From Ylistrum balloti (Eukaryota): DNA of 64,000 nt. The notes under the pieces are model-generated. The model made no database searches and had not been told where the DNA came from. It saw only the letters and a list, made by a program, of their open reading frames with translations. Shown here piece by piece: positions 1 through 64,000 of this stretch. Both the position numbers and the translations under genes were made by a program. The stretch lies in assembly GCF_031769215.1 (NCBI RefSeq), contig NW_026782573.1:124001-188000 (forward strand), read 5' to 3'. Positions within the stretch are counted from its first letter, which is position 1; each line of letters starts with the position of its first letter.

Positions 1-461
1 TTATCAATTAGAAATCAAAAGTGTTTCAAAAAAGGATTGAGAAGCTATCAACAACACATAGGTTATGCAATAAAAAACATCCATACCAAATTTCTGTACT
101 AGGACTCAATGAAATTTTGGACCGGACAAATATTTTGATACATTAAGCTAATTTGTTCATCGATCATTGGTAGAACCTTGATGGTAAAGCACCTGATTTT
201 ATGCACTTTGTATCATAGGGTTATCAGAAACAGATATTTTTCCATCATTTAATTTAATGAAGAGGGATATTCATCTTAATTGACTTTGACTAATTTGTAA
301 AAACATTTCCATGCATTACTAATGAAATAATTTTTTATTCAACTTTCATAAGATGTTAGCAAAAGTAAGGATACTTGTTTTCAAAAAAAAAATAAATAGT
401 TTATGTTTAAATACACAATCTTGAAAGACAGTACTTACTTTAGACAGAGTTAGTTGTATGT

Positions 462-579
462 TACCAGTGATGATCTGCCTATGCTATTTACAACATAACA
501 CGTGTGGTGTCCATGTTGTAAACATAAGTTGCCATGGCAACTGGTGCTGAAGTTTTGTGCAGTGGGCCATCTGAGGGTA
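462..579 (+). ncRNA. Candidate intronic box C/D snoRNA, SNORD67-like, predicted guide for U6 snRNA Cm60
   Basis: Lies in an RPS13 intron. Box C GTGATGA at 467-473, box D CTGA at 571-574, short terminal stem TACC/GGTA. The pre-D segment TTGTGCAGTGGGCCAT is complementary to U6 AUGGCCCCUGCGCAA (about nt 56-70) with one bulge and one G-U; the D-5 rule points to C60. Two internal hairpins. Confidence 0.62.
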
Positions 580-691
580 TCAAGCAGTGGATTTGGAATC
601 CAATGGTGGTTGAAATTGAATGTGAAATAAAATTTTTGTGAGGGTAAATACTGAGAAATGAATGTCTGAATTATTTCTGTTTTGGTTTCAG

Positions 692-792
692 GACAGGGAT
701 GCTAAATTCCGTCTTATTCTGGTGGAAAGCAGAATTCACCGTCTGGCGAGATACTACAAGAGGAAGAGGGTTTTAGCACCCAACTGGAAATA
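692..792 (+). CDS. RPS13: 40S ribosomal protein S13 (uS15), penultimate coding exon
   Basis: Acceptor tttcag at 691, donor gtaagt at 793. Translates [33 protein letters not shown], a near-exact match to the uS15/S13 C-terminal half. Upstream exons lie outside the window. Confidence 0.95.
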
Positions 793-1053
793 GTAAGTAG
801 AAGCTTAATTCATGTCGGTAATAAGATCATGAAAGCCATTATAATGTTTCTTCTATCTTAACAATGAAATTGATCAGTATGAATATTTAAGCTTTTTCTC
901 CCACCTTGAAGTAGTAGTTTTGTGCCTTGTTAATGTTTGGAAACTGTTCCTAGGCAAGAGATTTGTTTATTTACTGTCACTTTTCCTTCTCTGTTGTTTA
1001 GATAATATTTGAAGCTACAAACTTAACTAATATGTTTTTGTTTCTCATTGCAG

Positions 1054-1087
1054 CGAATCTGCAACTGCCGCAGCCTTGGTGCAGTAA
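1054..1087 (+). CDS. RPS13: 40S ribosomal protein S13, last coding exon (YESATAAALVQ*)
   Basis: Acceptor ttgcag at 1053. Phase-2 junction TA+C gives Tyr, followed by ESATAAALVQ and TAA at 1085-1087, matching the S13 C-terminus (YESSTASALVA type). Confidence 0.92.
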
Positions 1088-1103
1088 AGACCTATTTTAC
1101 AGT

Positions 1104-1109
1104 AATAAA
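1104..1109 (+). terminator. Probable RPS13 polyadenylation signal
   Basis: AATAAA 17 nt after the stop codon, consistent with the short 3' UTR of ribosomal protein genes. Confidence 0.55.
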
Positions 1110-2522
1110 TGTGATGCCAGATGGGAATTTAAGTTTGTCTTTCTTTATTTCAAGAATTTCTTTACCCAAGCTCCAATGGTATTTCTTGATTCAGACACAT
1201 TTGATTTTACTGCTCCTTTGCTAACAGATTTTGACATAATTTTCAAATTGGTGTTTTAGGAAGAATGATTACCACAGACACCTTGGATATCATTTAGTCT
1301 TGAAGTGATACGTTAGTAATCGGTACAAACAACCAGGGTTTAAGATAACATGGATTTCATCTCTTGTGCTTTTCAAATTACACAAGCTGGAACAGAACAC
1401 AAAATACTAATAAGCACAATTAAGTAATTCTTAATGGTTTGTGGGTATGGTTAAGACTTGCAATTATATCTCCACAGATTGTGACCGAAGTACAACATAG
1501 TGTCAAGAGTATGGTTGTATGAATGACTAAACACTCAATGAAGTTAAAACTGATCATGGAGCACTGAGTGATCAATCAAAACGGATGAAACAAACTACTT
1601 AGAGTTTCTTTCAAACTAATTGACACTATTCAAAATAAGAAATACGATATTGCCTTAATTAAAATGGAACAATTTATTGAAATATACATGCTATATGACT
1701 GACTTAAAAGAAAAAAATGGGTGCATTTGTTCAAAAGAACCACTTGATAGCTGACTAAAATTGAAAGGAAGTACCATGTGATCAACATCACTTTATCTTC
1801 TGAATTTTCTGAACGAAGTAACATCTGAATGGTGCACTCGCATGATCCTAATGGTACATAGTACATCTACAATCTTTCCCGTCAAATGACGTCTCATTAA
1901 TCAAAGTACACGTAATTGCTTATCTGGAATGAATAAAGCCATAAAAGTTCCCGAAAATGACTGACCTATATTTAAGGGTCAAATTTATTTTTAAAAAATC
2001 AAATGACTAAATAACCGACGAAAATCGCGACACCAACTGAAAGGATCATGGGATGAAGAAAATTAACTTCGGAAAAAAGGATGACCTTGACCCGTACTCA
2101 TGTCACCGATGCCAACTGTGTTAAAACCTTTCTAATTAAGCAGTGGGTCTAGAGTCTTGGTATTTGGCTGGGTTCCTTGGGTGAAATAAAACAAAGGTCA
2201 CAGGTAAAATTTTATCAAGGATCATTGTATTTAGCTGCTAGGTTCCTGGGGTGAAATAAACCAAAGTCCACGGGTAAAATTTGTTAAAACTTTTAAACGA
2301 GTTTCTAATACCTGGAAGTATGATAGCTTCCTGCGAGAAAGTTAAAATTTATGAAAGAAACTTTCCTTTAACAGTTTTCAAAGTTACAGGGGTCAAAGTT
2401 GAAAACTTTCAAACGACTTCTTCCCATTAACCAAAACTGGATGCCAATAAAGTAAAATGTAAAGGAATTGCTTGTCGAGTTTGTGAAAATGTTTACCAGG
2501 GGAGTGATGCATTAAATAAAAA

Positions 2523-2728
2523 TAGCCGCGGAACTGGACATCAATAGTTGATTTCCTGCTGGATGCTGGTCATCCCGGGGCAGTTCTTGGGTCAATATCA
2601 CAGACACTAGACCATAGCTGGACAACATCGTGGCATTGAACTTCTCTGAGAAATTACCTTTGTCCTTCATACGAGATCACTTTGGTTTGAATTGGAGCCA
2701 TTCCACAGTGATGAGAGAGGGAATGACC
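2523..2728 (-). pseudogene. Decayed inverted copy of the Cys-rich exon at 6047-6339
   Basis: The reverse complement aligns with 6046-6339 (e.g. CTATGGTCTAGTGTCTGTGATATTGACCCAAGAACTGCC vs CTATGGTCTAGAGTTGTCTGTGATGTTGACAAAAGAACTGCC; CATCCAGCAGGAAATCAACTATTG vs CATCCAGCGTCAAATCAACTATTG). It has two internal deletions, a lost acceptor AG and lost Cys codons. Confidence 0.8.
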
Positions 2729-3039
2729 AGTATGGTCAACATTACAAACGAATTAAAAACAACTTACCGATAACTACTGTATCAAATATATATGCTTGTT
2801 TCCATACAATAATCCAATTACATGTATTTAAGGGTACTCAAATTTCAGATTTATATAAACTTTGGGTCTGAACCACTTCGGACTGAGGACCAGGGCAACA
2901 TACAACGGGTGAAAGATTAAAAACTGAATGAAGAGATTTTGATAGTATCTGATGTAAGGCATCATTGGGTTGAAAAGATTCAATTTTGTATAAAGTACGG
3001 GTCTGATTATCTGGGTACAGAGAGACTGGGTCAAATAAG

Positions 3040-3615
3040 TTATTTTATCCCATTTTTTTTTATTTTGAAAGAGAAACGTTATCAATTTTTGATATTTCGC
3101 TGTGAACTGACGTTATTTGAAACAATTGATAATACTAACCAGCAATAACAAACGATATTGCAGGTTATAACCATTCTGACGTTTTATCAATTTTTAATAC
3201 CGACTTTAAAAAAAATAGTGTCTGTTTAGCGCTGATGAATCCTTTGATAAATATTGATCTTACGTAAAACAAAAACAAATTTGAAATGTGAATATTGGCC
3301 TCGATGAACGACTTTTCAAATTATTTTATCCCATTTTTTTTTATTTTGAAAGAGAAATGCGTTATCAATTTATTGATATTTCGCTGTGAACAATAAGGAA
3401 TCTTATTCTGAAACAATTGATAATACTAACCAGCAATAACAAACGATATTAGCAGGTTATAACCATTCTGACGTTTTATCAATTTTAAATAACGACTTTA
3501 AAAAAAAATAGTGTCGGTTTAGCGCTGATGAATGACCTTTGATAAATATTGATCTTACGTCGACGAATACAAATTTGAAATGTGAATTTGTCGTCGATGA
3601 ACGACTTTTCAAATT
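3040..3615. repeat. Two-copy tandem duplication, unit about 281 bp
   Basis: Block starting ttattttatcccattttttt at 3040 recurs at 3321 with small indels. Confidence 0.9.
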
Positions 3616-3632
3616 ATCTATAACAACTGTTT

Positions 3633-3912
3633 AATATCGAACAGACGTCGATGAACAAGTTTACAATATCGAACAGACGTCGATGAACAAGTTTATAATA
3701 TCGAACAAACGACGATGAACAAGTTTATAATATCGAACAAACGACGATGAACAAGTTCATAATATCGAACAAACGTAAATGAACAAGTTCATAATATCGA
3801 ACAGGCGTCGATGAACAAGTTTATAATATCGAACAGACGTCGATGAACAAGTTTATAATATCGAACAAACGACGATGAACAAGTTTACAATATCGAACAG
3901 ACGTCGATGAAC
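3633..3912. repeat. 32-bp minisatellite, about 9 copies
   Basis: Unit aatatcgaacagacgtcgatgaacaagtttat at 3633, 3665, 3697 and onward. Shares the core cgtcgatgaac with the end of the adjacent 281-bp unit. Confidence 0.92.
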
Positions 3913-4236
3913 TAATATTGGATCGCATCAAAGGAACAGCAAAAATACCAACATGTCAACATAATCATAATCCAACCCCAATTCAATAAAAAATATGGCA
4001 AAATATGATCATAAGAAAGATTTACCCAAAAACTCTTGAAAACCTAGTACAAGGAGAATAAGATACAGCACGATAGTCTACTCTGACAACAATTTTGACT
4101 TCTTATCGCTAAAATCATTTACCGTGCTATCACATAAGTAAAAAATAGTCCAAGGATGGAAGTAAATGCACACTCCTTGCCAGTCTATGGGTCATTGGTT
4201 TTTGTGGGTTTTTTCATCATCACCTGTATGGAAATC

Positions 4237-4370
4237 ATTGCATAACGAAAACAATAAGCATGACGTCATTAGAAATAAAAAAGAAAGTCAATCTGTGACG
4301 TCACATTCCTGTTACTATGCTGCCTAGCAATCGACCATGGCGGAGTTGATTAGCCTCTCCCTTATGCAAT
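4237..4370 (+). promoter_or_regulatory. Candidate promoter with two CRE palindromes and two C/EBP-like sites
   Basis: TGACGTCA at 4261-4268 and 4296-4303; ATTGCATAA at 4237-4245 and TTATGCAAT at 4362-4370; directly upstream of the ATG at 4398. Confidence 0.4.
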
Positions 4371-4397
4371 TTCAGTGTTAAATCTTGTATTACCACA

Positions 4398-4995
4398 ATG
4401 GATATCAAGTTATTTTTGATATTCGTGGTAATGCTGAGCGCCATGCACCAAGGTCCTGCTGTTTATCGGGAGTACACATGGTAAGTAGTTTTTCATTAAA
4501 TTACTTTTGACATCAGTTACATTGCTATGGTAATTAATGGTGCTCTTAGATGTGTCAAACAATTTTATCTTACCTTTATTAATTGCCTCGTGCTTTTAGT
4601 GTTGAACCAGAGCCAGGGTATCTCAAAAGATTGCTTTCCTATTTTTCCGGACGAGAAATCGAAAATGTCTGCCCAACGCTAACCGATCTGATCATGGTAA
4701 GTATTATATCATTATCATATTTATAAATAAGTATATTTATCTCCGAATATGGATATACAAACTGAGCTGTTACTTGAAATGAGGCATAATCGTGTGAAAT
4801 AAATGCCACTTGCCATTTGTGCATTGAAGTAAATTGTTTTTTAAACAATCTAAACTTTATTTCAGCGTAATATAAATGGGATTTTCACATCCGTCCTACT
4901 CATGGTTCTACCCCTTTTGTTGGGCTATGTGGTTGGAAACGCGATCAAAGAGAAATCCTCAATCATCTTTTCCACATTTCTGGAATGGAAAACTA
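4398..4995 (+). CDS. Exons 1-3 (4398-4480, 4600-4696, 4866-4995) of an uncharacterised signal-peptide and transmembrane protein
   Basis: Three gtaagt donors and pyrimidine-rich acceptors with matching phases (2, 0, 1). Spliced product MDIKLFLIFVVMLSAMHQGPAVYREYTCVEPEPGYLKRLLSYFSGREIENVCPTLTDLIMRNINGIFTSVLLMVLPLLLGYVVGNAIKEKSSIIFSTFLEWKT has an N-terminal hydrophobic leader and an internal TM-like segment. Confidence 0.7.
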
Positions 4996-5084
4996 GTAAG
5001 TAAAAGTAATACTTACCTTATCTTTCTTTATCTTCACTTAAGTAGATATAGTAGTTAACAATAAATACCCTTTGTACTTGCTAG

Positions 5085-5612
5085 TATTGATACATTTGAA
5101 GTATGTCAACTTCTTTGCTGAATTAATCGCCCAGTGAACGGCCAGGGTCATTTTGACGCTGGGTGTAATAGCATGTATAGCTACTGTTGTATACATGCTT
5201 TATAATGGGTGGTATGGAGATAATGGTGTGGTAAGGGAGGTAAGCCAATCGGCAATTAATAATTCCGGATTATGTCCTTATCCTTTAAAAATTAGTTAGA
5301 TAATCTGATCTGGTTCACGAGAAAAAAGGAAAAATGAAAATTATGGCATGCTACAGACGTCTTACTTCTCGATGCCGAAACAGCCGATATCTACGACAAT
5401 ACCTTAATGGTCATCGTGCGGAAGGCCCGTCGCGTTCCATTAAGAGAAATTAGAGTTAAGTATCTCGCCCCTGAAGGACACGACCACGTCAGTACTGACC
5501 AGAACGTTTCTCGGCTTCCTGAGCAAATACTCGTGGAAAAAAAACTCCGATCTTCAACTGAAGATTGTACTAACAACACACAAAGGAATAACACTTTTCG
5601 ATACAAATTTAT
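5085..5612 (+). pseudogene. Putative exons 4-5 (5085-5230, 5296-5612) of the same gene, each with one in-frame TGA
   Basis: The phase-1 acceptor at 5084 continues the frame as ILIHLKYVNFFAELIAQ*TARVILTLGVIACIATVVYMLYNGWYGDNGV (TGA 5135-5137). Donor gtaagg at 5231 and acceptor at 5295 lead to LDNLIWFTRKKEK*KLWHATDVLLLDAETADIYDNTLMVIVRK... (TGA 5335-5337), open to donor gtaaga at 5613. Confidence 0.4.
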
Positions 5613-5909
5613 GTAAGACAGAATGTAAAGCTTGCAGACAACTCGCTCTAACCATCTGAGCTCTCGCAACACATTCCTTTTGTGTTGATTTGTCAATTAT
5701 GTCTCAGAAACTGACATCATATACGATATATGAATATTAGGAGATATTTACTTTTCTATTGTAATTTATCTGTTTTCTATCACATCTTTCTAGAAACTAC
5801 TTACATGTATGCGTACATCAAAATACACTTTGCTGAGCGTATAAAGTACGATCAGAATGATTATTTCGTTTTCAAATTACATTTACGGGTGAAACTGTCT
5901 AACTGTCAG

Positions 5910-6339
5910 GTTTGTCGACCGGAAATACCTTAGATGTATCAGTCAGCCTTCGATTTTATCAAACTATAGATGTTTATCGCGGGGAGAACCCTTGCATTTT
6001 GAAGTTATGTTGGCATATTTTTAAATGGTTATATTTGCTTGTAAAGGTCCTTCCCTGTGTCGTCACTGTGGGACTGCTCCCTGTCTGGCCAAAAGAAGAT
6101 ATTTATGGAAACCTTCCGGATCTCGTAAGAGGGACAAAGCTAATTTCGCCGAGAGGTCCAATGCCATGTTGCTGTTTAACTATGGTCTAGAGTTGTCTGT
6201 GATGTTGACAAAAGAACTGCCTCAGGATGATCTATACTGGGAGAGGAAGTTCTGCCATCAATTCAAGGAGAAACACATGGCCTTATTTCCACTGTGCATC
6301 CAGCGTCAAATCAACTATTGGTACCCAGTTCCACGCTAG
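5910..6339 (+). CDS. Putative exons 5910-5935 and 6047-6339 encoding a Cys-rich domain resembling the P2X7 C-terminal (ballast/ZCD-like) family
   Basis: Exon 6047-6339 reads PSLCRHCGTAPCL...ANFAER...YWERK...MALFPLCIQRQINYWYPVPR*, with CxxC-x4-C and hPxChxxxIxxxaP motifs. The micro-exon 5910-5935 is phase-compatible on both sides but weakly supported. TAG at 6337-6339 abuts donor gtatgt; the next acceptor is at 6571. Confidence 0.5.
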
Positions 6340-7199
6340 GTATGTATATTCCGTTCCGACAGAATCTGTCCCTTCTTGAATTGGTCAGACATTTCTACAC
6401 GCATTTAGTCTATTTCAGTTTTAAGTAAAAGTATATCACGCTTGTGACCCAATTTAATATCCACTATGCAAGGTATATCAGATAACTAACATTACATACG
6501 ATAGGATAACGGATCTTATCTGCTGCTTCTGATACAAAAAGTATATAAAAATCTACCTGTTTTGTTTTCAGGTTCCTTGTGTCATTGATGAAGGGATTGC
6601 GGTAGTGACGTCATGACATCGTGTTTGAAATGGGGTTTTGTCGTGTTTGTCCATTAGAGATTTGTGTGATATGTTTGGCATGAGAATTGAATTTCGGTGC
6701 TTTTATAAGTCCATTGTGGTTATATCGATAATGTGAGAAATAAAATATCTCTAATCTCCATTACTTGTTTAAGTTATATCTTCACGGTAATCGCCTACAT
6801 TTATTTGAATATATTTGAGTCTCTTCAATAGTGAAAAGTATGTTTTTTATCAAGAATTTGATGAACAACTTAAAGTCTTTTCTTACTTGTATGTTCATGC
6901 TTCTGGAACTTGTCTTGGTATCGCGCTCATCCCGAAGAACTAGTGTCTGGACCACACGAACACTAAGCCTAATTGCTGTTCACGCTAAACTATATAAAAT
7001 AGATAGGAAACTTTATAACTGTCGGGAACACATCTGATTAAAATCGGATATGATTCCGATTCAATTTGACATGATTTGCGTTGCAAACTTAACAAGCATT
7101 AGTTATTAGAAATATTAGGAAACGTATTGGCAAGTTGAGATTTAGAATCAGCTGTAAAAGGAGTGGGTCGGGTTGGCTTGTATAAAGCATGCTTTTTTT

Positions 7200-7240
7200 G
7201 GCTTATCACACTAGAGACCCAGGTTCAATTCCTGGTCGGA
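7200..7240 (+). mobile_element. tRNA-derived SINE-like or pseudo-tRNA fragment
   Basis: Perfect T-arm CCAGG-TTCAATT-CCTGG with B-box GGTTCAATTCC at 7222-7232. No pairing anticodon stem, acceptor stem or clear A box. Confidence 0.35.
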
Positions 7241-8769
7241 GCACGCTATATGAATGTGTAGTTCATCTGTTCTTTCACAAATCATATGACAAGAATGAAT
7301 AAAAAATATCTTCGTTAAGAAATACAGCAACTATTAGATTAATTTAGGGGGAAAATCGGCACGCGCAGGCATGGAGCAGCATTCTCTCTTAAGAGTGAAT
7401 TGTAGTCAACGACCCTAATTTACATGGATTCAACTATATAGCATATACATGCTGTCCCGATTTCAAGCCGGCAGTGTAGTGTTGTGATGTTTATGAATCC
7501 GTAGCATTTTCTTTTAATATTAAAAACAAATTGTTTTGAGTTAATAATCATATGTTTAGTTTTCATTAACAAAATGTTGGAATATTTTATTACAATTATT
7601 TCCGAATAATTCATAGATAAAAAGTACAAAGATTGTTGATCCATAGATGTATATACAGATCTGTAGAAAAATCTAGACTTTTTTTCAAGAAAATAAAGCA
7701 AATAAAAATGAAAATAAATGAAATAAAAAATAAAGATGTAAAATCGTTTCTATTAACTATGAAAAACCCTCTCAATTAAGTAATTCATTTCAACCCCAAG
7801 GATAACGCGGACTATATACACCATCACAGCATTTCAAACAGAAATATTTCATAATGAAAAATCGTGGCTAAAACCATTTAAAAGACAATCAACAAATGCC
7901 AATTCGATACAGATTTAAGAAAGCCGATATGGTGCTTTAATTTAACCGTAAACTTTAGACGAGTTGCCTCCCTTTAATCATAATCTTATGGCCATCTGTA
8001 TATAAAGAAGAAAGGTTCGAAAACATCAGTGACATACTGTACCATTATCAATCTTAGTCAGTCGTTGACTTTTTTAATTTTTTAATATTTCTTAGGGCTA
8101 TTTTAGAGCTGGAGTTAAAATCACAACATTCCAGATTTTCTTTTAGAGTATCGTAATTCATTGTGTGTTTTTTTGTGACTGTTTTTGTTTTTGTTTTTTT
8201 TTTTCAGCCTAATAAAATGCTATATTTGACGTATATTTATTCTTCTGTAGTTCGGCCTTATCCTACTCAGCCTTACTCCTATATTCGCTATTACTACAGT
8301 GTTATCAAGTCCTGTTCTCGTATTGCTCAGCTTTGCTCATTATCATATAGTTAAGTTCTTTTTCTCTCATAATACATTTTAAGTTGCAGTTCACCCTGAT
8401 TCTTATGTAGTTTTGTGGTCCTCTATCTCATCCTGTTCTCATATAGTTTATGTACCAATGTCTCGTTCTGCTTTAGCCCGGTGTGTGTTTGTAGTTCAGA
8501 CTTCGCACCTTGTAGCGCCTGTAGTGCACCTGTATTTTCCTATAAACCCTGCAGCCCTGTCTTATATCCCTATTGCGCAATTCAGCCTTACTCTCCTATA
8601 GCTCCTGTGCTCTGCCGTATAATCATTTTGTAAAAGTAAAATCTTCATTTCATACAACAATTGTAGTTCACCCTTATATTTTCTCATAGATACCCCTTCT
8701 TACGGCTCCTATCGCTCTTGTACCTGTATTTCATCTTCATCTTCCTACAACTCATGTAGTTCCTGTCAT

Positions 8770-9395
8770 CTCCTCCTATAACCCATGTAGCTCAATATTA
8801 TCTTCCTTTCGTTTTCGTCGCCTAGTCCTATCCTCCTATAACCCCTGTAGCCCGATGTTATCTTCCTTTCGTTTTTGTCGCCTAGTCCTATCCTCCTATA
8901 ACCCATGTAGCTCAATGTTATCTTCCTTCCGCTTTAGCTCAATGTTACCTTCCTTTCGCTTTTATCGCCTAGTCTTACCCTCCTATAACCCATGTAGCTC
9001 AATGTTACCTTCCTTTCGCTTTTATCGCCTAGTCCTATCCTCCTATAACCCATGTAGCTCAATGTTATCTTCCTTTCGTTTTTGTCGCCTAGTCCTATCC
9101 TCCTATAACCCATGTAGCTCAATGTTATCTTCCTTCCGCTTTTATCGCCTAGTCTTATCCTCCTATAACCCATGTAGCTCAATGTTACCTTCCTTTCGCT
9201 TTTATCGCCTAGTCCTATCCTCCTATAACCCATGTAGCTCAATGTTACCATCCTTTCGCTTTTATCCCCTAGTCTTACCCTCCTATAACCCATGTAGCTC
9301 AATGTTACCTTCCTTTCGCTTTTATCGCCTAGTCTTATCCTCCTATAACCCATGTAGCTCAATGTTACCTTCCTTTCGCTTTTATCGCCTCCCGT
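8770..9395. repeat. 60-bp minisatellite, about 10 copies, with degenerate flanks extending to about 8260 and 9590
   Basis: Unit cctagtcctatcctcctataacccatgtagctcaatgttatcttcctttcgttttgtcg type; successive 60-nt lines begin identically. Confidence 0.93.
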
Positions 9396-12074
9396 AGTTC
9401 AGACCTATTCTTGTATTGTTCATATATTTCAACCCTGTTTTGTAGCTCCAGTAGTTTAGACTTGTATTCGCCTGTAGCCCATGCTCCTGTTGTTCCTGTA
9501 CACCAGTATTTTTCTATTGTAGCTCCTGTAACTCAGCCTTATGGTGTAGTTCAACCCTGTTCTGTATAGGACCTTATGTTCAGTCTTATTCTCCTTAAGG
9601 GGAGAAACTGGTAATATTCTTGAATTTCCAAACAGAAATTACTAAAAGCGGAGGTTGTTATTCATTAATGCTTTTTATAATTATAAATCATACTTTATAT
9701 ATCCAGTAGAATATTAAATAAATAGAATTTATCAGTATCGGTTATCAAAATCACTGAACTAAGTTAACATATGTCAAATTCTACACCTGTTTATATTTTG
9801 ATAGGTAATTCTTCGCCGGTCATACTCCTTCTGACAATCAGATATACAATGTATATAAATTCGACAAAACATTGATCAAAAGATTAGTATTATGTATATT
9901 GAGTTGGTGATCTGATAATATAATTAGATGCACCGAAGTTAAGCTATCAAATGTATATTGGCACATACAAAAAAAAATCTTTCTGATGACAAAGTTACGC
10001 TGGTAGTTCGAAATATCAATACTGCAGAGCCATTTCTTTGAATACAGTTTTATTGTACGTCGTGTTCAGTGCTTCATTTCAATCGATACATGTCCAGGTA
10101 AATATCGATTTGGAAACGCTCGATGTAAACCACCTGTCTAATTATCGATCGAATTTCATACCTGGCCACGTACAAGCAGACAGAGAAAAACTATCATATC
10201 AATAATGATAATTCCTTCACTAGACCATGTGACAGATCTCCACCAATCAGATCTGCGTTCTCGCCTATTGGCTTCATCCTGTTGGGAGCACTATTCAAGT
10301 ACATGTACATACACCGGCTCAGTGTATCGTGGTACAGACTTTGTTTCGTTTTAAGGGATTTTGCGCTGGTTTATCGACTTTCCTCATAAGAGTGGATTAA
10401 AACGACAATTACTGCGACAATTACGGTATGTATAAATATTTTCCTGTTTCGTTTTTACAGAAAAGTCATCTAAATATAAAAATATACATGTATGATTATC
10501 ACATTCAAGTATACATGTCAGGTATTTCATTTATTTTGTTGTACATAATTATTGATAGTTTGATTGCACACCATGTGTCGCATACTATAATGTATTCACA
10601 CGTGCTCTATCTCTGTTGATAAAAACTGGGCTACATTCATGCAGTTTGTAATGGCGGAAATATGAAACACGGAAACTGACTTTTACTTACTCGTACGCAT
10701 ATACTGTATAAACATACTGGTACACTGAATGTGACACATTTATCGACAAGTGTCCTTACTTCGTCTATGTACTAATTTTACTCTAAAACGGAACATATCA
10801 AGAATTTCCTTCCGTGAAGATACGTAAATGATTTTGATAATTTATTCGCTGGGTTTTTAATGAGATTGGACAATATAATATATTTCTACAGTGTTGTAAT
10901 ATGATAAGACCGTCAGGGTGTGTGCCGAATGGTCAAGTGGATGGATGTGTAGATATTCCAAAGGTTACAAAGACACCTAAGGATATTTCTGATATACTAA
11001 ATTTTCTGACCCAGCATTCTTCTCCTGTACAAATAGAGTGTTTCACAAATAAATGCCCTGTTAACACCCTGTTCCATCCAGACCCCATCCCTCTGTCCTT
11101 ATCCCGTCCCAAAAACACCTCTCTGCAGTTACCACAATCCCAACCACATCCAAGTCCCACCCCTCCCTTTACCCAACACCACCCTAACCTCAACCTCCGT
11201 CCTTACTCCCAACCCCACTCCATCACATCCGGTCCCATCACTGCCCTCTTGAAGTAGTGTGGATGATCAATATAGGGTCTGTTTTACAAAACGATAAAAT
11301 GCGTAAGAGCAATACTTCAATATCGTGCTTCAAAACAACTCATAGAGATATAACACTTGATTTTGAGAATTAATCAAATGTATAAAAAAAGTATTACAAA
11401 AAGTAAAAAAAATGTGAGGAACCACAAACATGACGTTATAGCCTGTTATAAAAATATTACAATACATTGTATAAAACTGTGGATAAGTTTAGTTAAATTT
11501 TAAATTACACACAGTCTAAAAAGTGACAAGAAAGGTATAGACGACAGTGTTTAATTAGGGAGATATGTGGGGATAGGTGTTTATATAGTGAAGGGTAAGG
11601 GCGGTGTTACAACCAGCTAATTACCCGTCACCCCGAGGTGAAACATACAGGTGATATTGTGTATTCCATATTTCGATAGAATGTCATCGAATCACAACTA
11701 GACGTGGATGTACAACTAAATAAATATGTACCCGCCAAGGGTCACAGCCAGAAACACGCGCCATCTGGTGTCTGTATACCGACATTTCTCACGTAAACGC
11801 CCTGGGCATACTCATGTATACACGTACATAACAGTGTTATCAGTCCTGAAGGTGTGTGTTATTGAATAGATATTGAGTCCAGGTGTAAACGAGACGAGAA
11901 TCGTGCATTTTAATATTTATGATGATTTGTATCTGTCCAGATAGTTAATGAGAACAATGTTTGTAAATTACAACGTAATATATTACATCTCAGATGTGAT
12001 CATGGAAGTAAAGTCTTAAGGTATTTTGTCGTTTTATGTCTTATTTTTTAAAACTGCATGATAGAATATCACTT

Positions 12075-13910
12075 ACTTGGTTAGTCTGTACACAGTAAAC
12101 ACACACCTTCATATTCTCTAACTTGGCTAGCCTGTACATGGTAAACACACATCTTCAAATTCTCTAACTTGGTTAATCTGTACATGGTAAACACACACCT
12201 TCATATTCTCTAACTTGGTTGGCCTGTACATGGTAAACACACATCTTCAAATTCTCTAACTTGGTTAATCTGTACATGGTAAACACACACCTTCATATTC
12301 TCTAACTTGTTTAATCTGTACATGGTAAACACACACCTCCATATTCTCTAACTTGGTTAGCCTGTACATGGTAAACACACACCTTCATATTCTCTAACTT
12401 GTTTAATCTGTACATGGTAAACACACACCTTCATATTCTCTAACTTGTTTAATCTGTACATGGTAAACACACACCTTCATATTCTCTAACTTGGTTAGTC
12501 TGTACATGGTAAACACACACCTTCATATTCTCTAACTTGTTTAATCTGTACATGGTAAACACACACCTTCATATTCTCTAACTTGGTTGGCCTGTACATG
12601 GTAAACACACACCTTCAAATTCTCTAACTTGGTTAATCTGTACATGGTAAACACACACCTCCATATTCTCTAACTTGGTTAGTCTGTACATGGTAAACAC
12701 ACACCTTCATATTCTCTAACTTGGCTAGTCTGTACATGGTAAACACACACCTCCATATTCTCTAACTTGGCTAGTCTGTACATGGTAAACACACACCCTC
12801 ATATTCTCTATTCTCTAACTTGGTTAATCTGTACATGGTAAACACACACCTTCATATTCTCTAACTTGTTTAATCTGTACATGGTAAACACACACCTTCA
12901 TATTCTCTAACTTGTTTAATCTGTACATGGTAAACACACACCTTCATATTCTCTAACTTGTTTAATCTTGTTTAATCTGTACATGGTAAACACACACCTT
13001 CATATTCTCTAACTTGTTTAATCTGTACATGGTAAACACACACCTCCATATTCTCTAACTTGGTTAGTCTGTACATGGTAAACACACACCCTCATATTCT
13101 CTAACTTGGCTAGTCTGTACATGGTAAACACACACCTCCATATTCTCTAACTTGGCTAGTCTGTACATGGTAAACACACACCTCCATATTCTCTAACTTG
13201 GCTAGTCTGTACATGGTAAACACACACCTTCATATTCTCTAACTTGGTTAATCTGTACATGGTAAACACACACCTTCATATTCTCTAACTTGGCTAGTCT
13301 GTACATGGTAAACACACACCTCCATATTCTCTAACTTGGTTAGTCTGTACATGGTAAACACACACCTTCATATTCTCTAACTTGTTTAATCTGTACATGG
13401 TAAACACACACCTTCATATTCTCTAACTTGGTTTGCCTGTACATGGTAAACACACACCTCCATATTCTCTAACTTGGCTAGTCTGTACATGGTAAACACA
13501 CACCTTCATATTCTCTAACTTGTTTAATCTGTACATGGTAAACACACACCTCCATATTCTCTAACTTGGCTAGTCTGTACATGGTAAACACACACCTCCA
13601 TATTCTCTAACTTGGCTAGTCTGTACATGGTAAACACACACCTCCATATTCTCTAACTTGGCTAGTCTGTACATGGTAAACACACACCTTCATATTCTCT
13701 AACTTGGTTAGTCTGTACATGGTAAACACACACCTTCATATTCTCTAACTTGGCTAGTCTGTACATGGTAAACACACACCTTCATATTCTCTAACTTGGC
13801 TAGTCTGTACATGGTAAACACACACCTCCATATTCTCTAACTTGGTTAGTCTGTACATGGTAAACACACACCTTCATATTCTCTAACTTGTTTAATCTGT
13901 ACATGATAAA
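12075..13910. repeat. 46-bp minisatellite, about 40 copies
   Basis: Unit ctgtacatggtaaacacacaccttcatattctctaacttggttagt; period 46 (12132, 12178...), with variants at a few sites. Confidence 0.96.
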
Positions 13911-14997
13911 CACTATAAACATATGTACATGTTTATGTATTACATATCTCAGATCGAGATTACACATTTAATGAAACCGATATTAATTTTTGTATACACG
14001 GTTAATCGTTATTCATTTTACAGATCAATGGTAAAAGGGACCTTCTTTGTATTTCAAAGCAAGATTTTTTTTTATTATTAAACGTTTACACAAATTTATC
14101 TAGTTATCTACTCGTGGTCTCCTACGACATTTTTATGGTAACGATATATATTAATGTATATCGATGTATTGATCAAGTTGCGGAAGTATGTAATAGTTCC
14201 CTGACATGGTTTCGGGCTATTTTAATCTTCCTGTCCACGTCTCAGGGTTACGTTAAGTCTGGACGCTTGAGGTGTGTGATTGTGCAGTCAAGCGAAACTA
14301 ACAATTGAAAGATCCTCTCATCATACAGAGATGTCACCGAAGAAAATGTTATCGTACGAAAAAATCTATTTTTTTATACCCGGTTTTAAATTCGATACTT
14401 ATGATTGGTATCTAACTAGTATCGTTATCGACAATAATTCCCATTTTGAACGCTGAAACACAATGCATACCACGGTGTATAGTATTACAGTATATTTAGT
14501 TCAATGGGGAACTCCGAAAGCTTAAGGAAAATACCTCGGACGGTTCACCTTAGTCGCATATTGGGTTCAACAAGGCATTGCGTCAAATTTTAAAACATAA
14601 TCTCTTGTTCCTGAAAAGAATATATCAACGAGGGATCAAGGAATACCAAGTTATTGTAAACACAATGATGATACTAACAAAACACTAACCCGTATAGAGT
14701 AATTGTGTCCAAATATTTACAAGAAGGCTTGTTACTACAGAAGGTAGAGAGATAACGAAATCTACTTACATCATTGAAATCGGCAAGATTTACATAATGT
14801 ACAGGGTTGTATGGTATTGTATGTCTTAAATCTATTTGGAAAACCATAGACAAATATAGTTACGCCAAATAGTACATAACATCCGAGCCTTTCAGTGGCG
14901 AAATCCCTAACCAGTTGATTTAATATGAAAATAACTCTCGCCATTTAAAATTTATAGTGCGTTACATTAATGTGTATGTAACAGTCTTCTGTTTCAA

Positions 14998-15036
14998 TCA
15001 TAAATAAATAAATAAATAAATAAATAAAACAAATAA
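14998..15036. repeat. (TAAA)n microsatellite
   Basis: Run of taaa repeats seen directly. Confidence 0.8.
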
Positions 15037-18019
15037 ATGAATGACAATAAAAAAGACAATGGTACATCTATAGGTTTTTAATTCGCGAATAGCTGTTCCT
15101 AAAGAATCGCCAAGAACAGTGAAGTTTCCCTGATTAAATCCCAGAAACCGGACTTTTGAATTATTGTAGGAGAGTAACAGAACTTAAGAGTGTGTGACGT
15201 ACATATATGTTAGTGTGTTAATAATACAAATTGAAGTACATTTAGTATTTTGTAGAACAGTTATTGTAAACGAGGAATATCGTGTAAAGCGCTAGACATC
15301 GTGTAACTAATTATAGGCCAGCACAACGAAATATGTTAAACTAAGCTAAGATCAGTTTTAAAAATCTGTTTATAGCATTATGACGAAGAAGAAAACTATA
15401 CCGATTTGTGTTACAGGTATCGACACAGGTGATAGCAAACCAAATACTCTTATTTTTTTTCTCCTGGTTATATTTTGTATGTAACGGCTCCGTATTTTAT
15501 GATTTCTACAACATACTTTGGAACAGTATTACACATGAAGGGGAAATATTGGCACTGTCCCTCACTCTGATACACCAAAATACATGCTACCTATCAAAGT
15601 CCTTGACAACGTGGCGGTCAAAGGAAGGATGACCACGGCTTCCTTGGACCCACCTTATAAACTATTTATAGACTGTATGTGCAATAAACAACACATGGCT
15701 ATAAATCTTATTCTTTCCAATAAAGCAAACTTGTTTGGTTTGTTGGGTATGATGATATGGTTTGAATTAAACGTGTCGGATTCACAAGCCCCTGTGTTAC
15801 GAGTCGTGTCTGGATGTTGAGTGGATGTTGGTTAGTTGACTACGGTAACATCAACATTATTACAACCATGCATGGCCCATTACTCTACGATCACAGCGCT
15901 TGCTACACCACATGTTGAGGACAGGAAATAACGTTTGTATGGATTTGTAAACAATCGCCAGCCAACTTAATTATCTCCTCGCGCGTGCATGCGTGCGTGC
16001 GCCAAATTAGACGGCACGCGACTGGGATTTGTGGAGCGAAGATGAGGTGCATCTGTCTTGTCTTTCAGGAGAAGACAGGGGAATTTGTTTGACGGAATGA
16101 TGTATAATCACCAATCCGACCTGAAGTCTCGTTGGGATAGAATTATGATTTACATGCGCATTTCATGGCACGTGTTTTAGAAAAGACCGTCATTTTAAAA
16201 TTCCAATTGTGACGTTACAAAGTTTCCTCTTCACCACTGATCTCGGCAAAAGGGTGATCTAAATTTGACATGAATTGTTTAAGTATTTTTAACCATACAT
16301 AACGCAGTATCCAGTCTACAGTGTATTAACACAGGGGCTAGGCACAATCTAAGACAAATTTTGCACGTGTCTAATACTTCCGATATATAGGTTTACTGAC
16401 ATAATTAATTACCATTGTTGAAAGGCAAGTTTTATTTATGTTTAATTGATAAAATGGTACTTTTTGAAACAATATTCATTTGAATAAATTGTTTAAATAT
16501 CTAAATAAACGTATTCAATGGTGATAGAAATTTTTAAAAAAATTAAGTGAATATCTTTTATTGTAAAAAAAATGCTTAGGACATCGAAGGCCTTTCCACC
16601 GTGGATATATTCCACAGGAAATGGTTAGGAATTATTTCTACATGTCAAACATTTACTTGTTAGTCTGATACATTATAAACACGTGTCAAATCAAGAATCG
16701 ACTAGTGTAAACACTGTGTATTAACGCACGTGTCAGAAAACATTGCTAGACGAGTTTAATATACAACACATCAAGCATACCGACCTCTTAAATACAGAGA
16801 AAACATTTCCTTTCACATCGTTGTAACATCTATATGTATACATTAAATAGACTGAAAATCTCTCTACAGTGACATCTCTCGCGTATCCAGTGACGAGTGT
16901 TCCCTCAAAATGATGCGCAGTGCTTCGTTTGACATATGTACACTGTAGGATATTGAACTAGATTTGAATTCGACAAATTCAAATTAAGTGGGCGTCATTT
17001 TATAAAAATATTTTTTCACGATAGTGCTGGTAAATGTTTTTTCCAGAGACATCAATTTTATGTAAACATTGTCTTGGAAAAAAGGAAGATTTGATTGTGG
17101 AACTGCTATTTCACTAGATGGAGTGCTCATTAAAACGAATGGAAATGTTTTTGTTAAAGTACACTTCATACTTCCATGTTCAAAAGTAGAGTTTTTCATT
17201 TCCATCGATTTAGAAACAGCTGAAATCTCTATTCGTTCGTTCTACTTTCGTTTACTAATTTCGTTCTTTCCGTTATATGCTTTACTCGTCCCAAGCTGTT
17301 GATGACCGACAGCGTCAGAATTTCGTTCAGCATGATGGCCCCCGAGTTATGTACACGGCATTCCACATCTGATTCTATCCAGGAACAAGTTTTACAGCCC
17401 GGCCACGGAATCGATGAGGTTTATTAAATTAAGAGGAAATCAAAGTAAAAATTCCTGTCAAATGGAGGGAAAAATAATCCCATATTCAGGCCCATCAGTC
17501 CGTACTCCATCAAGTGATTAGTGATTATCATGACTAATGCTTTCTCTGTTGTAGAAACGACCGTGCGCCGAGAAAAGAATAAAAATAGGTGTGTTTGATG
17601 AATTATGTAAATATGCTTTTAAAATGTACTGTTTTCTTCGAGATGGAATATAACATACGACACCCCACCTCCCCCCCCCCCACACACACACTCCTTCCAC
17701 TCCCCCTAAATGTAAGATGTTTCAAAATGCATACACACGGTAGCTATATTATGGAATATAGACGAAATACGCCCAGAGTTAGGGGAAAACAGGTTATTGA
17801 CAAAACCGGTCTTGTGTTTATTCATAATTAAAGTGGTCACGGACTGAATGAACACGTGTTAACATATAACCTTCGGCACGTGTGTGTGTATTTGTTTTCT
17901 ATTTGTGCAAGGGTTTATATCACACATGCTTTAACAATTCAATAACAAGCGGGATGTGATTAAAAACACATGGATAGATAGAACACAGAATACGATGTCA
18001 AGAATACGCTATGCATTTA

Positions 18020-20800
18020 CACCAGAATACACTGTCTGTTAAGTCGAGAATATACTGTGTAATTAGTCCAGAATATACTGTCTGTTAAGTCGAGAATATA
18101 CTGTGTAATTAGTCCAGAATATACTGTCTGTTAAGTCGAGAATATACTGCGTATCTAGTCCAGAATATACTGTCTGTTTAGTCCAGAATATACTGCCTGT
18201 TTAGTCTAGAATATACTGCCTGTTTAGTCCAGAATATACTGTCTGTTTAGTCCAGGAATATACTGTGTATCTAGTCCAGAATATACTGTCTGTTTAGTCC
18301 AGAATATACTGCCTGTTTTGTCCAGAATATACTGTCTGTTTAGTCCAGAATATACTGCCTGTTATTCCAGAATATACTGTCTGTTTAGTCAAGAATATAC
18401 TGTGTATCTAGTCCAGAATATACTGTCTGTTAAGTCCAGAATATACTGTGTATCTAGTCCAGAATATACTGCCTGTTTAGTCAAGAATATACTGTGTATC
18501 TAGTCCAGAATATACTGTCTGTTTAGTCCAGGAATATACTGTGTATCTAGTCCAGAATATACTGTCTGTTTAGTCCAGAATATACTGCCTGTTTTGTCCA
18601 GAATATACTGCCTGTTTTGTCCAGAATATACTGTCTGTTTAGTCCAGAATATGCTGCCTGTTATTCCAGAATATACTGTCTGTTTAGTCAAGAATATACT
18701 GTGTATCTAGTCCAGAATATACTGTCTATTAAGTCCAGAATATACTGTGTATCCAGTCCAGAATATACTGTCTGTTTAGTCCAGAATATACTGCCTGTTT
18801 TGTCCAGAATATACTGACTGTTTTGTCCAGAATATACTGTCTGTTTAGTCCAGAATATACTGCCTGTTATTCCAGAATATACTGTCTGTTTAGTCAAAAA
18901 TATACTGTGTATCTAGTCCAGAATATACTGTCTGTTAAGTCCAGAATATACTGCCTGTTTTGTCCAGAATATACTGTCTGTTTAGTCCAGAATATACTGC
19001 CTGTTATTCCAGAATATACTGTCTGTTTAGTCAAGAATATACTGTGTATCTAGTCCAGAATATACTGTCTGTTAAGTCCAGAATATACTGTGTATCTAGT
19101 CCAGAATATACTGTCTGTTTAGACCAGATTATACTGTCTACTTATTCCAGAATTTATTTTGTCAATCTATTCTATAATATACTGTTGATCAGGTCCAGAA
19201 TATATGGTCTATTTATTCCAGAATATATTGTTTCTCTGGTCCAGAATACACGGTCTTTCTAGTCCAAAATATATTGTCTATCTGGTTTAGAATATACTGT
19301 CTATTTGGTCGAGGATATACTGTCTATTTGGATATACTGTCTGTTTAGTCCAGAATATACTGTCTGTTTAGTCCAGAATATACTGTCTGTTTAGTCCAGA
19401 ATATACTGTCTGTTTTGTCCAGAATATACTGTCTGTTTAGTCCAGAATATACTGTCTGTTTAGTCCAGAATATACTACGTATCTAGTCCAGAATATACTG
19501 TCTGTTTAGTCAAGAATATTCTGTCTGTTTCGTCCAGAATATACTGCCTGTTTTGTCCAGAATATACTGCTTGTTTTGTCCAGAATATACTGTCTGTTTA
19601 GTCCAGAATATACTGCCTGTTATTCCAGAATATACTGTCTGTTTAGTCAAGAATATACTGTGTATCTAGTCCAGAATATACTGTCTGTTAAGTCCAGAAT
19701 ATACTGTGTATCTAGTCCAGAATATACTGTCTGTTTAGACCAGATTATACTGTCTACTTATTCCATAATTTATTTTGTCAATCTATTCTATAATATACTG
19801 TTGATCAGGTCCAGAATATATGGTCTATTTATTCCAGAATATATTGTTTCTCTGGTCCAGAATACACGGTCTTTCTAGTCCAAAATATATTTTCTATCTG
19901 GTTTAGAATATACTGTCTATTTGGTCGAGGATATACTGTCTATTTGGTCAAGGATATACTGTCTATTTGGTCGAGGATATACTGTCTATTTGGTTGAGGA
20001 TATACTGTCTATCTGGTCCAGAATATACTGTCTGTTTAGTCCAGAATATACTGTCTGTTTAGTCCAGGAATATACTGTCTGTCTGGTCCAGGAATATACT
20101 GTCTGTTTAGTCCAGAATATACTACGTATCTAGTCCAGAATATACTGTCTGTTTAGTCAAGAATATTCTGTCTGTTTCGTCCAGAATATACTGTCTGTTT
20201 AGTCCCGAATATACTGTCTGTTTAGTCAACAATATTCTGTCTGTTTAATCAACAATATTCTGTCTGTTTAGTCCAGAATACACTGTGTATCTAGTCCAGA
20301 ATATACTGTCTGTTTACTCCAGAATATACTGTCTGTTTAGTCCAGAATATACTGTCTGTTTAGTTCCGACAATATTCTGTCTGTTTAGTCCAGAATATAC
20401 TGTGTATCTAGTCCAGAATATACTGTCTGTTTACTCCAGAATATACTGTCTGTTTAGTCCAGAATATACTGTCTGTTTAGTTCCGACAATATTCTGTCTG
20501 TTTAGTCTAGAATATACTGTCTACTAAGTACAGAATTCATTTTGTCAATCTATTCCATAATGTACTGTTTATCAGGTCCAGAATATATGGTCTATTTATT
20601 CCAGAATACATTTGTCTATTTATTCCAAAATCTATTGTCGATCTGGTTTAGAATATACTGCCTATCTCGTCCAGCACATGTTGTCTATCTGCTCCAGAAT
20701 ATATTGTTTCTCTGGTCCAGAATACGTCTATTTGGTCGATGATTTACTGTCTATTTGGCACAGGAAGACATTTTCTATCTGGTCCAGATTGCGTTGTGTA
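18020..20800. repeat. 23-bp minisatellite with higher-order structure and a degenerate right end
   Basis: Unit ccagaatatactgtctgtttagt; period 23. Blocks of variant units recur, including an offset-616 duplication (18960 vs 19576). Confidence 0.95.
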
Positions 20801-23800
20801 CAGAATATTCTATAGATCTAGTTCATAGTACACCTTTATCTAGTACAGAAGACATTATATTTGAAGCTTTAGTTTATACTACATTTGATCCTCTATTCAG
20901 ATCTGTAAAGCATTCATCTTCCAACCAGATTGTCTACAATAATTTATACATCTTCAAATGCGACATAACCTTGTATTTAAAGTTAATTTGGTGATCTGAA
21001 AAATGAAAGCTCGCGGTAAGGGGTACATCTAGGCAGAGACGTATATATCAAATATACGTCTCTGATCTAGGTAACGGAGAGGTAGAAGATACTGGGTAAG
21101 AGAAAGGGATCACGTGACAGTGGTAGAGGGGAAGAGATAGAGAATGGGGACATATGATATTAAACGGTAGAGGGTACAAGGTAAGGAGTAGAAAGTACAG
21201 GGTTCCGGATTATTCAAAGCAGACACACCTCAGTATTAAGCTACCTAGAAATATCGTCGACGTTTTTTCGTCCATGTGTCCTCATTAATCAATTACCTGT
21301 CAGCGGCGATATGTAATACGTAAAGTTGACCACTGGTCAATGTCAAGTCTACACACTGGTCACTACCGGGGCACGGACAGCCCTTAAACACTAATAAACG
21401 TCACCAGATTGTAACGTTTGGGTTAAAATCCGTGGGAATCTTATGGCTTCTGGTTTGTCGTTATACCAGTCCTTGTGATCAGCTGTTTACTCTTTCTGTC
21501 TTACACAAGAGGTTAGATAGTGTGCCAATGGTTACAGTAGTAGCGAATTTTATTTGTAGTCATTGTATGAGAGGACAAGGATTTCAAAGGAAATCTGCCA
21601 CTCAAAATATACAAATATGACCTGTCATAACAAATTTACATCTAGAGAACGACAAGAAAATATTCTAAACTTCTTTGTATTAACATTTGAATATTTCACT
21701 AACCACTGATTAACACTAAGCTCCGTCAAAATATCAAACGTCCGATATTATGGAAACCCGACACTACGCGCCATTAAAATTAGAATTATATATATTTGTC
21801 TGTGTGTTTTTGTATCTCGACAAAAATTCAGCAATTCTTGTGAAGTTATTACACATGCTATGTGCATTGTACAACTGTCGGTCTATGACTAAGGGGCCGT
21901 CATTAGACAGTTGAGTATATCTAATAACACACCCCTATAAACTCTACACAGATGATACGTGGCCACGTGACATGGGTCTATTACAGTTTCTTCTATGATA
22001 ATTACTTACATATCATTTTCACCCTTGTGGTTCGTCATTTTTCCTTTTATTTATTTTCTGGCAAGTGTCCTGACAACAGAAACTTTTATATAGTTTTTGT
22101 TTAACATGATTTTTTTGTTGTTGCTTGCAACTGTGCCAATAAATTCATACACTTGTTTTGAACAATCCAGAATAAAGAGTTGGCCGTATATTAGGTTAGG
22201 CGCCCAATTTGAATTCTTTCATGTTATGAAGTTATGAATGTCAGAATTAAAAAAAAAATTCTTGCATAATACGTTATTTGATATAAAGAATTATTTTTGT
22301 CCAGTTGCATATTTTAAAATCAACGTGTCGGCGATAAACCGGGAGTGGTTAGAAAAGGCTGAGGTGTTCCGAATGACATAACTTAACAAGGGTCACAACA
22401 ATAATACTAAGTCTTGTTGTCCGCCCTCTTCAGGGAACAAATAATGACGTTTGTATACCGGTACACAACAAGGAGAACGGATTTCAAGTTGTTTAGTATC
22501 TATGTCAAATGGAATTTATTTTATCTACAACCTTGTGTAAATTCCAGCCAATTACAAATGCTTATTCAATGATATCGGAAGATATTAAGTAATTTATCAC
22601 AGGATGAATTGTATAGAGACGAGGTCTTCATTTTATACTCGTCACGCACAAATATTTACAAGACTGACTAATCAGTCCGACATACCATCTTGTGTTAGCA
22701 AACTCATATTTGATCTAGAAAGCAGTGTACATTTAAGTTCAAAATTGAATATGATATTTTTCCGGCATATAAATTAAAAAAAAAAAAACCCATATAGTTG
22801 ATAATGTTGGAAATTCGTTGCCTTGGTTAATCAGATTTTATACATATGTGGTAAAAGCAAGTAACATTAGTAAGATCAAACTTATCATTTAAATTTTTTA
22901 AATTCAATTTTTGCAATATGTACACTTGGGTATATGAAATAAAACTATTTCGTGTCTTTTTCTGTTGACTACACGAGATTCAATACAAGATAGAAGTGTC
23001 ACACTGTACATCGAATTGTAGTTGATTGATTAATAAATCTGATTACGTATAATTAATTAGCAACTGAAAAACATGATTGACTTTTCATCTAAGTAGAAAT
23101 TAGACGTTTCTAGGATGTAATCAAACATTCTCGTGAATTTTGTCAGAGGTCGTTTGTAAAGAGTTGGCAGGAATACACTGTACCTGCATCGAGCGACCAC
23201 TTTGCAGTTTTGAAAAATGTATAGTATAATAGAAAAAAAAACTAGCACTCATTCGCAAAGACAAGTTATTTCACACGTAATAGAAATGTGTTGTAATTAA
23301 AGCAAAGATTTGTAAATCAGATATTCAGAAAATGCAGAATTTCTGTGACAGGTTGGGGTCTGTACTGGTGTTTACACATTAAGAACATACAGTATGTAAA
23401 CAACAGTTTATCACTATTGTACAGGCACTTAGATGTGGATGATAACAAGGTGATGGTGCATTGTAATGATATACAGGTACTTGAACGTGAAACGAACACA
23501 CGAGCTCGTTAAAATGTGTTATTGTGGCTCAAGTGCGGTATTTGTGAGTTTTATATACATATATGGGCTGAACTTAGAGTGTTTATGGGTATCACAATAC
23601 ACAAAGCAAGGTGTAAATTTAATCCGGATAGCTGTACAAACGGTCGTAAAACTTCAGAATAGAATTTCTATAGTACATACCCAGAGTAACGTAATCTATC
23701 CGTTATCCTTTCATGGAGTATAAGACAAAACATCATTCTTTCTGGATTAAGCACAATACTGGTCATTTGGGGATCGTGAGACGAAAAATCAACAGACGAG

Positions 23801-24649
23801 TCTTGAAACATTATACAAGATATGTTAAGCGTATTGAATAAATAGTATGCTAATCATTAATATGTAGGTTTTCAAATTTCTGTCACTAAAATTTATACCA
23901 AACCAAAGAAAAAATATATATGTAACTCAATCAATTGTAACTCTTTTGTATTAGTTTAAAAAGTATTTTATTTAAGGACTTGTCCAACAGGTGTTCCAAA
24001 CAGTGTATATTTGGGATTGAAAAACAAGCGGAAAGTACCCTTTGTCTTGAAGACAAGTATATGATATACGACAATAGTCAACCCATTGTAACTCCTCTGT
24101 ATTGAAGGTGAAACGGGTAATGTGATGTACGACTTAAGTATCTATGTCAAATAAAGGTATACCAACCCTATTAATATCACGGTATTAGATTTCATTCCGA
24201 TTGTGCGGAGCCGCGGGTCAACTTTCCAAAGGCTTCATGTGTCACTGTTCTTGATGTCTGTCAGGATTTGACTGTTTCAATAACCACACATATCTCTGCC
24301 AATGGACACACAGGCTTATTAATCAGTTTGAATAGTTTTCTATGTCGTAGTGATGTAAAATTATAATCGTCGATTTTTACATGTATCTAATTAAGTACTG
24401 ATGTTCAAAGTGAACATGAATTGAATGATTTATTTTACATTTTTTCTCGGTGGAATTTAGTACATGTATCGAGGAAATTACATTGAACATTGACCAAGAG
24501 CTCTTGTATAAGTTAAAAAAGGAAACTTTATATAGATACAGATTTACATTTCCTCTCATTTTAGCGATGCTTAGCTATATGAGAAAATAATGAAAAATAA
24601 CCTTTGTAAAGAGATGCGAGTAGTTTATCTAGTGACGTCATCGACACAG

Positions 24650-26440
24650 ATTCTGTACAGATGTGCGACCAGTCTCTCTAGAGATACAATGTCTCACCGA
24701 GGCAATGTCTATACAGAGATGTGACCAGTCTCCCTAGAGATACAATGTCTCACCGTGACAATGTCTGTACAGAGATGTGACCTGTATCTCTAGAGATACA
24801 ATATATCATCGTGACAATGTCTGTACAGAGATGTGACCTGTCTCTCTAGAGATACAATGTATCGCCGAGACAATATCTGTACAGAGATGTGACCAGTCTC
24901 TCTAGAGATACAATATATCATCGTGACAATGTCTGTACAGAGATGTGATCTGTCTCTCTAGAGATACAATGTATCGCCGAGACAATATCTGTACAGAGAT
25001 GTGACCTGTCTCTAGAGATACAATGTATCACCGTGACAATGTCTGTACAGAGATGTGACTAGTCTCTCTAGAGATACAATGTCTCACCGAGACAATGTCT
25101 GTACAGAGATGTGACCAGTCTCTCTAGAGATACAATGTCTCACCGAGGCAATATCTGTATAGAGATGTGACCAGTCTCTCTAGAGATACAATGTCTCACC
25201 GAGGCAATATCTGTACAGAGATGTGACCAGTCTCTCTAGAAATAAAATATATCATCGTGACAATATCTGTACAGCGATGTGACCAGTCTCTCTAGAGATA
25301 CAATGTATCACACAGACAATGTCTGTACAGAGATGTGACCAGTCTCTCTAGAGATACAATGTCTCACCGAGGCAATATCTGTACAGAGATGTGACCAGTC
25401 TCTTTAGAGATACAATGTATCACCGAGACAATATCTGTACAGAGATGTGACCTGTCTCTCTAGAGATACAATATATCACCGAGACAATATCTGTACAGAG
25501 ATGTGACCTGTCTCTCTAGAGATACAATGTATCACCGAGACAATATCTGTACAGAGATGTGACCAGTCTCTCTAGAGATACAATGTCTCACCGAGGCAAT
25601 GTCTGTACACAGATGTGACCAGTCTCTCTAGAGATACAATGTATCACCTTGGCAATGTCTGTACACAGATGTGACCTGTCTCTCTAGAGATACAATATAT
25701 CACCGAGACAATGTCTGTACAGAGATGTGACCTGTCTCTCTAGAGATACAATATATCATCGTGACAATGTCTGTACAGAGATGTGACCAGTCTCTAGAGA
25801 TACAATGTCTCACCGAGGCAATGTCTGTACAGAGATGTGACCTGTCTCTCTAGAGATACAATATATCACCAAGACAATGTCTGTACAGAGATGTGACCTG
25901 TCTCTCTAGAGATACAATGTATCACCGAGACAATATCTGTACAGAGATGTGACCAGTCTCTCTAGAGATACAATGTCTCACCGAGGCAATGTCTGTACAG
26001 AGATGTGACCAGTCTCTCTAGAGATACAATGTCTGTACACAGATGTGACCAGTCTCTCTAGAGATACAATGTATCACCTTGACAATGTCTGTACACTGAT
26101 GTGACCTGTCTCTCTAGAGATACAATACATCACCGAGACAATGTCTGTACAGAGATGTGACCAGTCTCTCTAGAGATACAATATATCATCGTGACAATGT
26201 CTGTACAGAGATGTGACCAGTCTCTCTAGAGATACAATATATCACCCAGACAATATCTGTACAGAGATGTGACCTGTCTCTCTAGAGATACAATGTATCA
26301 CCGAGACAATATCTGTACAGAGATGTGACCAGTCTCTCTAGAGATACAATATATCATCGTGACAATGTCTGTACAGAGATGTGACCAGTCTCTCTAGAGA
26401 TACAATGGATCACTTTAACAATGTCTGTACAGAACTGTGA
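24650..26440. repeat. 56-bp minisatellite, about 32 copies
   Basis: Unit agagatgtgaccagtctctctagagatacaatgtctcaccgagacaatgtctgtac; period 56 (25325, 25381). Contains the palindrome tctctagaga. Confidence 0.96.
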
Positions 26441-26921
26441 TTAGTTTCTCTTCACGATGACATTTTCTGTAGAGACGTTAAATTAGCTTCGATATGGAGA
26501 TTTGACTCGTTTCTGTTGACGAGGTTTTCTGCACACTGATATTCCAGCGTTATTTTAATTAGAAAATAAGAATTTATAAGCAATAAAAAAACTCACATAT
26601 ACATGAATGTAAATAATGCTAGATATGTATCTCGGCAGCCAAAGAATTCCGCCGTCATTTCGTCCTAATGTGACCTCATCTATTTTAAAAACTAAGCTTA
26701 TCAGTAGTATAACGGAGCCCTCAATACAAGTTATGAATAACATGTTTTTTTGTATGTTTTTGATTTGTTTATTAATTGGGTGATATTGAAACGATCACAA
26801 TTGAACCTGAAACTGGTATCATGAGTATTTGAAACTGACATACATTTTGTATATGTTTATTTTCAACGGGGGTTACTTTTATCAATAGTTTCTTGTTTTT
26901 GACATTTCCAGAAAAAACCCA

Positions 26922-27686
26922 ATGGCGAACATAGCAGACATCGAAGAAATTGTACAGACATGGGCATGGACGGCCTTTCAAAAGACCAGGTCGAAGGACG
27001 TCAGCAAATTAAAACTTGAAGATGTGAGGCTTGACGTGAATTGGTCACGAGTTCGATTCATAACCAGCCAGCCGGAATTTTCAGACGGACGAATGGTAGA
27101 AATGCCAAACTCGCAGGTTGTTTTCACATCAACTTTTGTCAACAATACAGACCAAGAACAGGAACATTCCTTCAAGACAGAACGTACCACCACTTCTGTA
27201 AGTACGGTTACTGTTTCAAAAGGCTACAGCAAAGGGTTTAATCTAGAACTTAAACTAGCACTTCCGGAGGAAGTGGCTGCAGTAACAGCAGGTTTTGGAC
27301 GGGAAGTAAATATGGATAATACAGAGGAGAGTTGTCACGAGGAATCGATCACGTGGGCTGTAGACAGCACCGTCAGGGTGCCGGCAAAACACACGACCAC
27401 TGCGGAAATGGTCGTGAAAGAAAAGCAATTCACTTCTAGCTACAAAATGTCAGTGAGAATACGAGGAATAGTGATAGTCTCCGTGCTAAATTTAAAGGAT
27501 AACAATTCTTTTGTACAGTCTACAGAAGGTGACTTTTCTGTTATCATGGCGGACGAGCTGAAACGGGGACGAAGTGGATATCAAGTGGAAAACAAAACAG
27601 TCATCTTCAATGTAGAGGGTTCTTGTAAGTTTAGGTTTGGGGTTGAGCAGAAAGTACAGCTCAAAGAAAAACCGATCGAAGATTGA
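26922..27686 (+). CDS. ETX/MTX2-domain (aerolysin-like, LIN-24-like) beta-pore-forming protein, 254 aa, single coding exon
   Basis: Uninterrupted ORF with motifs typical of the family: VVFTSTFVNNTDQEQEHSFKT, a Ser/Thr-rich alternating region with the amphipathic hairpin GYSKGFNLELKLALPEEVAAVTAGFGREVNM, WAVDSTVRVPAKHTTTAEMVV, and C-terminal FNVEGSCKFRFGVEQKV. Acceptor ttccag at 26911 implies a 5' UTR intron. No signal peptide. Confidence 0.82.
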   Translation: MANIADIEEIVQTWAWTAFQKTRSKDVSKLKLEDVRLDVNWSRVRFITSQPEFSDGRMVEMPNSQVVFTSTFVNNTDQEQEHSFKTERTTTSVSTVTVSKGYSKGFNLELKLALPEEVAAVTAGFGREVNMDNTEESCHEESITWAVDSTVRVPAKHTTTAEMVVKEKQFTSSYKMSVRIRGIVIVSVLNLKDNNSFVQSTEGDFSVIMADELKRGRSGYQVENKTVIFNVEGSCKFRFGVEQKVQLKEKPIED

Positions 27687-30051
27687 AATATGATTTAATT
27701 GTCAGTTGGTGACAATTAATTTTCCGGTTGGTAGCCTATTTCATAAGATATATTTGGTTAAATCATATGTCTATGATGCGGCTAAGATCTGGGGAAAAAT
27801 TATGGTGATCGGTACCAGTGTCTTAAGTCTACATTATGGAATGCCAAGCTTTTTGGTTGTCAAGCATGCGCATTGAAAATTAACTTTTATATGAAAGATC
27901 CACGCCGGATCAACACTAGGTGGCGCTTCACGACAACTTTGCAGGCGCCGTCTGGTGAGAACTGGGAATGTAATCACCGCCAGTATGGTAGTTTAACAAA
28001 TTAATTCATTATTATATTTAATATTCACTAATTATATTGTTACGGTCAATGAAGTTGATTGATGCCGTGAAGTTCGCTTTCGGATCACATTAAAATTACA
28101 ACTATTAACGATATATTTGTAACTGTAGGTTGCTGGTAATGTTGAATAATACGTTAAGCTTAATTGTGATACTTGTTTATACAGCTTTTACTTGTTATCT
28201 CTCAAGCTAAACTCAATAAATGAGAACATTTAATCCAATCTGCTGACCGGATGATCGGATCTCAAATCGAAACACATTTATTTTCGTATTTTTTGAAAGC
28301 TCACCAGCTGTTATAATGTGTATAATAGATATATATGTTATAATGTAAAGGGTTTCCTAAGACACTTTAACAGTAGGTCACGAAAATAGAAACCAATCGA
28401 AAATCCGTTTCTGAAACTCTGAAAAATCTGTGATGTTAAAGTTAGTTTAAATGCTGAGTAAGGTAGTGTACTGTTATTGCAGGTAGGCAGATTGCTGTTT
28501 ACGATAATTGTTCATTGTCTTTTTTATCATTTCAGTATCAGAAATTATCAGTTAGATAAAATGGCTCCTATTTTACTATTCAGATTCATACGAATGAAAT
28601 TAAACTTACATTCAGTGGGTTCCAATACAGATTTGGTTTATACACTACGGATGTGACCCAAATATTTAAAAAAAAAAACGGTATCTGAATATAAGTACAC
28701 TTCCTGGAATGACCGGAAAACATTAATATTCCCTTTAAAGTGAACATGTATGATGAAATGTAAAAATAACAAAGAAACATTATCACGTACACTTATACGA
28801 GAATATAATACCAAAAGAATGTATATATAGGGTGCTAATCATTCGTAATGAACTTTTCTGTTCTAGCCGACTTCCTCGTGTGTTAAGAGCACATGTTCAA
28901 ACAGACGTAGCATGTAATTTTACAAATATTACCAGGTGGCTGTCGGTAAACAACATTGTCATATCGTAAGCATATTATTATGATTCTGTACCAAATTTTA
29001 CAATATACATTGACATTAATGTAAAGGATTTTATATTAAACCAAAAATAAGATCTCAGTTGTATGATTTGTACTTGTGTGTAATTCAGCGGCGTCCGGCG
29101 TTGAGGATTTATCACAGACTGGAAACAAACACAATATATACCAAACAGGACGTTTCACACTTAAACATGTGAACATTCAATTTAATTTAAAACTTTCAAT
29201 TGAAGACAGAAACGTATTTCTTTCTTTTTTAATCTGATTTTATATTTAATATATTAACTTAAACTAACTTGTGAATGAAGAATCCACGAGAAAAAAATTG
29301 TATATATTTCCGGATATTAAGTAAAAGAAAGAAACCAGTAGTGAGAAAGAGAACGTCGATTAATTCATAATATCTCTTGATTTTTCATCAGGAAAAGTCG
29401 CTTCTTGTCGGTACTGGGGGAAGGGAAATAACTCGTTCTTATTTTCGTCGACTCAACATGACGCCAAACACATCATATCGTTCATATAACTTTATTTTCT
29501 TTAATGCTAGTGATATTTAACAGGGCAAGATAGAGTAGACTAACCATCACAGTAAAACTACATTACAGACTGCATGCACAGCAACGTGTCTTATTCTTAA
29601 CGTATCAAAAAGATTAAAATTCTAAAACATTCTTTATGTTTCAAGTCTTGTCAAATTATCAGATTTTCATCTTAATATTTAAAAAGAACATATTTTCAAA
29701 TACTTCAAATTTATCTTTTTTTTTTCCTTTTTGCATTAAGATTTTTTACATTGAAATCTTTAAAAGGAGACTTACTAATCATTGTCATTGAAGAAAAATC
29801 CACTGTCCAGTAAATTAGAAAAATAACAAGTACCTACAGTTTAGAAAAAAATATCTGAAGCTAGTTAAAAAGATGAATATAAATGTATACTGAAACAGTC
29901 TCAGTTATGGTAATTGTAACAATGGCAGGAGAGCAAAATTTAAATGACAGATATTTGTCACTTTCATGAATATAACCTAGCACATTTAAAGTAGCAAATA
30001 ACATTTATATTTTTACAGGGATTGACATGAATAATGTCTACAGCCTTAAAG

Positions 30052-30562
30052 CCTTAATCACAACAGGTGTGACACCCAGGTATAACCTTAACCACAACAG
30101 GTGCCACACTAAGGTAGAACCTTAACCACAACAGGTGTCACACCCAGGTATAAGCTTAACCACAACATGTGTCACACCAAGGTAGAACCTTAACGACTAC
30201 AGGTGTCACACTCAGGTATAACCTTAACCACAACAGGTGTAACACCCAGGTATAACCTTAACCACAACAGGTGTCACACCAAGGTATAACCTTAACCACA
30301 ACTGGTGTCACACCAAGGTATAACCTTAACCACAACTGGTGTCACACCAAGGTAGAACCTTAACGACTACAGGTGTCACACCAAAGTATTAACCTTAACG
30401 ACTACAGGTGTCACACTCAGGTATAACCTTAACCACAACAGGTGTAACACCCAGGTATAACCTTAACAACAACAGGTGTCACACCAAAGTATAACCTTAA
30501 CGACTACAGGTGTTGCACCAAGGTATAACCTTAACCACAACAGGTGTCACACCTAAGTTTAA
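30052..30562. repeat. 34-bp minisatellite, about 15 copies
   Basis: Unit ccttaaccacaacaggtgtcacacccaggtataa; period 34 (30061, 30095). Confidence 0.93.
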
Positions 30563-30770
30563 CCAATATATCAAAAAGGAAGAATAAACATAATTATAAT
30601 TAAATTTACATATGTAAAGGAAATATTGTAAATATATTGTATAAAAAGTTTTTTTTAATCCTTAAAAAAGAGGACAAAGCAGATTCTACATAAATGTGTT
30701 ATATTTTGTTCAAGAAAAAGCAGTTATATATTTATACCACTACAGCCAACCCTTACATAAAACTATAGTT

Positions 30771-31290
30771 AAACAACACATACAACTAGTGCTAAACAAC
30801 ACATACAACTAGTGCTAAACAACACATACAAATAGTGCTACATAACACATACAACTAGTACTTAACAACATGTACAACTAGATCTAAACAACACATACAA
30901 CTAGTGCTAAACAACACATACAACTAGTACTTAACAACACGTACAACTAGATCTAAACAACACATACAAATAGTGCTACATAACACATACAACTAGTACT
31001 TAACAACACATACAACTAGTGCTAAACAACACATACAACTAGTGCTAAACAACACATACAACTAGTGCTAAACAACACATACAACTAGTACTTAACAACA
31101 CATACAACTAGTGCTAAACAACACATACAAATAGTGCTACATAACACATACAACTAGCACTTAACAACACATACAACTAGTGCTAAACAACACATACAAA
31201 TAGTGCTAAACAACACATACAACTAGTACTTAACAACACATACAACTTGATCTAAACAACACATACAACTAGATCTAAACAACACACAAC
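30771..31290. repeat. 23-bp minisatellite, unrelated in sequence to the 18-20 kb array
   Basis: Unit aaacaacacatacaactagtgct; period 23 (30781, 30804). Confidence 0.93.
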
Positions 31291-32892
31291 TAAACCTTTA
31301 ACTAACATCATAACACTGATATCTTTTAAGTACAGATTCTGGCATCTGATATGAAACTAAACAACACTGCCATTACACATCCTTTTATATCCATCATTAG
31401 TTTTAAAGAAGCGAGTGAAATTATGTCAATTAATTTATCCTACATAACTCTCTTTATGAAGTCCATTCACATTACTTATCTGCTTCTCAGGGAAATGTAC
31501 CAAAACAGTATGGCAAAATTTGGCATAATTTGAAGATCTACTTATCACATCAAATTATACCTAAAATAGACAAAAGTCCTGCGAGAACGAAGAACAGAAA
31601 GTTACTTTACACATCCTTATACATTATACTTTTAAAACATTAACGTTCAGCTGCTCCTATCTTAATAGTAATTCTTAAATTTGTTTTACAAGTTTTTGCT
31701 TTTAGGTATCCTTCAAGTCACTGAATCTATATTGGACCAAGCAGTTATATATAGCAAAGAAAATTACAACATTTACTCAAAGGGACATTTTACACTTGCT
31801 GACAACAGAACTTTAGATACTGTAGAATCATTCATTTTTGTGGGTACTCTAAGTCTATAAATTTATTTGTCCACGAAATAATTAACAAATAAAAGTTGAC
31901 AAAGATTGTAGTGCTGGTGGATTTCATCGGAAAGATTTATCCGCAAAATGTTTCAATGAAAATGTCAATTTTTCGAAACCCACAAAATTAAGCACACCAC
32001 GAAAATTTATGATTTTACAGTGACTGATAAAAGAGCACTATCATAAATAATAAAATATCATCACATTAACGTAGAAGGCACCGTGGTAGACTCAATAGAG
32101 TAAAAGAAAATTCATTTGTTAATGAAGCAAAGTGCAACTCCATATGACATACAAAATAAGGAAAAAATTTCACTGGACAGTAAGTTTTCTAAAACTAATA
32201 ATGGAACAATTGTTTGAAGCTGAAACTCTGTTTTATCCATAAATATCTCTGCTATTCAGAAACTATACAAATATTTAAGGACTCTACCAAATACTGTTTT
32301 TAAATGTCAAATTATTGTCCAGCATCATTTCATTTTAACTGCTGAAATGTTCATCATGTTAGCAATGGAAGCATTTGTTTATGAACTAAAGTCGTGAAAC
32401 AGTCTGGTGGCATGTGTTCATGTGTTGTCAGAGATATTACATCAAAATACAAAAACAAAATAACAAACCCCCCACCCCCTGTTCCTCCCAAGGAAAAAAG
32501 AACAAAAACCAAAATTTCAGATTATATATAGAGGTTAGATAATATATAAAAAAAACAACATAGGTGTCAGAATTCAAAAGTTAAGATCTGGTATAACATG
32601 TACAACAATGTATAACACTCATCAGATATAGGTAAAAAAATAAACAGGTTTCTACCACAATAGGTGAAAATAATCATTCCAAGTGTTGAATAAACATACC
32701 TGTTATACTTCATGTGGTATAACACTTTGGTACGTTTAGATTGTCTGACAGGGTGAACTTTGACCTAAAGGGTGCTTCATGCACTCATGGATATAAGAAC
32801 ACTATAATCAGTAGTCCAGGCTTGTTTTTTTAATAATTTGATTTTTATCTAAATTGCTATCCTGTTTTACTTTGTAGATAACAAATTAATAA

Positions 32893-33161
32893 ATATTAAT
32901 TAGCAGTATTTCACTAAAGTTCATGTTAATTAGCAGTATTTCACTAAAGGGCATATTAATTAGCAGTATTTCACTAAAGGTCATATTAATTAGTGATATT
33001 TCACTAAAGGTCATATTAATTAGCAGTATTTCACTAAAGGTCATATTAATTAGTGGTATTTCACTAAAGGTCATATTAATTAGCGGTATTTCACTAAAGG
33101 TCATATTAATTAGCGGTATTTCACTAAAGGTCATATTAATTAGCGGTATTTCACTAAAGGT
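32893..33161. repeat. 30-bp minisatellite, about 9 copies
   Basis: Unit atattaattagcagtatttcactaaaggtc; explains the 10-aa-repeat ORFs on both strands. Confidence 0.93.
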
Positions 33162-33514
33162 GATGACAAACAAAACAAAAGTGAGTTTAGAACAGGTCAG
33201 TTCAACTTAGGAATAGCTTTTATCATCCTGGTAGAAACAGGTCACACAAACTTGTATATATAGTATTTCTTTCACTCTCCTTTTTATTTTTTAAAATTAC
33301 AAAAAAAAAAACACTTGAAAGAGTTCATGTTTTTTGTAAGATCTGAAAAATAAATCACTGAATTGAAAGAAATACCATATACCTGAGTTACTACAACCAC
33401 TAGTTTTGTAACCTCTACATATTGAATTTTGTTTCATATCAATACCATTATCTATCTAAAAATAGGTTGGTGTGTGGTGGAATTTCCATAACAAAGGGAG
33501 GTTACTCTATATAT

Positions 33515-33616
33515 CTAACTGTCCGGGTCCTGGTCCAATCCTGACTTAGACAGTGCAACATCCCATGAGTATTCTTCTTTTTTCTTCAGAGTAATTATCA
33601 CTTTTTCTTTATCATA
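33515..33616 (-). CDS. CS/p23-like (HSP20-like chaperone fold) small protein, exon 4 of 4
   Basis: Acceptor tttgtttcag; YDKEKVIITLKKKEEYSWDVALSKSGLDQDPDS*. The KVIITLKK...W..L pattern is typical of CS-domain C-termini. Confidence 0.8.
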   Translation of the reverse strand, partial: YDKEKVIITLKKKEEYSWDVALSKSGLDQDPDS

Positions 33617-33821
33617 CTGAAACAAAAACAATCATTAATGGAGATTGATGAATTGTTCACATATATTCAATGGTACACTTTGGATCATACAGTTCTAACA
33701 AAATCCATTATAACAAACTTGAGTACACTTCAATGGGTTTTGATATGTCTTGATAATCAAACTGATTACACCTTCCTGCACTTAAAAACATTTTTTAAAG
33801 GAATGTATATGTTACTTATTG

Positions 33822-34262
33822 AGAAAAGTGCCATAGAAACACTTAAATTACTTACTGAGACACAAGCTGCCATAAAAATACTTAAATACCTTACTGAGAC
33901 ACAAGCAGCCATAAAAACACTTAAATTACTTACTGAGACACAAGCTGCCATAAAAACACTTAAATACCTTACTGAGACACAAGCTGCCATAGAAACACTT
34001 AAATACCTTACTGAGACACAAGCTGCCATAGAAACATTTAACTTACTTACTGAAACACAAGCTGCCATAGAAACACTTAACTTACTTATTGAGACACAAG
34101 CTGCCATAGAAACACTAAAATTACTTAATGAGACACAAGCTGCCATAGAAACACTTAAATTATTGAGACACTAGACACGACAGAAAAACTTAGTTTCTTA
34201 CTGCGACACTAGATATTACAAAAATACTTGAATTACTTACTGAGACACTTGATGCATCTGTG
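33822..34262. repeat. 39-bp minisatellite in intron 3 of the CS-domain gene, derived from the exon 3 donor junction
   Basis: Unit ttacttactgagacacaagctgccataaaaacacttaaa; period 39, in register with the true donor at 34240. Confidence 0.92.
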
Positions 34263-34352
34263 TCTACAAGGCTTGGTAACTTATTAGCCTTGTATTTGTA
34301 CTTGGTCACCTTTCCCTTTTTATCTTTGATATCTGCTGTCAACTCAAGGGAG
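34241..34352 (-). CDS. CS/p23-like protein, exon 3
   Basis: Acceptor gtttcag, donor gtaagt; phase 2 in and phase 0 out. SLELTADIKDKKGKVTKYKYKANKLPSLVDTDASSVS. Confidence 0.82.
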
Positions 34353-34838
34353 CTGAAACAGTTATCAAACTTTCAACAATTGATGTCCTTACAACCATTC
34401 AATCAAGGTGAGCTTATTTTAAAAGATCAAGAATTAATTGTTTTCAAACAACTGTACATTCAATGATTCATATTTAGATAAAGAAAGGGAAAGTTGTAGA
34501 AGCTAGAACCATATATACCAATATCACTGGGTTACAGTTATACAATACCATTATATATATATGTTATGATATACATTTTTATCTATCGAAAATTGAATGT
34601 TTTCAGAAATCTCCCTCAACTTTTTAATACATCTTTAAGTCTACTAATTGTGTATGCACTGTTGGTCAATCAAGTGAGCTAAGCTAACAACTTAATGAGT
34701 TATTTATATATCATTTGATATGTAAACTCTTCTAAAGCCCGTGATATACAGGTTGAGAGACTCTGGTATATACAAATGTAAAATTAGAGCTAATGTGCAG
34801 CCAGTTTATCCACAAACACTCTAATTTATTGTACTGAC

Positions 34839-34980
34839 CTTTCCTCCAGTTTAACGTCGATAGTGCATACATCTTCTTTAGGTTTCTTACTCCCAAGAAA
34901 CAACATTGATTTCTGAACTTTTAGTCCTGGGATCAGAACCTGAACCTCTGCCGTAGACAGCTCCTTGTCTTTAGCTACAA
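34839..34980 (-). CDS. CS/p23-like protein, exon 2
   Basis: Acceptor actgcag, donor gtcagt; phase 1 in and phase 2 out. VAKDKELSTAEVQVLIPGLKVQKSMLFLGSKKPKEDVCTIDVKLEE. Confidence 0.82.
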
Positions 34981-36048
34981 CTGCAGTACAAGGGATACAC
35001 ACAATCTAACAAGTAATATCAATGGTATGATCAAAAATTGGTACTGGATCCTGACAAACAAATGTTTGTTGGATTCATATTACTGGAATAGATATATGAC
35101 CAATGAAGTAATAGGGACAGTATGGACAAGTGAATTGTCAAATTTTCAAAGTAAGACACAAATGTTATTTAAATTACACCACATACACATAAAACAAATG
35201 CAAAATTATAAACTAAAATTGAGAACGGTAATGTATATTTAGGAGTTGTGATAATCCTTTGTACAATGGATGCCAAAAGCCCGTTTTACTGGAAAAAACA
35301 TCTGAAGTTATATTGTAATGAAAGATGGTGAATAAAATAACAAAAATGTTTTATAGAAACCTCGGTATGTTGTGTAGTTACAGAGCGTATAAGTAATCAA
35401 CACAATTCACTTCTCTGCACTGTCGGTCTTACTTCATTGATCACATATCTATTATATTTACATAACACTGTAACACAGGTAATCATTTTCAATGCATTTC
35501 AAGTAAGACCCTGATACAGTACCGAGAGCAATGCTTTTGTATGAACCAAAACTAATCGCACCTTGTTGACCTTGCTGACACTACAAACATGTACTGTAAA
35601 ACATTTATATGTTAAATGAAAGCAATAAACCTTTAACATCAATGCTTAATGATTTTGTAGACGGATAAATTTACTGTAAGACAAAATTCCAAAAATCTCA
35701 AGTGATATCTGTTATGTAAAATTTTAGCGATTGTAGTTTCTTTAATTAGAGTATTACAGTATTAATAGTATAGTATATGGTGTATGAGTGTAGATCGTAA
35801 TCGTTGGACTGGTTATCAAATACAAGAACCTTAAATAACAAAATAGTATTTCGTTCGGCTAATAATACGCATTAGTCATTACTTGTCTATATGGGCGTTT
35901 CCATATAATATCCTTAATGTCCTTCAGTCGGTGCTCAAAAATCTCAAATAACACAGTATTTTGAATGTTACTTTATTTTTAAACCCAAGGAAAGCTTTCA
36001 AATTAAAATATGTTCATCTTGTGTGTCACTTTTCCAACTTAAATTTAC

Positions 36049-36082
36049 CTGTTGGAGTCTGTGTCTCATCGCCGTCAGCCAT
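36049..36082 (-). CDS. CS/p23-like protein, first coding exon (MADGDETQTPT); full product 129 aa
   Basis: ATG in acgATGg context; donor gtaaat, phase 1, matching exon 2. All four exons join without stops. Confidence 0.72.
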
Positions 36083-37105
36083 CGTTAATCTTTTTCAGAA
36101 GAGTTATACCCCTTGCTTGACTACCTCTTCCGGCCAAAAAGAAAATGAAAGTAAGATGGTATCACGTACGTTAAACGTAGACGTATAAGAACCAAATAAA
36201 TACTTGACATTGTTCCACATTTTTTCGCAGAGTTACACATTCAATATTTCAGTTTGATTATTGTTCCTCGAATGTTGCTTAAATACGACAACCAAAGTTT
36301 GTTTGTAGTGCAGGTACACACGCCCTCCTTAGACGTTGGCCAACAGTCCGAATAGTGTAAAGTATAAACGACCGATCATACGAATATCTTTTCATATAAT
36401 TACTTGATTTTTTTTACGTAAATCAGACCTTGATAATTTAATCAATTATCAGACTGTTGAGTTATCAGGAATGTCCGTGTATATGTAGCAGTGTAGATCT
36501 TTGCCAGTTTAAACACCAACAAACACACTTGTAAAGGGTTCTCCGATTGATAAAACTACATTTATCACCCTGTAACAATATAAAACAATCATTAGCGATG
36601 GCTTTACCATAAATTACTTCGTAGATATCGCACATATACAGCACAATATAAATATTTTGATAACAAGCCGTTCGCTTATACATGTAGGTATAGAACTATT
36701 AAAATTACAAATACTTTAACTAGATTTACAGTTTCAAATATAATAGTTACATGCTATATTGAGCATAATTATATATAATGAATATTGCAAATCTTATCAT
36801 CCATGTACATACAGAACAGATCGTTAAAAACGCAATAAATTGAATATACATCGGGCTTTTAAGGGCGTACCCATTTGTGGAATAGGGCGGTGGGATCACT
36901 GTACAGCCGACGATATAGTACTAATAAGTAACAGTAATCTGCATAAAAAACAAACACAATACAGTAAATTAAAAAAAACCATATAGCGTTACCGGTACAT
37001 ATATATAAATCCGACCACGATTACACAAATCAAATATACTTTCAAAGGAAGCAAATGAATTAGTAATTGCACAATTAATTTAGTGAAAATTAGTAAATGT
37101 CTTAC

Positions 37106-37260
37106 CTGTCAAAATTCCATCCTGTCAGTCAAGTGCCTATGGACAGAGTGCCGAATAGCGCGCCAAAAATGACCAAAATACAAAAACGACAAAGAAAACA
37201 CTGACCATTGGCTAAGGAAAGAGGTACTGACGGGATTATCAGAAACTGGCCAATCAAGAA
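37106..37260 (-). promoter_or_regulatory. Possible non-coding first exon and promoter of the CS-domain gene
   Basis: Strong minus-strand donor CAG/gtaaga at 37105, CCAAT boxes nearby, and only a 3-codon uORF (MEF*) in the exon. Confidence 0.3.
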
Positions 37261-37474
37261 ATAGAAATACCTTAAACATACACCAAGGCCAAAATAAAGG
37301 GAAACGCATATTTAAATTAATAGACGGACGCTATATATGTATTGGTATAATAAAAACATGAAATAACGAAATATCGTCTCTGCCACATATATGTTTCATT
37401 TTAGCTTAAATTCACACATATGTAATTGTTTAGGAATGACACAGTGGCTGTGTGATATGGGTCTTAAGGAAGTC

Positions 37475-37512
37475 GACGACGACGACGACGACGATGATGA
37501 TGATGATGATGA
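37475..37512. repeat. Compound (GAC)n(GAT)n microsatellite
   Basis: gacgacgac...gatgatgat seen directly. Confidence 0.85.
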
Positions 37513-40276
37513 TTATATTTGATACATTATTCAGGGTTTTGGAAAAAAAAATACTACACATACATTTTCTGTGATGAAAAATTTGTCCTGTTAAGTTTTT
37601 TTCACCGTGGCGATAAATAATATACATGTACCTTTGTATGCCTTTTCTGCTCGATCCAAGAATAACCTTTTCTGGTGATGACACAGCAATATTTCCTTGT
37701 TTACTGGGTTTATCGTCCAGTAAATAGTCGGGACTATTTTGAGGGAGTAAGTTGCAGGTGTCTACCTCAATGAACAACATACCTGAGGCCCGTCTACTTC
37801 CATCCAGTATAATCAGTCAAATCAGCACAGACCGATCCATTTCGGAGATTCATGAAAACACAAACCGCAACGGGTAGTAGGAACCGTCGAACTATGTATC
37901 TTTACTTGAACATACAAATGTACAACACACTACAGACGTAGCTATCACAGCCCCCTTTACGGAGCAGTTCAACAATCTGACACAAACGATTCCACACAAA
38001 TGATTATAAGACAATATCATTTATTCACACGTGTTCTAAATAAATATTTAAATATATAAAGACATTAAAAGAAAAATATTAATGATGTTTTGATATGTTT
38101 ACCATGCATTGTATAAAAATCAATTTAGAATTGTATCGTTCAATATTCTTTATGAACAAACCATCTTAAAGTATTGGCGAAATCAGCGTTTTTCCTGACA
38201 ATTGCAAAAAAGAAAAGAAAAAAAAAAAATGAAATAAAAACAAAAAAACAACAACGCGGGAATGCCTTCTTAGATGGTTGTACAAATATTGGTTTGTGTA
38301 AATAACCATTGTTGCCAATTGGAGCCGAATAAAGACGGAGATTCACACATTGATCGTGACCTTCTAACTTCTTTCGAGGCAGTGATACATATTCTCCATA
38401 AATGGTAGCATCCTGACCACATCTTAATTATCGACACAAGTGAACGGTTAAACTATTTGTTGAATTGATTGATTTAGAAATTTGAACAAACGTTGCACTT
38501 CGTCATGCATATGCCGGATGTTCCTATATGTGTTTATCAAATTTATCAACGGCTTTCTAAAGACGAAAACTGGCCATAGCAGAATTAAGGTACACGTTTT
38601 CTTATCATATATTTAAAATTTCACTAAGAGGGATATCTTTTCCGATTTCAGATTCGTACGTTTACTAAATTGTCCATGGTAAATGTACATGAACAACAAT
38701 CTAACATTAGTGTCACGTAAGATCCCATCACTAAATGGTATATTTACTTTCGTCAATTCTTTCGAAAATGCAGCGAATTTTCTATCAGAATGCAAGACGA
38801 CCTAAACCTGAAATATTCTATTGCTGTTTGGCAAAGGATTCTGACAAAGAGGTCGTTGGAGAAAACATATATACATGTACGAATTATCTCTCTTCAAACA
38901 TTTTTGTTTTCGATAACGTAGGAGCGAGTTTAGTATGCTGTATTACGGCTGTCAGGACCTACATTAAAATGTAGATGGCCTCACAGGAGTTTGGGATGAA
39001 TTGAATATCGGCGCTCTCATGCTATATACTATTCATAATTAAAAAAACTCAATAAATTTGAAGTGTGTTAGAACCATCTTCGATACTCCGGGGGGTTACG
39101 ATTATTTTCACTCCCTGCATCCTTGGAGCATTTCGTTGCAAAACGGAAGGCACAAGCGAACAAATTTGATTGGTCTAGAACTGGTTTCAGGAGAAAAAAG
39201 TGCCCAATCACACACTGATAGCTCCTTTACAAAGGAACGACACCCGTCTTCAAAGCTAGTAGTCCATACCGTTATGACCTCGAGATTCGTCTAATATACA
39301 TCAAAGTTCTCAAACTAGTCTTTTCGTCTTATCCAAAAGGTGTCGCACATAGAGCATTCAGTTTTGCCGTGACATGTTCCAGGGGTGCAGAGAGCGAAAG
39401 TGATCGAAACATCTGGAGTATTGAGGATTGATTAGAATGCACCAAACAAATTACACCCACATGTATGTCTTGGCCAGGAGACAGAACCAAAAAACTTTCT
39501 TCACAGGGGCGAACGCCCAGCTAAAGATAAAATGAGACATATCAAGGCAGACATGAGGGAAAGTTGTTGTTTGGAAATAAGAATAGTTCAGATCCCAAAT
39601 TAAGTCATCTTTTCATAATCATACAATCTGTACAACAGGCACAATTCGTAAGTCCTAACTGAAGGCAATAAGGTACAAAGTTTTGTCATTCATACAACAC
39701 AACCAATATCAAATATCAATGACAGCTTAAGTGAGATAAAAAGGACAATCGATCGTAATGAAGATTAGAAGACACTAAATGAAAGTAAACACTTCGATGA
39801 CATAGCAATGCGTACCATGTACACAAATGTATTTTGTATACTATTTGTTGCGACTTTGATTCAAAGTTCTTGCCAATGTCGTTATGTTGTTTTTCACACT
39901 TAAATGTTAATATTGATGACTATTCGGACAATATGTAGACTTGGAAAACTACAGAAAACACCAAAATGTCTATACAATGTAAATTCAAACACAAATTCGA
40001 TGAATATAGACTAAAACGATTGATAAAAAACGGCAAACACGGAGAGCATTAAAAGTTCAAGGAAAACAGCACATGGTGTTCCGAAAGAGAATGCGTCTTC
40101 TGATTAACTGATTTCACCTAATATGTAAATTTTAGACCTTCCATGTAAGTAATGTCTCGTTCTCAAATGAGAACAAGGTATACAACAACGGAATCAACAG
40201 ACACACAAGTACGTGTACTAACACGCATCGGTTACGCTTAACTTCACATCGATTAAGGAAATGGAATGAAATTGTT

Positions 40277-40393
40277 TTGACGACTGCAAAGCTTTCCCTT
40301 TATTTTCATTAATATGCATCTCTCAAAGCCCTGTGTTGTAAGTTTATCTGTCAATTTTCGACATTTTGCGCGCAAATCCTGATATTGGGAACA
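40277..40393 (-). mobile_element. Penelope-like retroelement fragment (region C-terminal to RT)
   Basis: CSQYQDLRAKCRKLTDKLTTQGF resembles the ACSxYxDFxxRxxxLTxKLxxQGF motif of invertebrate Penelope-like elements. Confidence 0.5.
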
Positions 40394-40695
40394 AAATACA
40401 ATTACGTGAATAATTCGAAAACAGTTGTTCTTTACATATTGAATAAAAGTATACATGTATAAATAGTATATCTGTTATCTTGACAGTGCATAAAAACAAT
40501 TTTCATTGAGTGTAAAACTACAGTCTCTAAAACAATAAGGTATAGCACGTCACAAGTTTTAAATAAGAATGTATTCCTATATATTTGTTAAACGATAGTA
40601 GATATAGAAGATCCTTCCACGTAGAAAATTTTTTAATGGTAGCTGTTGGTCCCTTTGTGGATAAGGATCAAATCGAACGTTACACAGTTAGCGGT

Positions 40696-42054
40696 TCACA
40701 GATCAGAACTGGTATACAGGTAGATCATGGTGTCGATAGTGGTTACAGCAAAACGACATGTTTGAAGACAAATGAATAAAACCAGACAGTATTTATCAAA
40801 AACTTTCCCTACATCACTCCACGAACACTGTTTACAATTATCATAATTCTCAGTAATGTCGTTATGGCGATTTTCATCCCTGGTTGTTTCTTGAACAGTT
40901 GTGCGTCCTTTATGTCTTCCATCTTTTTCGTTTACTAATGTCTCTTCGTTTATTGCTTGAACTATGTTTTTTCTCCATTTTGGTGTTTTCGGCTGATTAC
41001 GGTTTTCCTCTGTCAGAGAATGTTGGTAAGAGTCCCGTTGATGTTTCAAACTTGTCAGAACAAATTTTTTGATCCAACATGGAATCGGTGTATCTTGGTG
41101 GTTGTGCAATTTAAGTCCAAAAATCGTGAATATCATTATCATTAGACTCAACATCAAATCCATGAGAAGGTAAATACAAACACGAGCTAAATGAGGTTCA
41201 GACGTACTGGGTAGTTTATCGGACACAGCTGTTAGGAACACTGCCATAGACAGCATAAGAGTCACACCATAACCGCTTCTCTCGCCCGGATCTGGAGACA
41301 GCAAAAACACAAGTGGATTCAGAATCCCAATGAAACTAATTGGTAGTAGAAAAACTAAGATTACAAAGAGAGGGCGCCTTTGAAATTCGATTGTCATGAC
41401 AACATAATCACCCAAGGGATTCTCTGCTGTCCGGATTTGGGTTGATAGAACATTCCACATTCCGTTTTCACTAAAGTCATATGTTGTAACAGTATGAGAT
41501 GGCAGAACGAAAGCAATATCACCTTTCTTGTATCCCCATGCTGCAACAATTATTTCACAAAACTGTTTATCAATTGGGTAGTATGCTGTATTCGCTGGAC
41601 AGGAAATAGCATACAAATCTGGTACAATCCATGAAGCAGTTCCGCTGTTATTATAATTTATCTGAATAAAATCATTTCCTATTTTTGCAACTTTATTGTA
41701 AGGTTTACCGATGAATAGTGGAGGAACCCACACTCTTGAAGCTTTCATGAGCACACTTGTGATATTTCCATGCTGCAACGGATCCCATGACATCCGGTCG
41801 TCCGTCCACGTCAAAAGAAAATATCCAGTTATTGATAGTTTTTCGGATTTATCATCAAAGTCATTGATTGAATATAAATTAAAAGCTATGTGAATACTGA
41901 TTGGCTCATCTTGGTTAAACCTAGGACCGAGATTTTCGTTGTAACCTTGAAACAGCTGGTCGTGTAACATCTGCAAATCCTGTCTGGAGGAACACTTCAC
42001 GTGCGGTATTACTATACACATCACCATGGAAATCAGTGTATGACGTGAAACCAT
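40696..42054 (-). CDS. Intronless Cys-loop ligand-gated ion channel subunit, nAChR-like non-alpha (copy 1), 452 aa
   Basis: Signal peptide; LHDQLFQGY helix; WTDDRMSW; Cys-loop CPANTAYYPIDKQFC (C-x13-C); QRRP then M1; M2 GERSGYGVTLMLSMAVFL; M3; intracellular loop; WSDVGKVFDK then M4. No vicinal loop-C cysteines. Confidence 0.95.
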   Translation of the reverse strand: MVSRHTLISMVMCIVIPHVKCSSRQDLQMLHDQLFQGYNENLGPRFNQDEPISIHIAFNLYSINDFDDKSEKLSITGYFLLTWTDDRMSWDPLQHGNITSVLMKASRVWVPPLFIGKPYNKVAKIGNDFIQINYNNSGTASWIVPDLYAISCPANTAYYPIDKQFCEIIVAAWGYKKGDIAFVLPSHTVTTYDFSENGMWNVLSTQIRTAENPLGDYVVMTIEFQRRPLFVILVFLLPISFIGILNPLVFLLSPDPGERSGYGVTLMLSMAVFLTAVSDKLPSTSEPHLARVCIYLLMDLMLSLMIMIFTIFGLKLHNHQDTPIPCWIKKFVLTSLKHQRDSYQHSLTEENRNQPKTPKWRKNIVQAINEETLVNEKDGRHKGRTTVQETTRDENRHNDITENYDNCKQCSWSDVGKVFDKYCLVLFICLQTCRFAVTTIDTMIYLYTSSDL

Positions 42055-43204
42055 GTTACCAACCAGTCTTCAAACACCTTACAATAAAACTTCTACAAGC
42101 AACCCTTACTGCCTTTCCCCGCGAAACGAAACAAAGTACTTTTGTTGATATGATAACTTAAGTACCAGAGTGGTATTAGTATATTGTATCCTGTCCAATC
42201 ACAAAACAACGCACACTGATTCACTCATGTCAAATTTTCATTAATATGATTATGAAAAGTGATCACATGCAGGCATCCCTTTGTAAATACACACCGACGC
42301 AAGGCAGTTTACCTGGAGATTTAATCATACACCAGTCAACAAATAAGGCTTTTTTGACGTCACGCAAACGTATACAATGTTGTAAAAAATAAACTGTAGC
42401 GCTGAACAAATACTATTTGTTGATGAGGTGACCGTCCCAACAGAGAATCAATATTAAATACCGAAATTGATGTGTTTTGATGTGATTAGAAACACGCACG
42501 AAAATTACTCTCGACAGATCAATGTATATTTTTCAAGTTTTTAGGAAATTGACGAAGAAGCACTGTACATATGCAGATCAAAGTGATACAGTTCTATATG
42601 TTGTTGTTTTATGTATTATTTGTATAACATGATGCTATATGTTTACAACTCTGCCAGTTATTTCAACTACGTAACAGAAACTGACATCATTAACTATTCA
42701 TCAGGTCGGACATATCATGACCTGTTAGTTTCTGGTTATTTTAATTTCGAGAAATGGTTGACAGATGTTTTTAAACGTCGACAACATAATGTTACGGAGC
42801 TGACAATAATCGATCTTCACGGACAATCTTTACTGACAATAATCGATCTTTACTGACGATGATCGATTTTCCACATTTAAGCTGATTTATGATTTATCCT
42901 GTTTTCTTAGCAGAGTTGACAACGTAGGTGTTTTTCCCCTCACTCCTCATATAAACAACTCCTTTGAGGTTTCATCCAGACCCTTCCATATTGTTGAATG
43001 TATTTCAATTGTTTTAAATCAGAGTGTAATCATTTGTGACTGTCGATGCAAACTTAATTTCATTTACCATACCTGAACAAATACTTATTACTTTGAAGAA
43101 ATAAAGACCATCATGGAAATTGTGCAAAAGTCATACAAGTGAATAACACCTTTTGATACAAATTTAGAATGAGATATAGTAAAGCCAATTGATAAAACTG
43201 CACC

Positions 43205-43515
43205 ATAAAATTGTTTCGTCCTTCTAGGGCTTGTTAGCGATACTACATCATACGGGTGTTTCGTCCTTCTAGGCCTCGTCAGTGATACTACATCATAAAA
43301 CGATTTCGTCCTTCTAGGCCTCGTCAGTGATGCTACATCATGCAGCTGTTTCGTCCTTCTAGGCCTCGTCAGTGATGCTATATCATAAAACTGTTTCGTC
43401 CTTCTAGGCCTCGTCATTGATGCTTCATCATACAGCTGTTTCGTCCTTCTAGGCTTCGTCATTGATGCTTTATCATACAGTTGTTTCGTCCTTCTAGAAC
43501 TCGTCACCGATGCTA
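43205..43515. repeat. 45-bp minisatellite, about 7 copies
   Basis: Unit tgtttcgtccttctaggcctcgtcagtgatgctacatcatacagc; period 45 (43213, 43258). Confidence 0.92.
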
Positions 43516-46500
43516 AGGGCATTATTGTAGATACATTATTAAAAGAGTAAAGAGAGATACCAATCGTGATTCTGGTGATATATATCTTCTTAAGTAAAAC
43601 ACATGGTATCAAGTCAAATTTGGTAAAACAATTACAACACCATTCCACCTTTAATTCAGTATCTTTACAAAGAAATAATTTGGAAGAATCATTCTTATTT
43701 TAACCATCCCCAATACTTCAAAAGCCGTGCTTGTGTAAACGTTTTTCGTCAGACTTTTAATGTTCCGTATAGGATTAAAATCGCTTTGAGATTACTTCTA
43801 TTTATTTTCTTGCTTTATTCGCCTTAGATTTTAATGCATTATTCGTATCGTTGTGTCATAGTATATCCTGTGGAATTGTACGAAGCGGCGACACACGTAG
43901 ATACAATGTGTATTTTTTGGGAAAAGTAGGAGTAACATTGAAGGTTTGCTGAATGGGTTTAGTTTGGTTTGATATTGTTGAACAGATATGTACATTTTAG
44001 GAGGCTTACCTGTGGAGAGTGTTGGTGTCGGGTGCGTGTGTTTGTGTGAGGCTGGGATATGTTGGTGTAAGACTTTGTCTATGAGTGCGGAACTGAAGCC
44101 GACTTAATTGTGCTACCTAATTGTTACTTGCAATCGACTCCTACATAAGTATGTACTCCAAAAGTGATGTAATATCACATCTATTGTGCGTTTCCATGAT
44201 CATCTGATTTACTCTCATCATGATGATAAGATAATGTTACGTACATCAATAGTATGATGGTTTGGGTCTAGATTTCTTATTGACAGATATGGTTATTCAA
44301 GAATGACCCCTCTATGTTCGAAAGCATACTTTGAGCACGTGCCTCTGTGGGATTCTTTAATATGTTCGTGTCAACCTCATTTTGATATTACGGAAATAAT
44401 GCCGATTTTATAGTGCTGTCAAACTGAAGTATACTGCTAAAGGTACCCAACAGGATTACCAATCCGTTCATATTGAAAACGGCCATAACTACCATTTATG
44501 AAGACTGGAATTTCTTGACAAGCGGATAGACCTCCAATCTTTCCTCACAGAGGCAGTAACGTAATATATATATTGTACTTATACGCGATGCTTGTTCACA
44601 AAATGGAAATGTACAGATCATTTCTGAAATCAACAGGTAAAATATTATGATAGCCGTGTGGGTGTTTTAATCTACTTTAAGATACTTATTCACGAAAGGT
44701 TCTGTTTTAGCTGTTATCAGAGATGTCATGAAGTCGGTTCCAAAATTAATCCTTTTTAGCCTATTTTTGATAGCCAGTCCAAAACCATTGAAAATGATAT
44801 CTGCAGTTTGAGAAGTATTATGCTACGTGACCTAAGTGATAAGGATAATAAAATCAATATGTGGATTTGATCTGAAAACCCTTGAACGTGCGAGAAAAGA
44901 AGATGCATGCTGTATCTCTCTACTAGACGTAAGATATGACTAATTTGTGAGTCTACACTTTTTGAGAGCCGAAGCATATGGTCTTGCATAGGAGCTAATG
45001 CTACTCCAGAATCCACGGTTCATTAGCATATCCATAAAAATACGTTGTTGCAACGGTCGTGTGTAGTTTGCACTAGCTGACATTTCAACTTACATCCGTT
45101 AAGTTGTGCTTTTTAAATAATAAGTGTGTCCTTATCGGAAACCTGGCTGATCATGATAAGAATAATGACTTATCTGCAGCGAGTTACAACTGCCACCACA
45201 CATAGTTGTACATTATTTGATAATTCACAAAGGCAAATAGGAACCATGTTGTGCGATGCACGGCAAAAAAGGTTGCGTCGGTGAAAAATTCCTAATAGTG
45301 TTAATGTTGATTCATTTTGAGATCACGTGATAGATCAGAATGAATGGTTATGTAAAGAGGCCCGTGAAAACCAGTTTTCACTGCAAGGTACGCGGAAGAA
45401 AATTATCTGATGATTTAATAACTGACTGGAGATGGCGTTTGTTATTTGATTTATTTATGTATTGCGTTATTAATACCCATTTGTTGTGGTATTTCAATGT
45501 ACGATCGTAGGAGGCGGCTTAAAGTGAGTCCTCTGAAGAATAACATTTTTCTCTTATCTTTTACCAGGAAGACATCGAAGAGACCAAAATAGATCTGCTG
45601 CCTCATTACAATGCTTGGGTTATTGACTTTTCTTTTCTTTATATGTTTTTCCCCCACTCTTGGTGTCCCTCCTTATACCCGTCCTCGTATGACCTTGTGT
45701 GTTGCATGGACATTGCATCCATAAAATGAAATTAATTACTGAATCCGAATAAGCCGACACAAGACTGGCAGCATGAAAATTCTGAATATTTGCAGGTCCG
45801 TAACTAATGCAAAAATATAAGATGCAATATGCTTGCAATTTTCAAAAATGACCTACGACTTTCAAGCAGCCGAAGGAGCATGTTGTAACGCATATATATG
45901 TAAATCTAGGAGACAATTGTAATTCTATGTACTTTATTTCGCACACACAACATGATGAGATTATCAAATGTGGAATGTACATTAAGCAATTAAGACACCA
46001 TCTTCAAATTCTAAAATTTTGTACAGCAATTAACTATCTTAGGGTAACAGACATTTGCGAATACATAAATGACGTTTACACGTTATCTTTTCCTCATTGA
46101 TGGATCCGTGATAGATTGGTCATAACAAAATATATTTCCAGGAGTTAAGTTAGATAAGTTGTTAAAGATTAATTACATTTTGCATAACGATCATTAAGAA
46201 CGTGTTGATATGGATTGTATTTACAGTATGTAGATATATCATAGATCAAATGACAATACTATGACGCCATATTGGCCTACATCAACGTTTTGCACGTCGC
46301 TTCAGATACCACCATTGTAACTTTACATCTATGTCCAATAAAATGTATAACAAATATATTTGAAATGTCTACAAATCTATCGAACGGTTGTCATGTTGTA
46401 TTTATTTGTCAATCTGAATGCAACATGGGGCAAATTAATAATCATCACGTTAAAACGCCATTCCATTTATCTGTCACTCAGATTGCATTCACGTGGTGAT

Positions 46501-46825
46501 CTCTACTGCATTTCAATTATCTTGTGTGCACTTTTGCACAATACATTCGTTTTACTCTTAATGGAAAACGTTTCTCGTTAATTCTAATTTCTTGATCGTT
46601 TTAATTTTGAATTGGAAATCACCTATAAAGATCAATAAAAATATCCATAGAAATACTACAAATGCTTTAGAATTAAGCGTCTTTTCAGGATCATACCCAA
46701 GAAACAGACAACTGCTTGATGAAGATTATAACTCACTATCCCCAGTAAAATCAAGTCAATGTATACATCTTTTAAAATGGTTCAAATTATTTTCTTTTTC
46801 ATATTTATTGCCTCCGTCATTTGAT

Positions 46826-48157
46826 TTATTCATATAAAACAAAATCGATCACATTAACAGTCAAACGGCATAACTGAAGAAAAGTAAACACAAACAAACA
46901 TAATTTATCGAACATCTTTGCAACATCAACCCAGGAAAAAGGTTTATTTATATCACTGGTGCTAGTGTCATCGATGCTGTTTCGGAAGTTTTTTTCATCC
47001 TTTTTTGTTTCAAAATCAACTGTTAGTCCTTCAACTTTGTCGTCTACCAAATGTTCTTTTTTCGCTGTAACTGTGACTTGTCTCCATTTCGATGTTTTAG
47101 GCTGATTACGGTTTTCGGAGTTCAAACAATGTGTTTTAGTATCCTTCTGTCCTTTGGAGTACATCCGTACCAATCGCTTAATCCATTCAGGGATTGGGGT
47201 ATCTTCTTGTTTGTGCAATTTAAGTCCCAAAATTGTAAATATCATAATATTTCCACTTAATATCAAATCGACAAGAATATATAAACAGACACGAGCTAAA
47301 TGAGGCTCGGACGTACTGGGTAGCTTATTGGACACAGTCGACAGGAACACTGCCATTGACAGCATAAGAGTCACACCATAACAACTTCTCTCGCCCGGAT
47401 CTGGAGACAGCAAGAAAATGAGTGGGTTCAAGATTCCAATAATATTAACTGGTAGGAGATAAATTAAAAGTACAAATAAAGGTCGCCTTTGAAATCGTAT
47501 ATTCATTTCAATGTAATCACCAAAGGGGTTGTTTATCACACGAATTTCGGTTGACAGAACATCCCATATTCCATTTGCAAAATAATTTGGTGTTATTGCA
47601 TGCCTGTTTGGCAGAATATATTCATAATTATCCGTCTCGAAACGTAAGGGGGTAACATATATTCCACAAAGTTGTTTGTCAAACGGATAGTAAGCTATAT
47701 CTGCCGAGCAAGAAACATGAAACAAGTCCGATACAGCCCAAGTAGCGTCACCATTGTTATCATATCTCACCTTAATGAGGTCATTTCTTAAGGGTTTGAA
47801 ATCATTATAGGGTTTTCCAATGAACAAAGATGGAATCCATGCCTTCGGCGGATATACATTTACACTGGTGATGTTTCCATGTTGCGAAGGGTCCCAGGAC
47901 ATTCTGTCATCATTCCATTTTAAATTGAATGTTCCTAAGATTGAGAATTTTCCAGTTTTATCGTCAAATTCACTAACTGTATAAAAATCGAATATTATTT
48001 GTATAGAGATTTTCTCAGTTTGATTGTTTTTCGGACCAAGGTCTTTGTTGTAATCTTGAAATAACTGATCCAGTAGAATTTGTGCATCTTGTCTCAACAA
48101 ACATTCCACTTGAGGTATCAAAAGAATTGTAGAAACAGCAAAAAGTTGTAAAAGCAT
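46826..48157 (-). CDS. Intronless nAChR-like Cys-loop subunit (copy 2), 443 aa
   Basis: Same architecture; Cys-loop CSADIAYYPFDKQLC; M2 GERSCYGVTLMLSMAVFL. Confidence 0.95.
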   Translation of the reverse strand: MLLQLFAVSTILLIPQVECLLRQDAQILLDQLFQDYNKDLGPKNNQTEKISIQIIFDFYTVSEFDDKTGKFSILGTFNLKWNDDRMSWDPSQHGNITSVNVYPPKAWIPSLFIGKPYNDFKPLRNDLIKVRYDNNGDATWAVSDLFHVSCSADIAYYPFDKQLCGIYVTPLRFETDNYEYILPNRHAITPNYFANGIWDVLSTEIRVINNPFGDYIEMNIRFQRRPLFVLLIYLLPVNIIGILNPLIFLLSPDPGERSCYGVTLMLSMAVFLSTVSNKLPSTSEPHLARVCLYILVDLILSGNIMIFTILGLKLHKQEDTPIPEWIKRLVRMYSKGQKDTKTHCLNSENRNQPKTSKWRQVTVTAKKEHLVDDKVEGLTVDFETKKDEKNFRNSIDDTSTSDINKPFSWVDVAKMFDKLCLFVFTFLQLCRLTVNVIDFVLYE

Positions 48158-48827
48158 CGTTTTAACCGACTAGCCAATATATAACATTACACAGCAATAC
48201 ATGAGTTGCTTCTCTCACTGTTGGCTTTCATATGAACCGAATGCTAGCGACAAGGAGACATTAAACAAATTTATTGATCTTTTTATATCCAATCAGTGAT
48301 CAAGACTTCTAATTTATGAATACTATATTTTCTACTGTGGTACTGTTACACGTACATAGGCCTTGTAGCATCCATCCAATAATGAAATTTTAGAGTAACA
48401 CAAAAAGTATAAATAAGCTTGTAGCTACTCATTTTACGAATGAATAGTTGAATACCTGTTTCATCAATACTCTCAACTTCACAATTAAGACGGAAATTAT
48501 GTCAATCACGTATATGTACTTTACCTACCTACATGTATTAGCAGTTGCTTTAAGGTCAAAGCGAGTCATAATGATGTGAAATGTACCTGCCATTTAGTTA
48601 GGTGTGTTTAAAATGAAAGTAACAATATTTTCATCCAGCTGTACAGATTTTGTTCACACCGAAGAAACCTATTGATAACTATACATTATGTGGATGCAAG
48701 AATCAGAACTTGCTTTTATGTTGTTGAACAACATGTCTGTCAATACAACAAATTCCTTTGATGCTGTCTCTGATACTGTTTTATCAATGCACACAGATAA
48801 TGCAGTGTTCACTTCAGACAAGTATGT

Positions 48828-50171
48828 TTACATGTCAGAATATATATATACCGCAAAATCGATCACATTAACAGTCAAACGAATTAACTGAAGAGAAATA
48901 AACACGCACAGACAAAATTTGTCGAACAATTTTGCCACTTCATCCCAGGAACATTGTTTACGTTCTTCAATGACGGTAGAATCATCAATGCTTTTTCGGA
49001 CGTTCATGTCATTATTTTGTGTTTCATAATCCACTGTTTGTTCTCCATCTTTATCGTCTACCAAATGCTCGTTTATTGCTCTTACTTTTACCTGTCTCCA
49101 TTTTGGTGTTTTTAACCGATGCTGATTTTCAGAGTTCAGGGAACGTATGTTAGTAACCGTTTGCCGTTTCGAACACATCCTTACGAATCGTTTAATCCAT
49201 TCTGGGATCGGGGTGTCTTCTTGTTTGTGCAATTTAAGTCCCAAAATAGTAAATAGCATAATATTGCCACTTAATATCAAATCGACAAGAATATACAAAC
49301 AGACACGGGCTAAATGAGGCTCGGACGCACTAGGTAGTTTATCGGACATACTCGACAGGAACACTGCCATAGACAGCATAAGAGTCACACCATAACAACT
49401 TCTCTCGCCCGGATCTGGAGGCAAGAGGAAAATCAGTGGATTTAAAATTGCAATTATACTAATCGGCAGAAGTAAAATTAAAAATGCAAAAAGAGGACGC
49501 CTTTGAAATTTTACATTCATGGCAACATAATCAACCAAGGGATCGTTGATCACACGAATTTCAGTCGACAGAACATTCCATATTCCATTTTCAAAATAGT
49601 TCGGTGTAAGTGAACTTCTGTTTGGCAGAATAAATTCGTAATTATTCGTCTCAAGGCTTGAAGGTATAACATATACTCCACAAAGTTGTTTGTCAAACGG
49701 ATAATAAGCTATATCTGCCGAGCAAGACACACGGAACAAGTCCGATACAGCCCAAGAAGCGTCACCTTTGCTATCATATATCACCTTAACTAAGTCATTA
49801 CTTAAAGTTTCAGCATCATCATAGGGTTTTCCGATGAACAGAGACGGAGTCCATACTTTTAGAGGATACACTTTTACACTGGTGACATTTCCATGTTGCG
49901 AAGGGTCCCAGGACATTCTATCATCATTCCATTTTAAATTGAAAGCTCCTAAGATTGAGAATTTTCCAGTTTTATCGTCAAATTCATTGATTGTATATAA
50001 ATTAAAAGTTATATCAATAACGATTTTCTCAGTTTGATTGGATCTCGGACCAAGAATTTTGTTATAATCTTGAAACAGCTGATTATGTAATATCTGTACG
50101 TCTTGTCTCAACCAACATTCCACTTCAGGTATTGAAAAAAATATAGAAACAGCCATTAGAAGCAAAATCAT
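48828..50171 (-). CDS. Intronless nAChR-like Cys-loop subunit (copy 3), about 447 aa from the probable start at 50171
   Basis: The ORF track starts at 50339, but MILLLMAVSIFFSIPEVEC (ATG at 50171) aligns with the signal peptides of copies 1 and 2, and a shared upstream motif sits at a matching distance from this ATG. Cys-loop CSADIAYYPFDKQLC. Confidence 0.93.
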   Translation of the reverse strand: MILLLMAVSIFFSIPEVECWLRQDVQILHNQLFQDYNKILGPRSNQTEKIVIDITFNLYTINEFDDKTGKFSILGAFNLKWNDDRMSWDPSQHGNVTSVKVYPLKVWTPSLFIGKPYDDAETLSNDLVKVIYDSKGDASWAVSDLFRVSCSADIAYYPFDKQLCGVYVIPSSLETNNYEFILPNRSSLTPNYFENGIWNVLSTEIRVINDPLVDYVAMNVKFQRRPLFAFLILLLPISIIAILNPLIFLLPPDPGERSCYGVTLMLSMAVFLSSMSDKLPSASEPHLARVCLYILVDLILSGNIMLFTILGLKLHKQEDTPIPEWIKRFVRMCSKRQTVTNIRSLNSENQHRLKTPKWRQVKVRAINEHLVDDKDGEQTVDYETQNNDMNVRKSIDDSTVIEERKQCSWDEVAKLFDKFCLCVFISLQLIRLTVNVIDFAVYIYSDM

Positions 50172-52638
50172 TTTTAACTGATATTCCGATACAACAACAC
50201 ACAGTTTGATACGTACTGCGTCCCTCACAAGGTCTCTCATGAAATGAACTGTTTGATGTTGACACTCGGTTAACTTATTGATCAGAACCTGATGTCCAAT
50301 CAGATGATGGTATAACCCACGCATCCAACGTTTTGTCATTGTGATAATTTTATAAAGAGCTGACAGTTGATTTGTTGTGGTGTATCGTTATACAAATATG
50401 TCACTGAATTCTAATTCTGTTAGTTAGATAGGTTAGAAAGAGAGATTGATGATGCAAGTGTGTTAATACAGGGAGTGTAGAGTTGGTTTACAGATTTACA
50501 GATACGACGTTTGAAATTGACTCGATAGATCTTCATATAGTTTTTACTACATTTCAATGACGCCAAAACAAACTTACAGAAACTGCTTTTCATTCTTGCA
50601 GTACAGAAATATTGATTACATAAAAATTAAGATTTGGCCCATTTCCTAAAACTTTACGGAAAGGAAATTATCTGTTTCCCGAATTTTATTCAGCAAGCGG
50701 TTAATGGTGTGAATTCCCAATGCTACTACAGAGTCGTTTACGCATGACCTAACGCTTCGTTTGGAAGGTGTGCATTTATCCATTTGATGGAGATTGATAA
50801 CAAAGCAATATTTACAAAACGCTGTATTCATGGATATTTACATGGCAAAACCCTGCGGACTACGTATCGTTAAATTCTAACGCGTGATTGAATCTATATC
50901 GCGAAATGAATATAGTTAACGTAATACTTTTAATATTTTCTCTTGTGGTTTGAAGGATGTTTGTTTCATAAAAATGATAATATGAACGATATGATGGAGA
51001 CAATTTTACGATGACAAGTCGTTATCAATAAATCACAACGGTTATCTGGGTCATTTCACTGTTGACTAGAAAACCATGTATCGAAGATTCTACAAAGGAC
51101 TGATGTAAGCTAGGTGTCTCCATAATGGATTTGACCAGGTAGCTTTTCTACAGTGGAACTACAATCCACTGCTCTCTTTTGGGAATCTCTACACATTGAA
51201 CTGTGACACCTATGTTGTGTTTTAGTGGAAACTATGGTCTCTATGATGGATATTGTTGGTTTTTTCAAATATTCGACAATGACATTGAAGGATGGGGTAC
51301 GGTGATGGTGGGTTGATTTTAGCCAGCCAGGGAAATGTTTTTGCTGCCCACAGTATGAGTTTTAGTGAAATATAGAGCATTAAAATATGTAAGTTGGTGA
51401 TTCATGTTTCATTGTTTTTAATGAAATAGTCATTTGTATGTTCATTTGCCAAATAACGGCCAGTTTTCAGAGCTGTCTAGCCACTACTCACCTTTTATTA
51501 ATGGTGGCTGTCTCTTACCTACCACATTGTAAGTCATCGTCACCCAATCTACGCACGAGTTGTTTGATAAAAGGTAAAACATGGGTAGGTCCATTTGACG
51601 AGAGTGTTCAGAGGATCAAATATTCAGATATTGAGGAAAAACACAAGCTGGTTCAGTGAGTCTGAATATTTCAGCTTCCGAACTTTAAACTCAATGGAAC
51701 TAATTTAAGGGAACATTTAATATTTATGAAGATTTTAAAAATCAGGAGGGCAAAAATTGTCAAAATTGGTCTCGGAAAGTAAACAAATTTGTTATTTACA
51801 TCAGAAGCCTCGCTCACCAATTTAGACCTGAAAATCATTGTTAAGGCAAAACTCTTTAATCATTTAAACAGTTTTCCTGTCAAAATGAATGCGTATGCTG
51901 CGACAGATTTCTGATCATCGTTTGGCGCGAAAATACAGCTTTCGTAATAGAACATATTCTGCAGCTGATTTCCAGTAAGATTTATTGTTTTGTGATATCA
52001 AATTACTATTTGAGCATTGACAGCTGGTTTTGCACTTGACTTCACATACCAAGCTGGTTATAAGTGGTGGTTTTCAACATTTGAATTTCTCAATGCTTTT
52101 CATTTAAAGAAAAAAGGTAACTGCTCACAATGTAGACGTATGTTAAAGCATTTTTAAGGCCGTAACGCAGAACCGAGCACCTCCTAAAGGACACCGTAAC
52201 CCACGTTTTTTATATTTCAACATCTCTTTCATTTTCATTATAACGGACATGTTCATGAAGTTTGTATGATAATGATGATCTAAACCATGCAACATGGTAT
52301 TGAGAAAATTACTGGTTTCGAAGCTCACGTCGCTTGAATATTACGGTAAATTTATTTCACCAGCTATGCAAAAGAAAAATATATGCTACATTGACAAAAC
52401 ATACAGATTATTTTTTATGATCATTTTTGTTTTCCAGAAAATAAACCACCAATATTCGTATAAACCTGAAATATCGCGTTGAATTAACGATTTTAATCCA
52501 TGTTGAATCATCGTACAATGTTAACTATCCCGTTTAAACCAGTCTTTCACTTTGCCAATCTTAAAACCTGTTATCAGAGATAAACTTTTCTCTGTCGACT
52601 ATCATTTTTCGGGGTCAAGCGGCGAATAAAACAAAGTT

Positions 52639-53155
52639 TTGTTGTTGTGTATAGTTTTCGTTGGAATACAACCTGCGTTTGGACACGACAATCATCTTTT
52701 CGTATCTGGAACGTCCAAAGGCTTGTCGGAATCTTTCTTGGACCAAGTCACGACGCTGTTGTCTAATGTCAATGCCCGTGTTCTACAACTAGAACGCTCT
52801 CACGAGGAGGACCTCAAACAAATGAAAGAAATGCAAATACAAATTGAAGAAATGAAAACCCAAAATATGTATCTTAAAGAAAACATGGAAGATATCAAAA
52901 CCGAAAATGTTCGTCTGAAAGAAAACATGGATGGGATTAAAGAATATTTAAGTACCGTAGGTTTAAATCTAGACAGTATGTTGTCAAAACCACCACAATA
53001 TCCGCCGAATTCAGATACAAACACGAACAATTCGAAGGATTTCTTTCTTTTAAAGAAAAGTAACAACGGAAATCGGACCTCGATGTTCAGAAGAATAACA
53101 CGAGAACGACGACGAAACGTGCAGACTTTTAAAAAAATACCTTATCGTCGTGCTG
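52639..53155 (+). CDS. C1q-domain-containing protein, exon with signal-peptide-like leader and coiled coil (start codon unresolved)
   Basis: LLLCIVFVGIQPAFG leader, heptad-rich segment and basic RERRR linker. Donor G/gttagt at 53156, phase 1. Confidence 0.75.
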
Positions 53156-53743
53156 GTTAGTATCATTTTGCAACCAATGTCAGTATTTCATTAGTTAAGC
53201 AATTAAATTCAGTGTCAGAACCAATGTTTATCTAGGTCAGCACAATTAGTTGACATGAAATATTCCGGAGGTTTATCGTTGGCCTGCTATTTATTATTGT
53301 TTATTAATGTTTTTCCTATTGTGGACGAAATATGTGTTACTCATCATTTGTTTTCTCTGATACTCCTGTACACTTAAATCAATACCAACATGATTTGTTA
53401 ATGCATAATGGTGAAGTTAGTTTAAAACCGTAATTAATATTCTAATGTATTTTATACTATTTCAGGTTCTATTGATAAAGTCAGTTTAAAACTGTAATAA
53501 ATATTTAAGTATATTTCATACTATGTCAGCTTTAGATATGTAAATATTGTTTTTATCATTTTGTTTAATTACGGGGTTGCTGCACAACTCCCCACCCCTA
53601 CCCCAGTTTAAGTCATTGTTGTGTTTTACGGTATCTAACTCTAAATTTTTAAAAGATGCTACTCATAGGTTTGTCTTTTGTACAATCATATTATTTCAAG
53701 TTCTATTGATAAACTTAGTTTAAAACTGTAATCAATGTTTCAG

Positions 53744-54144
53744 TTTCTGTTCCGGAAAATGCCGCATTTCACGCAGTTCTGGACATTGATTTGGTAAATC
53801 CGGGTAAAGGCTACCAGATAGTTTTTGGGCAAGTTTTAACCAATACTGGGAGAATGTACAGTAGCAACACAGGAACATTCTCATGTGGGTCCTCTGGGAC
53901 GTATGTCTTCATGTGGACGGTAACTTTAGCGTTCGACCACTGGACGGACACTCATTTAGTCCGCAACGGACAAGTAATAGGAATCATAGTAGCTGGAAAC
54001 GCATATCACTACGGATCGTACTCAGGCACTGCTTTAGTTAATCTGGATGTTGGAGATGAGGTGTTTGTGAAGGTAGATTATCACCAAGAAAACACTACCA
54101 TTTACTCCGCAGCCAGTACTTTCACGGGTTTCAAGCTTTTTTGA
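53744..54144 (+). CDS. C1q-domain-containing protein, globular C1q exon
   Basis: Acceptor tttcag at 53743 joins in phase 1 to give VSVPENAAFHAVL...IVFGQVLTNTGRMYSSNTGTFSCGSSGTYVFMWT...LVNLDVGDEVFV...STFTGFKLF*, the canonical gC1q motifs. AATAAA at 54180. Confidence 0.93.
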
Positions 54145-56135
54145 TAGCTTCTCATCATATTATTTTTTTCGAGTTTTCTAATAAACGTTGATTAAATTAC
54201 TCGTCAGTTTCATCAGGTGTTGTTAAGCCTCACACCGTCAAATTTGCATGGCATGTATTAAAATTTTTATTGTAACGTAATAAACATTTTTGTCAGCATT
54301 TGTAGACAGAGCAATTTTTAAAACAAATCTTAAGTGTCAATATTTAGTGATATTCTCTACCTTGTGTGACGGTATAACGTTTTAATGTCAAGATTGATAA
54401 AATTGAAATTTATTAAATTTGCATTTGATATCAGAATGTGGGTGTCGACATTTTGTAAGTCTTTTTCAATAAGTATACCACACTTTTGTTTGACCTAGAC
54501 ATTTTAAGAACAGATGTTTTACTTGATAACCTAATAGTCTAACAACACAGTATGCACATGTCTTATCTATAGGGAACCTTAAGCCGCCATTTCCCTGTAT
54601 AAGGTCAAATCAATGTGATTTGTCAAATAACACCGGATCCAAATGTATGAGGTGTCACCATGTACCTAATACACGACAGATCAATAATATCAGTCACCAA
54701 GACACTTGTATCATACAAGTTCGGATACTCAAGCGCTGATTTAATAAAAGCTCCTCATTTAGTTTTTCAATTCATACTAAGATTATTTAGACTGGGTTGT
54801 TGGATGCAATCTCAGATTCCGTTGATTGTATTATCAGTGAAAGTGATAACCATATTATAGAAAGGATCGTAATACTAAAGAGCCTCATAGCTGTGACATA
54901 GTATCATTTTTACCCTGGTCTGGTTCCAAATTACTAACCTGGGCTTCCTATACGAGTGTGACATATGTCTAGTTTCACACCTGTTTTCTCCTATTTATTC
55001 AATAGTCCCAGATATTATTAAAGGTCATTCACCCATTCTCCATGTAATTCCACAACCAACTCCAATCTCTTTTCTAATAACATGTTTCTCTTGTTCATTA
55101 CTATTCACCGTGATGCGCCTAGTCCGATCTAAAAATTGACAACACAACCTGTTTCTTTGCTACTTTGCGCCGTCTCACAAAGTAACCATAAAATTTCAAC
55201 GACCAACCTCGTACAGATATGTTTTCATCTCTCTTAAGGAGAGCTCAGATATCTTTCCCGGAATACCTTACTGGCCTGAAACGACTTTAGATGTTAATAG
55301 CCTTCGAGCCAGGAGATTGAAAACTCATTAACAGTAATGCCTGTTTTGATAGTAAGCAGGTGTTTTCCTGTTTTATGGCGAATGACCTTTTGTATATTAT
55401 TTCTTTTCTGCATCAATTTACTTTGACTTAAATCCTATGATAGCTATATATCACATATATTCTAACATGTACGTGTTTAAATTAAATCTATTCTCCTCAG
55501 TAGACATACATACATGGTAGTTTGATGCTGCTGCCCTTCCCCTGAAGATGTATGCTAATTTTCATTTTTCTTTGATCGATAATTTCTATTTTAATAAGCA
55601 TAATCATGACAAAACGCGGCAACAAAACTAACAACTTTAAAGTTTGCATATTTTACAAGCACGCATCCACTTATAGTATGTGAAGCATGTTGAAAATGAT
55701 TTATTACGAAAATACATTCTTAATAATCATGGTGTAACTTTGTTTTGCCTGCTATCCTCTATGCGGCTCTCCCTCCGTGTAATGTTTGAAGCCTAATTAC
55801 GGATGAACATTTCTGTATTTCTTGTGGCAACCAACTTTTAATGAGTAAAACGTACATGTATATTCATCATTTATATCTTCTAAATACTATTTGATATAAA
55901 TCAAACGCACGAACATGCTATAGTTCTGAACAAAAATTATCCTATGTATGACGTATTATTTACATATATCGGTAATGGTGTTAAGTATCTGGTTCCGAAT
56001 TATCGTCCTCTTTCCGGTAGGCGGTGGTATATGTATGCTATAAATCGCGCGTCGATATTAAAAATATTATAAGTTTCTTCATTTTTATAGATACATGAAA
56101 ATATTTGACTAGAAGAATTTTAATGCACTCTGGAC

Positions 56136-56648
56136 ATGGAAAAAGTGAAATTATTTTACCATGTCACAACTTCGCTTTTCAAACCAAACATCATTCAAGC
56201 ACAAGCAATTATTCCACAGCCCCAAAATCAATCGGCAGATTGGATGCGACTTTTGAATCCAATGTACAAGGATAAGATTCCAGATGGAGTCTGGTTCTGT
56301 TCAACACTTTTCAATGGTAATCTGCCAAACAAATCGCCTTATGGCACACAGCGCGTGAAGATACCGATTGAAAAAGTTTTCAGCCAACTTGGAAGCAGCG
56401 TGAATCTGTACCTTGGACAAAAAGCGGAGGTCTCCGGTAACAAATATATCCGGCTTATGGCTGTAAAGGAAGGCGATACCTTTGAATGTTTAGAGCATAT
56501 GCAGAAGATTGATCCTGTCGACAACGAATGGATGAAGTTTACTTCGGATACCGAATTTGCAGTTGCTAAACGACCTGTTTGGGTGGAAGTATTTTTCCCC
56601 TATAAAATTCAGGTGGAAAACGAAGAGTGGGATACAGTGGAAGAGTAA
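56136..56648 (+). CDS. Stand-alone PHYHIP C-terminal-like domain protein, 170 aa, single coding exon
   Basis: GVWFCSTLFNGNLPNKSPYGTQRVKIPIEKVF, NLYL, YIRLMAV, IDPVDNEWM and VWVEVFF are collinear with PHYHIP C-terminal motifs recalled from memory (GVFFS...PQDSPYGRWRFQIPAQRLF, NLYF, HYAILVL, LDIACNKFL, LILEIIY). No FN3 domain. Acceptor tttttatag at 56090; AATAAA at 56843. Confidence 0.8.
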   Translation: MEKVKLFYHVTTSLFKPNIIQAQAIIPQPQNQSADWMRLLNPMYKDKIPDGVWFCSTLFNGNLPNKSPYGTQRVKIPIEKVFSQLGSSVNLYLGQKAEVSGNKYIRLMAVKEGDTFECLEHMQKIDPVDNEWMKFTSDTEFAVAKRPVWVEVFFPYKIQVENEEWDTVEE

Positions 56649-57611
56649 GTGACATTATCTTAATGTGAAAGCAAATAATTATATGCTCAAATTTTTTTAA
56701 TGTAGATACCAAATTTTGATCGCGATCAGAAAGCATAAGAGAACTTACGAGGAAAACAGAACTTTGTTTTTTAAAAAGTTATAATGTATACGTAAATGTA
56801 TTTCAGTGAAGGTTGAATTTTGCTCTTTCGTTCATTAGGCTCAATAAAAGCTAGACCAGAGGTTTGGTTAAAAAACTTGGATGTTATTTTAGGCAAATTG
56901 AGCAATGGAGGATCAAACGCATCCGGTTGACAATTTATGAAACTCATTAAGAAGAGCACTAAATGAGTGATTGTCCAATGATTTAGTGATTCTCTAGCAA
57001 AGTTATATGTAAAAATTCTCTTGAACTGAATGATGATTTCATTTCCTATTAACAATTACTATTATACATAAAAAACGGGAAAAATAACTAATAAGTTTAA
57101 TAGGTATGATTTCTTTATATATATATATTTTTGAAATCCCTTCATAAGAAAAAACTTATGATTTGTTTTTACGTTTTGGAGCAATATAAAACGTCAAGAA
57201 AATACTAACACGGCAATACCATCATAATCCAAACTCAAATTCCATATAACTAGACCAAGATATGAACAAAAAGATTAATAAGGAGACTCCTGAAAAAGTA
57301 CATGAATAATAGCAATATAAATCAAATACACCGAATATTTGATACTATAATGAATAGCTATGGAATCATCTGCAACAAACAGCAATAAGGGATTAAAGTT
57401 TATAAATAAGTTTAATCAGAGAGTCTGTGAATAAGCAATTTGAATTAGAAGTATGCTCAGGATACTGAAATTCAAGATGCTACATAAAAAGGCTGTAAAA
57501 AACTACACAAATCGTTTCTTTTTACCATCTGAAAAATATTTTCATGTTATGTTAAAATGCAAAAATGTATCTTTAATTAATTTGGCATTGACATGCTCCT
57601 TACATTTTGTT

Positions 57612-57825
57612 NNNNNNNNNNNNNNNNNNNNNNNNNNNNNNNNNNNNNNNNNNNNNNNNNNNNNNNNNNNNNNNNNNNNNNNNNNNNNNNNNNNNNNNNN
57701 NNNNNNNNNNNNNNNNNNNNNNNNNNNNNNNNNNNNNNNNNNNNNNNNNNNNNNNNNNNNNNNNNNNNNNNNNNNNNNNNNNNNNNNNNNNNNNNNNNNN
57801 NNNNNNNNNNNNNNNNNNNNNNNNN
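57612..57825. other. Assembly gap (214 N)
   Basis: Run of n characters. Confidence 0.99.
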
Positions 57826-58640
57826 GATCCATTAGAGTTTTACATTTTCCGTTTTTCCAGAAAAAAAATCGACTAACGGTCAAGTGTCTGACTATTTACA
57901 TTACAGATTGAAGTAAATGAGAACTGGACATGATTAATCCAAACTGAACCCGTTACCCTTACGAGGGAAGTAGAAGACACCGAAATAAAGCACGATGGAT
58001 GTCATGTGGAATATCAGTGACTCTATGTAATCTTTCTAAATTATACTCATACTTATAATTATACTCATTTCCACATTATGTATCTTATTTTGCTCCATAT
58101 ACTGTTTAAATAGATAATACTTATCTACTGTTAACTAAGAGTACCAAAAGAAAAGCATTAAAGTTATTTAAGACATAATTGATGACTTCACGATAAAATG
58201 AGATACCCAAGGAAACGATGGCATCACTTGGTGAAAGCAATTTATTACAATATATAGCATTGCAGTCGACCAAGATGTAAATGTTCATGAACTTTTCATT
58301 TTTAATTCTTTAATTGAACAATCAAACTGTTTTAAAATGATGTATTGTATATCAAATCATCATTATGTTCAGTCATTCATTGAATAAATCACATATCTTA
58401 TTTGTTTTGAGTTATTTTCTTATTAACCATTTTTCTTTATTTTCGAAATTCTGTATATACTTTGAGATTCGCCTGATTTCCCTGCAAATTTCACCAACAT
58501 TAGAAATGTTCACGGATTTCATAGGGAGCTCATGAAATGCTATACTTTTTAAAAACTTTCTATGTAACTAACTTTATCATTTTTTCTACGCGTGTTCATG
58601 ATATCACATTTTTAGATTGCATTAATTATCAAGTAAACAC

Positions 58641-58762
58641 AATGATTTCAGTTCCCTATCGTAAATTTTCCATTCCTGGATAGCATCATTTCTGTATCCC
58701 TAACGTATGGTGGCTACATATTGCAGTTGATTCGATATTCAAGGGCCTGCTCCCATTATTTT
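58641..58762 (+). mobile_element. Penelope-like retroelement fragment
   Basis: With one frameshift it reads NDFS/PIVNFPFLDSIISVSLTYGGYILQLIRYSRACSHY, matching the DDFxFxIVNFPFLxSNIPxxPAYGVYISQLIRYARAC motif. Confidence 0.7.
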
Positions 58763-59819
58763 GTGCAAGAGTCGTCCAGTAACGGACAAAGTCGTAACAC
58801 AGGCTTTCAAATGTTGCAGATTGATAAAAAGATAAGAGGAAGTTTTACGGTTATTAAAGTGATATCCTTGAGAAATATTCTACTTTTTGTGCGATATGAA
58901 GCTTGACGTATTTGATGCTCATTAGTTTGCTGATCGTTGTTGCATACCTTGATCTCATTTGAAAACAAGACATTACCTACTTGGGTTTACATGGCAAATG
59001 TTGTTGATAGAGAAGAGGACGCTTACTCTTCCGGAACAACTGTTCTTGTTTTCCTTGTACTTTTACGGGAGTCTCGGAGCAAATCTTTCTTTTGTTCATA
59101 TTTTGTACTAGTTTGATTGAATTTGTGCCTGAAATATCTGAAAATATATCAAGGAAATACCTTATTTATCAGACAATCAAAGCAAACCTTAAGACATGAA
59201 TGACATTTACTATGAAAAGTCTTCGCGATTCGTAATTTGATACTGTCGTACGCCTTGAGAGAAACATAAAAACAATTCATGGTGAATGCTGGTTGTTAGT
59301 AACATGAACATCCGATCAAAAAAGCGTCATGCCGAAGCGGGAAACAAATATGGCTTGTTTATCTTTTCGAAGAAATGAACATGGACAGACTTTCTGGAAA
59401 GCACGATGTCTGTGGAAACAAGTCAGACATCATAACATTGTTATTAGGAGACATAAACAACTTTACTGTTACTAGGAGACGTCAACAAAATTCTGTTGTC
59501 ACTTGGAGACGCAAATAACATTACATTGATACTTAGAGACGCAAACAACGTTAAATTATTACTAGAATACGCGAATACCACAAATGATATAAAAGAGTGT
59601 GGCCATCCTCATTTTCAAGCATTTCATTTAGGAAGCCAGAAGTGTTTTCAGGACATTCATTATGTTGGAATATCTAGCTTGGCATCTAGGCAGAAATACA
59701 GATCTTTTACTGAAGAGACAGAAACAATATTCGACGGAATAAGTCAACCATCCAAAACTTGTTATTAAGGTGTGATGGATAGTTAAATCATTTAATGACT
59801 AGGTTAAGTCTTCAAAACA

Positions 59820-60050
59820 TAGAACTGTTGTCCGGGGGCATAACTTCAGAAAAGTTGAGGTAGCTCAAGACGATATAGATTGTGCATATCTGCAATGCAT
59901 AAGGATTTTAGCTAGCAAGTATGACTGAAATTGATTCAGAAGTTGAGAGGTAGCCGGTTCATCGTTGTGTCTACAGACGGATGGACTGACAACCAGCTTC
60001 CAATTTATCCACTACCTTCATTTAGGGGGCGGTAGGGATAAAAATACCCT
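59820..60050 (+). mobile_element. Degenerate non-autonomous Helentron-associated (HINE/CvA/pearl-like) element
   Basis: gggcataact motif, gacggatggac tetranucleotide remnant and a G-rich 3' end, the usual layout of these bivalve elements as recalled. Confidence 0.42.
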
Positions 60051-61619
60051 TTATTAGAGTTTTAAAAAATAAACGGTTAACATATACGCATACGTATGAT
60101 GAAAGTATATGTAAGATAGCATTTATTTCTTATTTGAGGAAGTTTTATTATTTCCCGAAATTTCATGTGATCAAAAGTATTTATGATGACGCCACCATGC
60201 TCAGGTATTTACCAAGATCTTTAGTTGACATGATCTACGTTTCTCAACTCGGTGTATACTTTGTACTAAGGAATACTTCAATATTTTCAATACATGTATC
60301 ACTATGTATTTTCTTATTCCATGACATGAGCTGACTCATCTAAACAGACATCTGAAGCAGTTATTTCCCTTTGTTCACATAGAAAAGTGATTCACGAACT
60401 GAGTCAAACTGCAATGTCGCGGCTTACGGATCATAATGTTAACCAGATCTCATCAGATCCGCCAAACTGAACTCTGATCGTCTTAACCATTATCAAATAA
60501 ATAATAACATTTAGCATTGTCATCTTAGAGTAAATTGATATATTACAAATAATGATTTTTATCAAAATTCCTTATACAAGTAACGCATGCAAAAGCTCTC
60601 ATGTTGCATTGATATTTGACAATATATGATATGGCAAAGGGTTACTATAGCATGAATCAAATTGCAAAAAATGATAACAATCAAAATTTAATCGGTGATA
60701 AAATCACTTTTATCTAAGATTTGACTTTTATAATTAGATATACATTACATAACATAGCATAAAGTATTTCAGCTTAAATAATCAAGCGGATTGTTGGCAC
60801 TGGTCACTATTATATTTCAGTCCAGTGTTTTACTCTCATGTGACAGTTGTTGTTGTTGGAAGACTATTTTAAAAGTATTGGGCTATCTTGTTTAAAGGAT
60901 TTAACGTTACCGTTGCTTGCCTGGAAGTGATATACTTCCTTATTGTTCAGGAACTACTTTTAATTGTGTGGACACTGCTCATATGAGTACTCTAATCTCA
61001 GCATTGGGGCAAAGACTCGTCATTTATCAAAACATTAACACAAATTGATTGTATTCAACTCTAGGCTAGAAATTTTAATCAAATTTTAATTTAACTAGGG
61101 ACACTATAATATACATCAAAAGTATACTTCATGATGTTGTTTGTATTTTATTTTTAAGCACAATTATATGTAAAAAATAAACCATTTTGATAGGTGAATC
61201 AAGTCGTTACTGGGGGTCCCTTTTTAATTGCTAGTCTGAAATTAGTTTTATTTCCATTCAGCCCTATGGCTGTTCAGGTACACTTGCGCTTGTAACTCTC
61301 CAGGGAGACGAATGAATCATCTCTGTACGCGTGTCACCTGGTTCCAAGGGTAATCCATATATAACTAAGTGCCTCAACCCAAATCACGCTTTTATGTCAT
61401 TCACAGCGGAAGTAGATAGACGTGGTCTTTAAGAGCAAGACGAAAATACCAAAATGTGAGCAGAAACATAATCCAAGCTCTAATTCAATAAAACTCTTGC
61501 AAAATATGAACAAAAAAAAAGAGATTACTGAAAAAGTAAAGTGAAATAAGAAAGGGGATTCCGCAGGAGAAAGCCTTATAGGATTGTTTGTACCAATTCT
61601 GTCTCTTCTAAAAGTATTT

Positions 61620-61860
61620 AAACAGTAAAAGTCACTTTTGAGTTTACAGTTGTGAAGTCAGGAGACCCCAAGTTCAGGATTGTTAGGAGTTTATTGGAAT
61701 ACGCGAAGAAAACTTCTAGCATGAGGAAGACTAGACTTTCAGGATCATAAAACTCTGGAAAGGCAATTTCTGCTTGTACATTTGCAAATTGATTAAGGGT
61801 TCTTTGGGTGAAGCTGATGTAAATACCGCATCCTTTAAGCCACATGCCAAACGCGAGCAA
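61620..61860 (+). mobile_element. Decayed tyrosine-recombinase fragment of DIRS type
   Basis: Reads GDPKFRIVRSLLEYAKKTSSMRKT...KAISACT..., then after stops and a frameshift GEADVNTASFKPHAKR. This resembles DIRS YR (DPxLCxVxxLxxYxxxTxxxR...AGIxTxxFKPHSTR) and keeps the catalytic HxxR. Confidence 0.6.
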
Positions 61861-62984
61861 TAAATTTGAGGTTTACTTCAACATTTTGGACCACTTATCT
61901 GAGGAAAGATTATGATAATGATGTTGAAAGACAAGCGGAGTTAATGCAATGGAGCTAATGCTGTGTTCCGCATTCATATGGACGATAATGGATTGACCTG
62001 TGTGTGTTATAAAAGAGGAACAAGAGTACACACTAAATTATAATTTTGCTATTAAAATGTACAAAGGCGATGATAAAATGAATTTTAGTTGTTAGGTCGG
62101 TTTTGTTTTTATGGTGTGCTACACTTTGTTGTTTAAATCATCGAGAAGTGAAAGTAAACTCGATCATCCGTAGAGCTGAATGAAAGTAGAATCCCCCTCT
62201 TACCTAAGCACATCTCTGATGTGATGAAGGCTTAACTACCCCTCATGAACAATGGAACCAAGTTTCCGCTTTTTATTTGGACCTGAGATCTGACTTTGGA
62301 TTTTCGTTGAATTGCTTATACAACAAAGATTGGTTCATGAATAAAAATTAGTATGGAGTGAGGCATTCGTTTATATAACCCATGGGGTCAGGTTATTTAT
62401 ATAAACCATGGGGCCAGGTTACATGTGTGCAGAGGTCATTCATTATGTCAACGAAGGTGAGGTCAGTCGCGCCTTATATAATGACAGGTGCAAGTTAATC
62501 ATTCACCCAACGGGTTTCATGTCATAGAATCCATCTCTTTCATCACACCAGATATTCTCGGATAAGAAGGGGTTGTTTCAAGAGAAAGGTTCATCAACAC
62601 ACTTTCTCAACATTTTGTAACTTAGAACCATCTGAGTTTGAAGTTCTTTTGCAAGTCAGTTTCTTCAACTTACTACTTATAAACATGGTTTTAGTTTTAG
62701 TCTGTATCGATGATTAATTTATTGACATCACTCAAGTATCTAACTTGTTTCCATGATTAATTGTCATTTTTGGCTGCTTTTTTTATGGAAGGAAACTTCG
62801 AAGTGCATATCCCGGTCTCTAAAATATTATATAGATGTAATCTGATAAATGTACACCCAATAGTGAGAGACAGATCCTTGGGATGTTTAATTTCCCGGGT
62901 ATTGTATATTTCAAACAAGAAAGTTCATAGTAATACGTGTACTTATCTACGCCAATCAACTTTGACGGAACGTTTTATGATAAG

Positions 62985-63420
62985 GCGTTGTCCGTACGTC
63001 CGTCAAAAACTTATATTTGTCGGAAGTTTACTCCCATAGTTTAACATGATTAGTTCAAACTTGGTAGGCTTCAACACCATGACATGCAGTTGTATTTTCC
63101 CGAATGGCAGTTTATTTCGACTTTGGAAGAATTACTGGCCATTCATTTCATGGTGTTAATCTTGTTTGAAGATCATCTCTATCAGTGTTAAACTTATTTA
63201 ATAGCATTGTGATTTGGCTGTATTTTGAGGAATTTCTGCCCTTTGTTATTTTTAAAATCTTAATATCATCTGGAGATCTCTCTCAGTTTCTTACCGATTT
63301 CTTTCAAGTCATGATTTTGCTTTCCGAACGACACCTTGATTCGATTGTTTTTGAAAACTCACTGCCCTTTATTTTTTTATAGCATTAATCTTGTTCGAAG
63401 ATCTGTCCGAGTTTGTCACG
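62985..63420 (-). mobile_element. Degenerate HINE/CvA-like element, opposite orientation to 59820-60050
   Basis: cgttgtccgtacgtccgtc remnant, aaacttggt and aattactggcc motifs, and an internal repeat taatcttgtt(t/c)gaagatc at about 63157 and 63386. Confidence 0.38.
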
Positions 63421-64000
63421 ATCAGACAACTGGGAAAACAGATACAATTCTTACGCCCTTCCTGCATGACAAACGTCTCTATAGCGTTTGATAATGATCA
63501 GTATTTCGTTAATACAATGTTTTAAAAATTTCAAAATGAAAGGATTCCTTATAGTATGTTAAAGGTATCAAACGAACATATCTCTAAACAATCTCTAGCA
63601 AAAAGGCGCTTGAACCTATTAACATTTTTTTATTTCCTGCTTTATAGTTTAATGCATTGTTTGGGCCTACTTTATCTAACAATATATGTATTAAAGGTGC
63701 TATTCACGTGCGTCTTTTGAACTATCTTCCATAAATAACACGCAAGGATTTTAGTTGATGAAATAAGGAAATGTGTTGGTTACCAAGATGTGATGTAAGA
63801 TTCCATCCCGAAACCATTGTAACAGCTGTTTAAATAGTTTGACCTCTTTTCCCAACCAAAATAAAATTCACTATTCCACGTAATGGTACCAGACATAATT
63901 ACTAAGCAATTATGAAAGTTTCAGTAGCCATTTTATTTTATTCTGAGTGCTGCAAGAGACTGTAAAGATTCCTGATGACAAACATTTTATCATCCAAACT

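What the first reader, a model, noticed from the sequence alone, without database searches (positions are those of the whole stretch)
40696..50171. Tandem intronless nAChR-derived channels that have lost the acetylcholine site: candidate chemosensory receptors
Seen in all three copies: no vicinal Cys and no YxCC in loop C, which is also about six residues shorter than in alpha7 (QIRTAENPLGDY, EIRVINNPFGDY, EIRVINDPLVDY). The loop A Tyr is replaced (LFIGK). The loop B Trp is kept only in copy 1 (AAWGY) and lost in copies 2 and 3 (TPLRF, IPSSL). The loop D Trp becomes Y, T or A. The Cys-loop and cation-type M2 are intact. Known: bivalves have large intronless nAChR expansions, and cephalopod chemotactile receptors are intronless, clustered, nAChR-derived channels with a remodelled ACh pocket. 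Inference: an analogous bivalve family gated by environmental or microbial ligands.
Basis: partly seen in the sequence, partly recalled or inferred. Interest (0 to 1): 0.72.

Follow-up and report, generated by a model that had tools for sequence, protein, structure and literature searches.

The report
Scallop orphan nicotinic-type channel genes
Three neighbouring single-exon genes in a scallop genome encode nicotinic-receptor-like cation-channel subunits that lack the acetylcholine pocket, but they are ordinary members of a bivalve gene expansion of over 100 genes that is already published, and a chemosensory role remains untested.

Summary
Three intact minus-strand ORFs (452, 443 and 447 aa) carry both Cys-loop receptor domains, a C-x13-C Cys-loop and a cation-type M2. 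None has a loop-C Cys pair, a loop A Tyr or a loop D Trp. Only copy 1 keeps the loop B Trp.

The genes are under purifying selection (c2-c3 dN/dS 0.31 at dS 0.47). The genome is Ylistrum balloti.

The cluster is not special. I extracted 91 other intact single-exon paralogues from this genome. None has the Cys pair, 1 has the loop A Tyr and 3 have the loop D Trp. Pore and coupling residues are nearly invariant across them.

This is the bivalve intronless, tandem nAChR expansion described by Jiao et al. 2019. A 2026 preprint already raises the alternative-ligand idea for binding-site-substituted and "CR-like" molluscan clades.

Copy 1's model matches classical nAChR subunits (Z 30-34) better than cephalopod CRs (Z about 23, 21% identity). 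Any likeness to CRs would therefore be convergent.

No RNA data exist for this species, so the chemosensory reading is neither supported nor refuted.

The scan already noted two similar arrays elsewhere in this genome (s1-258787, s1-238081). The follow-up on s1-258787 reached the same verdict.

One small new point: the transmembrane DNA looks homogenised by gene conversion while the ligand-binding domains diverge.

The parts
40696..42054 (-). c1: intact single-exon gene, 452 aa, nAChR-like non-alpha cation-channel subunit. Of the classical ACh-contact aromatics it keeps only the loop B Trp.
   Evidence: ORF; Pfam LBD 125.7 bits and TMD 57.5 bits; AF2 pLDDT 86.3 with full pLGIC topology; Z 30-34 to nAChR subunits; present in the public protein collection as P0001.
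46826..48157 (-). c2: intact single-exon gene, 443 aa. Loop B Trp replaced by Leu and loop D Trp by Thr.
   Evidence: 73% identical to c3; dN/dS 0.31 against c3; exact protein not in the public collection.
48828..50171 (-). c3: intact single-exon gene, 447 aa from the ATG at 50171 (the open frame continues to 50339). Loop B Trp replaced by Ser and loop D Trp by Ala.
   Evidence: sister to c2 in the tree, support 99/98.
41557..41601 (-). c1 Cys-loop (C152-x13-C166, containing YPID). Equivalents: c2 47666-47710, c3 49680-49724.
   Evidence: Coordinates verified by translation. Both Cys, the Pro and the Asp are invariant or nearly so in 94 paralogues.
41398..41448 (-). c1 loop C hairpin (residues 203-219): no Cys pair, two-residue tip. 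Equivalents: c2 47507-47557, c3 49521-49571.
41521..41556 (-). c1 loop B (residues 167-178), Trp173 kept. Equivalents: c2 47630-47665 (Leu), c3 49644-49679 (Ser).
41698..41730 (-). c1 loop A (WVPPLFIGKPY): the Tyr position is Gly, and the Asp of WxPD is Pro (Ser in c2 and c3). Equivalents: c2 47807-47839, c3 49821-49853.
41809..41835 (-). c1 loop D strand: the Trp position is Tyr. Equivalents: c2 47918-47944 (Thr), c3 49932-49958 (Ala).
41212..41292 (-). c1 M2 pore helix with cation-type rings (-4' Asp, -1' Glu, 9' Leu, 20' Asp). It lies inside the tract that looks homogenised among the three copies. Equivalents: c2 47321-47401, c3 49335-49415.
   Evidence: nucleotide identity 87-94% here against about 60-65% elsewhere for c1 vs c2/c3; synonymous-site reversal.

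Best explanation
c1, c2 and c3 are functional, selectively maintained genes for subunits of pentameric, cation-selective Cys-loop channels. They belong to a scallop-specific (Pectinidae) branch of the known bivalve expansion of intronless, tandemly duplicated 'nAChR' genes. Shown: intact ORFs, both receptor domains, the Cys-loop, a confident pLGIC fold, purifying selection, and conservation of the pore rings and of the elements that couple the extracellular domain to the pore. Also shown: the classical ACh contacts are missing on the principal face (loop A Tyr, loop C Tyr-x-Cys-Cys; loop B Trp in c2 and c3) and on the complementary face (loop D Trp), and loop C is cut down to a tight hairpin that cannot cap a pocket as it does in nAChRs. 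Inferred: interfaces formed by these subunits do not bind ACh in the classical way. Most likely they assemble with themselves or with close paralogues into orphan channels gated by something other than ACh. The tandem copies arose by birth-and-death duplication. Their ligand-binding domains diverge, while gene conversion appears to keep the M1-M3 pore module alike. The tissue, the ligand and any sensory role are unknown.
For: Identity: Pfam LBD and TMD in all three. PDB sequence hits to nAChR beta1, alpha6, alpha3, alpha4 and alpha7 and to 5-HT3A at E 1e-38 to 1e-30. AF2 pLDDT 86.3, pTM 0.76, with a beta-sandwich and four TM helices. VIA Z 30-34, rmsd about 2.5 A over about 350 residues, to muscle, alpha7 and alpha4beta2 subunits.

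Functionality: c2-c3 dN/dS 0.31 at dS 0.47 (LBD 0.27, TMD 0.21); other pairs 0.19-0.31. A second individual or haplotype (run X1) differs at 3 of 759 and 5 of 592 bases in contigs lying wholly within c2 and c3 coding sequence. In the contigs that are mostly flanking DNA it differs at 66 of about 2,300 and 21 of 778 bases, plus gaps. The one indel in c2 is in frame, 9 bases.

Channel machinery: in 94 paralogues, pre-M1 Arg 94/94, Cys-loop Pro 94/94 and Asp 93/94, M2-M3 Pro and Ser 94/94, -1' Glu 90/94, 6' Thr 92/94, 9' Leu 92/94, 13' Val 90/94.

ACh site gone.

Family context: at least 95 stop-free matches to c2, from which I extracted 94 intact single-exon ORFs including c1-c3; 151 LBD matches in the genome. 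Among the 91 paralogues other than c1-c3: 0 with a loop-C Cys pair, 1 with loop A Tyr, 3 with loop D Trp, 64 with loop B Trp. This matches Jiao 2019: 99-217 genes per bivalve, 138 in Mizuhopecten, intronless, in tandem arrays, and few with full principal sites.

Lineage: all close homologues are Pectinidae. The clade {c1, Mizuhopecten P0002/P0012, Argopecten P0003, (c2, c3)} has support 100/99. The Mizuhopecten syntenic locus has one intact and two fragmented copies.

Gene conversion: synonymous difference between c1 and c2 is higher than c1 vs Mizuhopecten in the LBD (0.72 vs 0.58) but lower in the TMD (0.40 vs 0.66). Bootstrap support is 0.991 and 0.999 respectively.
Against: There is no expression evidence at all: no RNA run exists for this species, and the exact c2 and c3 proteins are absent from the public protein collection. 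Jiao 2019 report that intron-poor copies are more often silent. No functional data exist for any member of this clade. The related orphan Alpo4 could not be activated by more than 30 compounds, so 'a ligand-gated channel on its own' is an assumption. The genome also encodes canonical alpha-type loop C motifs, so co-assembly with true ACh-binding subunits cannot be excluded. The paralogue sample was seeded with c2 and capped at the best 95 of 224 candidates, so alpha-type single-exon genes could exist outside it. dN/dS of 0.3 is relaxed compared with typical neurotransmitter receptors.
Confidence: 0.6

Rival explanations
1. One reading: the cluster, and by extension the expansion, is a bivalve counterpart of the cephalopod chemotactile receptors. 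On this view they are peripheral ionotropic chemoreceptors in mantle edge, tentacles, gill or larvae, gated by environmental or microbial molecules.
For: They share the general attributes of CRs: derived from nAChRs, intronless, clustered, without ACh contacts, and with a cation pore. The pocket positions in loops B, D and F differ between paralogues while the scaffold and pore are conserved, and loops have higher dN/dS than scaffold (0.26-0.49 vs 0.14-0.23). The LBD diverges while the TMD looks homogenised. In bivalves the gill, a water-facing organ, shows the highest nAChR-family expression and lacks ChAT expression. A preprint reports a 'CR-like' clade that includes bivalves.
Against: No expression data exist for these genes. 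dN/dS is below 1 in the loops, so there is no sign of the diversifying selection reported for CR pocket residues. c1's model is not closer to CRs (Z 22.6-23.1, 21% identity) than to nAChRs (Z 30-33) or 5-HT3A (Z 28.6, 25% identity). CR pockets are rich in aromatic and hydrophobic residues (Y58, W122, F124, F192), whereas here the equivalent loop positions are often small or polar (G, T, A, S). The same traits occur in at least 94 paralogues, many of which, by analogy with oyster data, are expressed in embryos, gonad or under stress rather than in sense organs.
Confidence: 0.18
2. They are accessory or structural subunits, like vertebrate muscle beta1 or neuronal beta3/alpha5. They would co-assemble with canonical alpha-type subunits in ACh-gated heteromers and tune conductance, trafficking or desensitisation without contacting ACh.
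For: The best sequence and Foldseek matches are muscle beta1 chains, and beta1 also has Tyr at the loop D position. Public annotation calls the orthologues 'beta-3-like'. The genome has canonical Y-x-C-C-x-E-P-Y-P-D loop C motifs in three exon-sized LBD hits, with none in the reversed-pattern control, so partners exist. Pore and coupling elements are conserved, as an obligate heteromer partner would require.
Against: More than 90 non-binding subunits against a handful of alpha-type genes is hard to explain by accessory roles alone. Loop C is truncated far beyond what is seen in vertebrate accessory subunits: about 9 residues shorter than beta1. The Asp of WxPD, which I know as a well-conserved structural residue in nAChR subunits, is replaced in c1-c3 and in most paralogues.
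Confidence: 0.2
3. They are receptors for another endogenous small molecule (choline, betaine, an amine, protons or metal ions) acting in non-neuronal tissue such as ciliated gill epithelium, embryos or haemocytes.
For: Precedents appear among the structural matches: betaine-gated ACR-23 (Z 30.3), DEG-3/DES-2, zinc-activated ZAC (Z 23.5-24.9) and the pH-gated sTeLIC (Z 20.6). Bivalve family members are expressed before the nervous system forms, and in gill, gonad and after infection or stress.
Against: Nothing is specific to c1-c3. Betaine and choline receptors generally keep a cation-pi aromatic box, which is missing here, most clearly in c2 and c3.
Confidence: 0.2
4. They are non-functional retrocopies that have not yet acquired stop codons.
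For: Intron-poor bivalve nAChR genes are more often unexpressed. Two of the three Mizuhopecten copies at the syntenic locus are fragmented. c2 and c3 have no entry in the public protein collection.
Against: Three ORFs of 443-452 codons remain intact after dS 0.47 to over 1.2 of divergence, with dN/dS 0.19-0.31 in every pair and every domain. Coding DNA is several-fold less polymorphic than the flanks, and the one indel seen in the coding sequence is in frame. Pore and coupling residues are invariant.
Confidence: 0.03

Closest known systems
Bivalve/lophotrochozoan intronless tandem nAChR expansion (Jiao et al. 2019, BMC Genomics 20:937, PMC6896357)
   Same: Single-exon coding sequence, tandem array, lineage-specific duplication, LBD-TMD architecture, and mostly non-alpha subunits with incomplete ACh sites. 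The paper counts 138 genes in the scallop Mizuhopecten, and this genome has at least 95-151.
   Different: Nothing categorical. These are members from a species not analysed in that paper (Ylistrum balloti). New here are the family-wide residue census and the contrast between a diverging LBD and a homogenised TMD.
Cephalopod chemotactile receptors CRT1 / CRB1 (PDB 9e6b, 8eiz)
   Same: Derived from nAChRs, intronless and clustered, with ACh contacts replaced and a cation channel.
   Different: Different lineage: all close homologues are Pectinidae. Only 21% identity and Z about 23 to CRs, against Z 30-33 to classical nAChRs. No aromatic/hydrophobic pocket signature, no detected diversifying selection, and no expression or ligand data. 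Any resemblance would be convergent.
Alpo4, orphan nAChR-like receptor of the annelid Alvinella pompejana (PDB 8bx5; eLife 2023, PMC10338036)
   Same: A lophotrochozoan expansion member without the loop-C Cys pair, insensitive to ACh and with no known ligand. Structural match Z 25.2.
   Different: Alpo4 keeps the aromatic cage (F103, W159, Y199, Y205, W65). c1-c3 have lost nearly all of it and have a much shorter loop C. Identity is 18%.
Vertebrate non-ACh-binding nAChR subunits (muscle beta1; neuronal beta3/alpha5)
   Same: Best sequence matches (E 6e-38). No Cys pair (beta1). Tyr at the loop D position in beta1, as in c1.
   Different: Vertebrate accessory subunits are multi-exon, few in number and have long loop C. 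They are obligate partners of alpha subunits, which is not known for c1-c3.
'Cys-less', 'nAChR-D' and 'CR-like' clades of the MolluscaGenes nAChR survey (2026 preprint, PMC13174522)
   Same: Molluscan nAChR-superfamily clades that lack YxCC or carry substitutions at ACh-coordinating positions. The CR-like clade is reported to include bivalves, and the alternative-ligand hypothesis is stated explicitly.
   Different: The preprint's Cys-less clade is described as carrying anion-type (PAR) M2 motifs, whereas c1-c3 have the cation-type GER motif. I could not test which of the 15 clades c1-c3 fall in, because no sequences from that study were available.

Membership tests
Cys-loop pentameric ligand-gated ion channel superfamily (cationic nAChR/5-HT3 branch) | Extracellular Neur_chan_LBD followed by the Neur_chan_memb transmembrane domain | tested here: met
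   Both Pfam domains are above cut-off in all three ORFs.
Cys-loop pentameric ligand-gated ion channel superfamily (cationic nAChR/5-HT3 branch) | Cys-loop: two Cys separated by 13 residues, with the aromatic-Pro-x-Asp core | tested here: met
   C152-x13-C166 with YPID in c1; YPFD in c2 and c3. Conserved in 94/94 paralogues.
Cys-loop pentameric ligand-gated ion channel superfamily (cationic nAChR/5-HT3 branch) | Beta-sandwich ECD plus four TM helices | tested here: met
   AF2 pLDDT 86.3; Z 30-34 to nAChR chains.
Cys-loop pentameric ligand-gated ion channel superfamily (cationic nAChR/5-HT3 branch) | Cation-type M2: -1' Glu, no Pro insertion at -2', 9' Leu gate | tested here: met
   The stretch from -5' to 0' reads P-D-P-G-E-R, with 9' Leu and 20' Asp/Asn. 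Ion selectivity itself was not measured.
ACh-binding nAChR alpha subunit | Vicinal Cys pair at the tip of loop C (YxCC) | tested here: not met
   No Cys in loop C of c1-c3. The hairpin tip is two residues long.
ACh-binding nAChR alpha subunit | Principal-face aromatic box: loop A Tyr, loop B Trp, two loop C Tyr | tested here: not met
   Loop A is Gly in all three. Loop B Trp is present only in c1 (Leu in c2, Ser in c3). Loop C keeps a single Tyr two positions beyond where the second Tyr would sit.
ACh-binding complementary (non-alpha) nAChR subunit | Loop D Trp on the complementary face | tested here: not met
   Tyr, Thr and Ala in c1, c2 and c3.
Bivalve intronless tandem nAChR expansion (Jiao 2019) | Coding sequence in one exon | tested here: met
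   Uninterrupted ORFs from signal peptide to M4. UTR introns cannot be excluded without RNA.
Bivalve intronless tandem nAChR expansion (Jiao 2019) | Tandem arrays formed by lineage-specific duplication | tested here: met
   Three same-strand copies within 9.5 kb. c2 and c3 are sisters at 99/98 support, in a Pectinidae-only clade at 100/99. A syntenic three-copy locus exists in Mizuhopecten.
Cephalopod chemotactile receptors (CRs) | Membership of the cephalopod CR clade | tested here: inconclusive
   No CR sequences were available for a tree. Structure-based identity to CRT1 and CRB1 is 21%, with Z 22.6-23.1, lower than to classical nAChRs. All close homologues are scallop proteins. There is no sign of a special relationship.
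Cephalopod chemotactile receptors (CRs) | Intronless, clustered, ACh contacts replaced | tested here: met
   These features are also shared by the whole bivalve expansion, so they are not diagnostic.
Cephalopod chemotactile receptors (CRs) | Pocket residues under diversifying selection | tested here: inconclusive
   Pairwise dN/dS in the six binding loops is 0.26-0.49, higher than the scaffold but below 1. Site models need more sequences, and dS is saturated between species.
Cephalopod chemotactile receptors (CRs) | Expression in external sensory epithelium | not testable with these tools
   No RNA run holds the locus. The only holder is a genomic DNA run.
Cephalopod chemotactile receptors (CRs) | Gated by hydrophobic or environmental compounds and not by ACh | not testable with these tools
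   Requires electrophysiology.

The most novel reading that the evidence does not exclude
The near-total absence of ACh contacts across at least 94 intact single-exon paralogues, combined with an invariant pore and coupling apparatus, diverging binding domains and a TMD that looks homogenised by gene conversion, could mean that the bivalve 'nAChR' expansion is really a large family of ionotropic chemoreceptors for external or microbial cues. That would be a convergent counterpart of cephalopod CRs and insect IRs, and this Pectinidae-specific cluster would be one young, diversifying branch of it.
Probability: 0.15. Interest if true: 0.8.

Novelty: new member of a known kind. Interest (0 to 1): 0.3.

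Why it matters
What the 100-200 nAChR-like genes of bivalves do is a real open question, and no bivalve chemoreceptor has been shown to work. If branches like this one proved to be environmental sensors, it would be another independent conversion of a neurotransmitter receptor into a chemoreceptor, alongside IRs from iGluRs and CRs from nAChRs. It would also give bivalve sensory biology and aquaculture (settlement, feeding and predator cues) a molecular handle. This window adds little beyond the published picture. It gives three well-defined, intact candidates, a census showing that the ACh site is missing family-wide in this scallop while the channel machinery is conserved, and a hint that the ligand-binding and pore modules evolve under different regimes.

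Tried and rejected
RNA evidence: the single run that holds the locus (X1) is genomic DNA, with even depth of about 10 over intergenic sequence and 1-3% differences. It says nothing about transcription.

I ran only a position-level pattern search.

Phylogeny with cephalopod CRs: no CR sequence could be obtained. The PDB sequence search lists only the 60 best hits, and the CR papers PMC7605239 and PMC10228259 are not held. I substituted a structure-based comparison.

Expression of the Mizuhopecten orthologue OWF52397.1 in Jiao's Table S1: that table uses PY_T gene IDs which I could not map to the accession.

Pseudogene reading: rejected on dN/dS, intact frames and low coding polymorphism.

Extra or degenerate copies in the window: none found.

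The 186-aa ORF at 43088-43648 between c1 and c2 is a translated 45-bp tandem repeat with no Pfam hit, and I do not take it for a gene.

Not run: complex prediction, because any pLGIC pair is likely to score and the report's claim of assembly rests on family membership alone. Also not run: the large representative protein search and the third word search, because the family is not in doubt.

Stretches of N in the window (214 bases) were left untouched.

Full report
OBSERVATION. The minus strand of the window holds three intact ORFs: c1 at 40696-42054 (452 aa), c2 at 46826-48157 (443 aa) and c3 at 48828-50171 (447 aa). The c3 frame stays open up to an ATG at 50339, but its alignment with c2 begins at the Met at 50171. 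All three match Pfam Neur_chan_LBD (E 2e-36 to 1e-30) and Neur_chan_memb. c2 and c3 are 73% identical, and c1 is 54-57% identical to each. tblastn finds no further copy or fragment in the window.

The residue-to-site assignment rests on three things. The first is the HMMER alignment of c1 to human muscle beta1. The second is fixed offsets from invariant landmarks: loop A Tyr is the W of WxPD plus 7, loop B Trp is the second Cys-loop Cys plus 7, and loop D Trp is the W of WxD minus 5. The third is a 107-sequence L-INS-i alignment. The canonical motifs themselves come from established nAChR knowledge and are visible, with machine-reading noise, in Fig. S3 of Jiao 2019.

The result is as follows. 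Loop A Tyr is Gly in all three. Loop B Trp is kept in c1 and replaced by Leu in c2 and Ser in c3. Loop C has no Cys. Loop D Trp is replaced by Tyr, Thr and Ala. The AF2 model of c1 (pLDDT 86.3, pTM 0.76) places beta9 at residues 200-212 and beta10 at 215-226. Loop C is therefore a hairpin with a two-residue tip, about 9 residues shorter than in beta1 and about 6 shorter than in alpha7 (my own knowledge of the alpha7 sequence). The Cys-loop (C-x13-C) and a cation-type M2 (-4' Asp, -1' Glu, 6' Thr, 9' Leu, 13' Val, 20' Asp/Asn/Asp, no -2' Pro insertion) are intact.

WHAT ORGANISM AND WHAT FAMILY. Two paralogous ORFs elsewhere in the assembly are 100% identical over their full length to proteins named from Ylistrum balloti, so the genome is that saucer scallop. 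The word-based protein searches return only Pectinidae proteins as close homologues: Mizuhopecten 55-56%, and Argopecten, Pecten and Ylistrum 42-50%. They are annotated 'nAChR subunit beta-3-like', 'beta-like' and similar.

In a maximum-likelihood tree, c1, the Mizuhopecten pair P0002/P0012, Argopecten P0003 and (c2, c3) form a clade with 100/99 support. c2 and c3 are sisters at 99/98. The Mizuhopecten locus around P0002 also has three tandem copies, but the two flanking ones are fragmented across frames. The Argopecten locus has one copy within 10 kb either side. This is birth-and-death evolution of a small, scallop-specific array.

THE CLUSTER IS NOT SPECIAL WITHIN ITS GENOME. A six-frame search of the 648-Mb assembly with c2 gave 95 stop-free matches out of 224 candidates. 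The Pfam LBD model gave 151 matches out of 309 candidates, with c1-c3 in the lower-scoring part of the list (128, 113 and 109 bits against a top score of 177).

I fetched all 95 loci and extracted 94 intact single-exon ORFs, c1-c3 included. Among the 91 paralogues other than c1-c3:
- none has a loop-C Cys pair;
- loop C is 21-33 residues by the same measure that gives 25 for c1-c3 (mode 24-27);
- the loop A position is Tyr in 1;
- the loop D position is Trp in 3;
- loop B Trp is kept in 64.

The parts that make a channel are almost invariant across all 94. Pre-M1 Arg is 94/94, Cys-loop Pro 94/94 and Asp 93/94, M2-M3 Pro and Ser 94/94, -1' Glu 90/94, 6' Thr 92/94, 9' Leu 92/94 and 13' Val 90/94.

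One caveat applies. The sample was seeded with c2 and capped, so it is biased towards c2-like single-exon genes. Conventional subunits do exist in this genome. A degenerate pattern for Y-x-C-C-x-E-x-Y-P-D hits three places, with none in the reversed control. Each hit lies inside an exon-sized LBD match, which is what intron-containing alpha-type genes would look like.

ARE THE GENES ALIVE? Nei-Gojobori estimates give c2-c3 dS 0.47, dN 0.148 and dN/dS 0.31 (LBD 0.27, M1-M3 0.21, intracellular loop 0.31). Other pairs, including comparisons with the Mizuhopecten and Argopecten orthologues, give 0.19-0.31 overall.

The one public run that holds the locus is genomic DNA from another individual or haplotype. 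Its contigs differ from the window at 3 of 759 and 5 of 592 bases where they lie wholly within c2 and c3 coding sequence. In the contigs that are mostly flanking DNA they differ at 66 of about 2,300 and 21 of 778 bases, plus gaps. The only indel inside c2 is an in-frame 9-base deletion in the intracellular loop. Both lines of evidence point to purifying selection, so decaying retrocopies are very unlikely.

Transcription could not be assessed, because no RNA run exists for this species. c1 is in the public protein collection, but the exact c2 and c3 proteins are not, nor is anything more than 56% identical to c2. They may be unannotated or merged into a longer gene model; I cannot tell which.

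EVOLUTIONARY MODE. Within the LBD, the six binding loops have higher dN/dS than the scaffold (0.26-0.49 against 0.14-0.23) but never exceed 1. The sister pair L004/L005 shows the same pattern. The loop B, D and F positions differ between paralogues, while loop A (LFIGKPY) and the loop E framework are conserved.

DNA identity between c1 and c2/c3 is about 60-65% over most of the gene but 87-89% across M2-M3. Synonymous differences reverse between domains. In the LBD, c1-c2 (0.72) exceeds c1-Mizuhopecten (0.58). In M1-M3, c1-c2 (0.40) is well below c1-Mizuhopecten (0.66). Bootstrap support for these two orderings is 0.991 and 0.999. The simplest reading is gene conversion that homogenises the pore module within the array while the binding domains diverge. 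This is an inference; strong codon constraint in M2 is a weaker alternative.

COMPARISON WITH KNOWN STRUCTURES. c1's model superposes best on classical nAChR subunits: muscle alpha, beta and delta, alpha7 and alpha4beta2, with Z 30-34, rmsd about 2.4-2.8 A over about 350 residues in the best cases, and 16-27% identity. In the one-representative-per-cluster search the ranking is muscle nAChR 32.6, alpha7 31.7, alpha4beta2 29.9, 5-HT3A 28.6 (25% identity), Alpo4 25.2 (18%), squid CRB1 23.1 (21%) and octopus CRT1 22.6 (21%). There is thus no special similarity to the cephalopod chemotactile receptors.

WHAT IS ALREADY PUBLISHED. Jiao et al. 2019 (PMC6896357) describe 99-217 nAChR genes in five bivalves, with 138 in the scallop Mizuhopecten. 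Most are intronless or intron-poor, lie in tandem arrays and show lineage-specific expansion. Only 33 of 132 oyster genes are alpha-type, and only 13 of those have complete principal sites. [quoted passage not shown] Expression is highest in gill, and some genes are active before the nervous system forms or after stress and infection. More intron-poor than intron-rich genes are silent.

The MolluscaGenes preprint (PMC13174522) resolves 15 molluscan clades, including 'Cys-less' and a 'CR-like' clade that extends to bivalves. It raises independent transitions to other ligands, to be tested functionally. The Alpo4 paper (PMC10338036) shows a lophotrochozoan orphan without the Cys pair that does not respond to ACh or to more than 30 other compounds. 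A 2024 study of bivalve tentacle transcriptomes states that CRs are 'only known from cephalopods', and its receptor screens covered GPCRs, iGluRs/IRs and Piezo, with no mention of nicotinic receptors. The chemosensory hypothesis for bivalves is therefore still open and untested.

Earlier notes of this scan report two similar arrays elsewhere in this same genome. The follow-up on one of them reached the same verdict.

MECHANISM, WITH SHOWN AND INFERRED STEPS. Shown: each gene encodes a signal peptide, a glycosylatable beta-sandwich ECD with a Cys-loop, four TM helices, a short disordered M3-M4 loop, a cation-type pore and conserved ECD-TMD coupling residues, all under purifying selection. Also shown: neither face of the subunit carries the classical ACh contacts, and loop C cannot cap a pocket.

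Inferred from family membership: they pentamerise and conduct cations through a 9' Leu gate. Inferred from the missing contacts: interfaces between these subunits do not bind ACh classically. Best guess, about 0.6: they form orphan channels with themselves or with close paralogues, gated by a non-ACh ligand.

Sub-hypotheses on top of that guess are an external chemoreceptor role (about 0.18) and a receptor for another endogenous molecule in non-neuronal tissue (about 0.2). The main alternative is an accessory role in ACh-gated heteromers with the genome's alpha-type subunits (about 0.2). Dead retrocopies are about 0.03.

VERDICT. The finding is a correct description of three ordinary members of a known, published gene expansion. 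The attractive chemosensory idea is neither new nor tested here. Novelty: new member of a known kind. Interest: about 0.3.

Noticed in passing
window 26922-27686 (+): A 254-aa ORF matches Pfam ETX_MTX2 (the aerolysin / epsilon-toxin family of pore-forming proteins) at 34.1 bits, above the 22-bit cut-off, about 13 kb from the receptor array. It is an aerolysin-like gene candidate in a scallop genome. I did not examine its exon structure or its relatives.
   Followed up: partly
window 56136-56648 (+): A 170-aa ORF has a PHYHIP_C match at 26.1 bits, just under the 27-bit cut-off. Another first-stage note (s1-249790) flagged the same ORF.
   Followed up: partly
window 43212-43515 (ORF 43088-43648, -): A 45-bp tandem repeat of 6.8 copies (86% matches) lies between c1 and c2. 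Its translation produces the 186-aa repeat ORF, which has no Pfam hit. It is probably a minisatellite and not a gene.
   Followed up: yes
window 41150-41350, 47260-47460, 49270-49470 (M2-M3 of c1, c2, c3): The pore-module DNA is 87-94% identical among all three copies, and synonymous divergence there is lower within the array than to the Mizuhopecten orthologue. The LBD shows the opposite. This is the signature of gene conversion confined to the TMD.
   Followed up: yes
window 46979 (c2, intracellular loop): The genomic run X1, from another individual or haplotype, carries an in-frame 9-base deletion here. Contigs in coding DNA differ from the window several-fold less than contigs that are mostly flanking DNA.
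   Followed up: partly
L096:2203-3305 and L096:17892-18391 (Mizuhopecten yessoensis NEDP02001812.1): Two fragmented, frame-shifted copies flank the intact orthologue P0002 (L096:10001-11371). The three-gene array is therefore syntenic, but it is decaying in Mizuhopecten. The 356-aa model P0012 (OWF52396.1) lacks the Cys-loop/loop B region and may derive from one of these copies.
   Followed up: partly
window 46826-48157 and 48828-50171: The exact c2 and c3 proteins, and anything more than 56% identical to c2, are absent from the 5.8-billion-cluster protein collection, although c1 is present. They may be unannotated or merged into a longer gene model in the public annotation.
   Followed up: partly
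G000:C200:883280-883309, C240:1369571-1369600, C984:48684-48713: Three canonical alpha-type loop C motifs (Y-G/S-C-C-P/T-E-P-Y-P-D) lie inside exon-sized LBD hits. These are presumably the conventional intron-containing ACh-binding subunits of this scallop.
   Followed up: partly
window 8855-9397 (+): A 180-aa ORF has a short DUF4716 match (33 bits overall, with no stretch passing on its own), in a region of strong negative GC skew. Not examined further.
   Followed up: no
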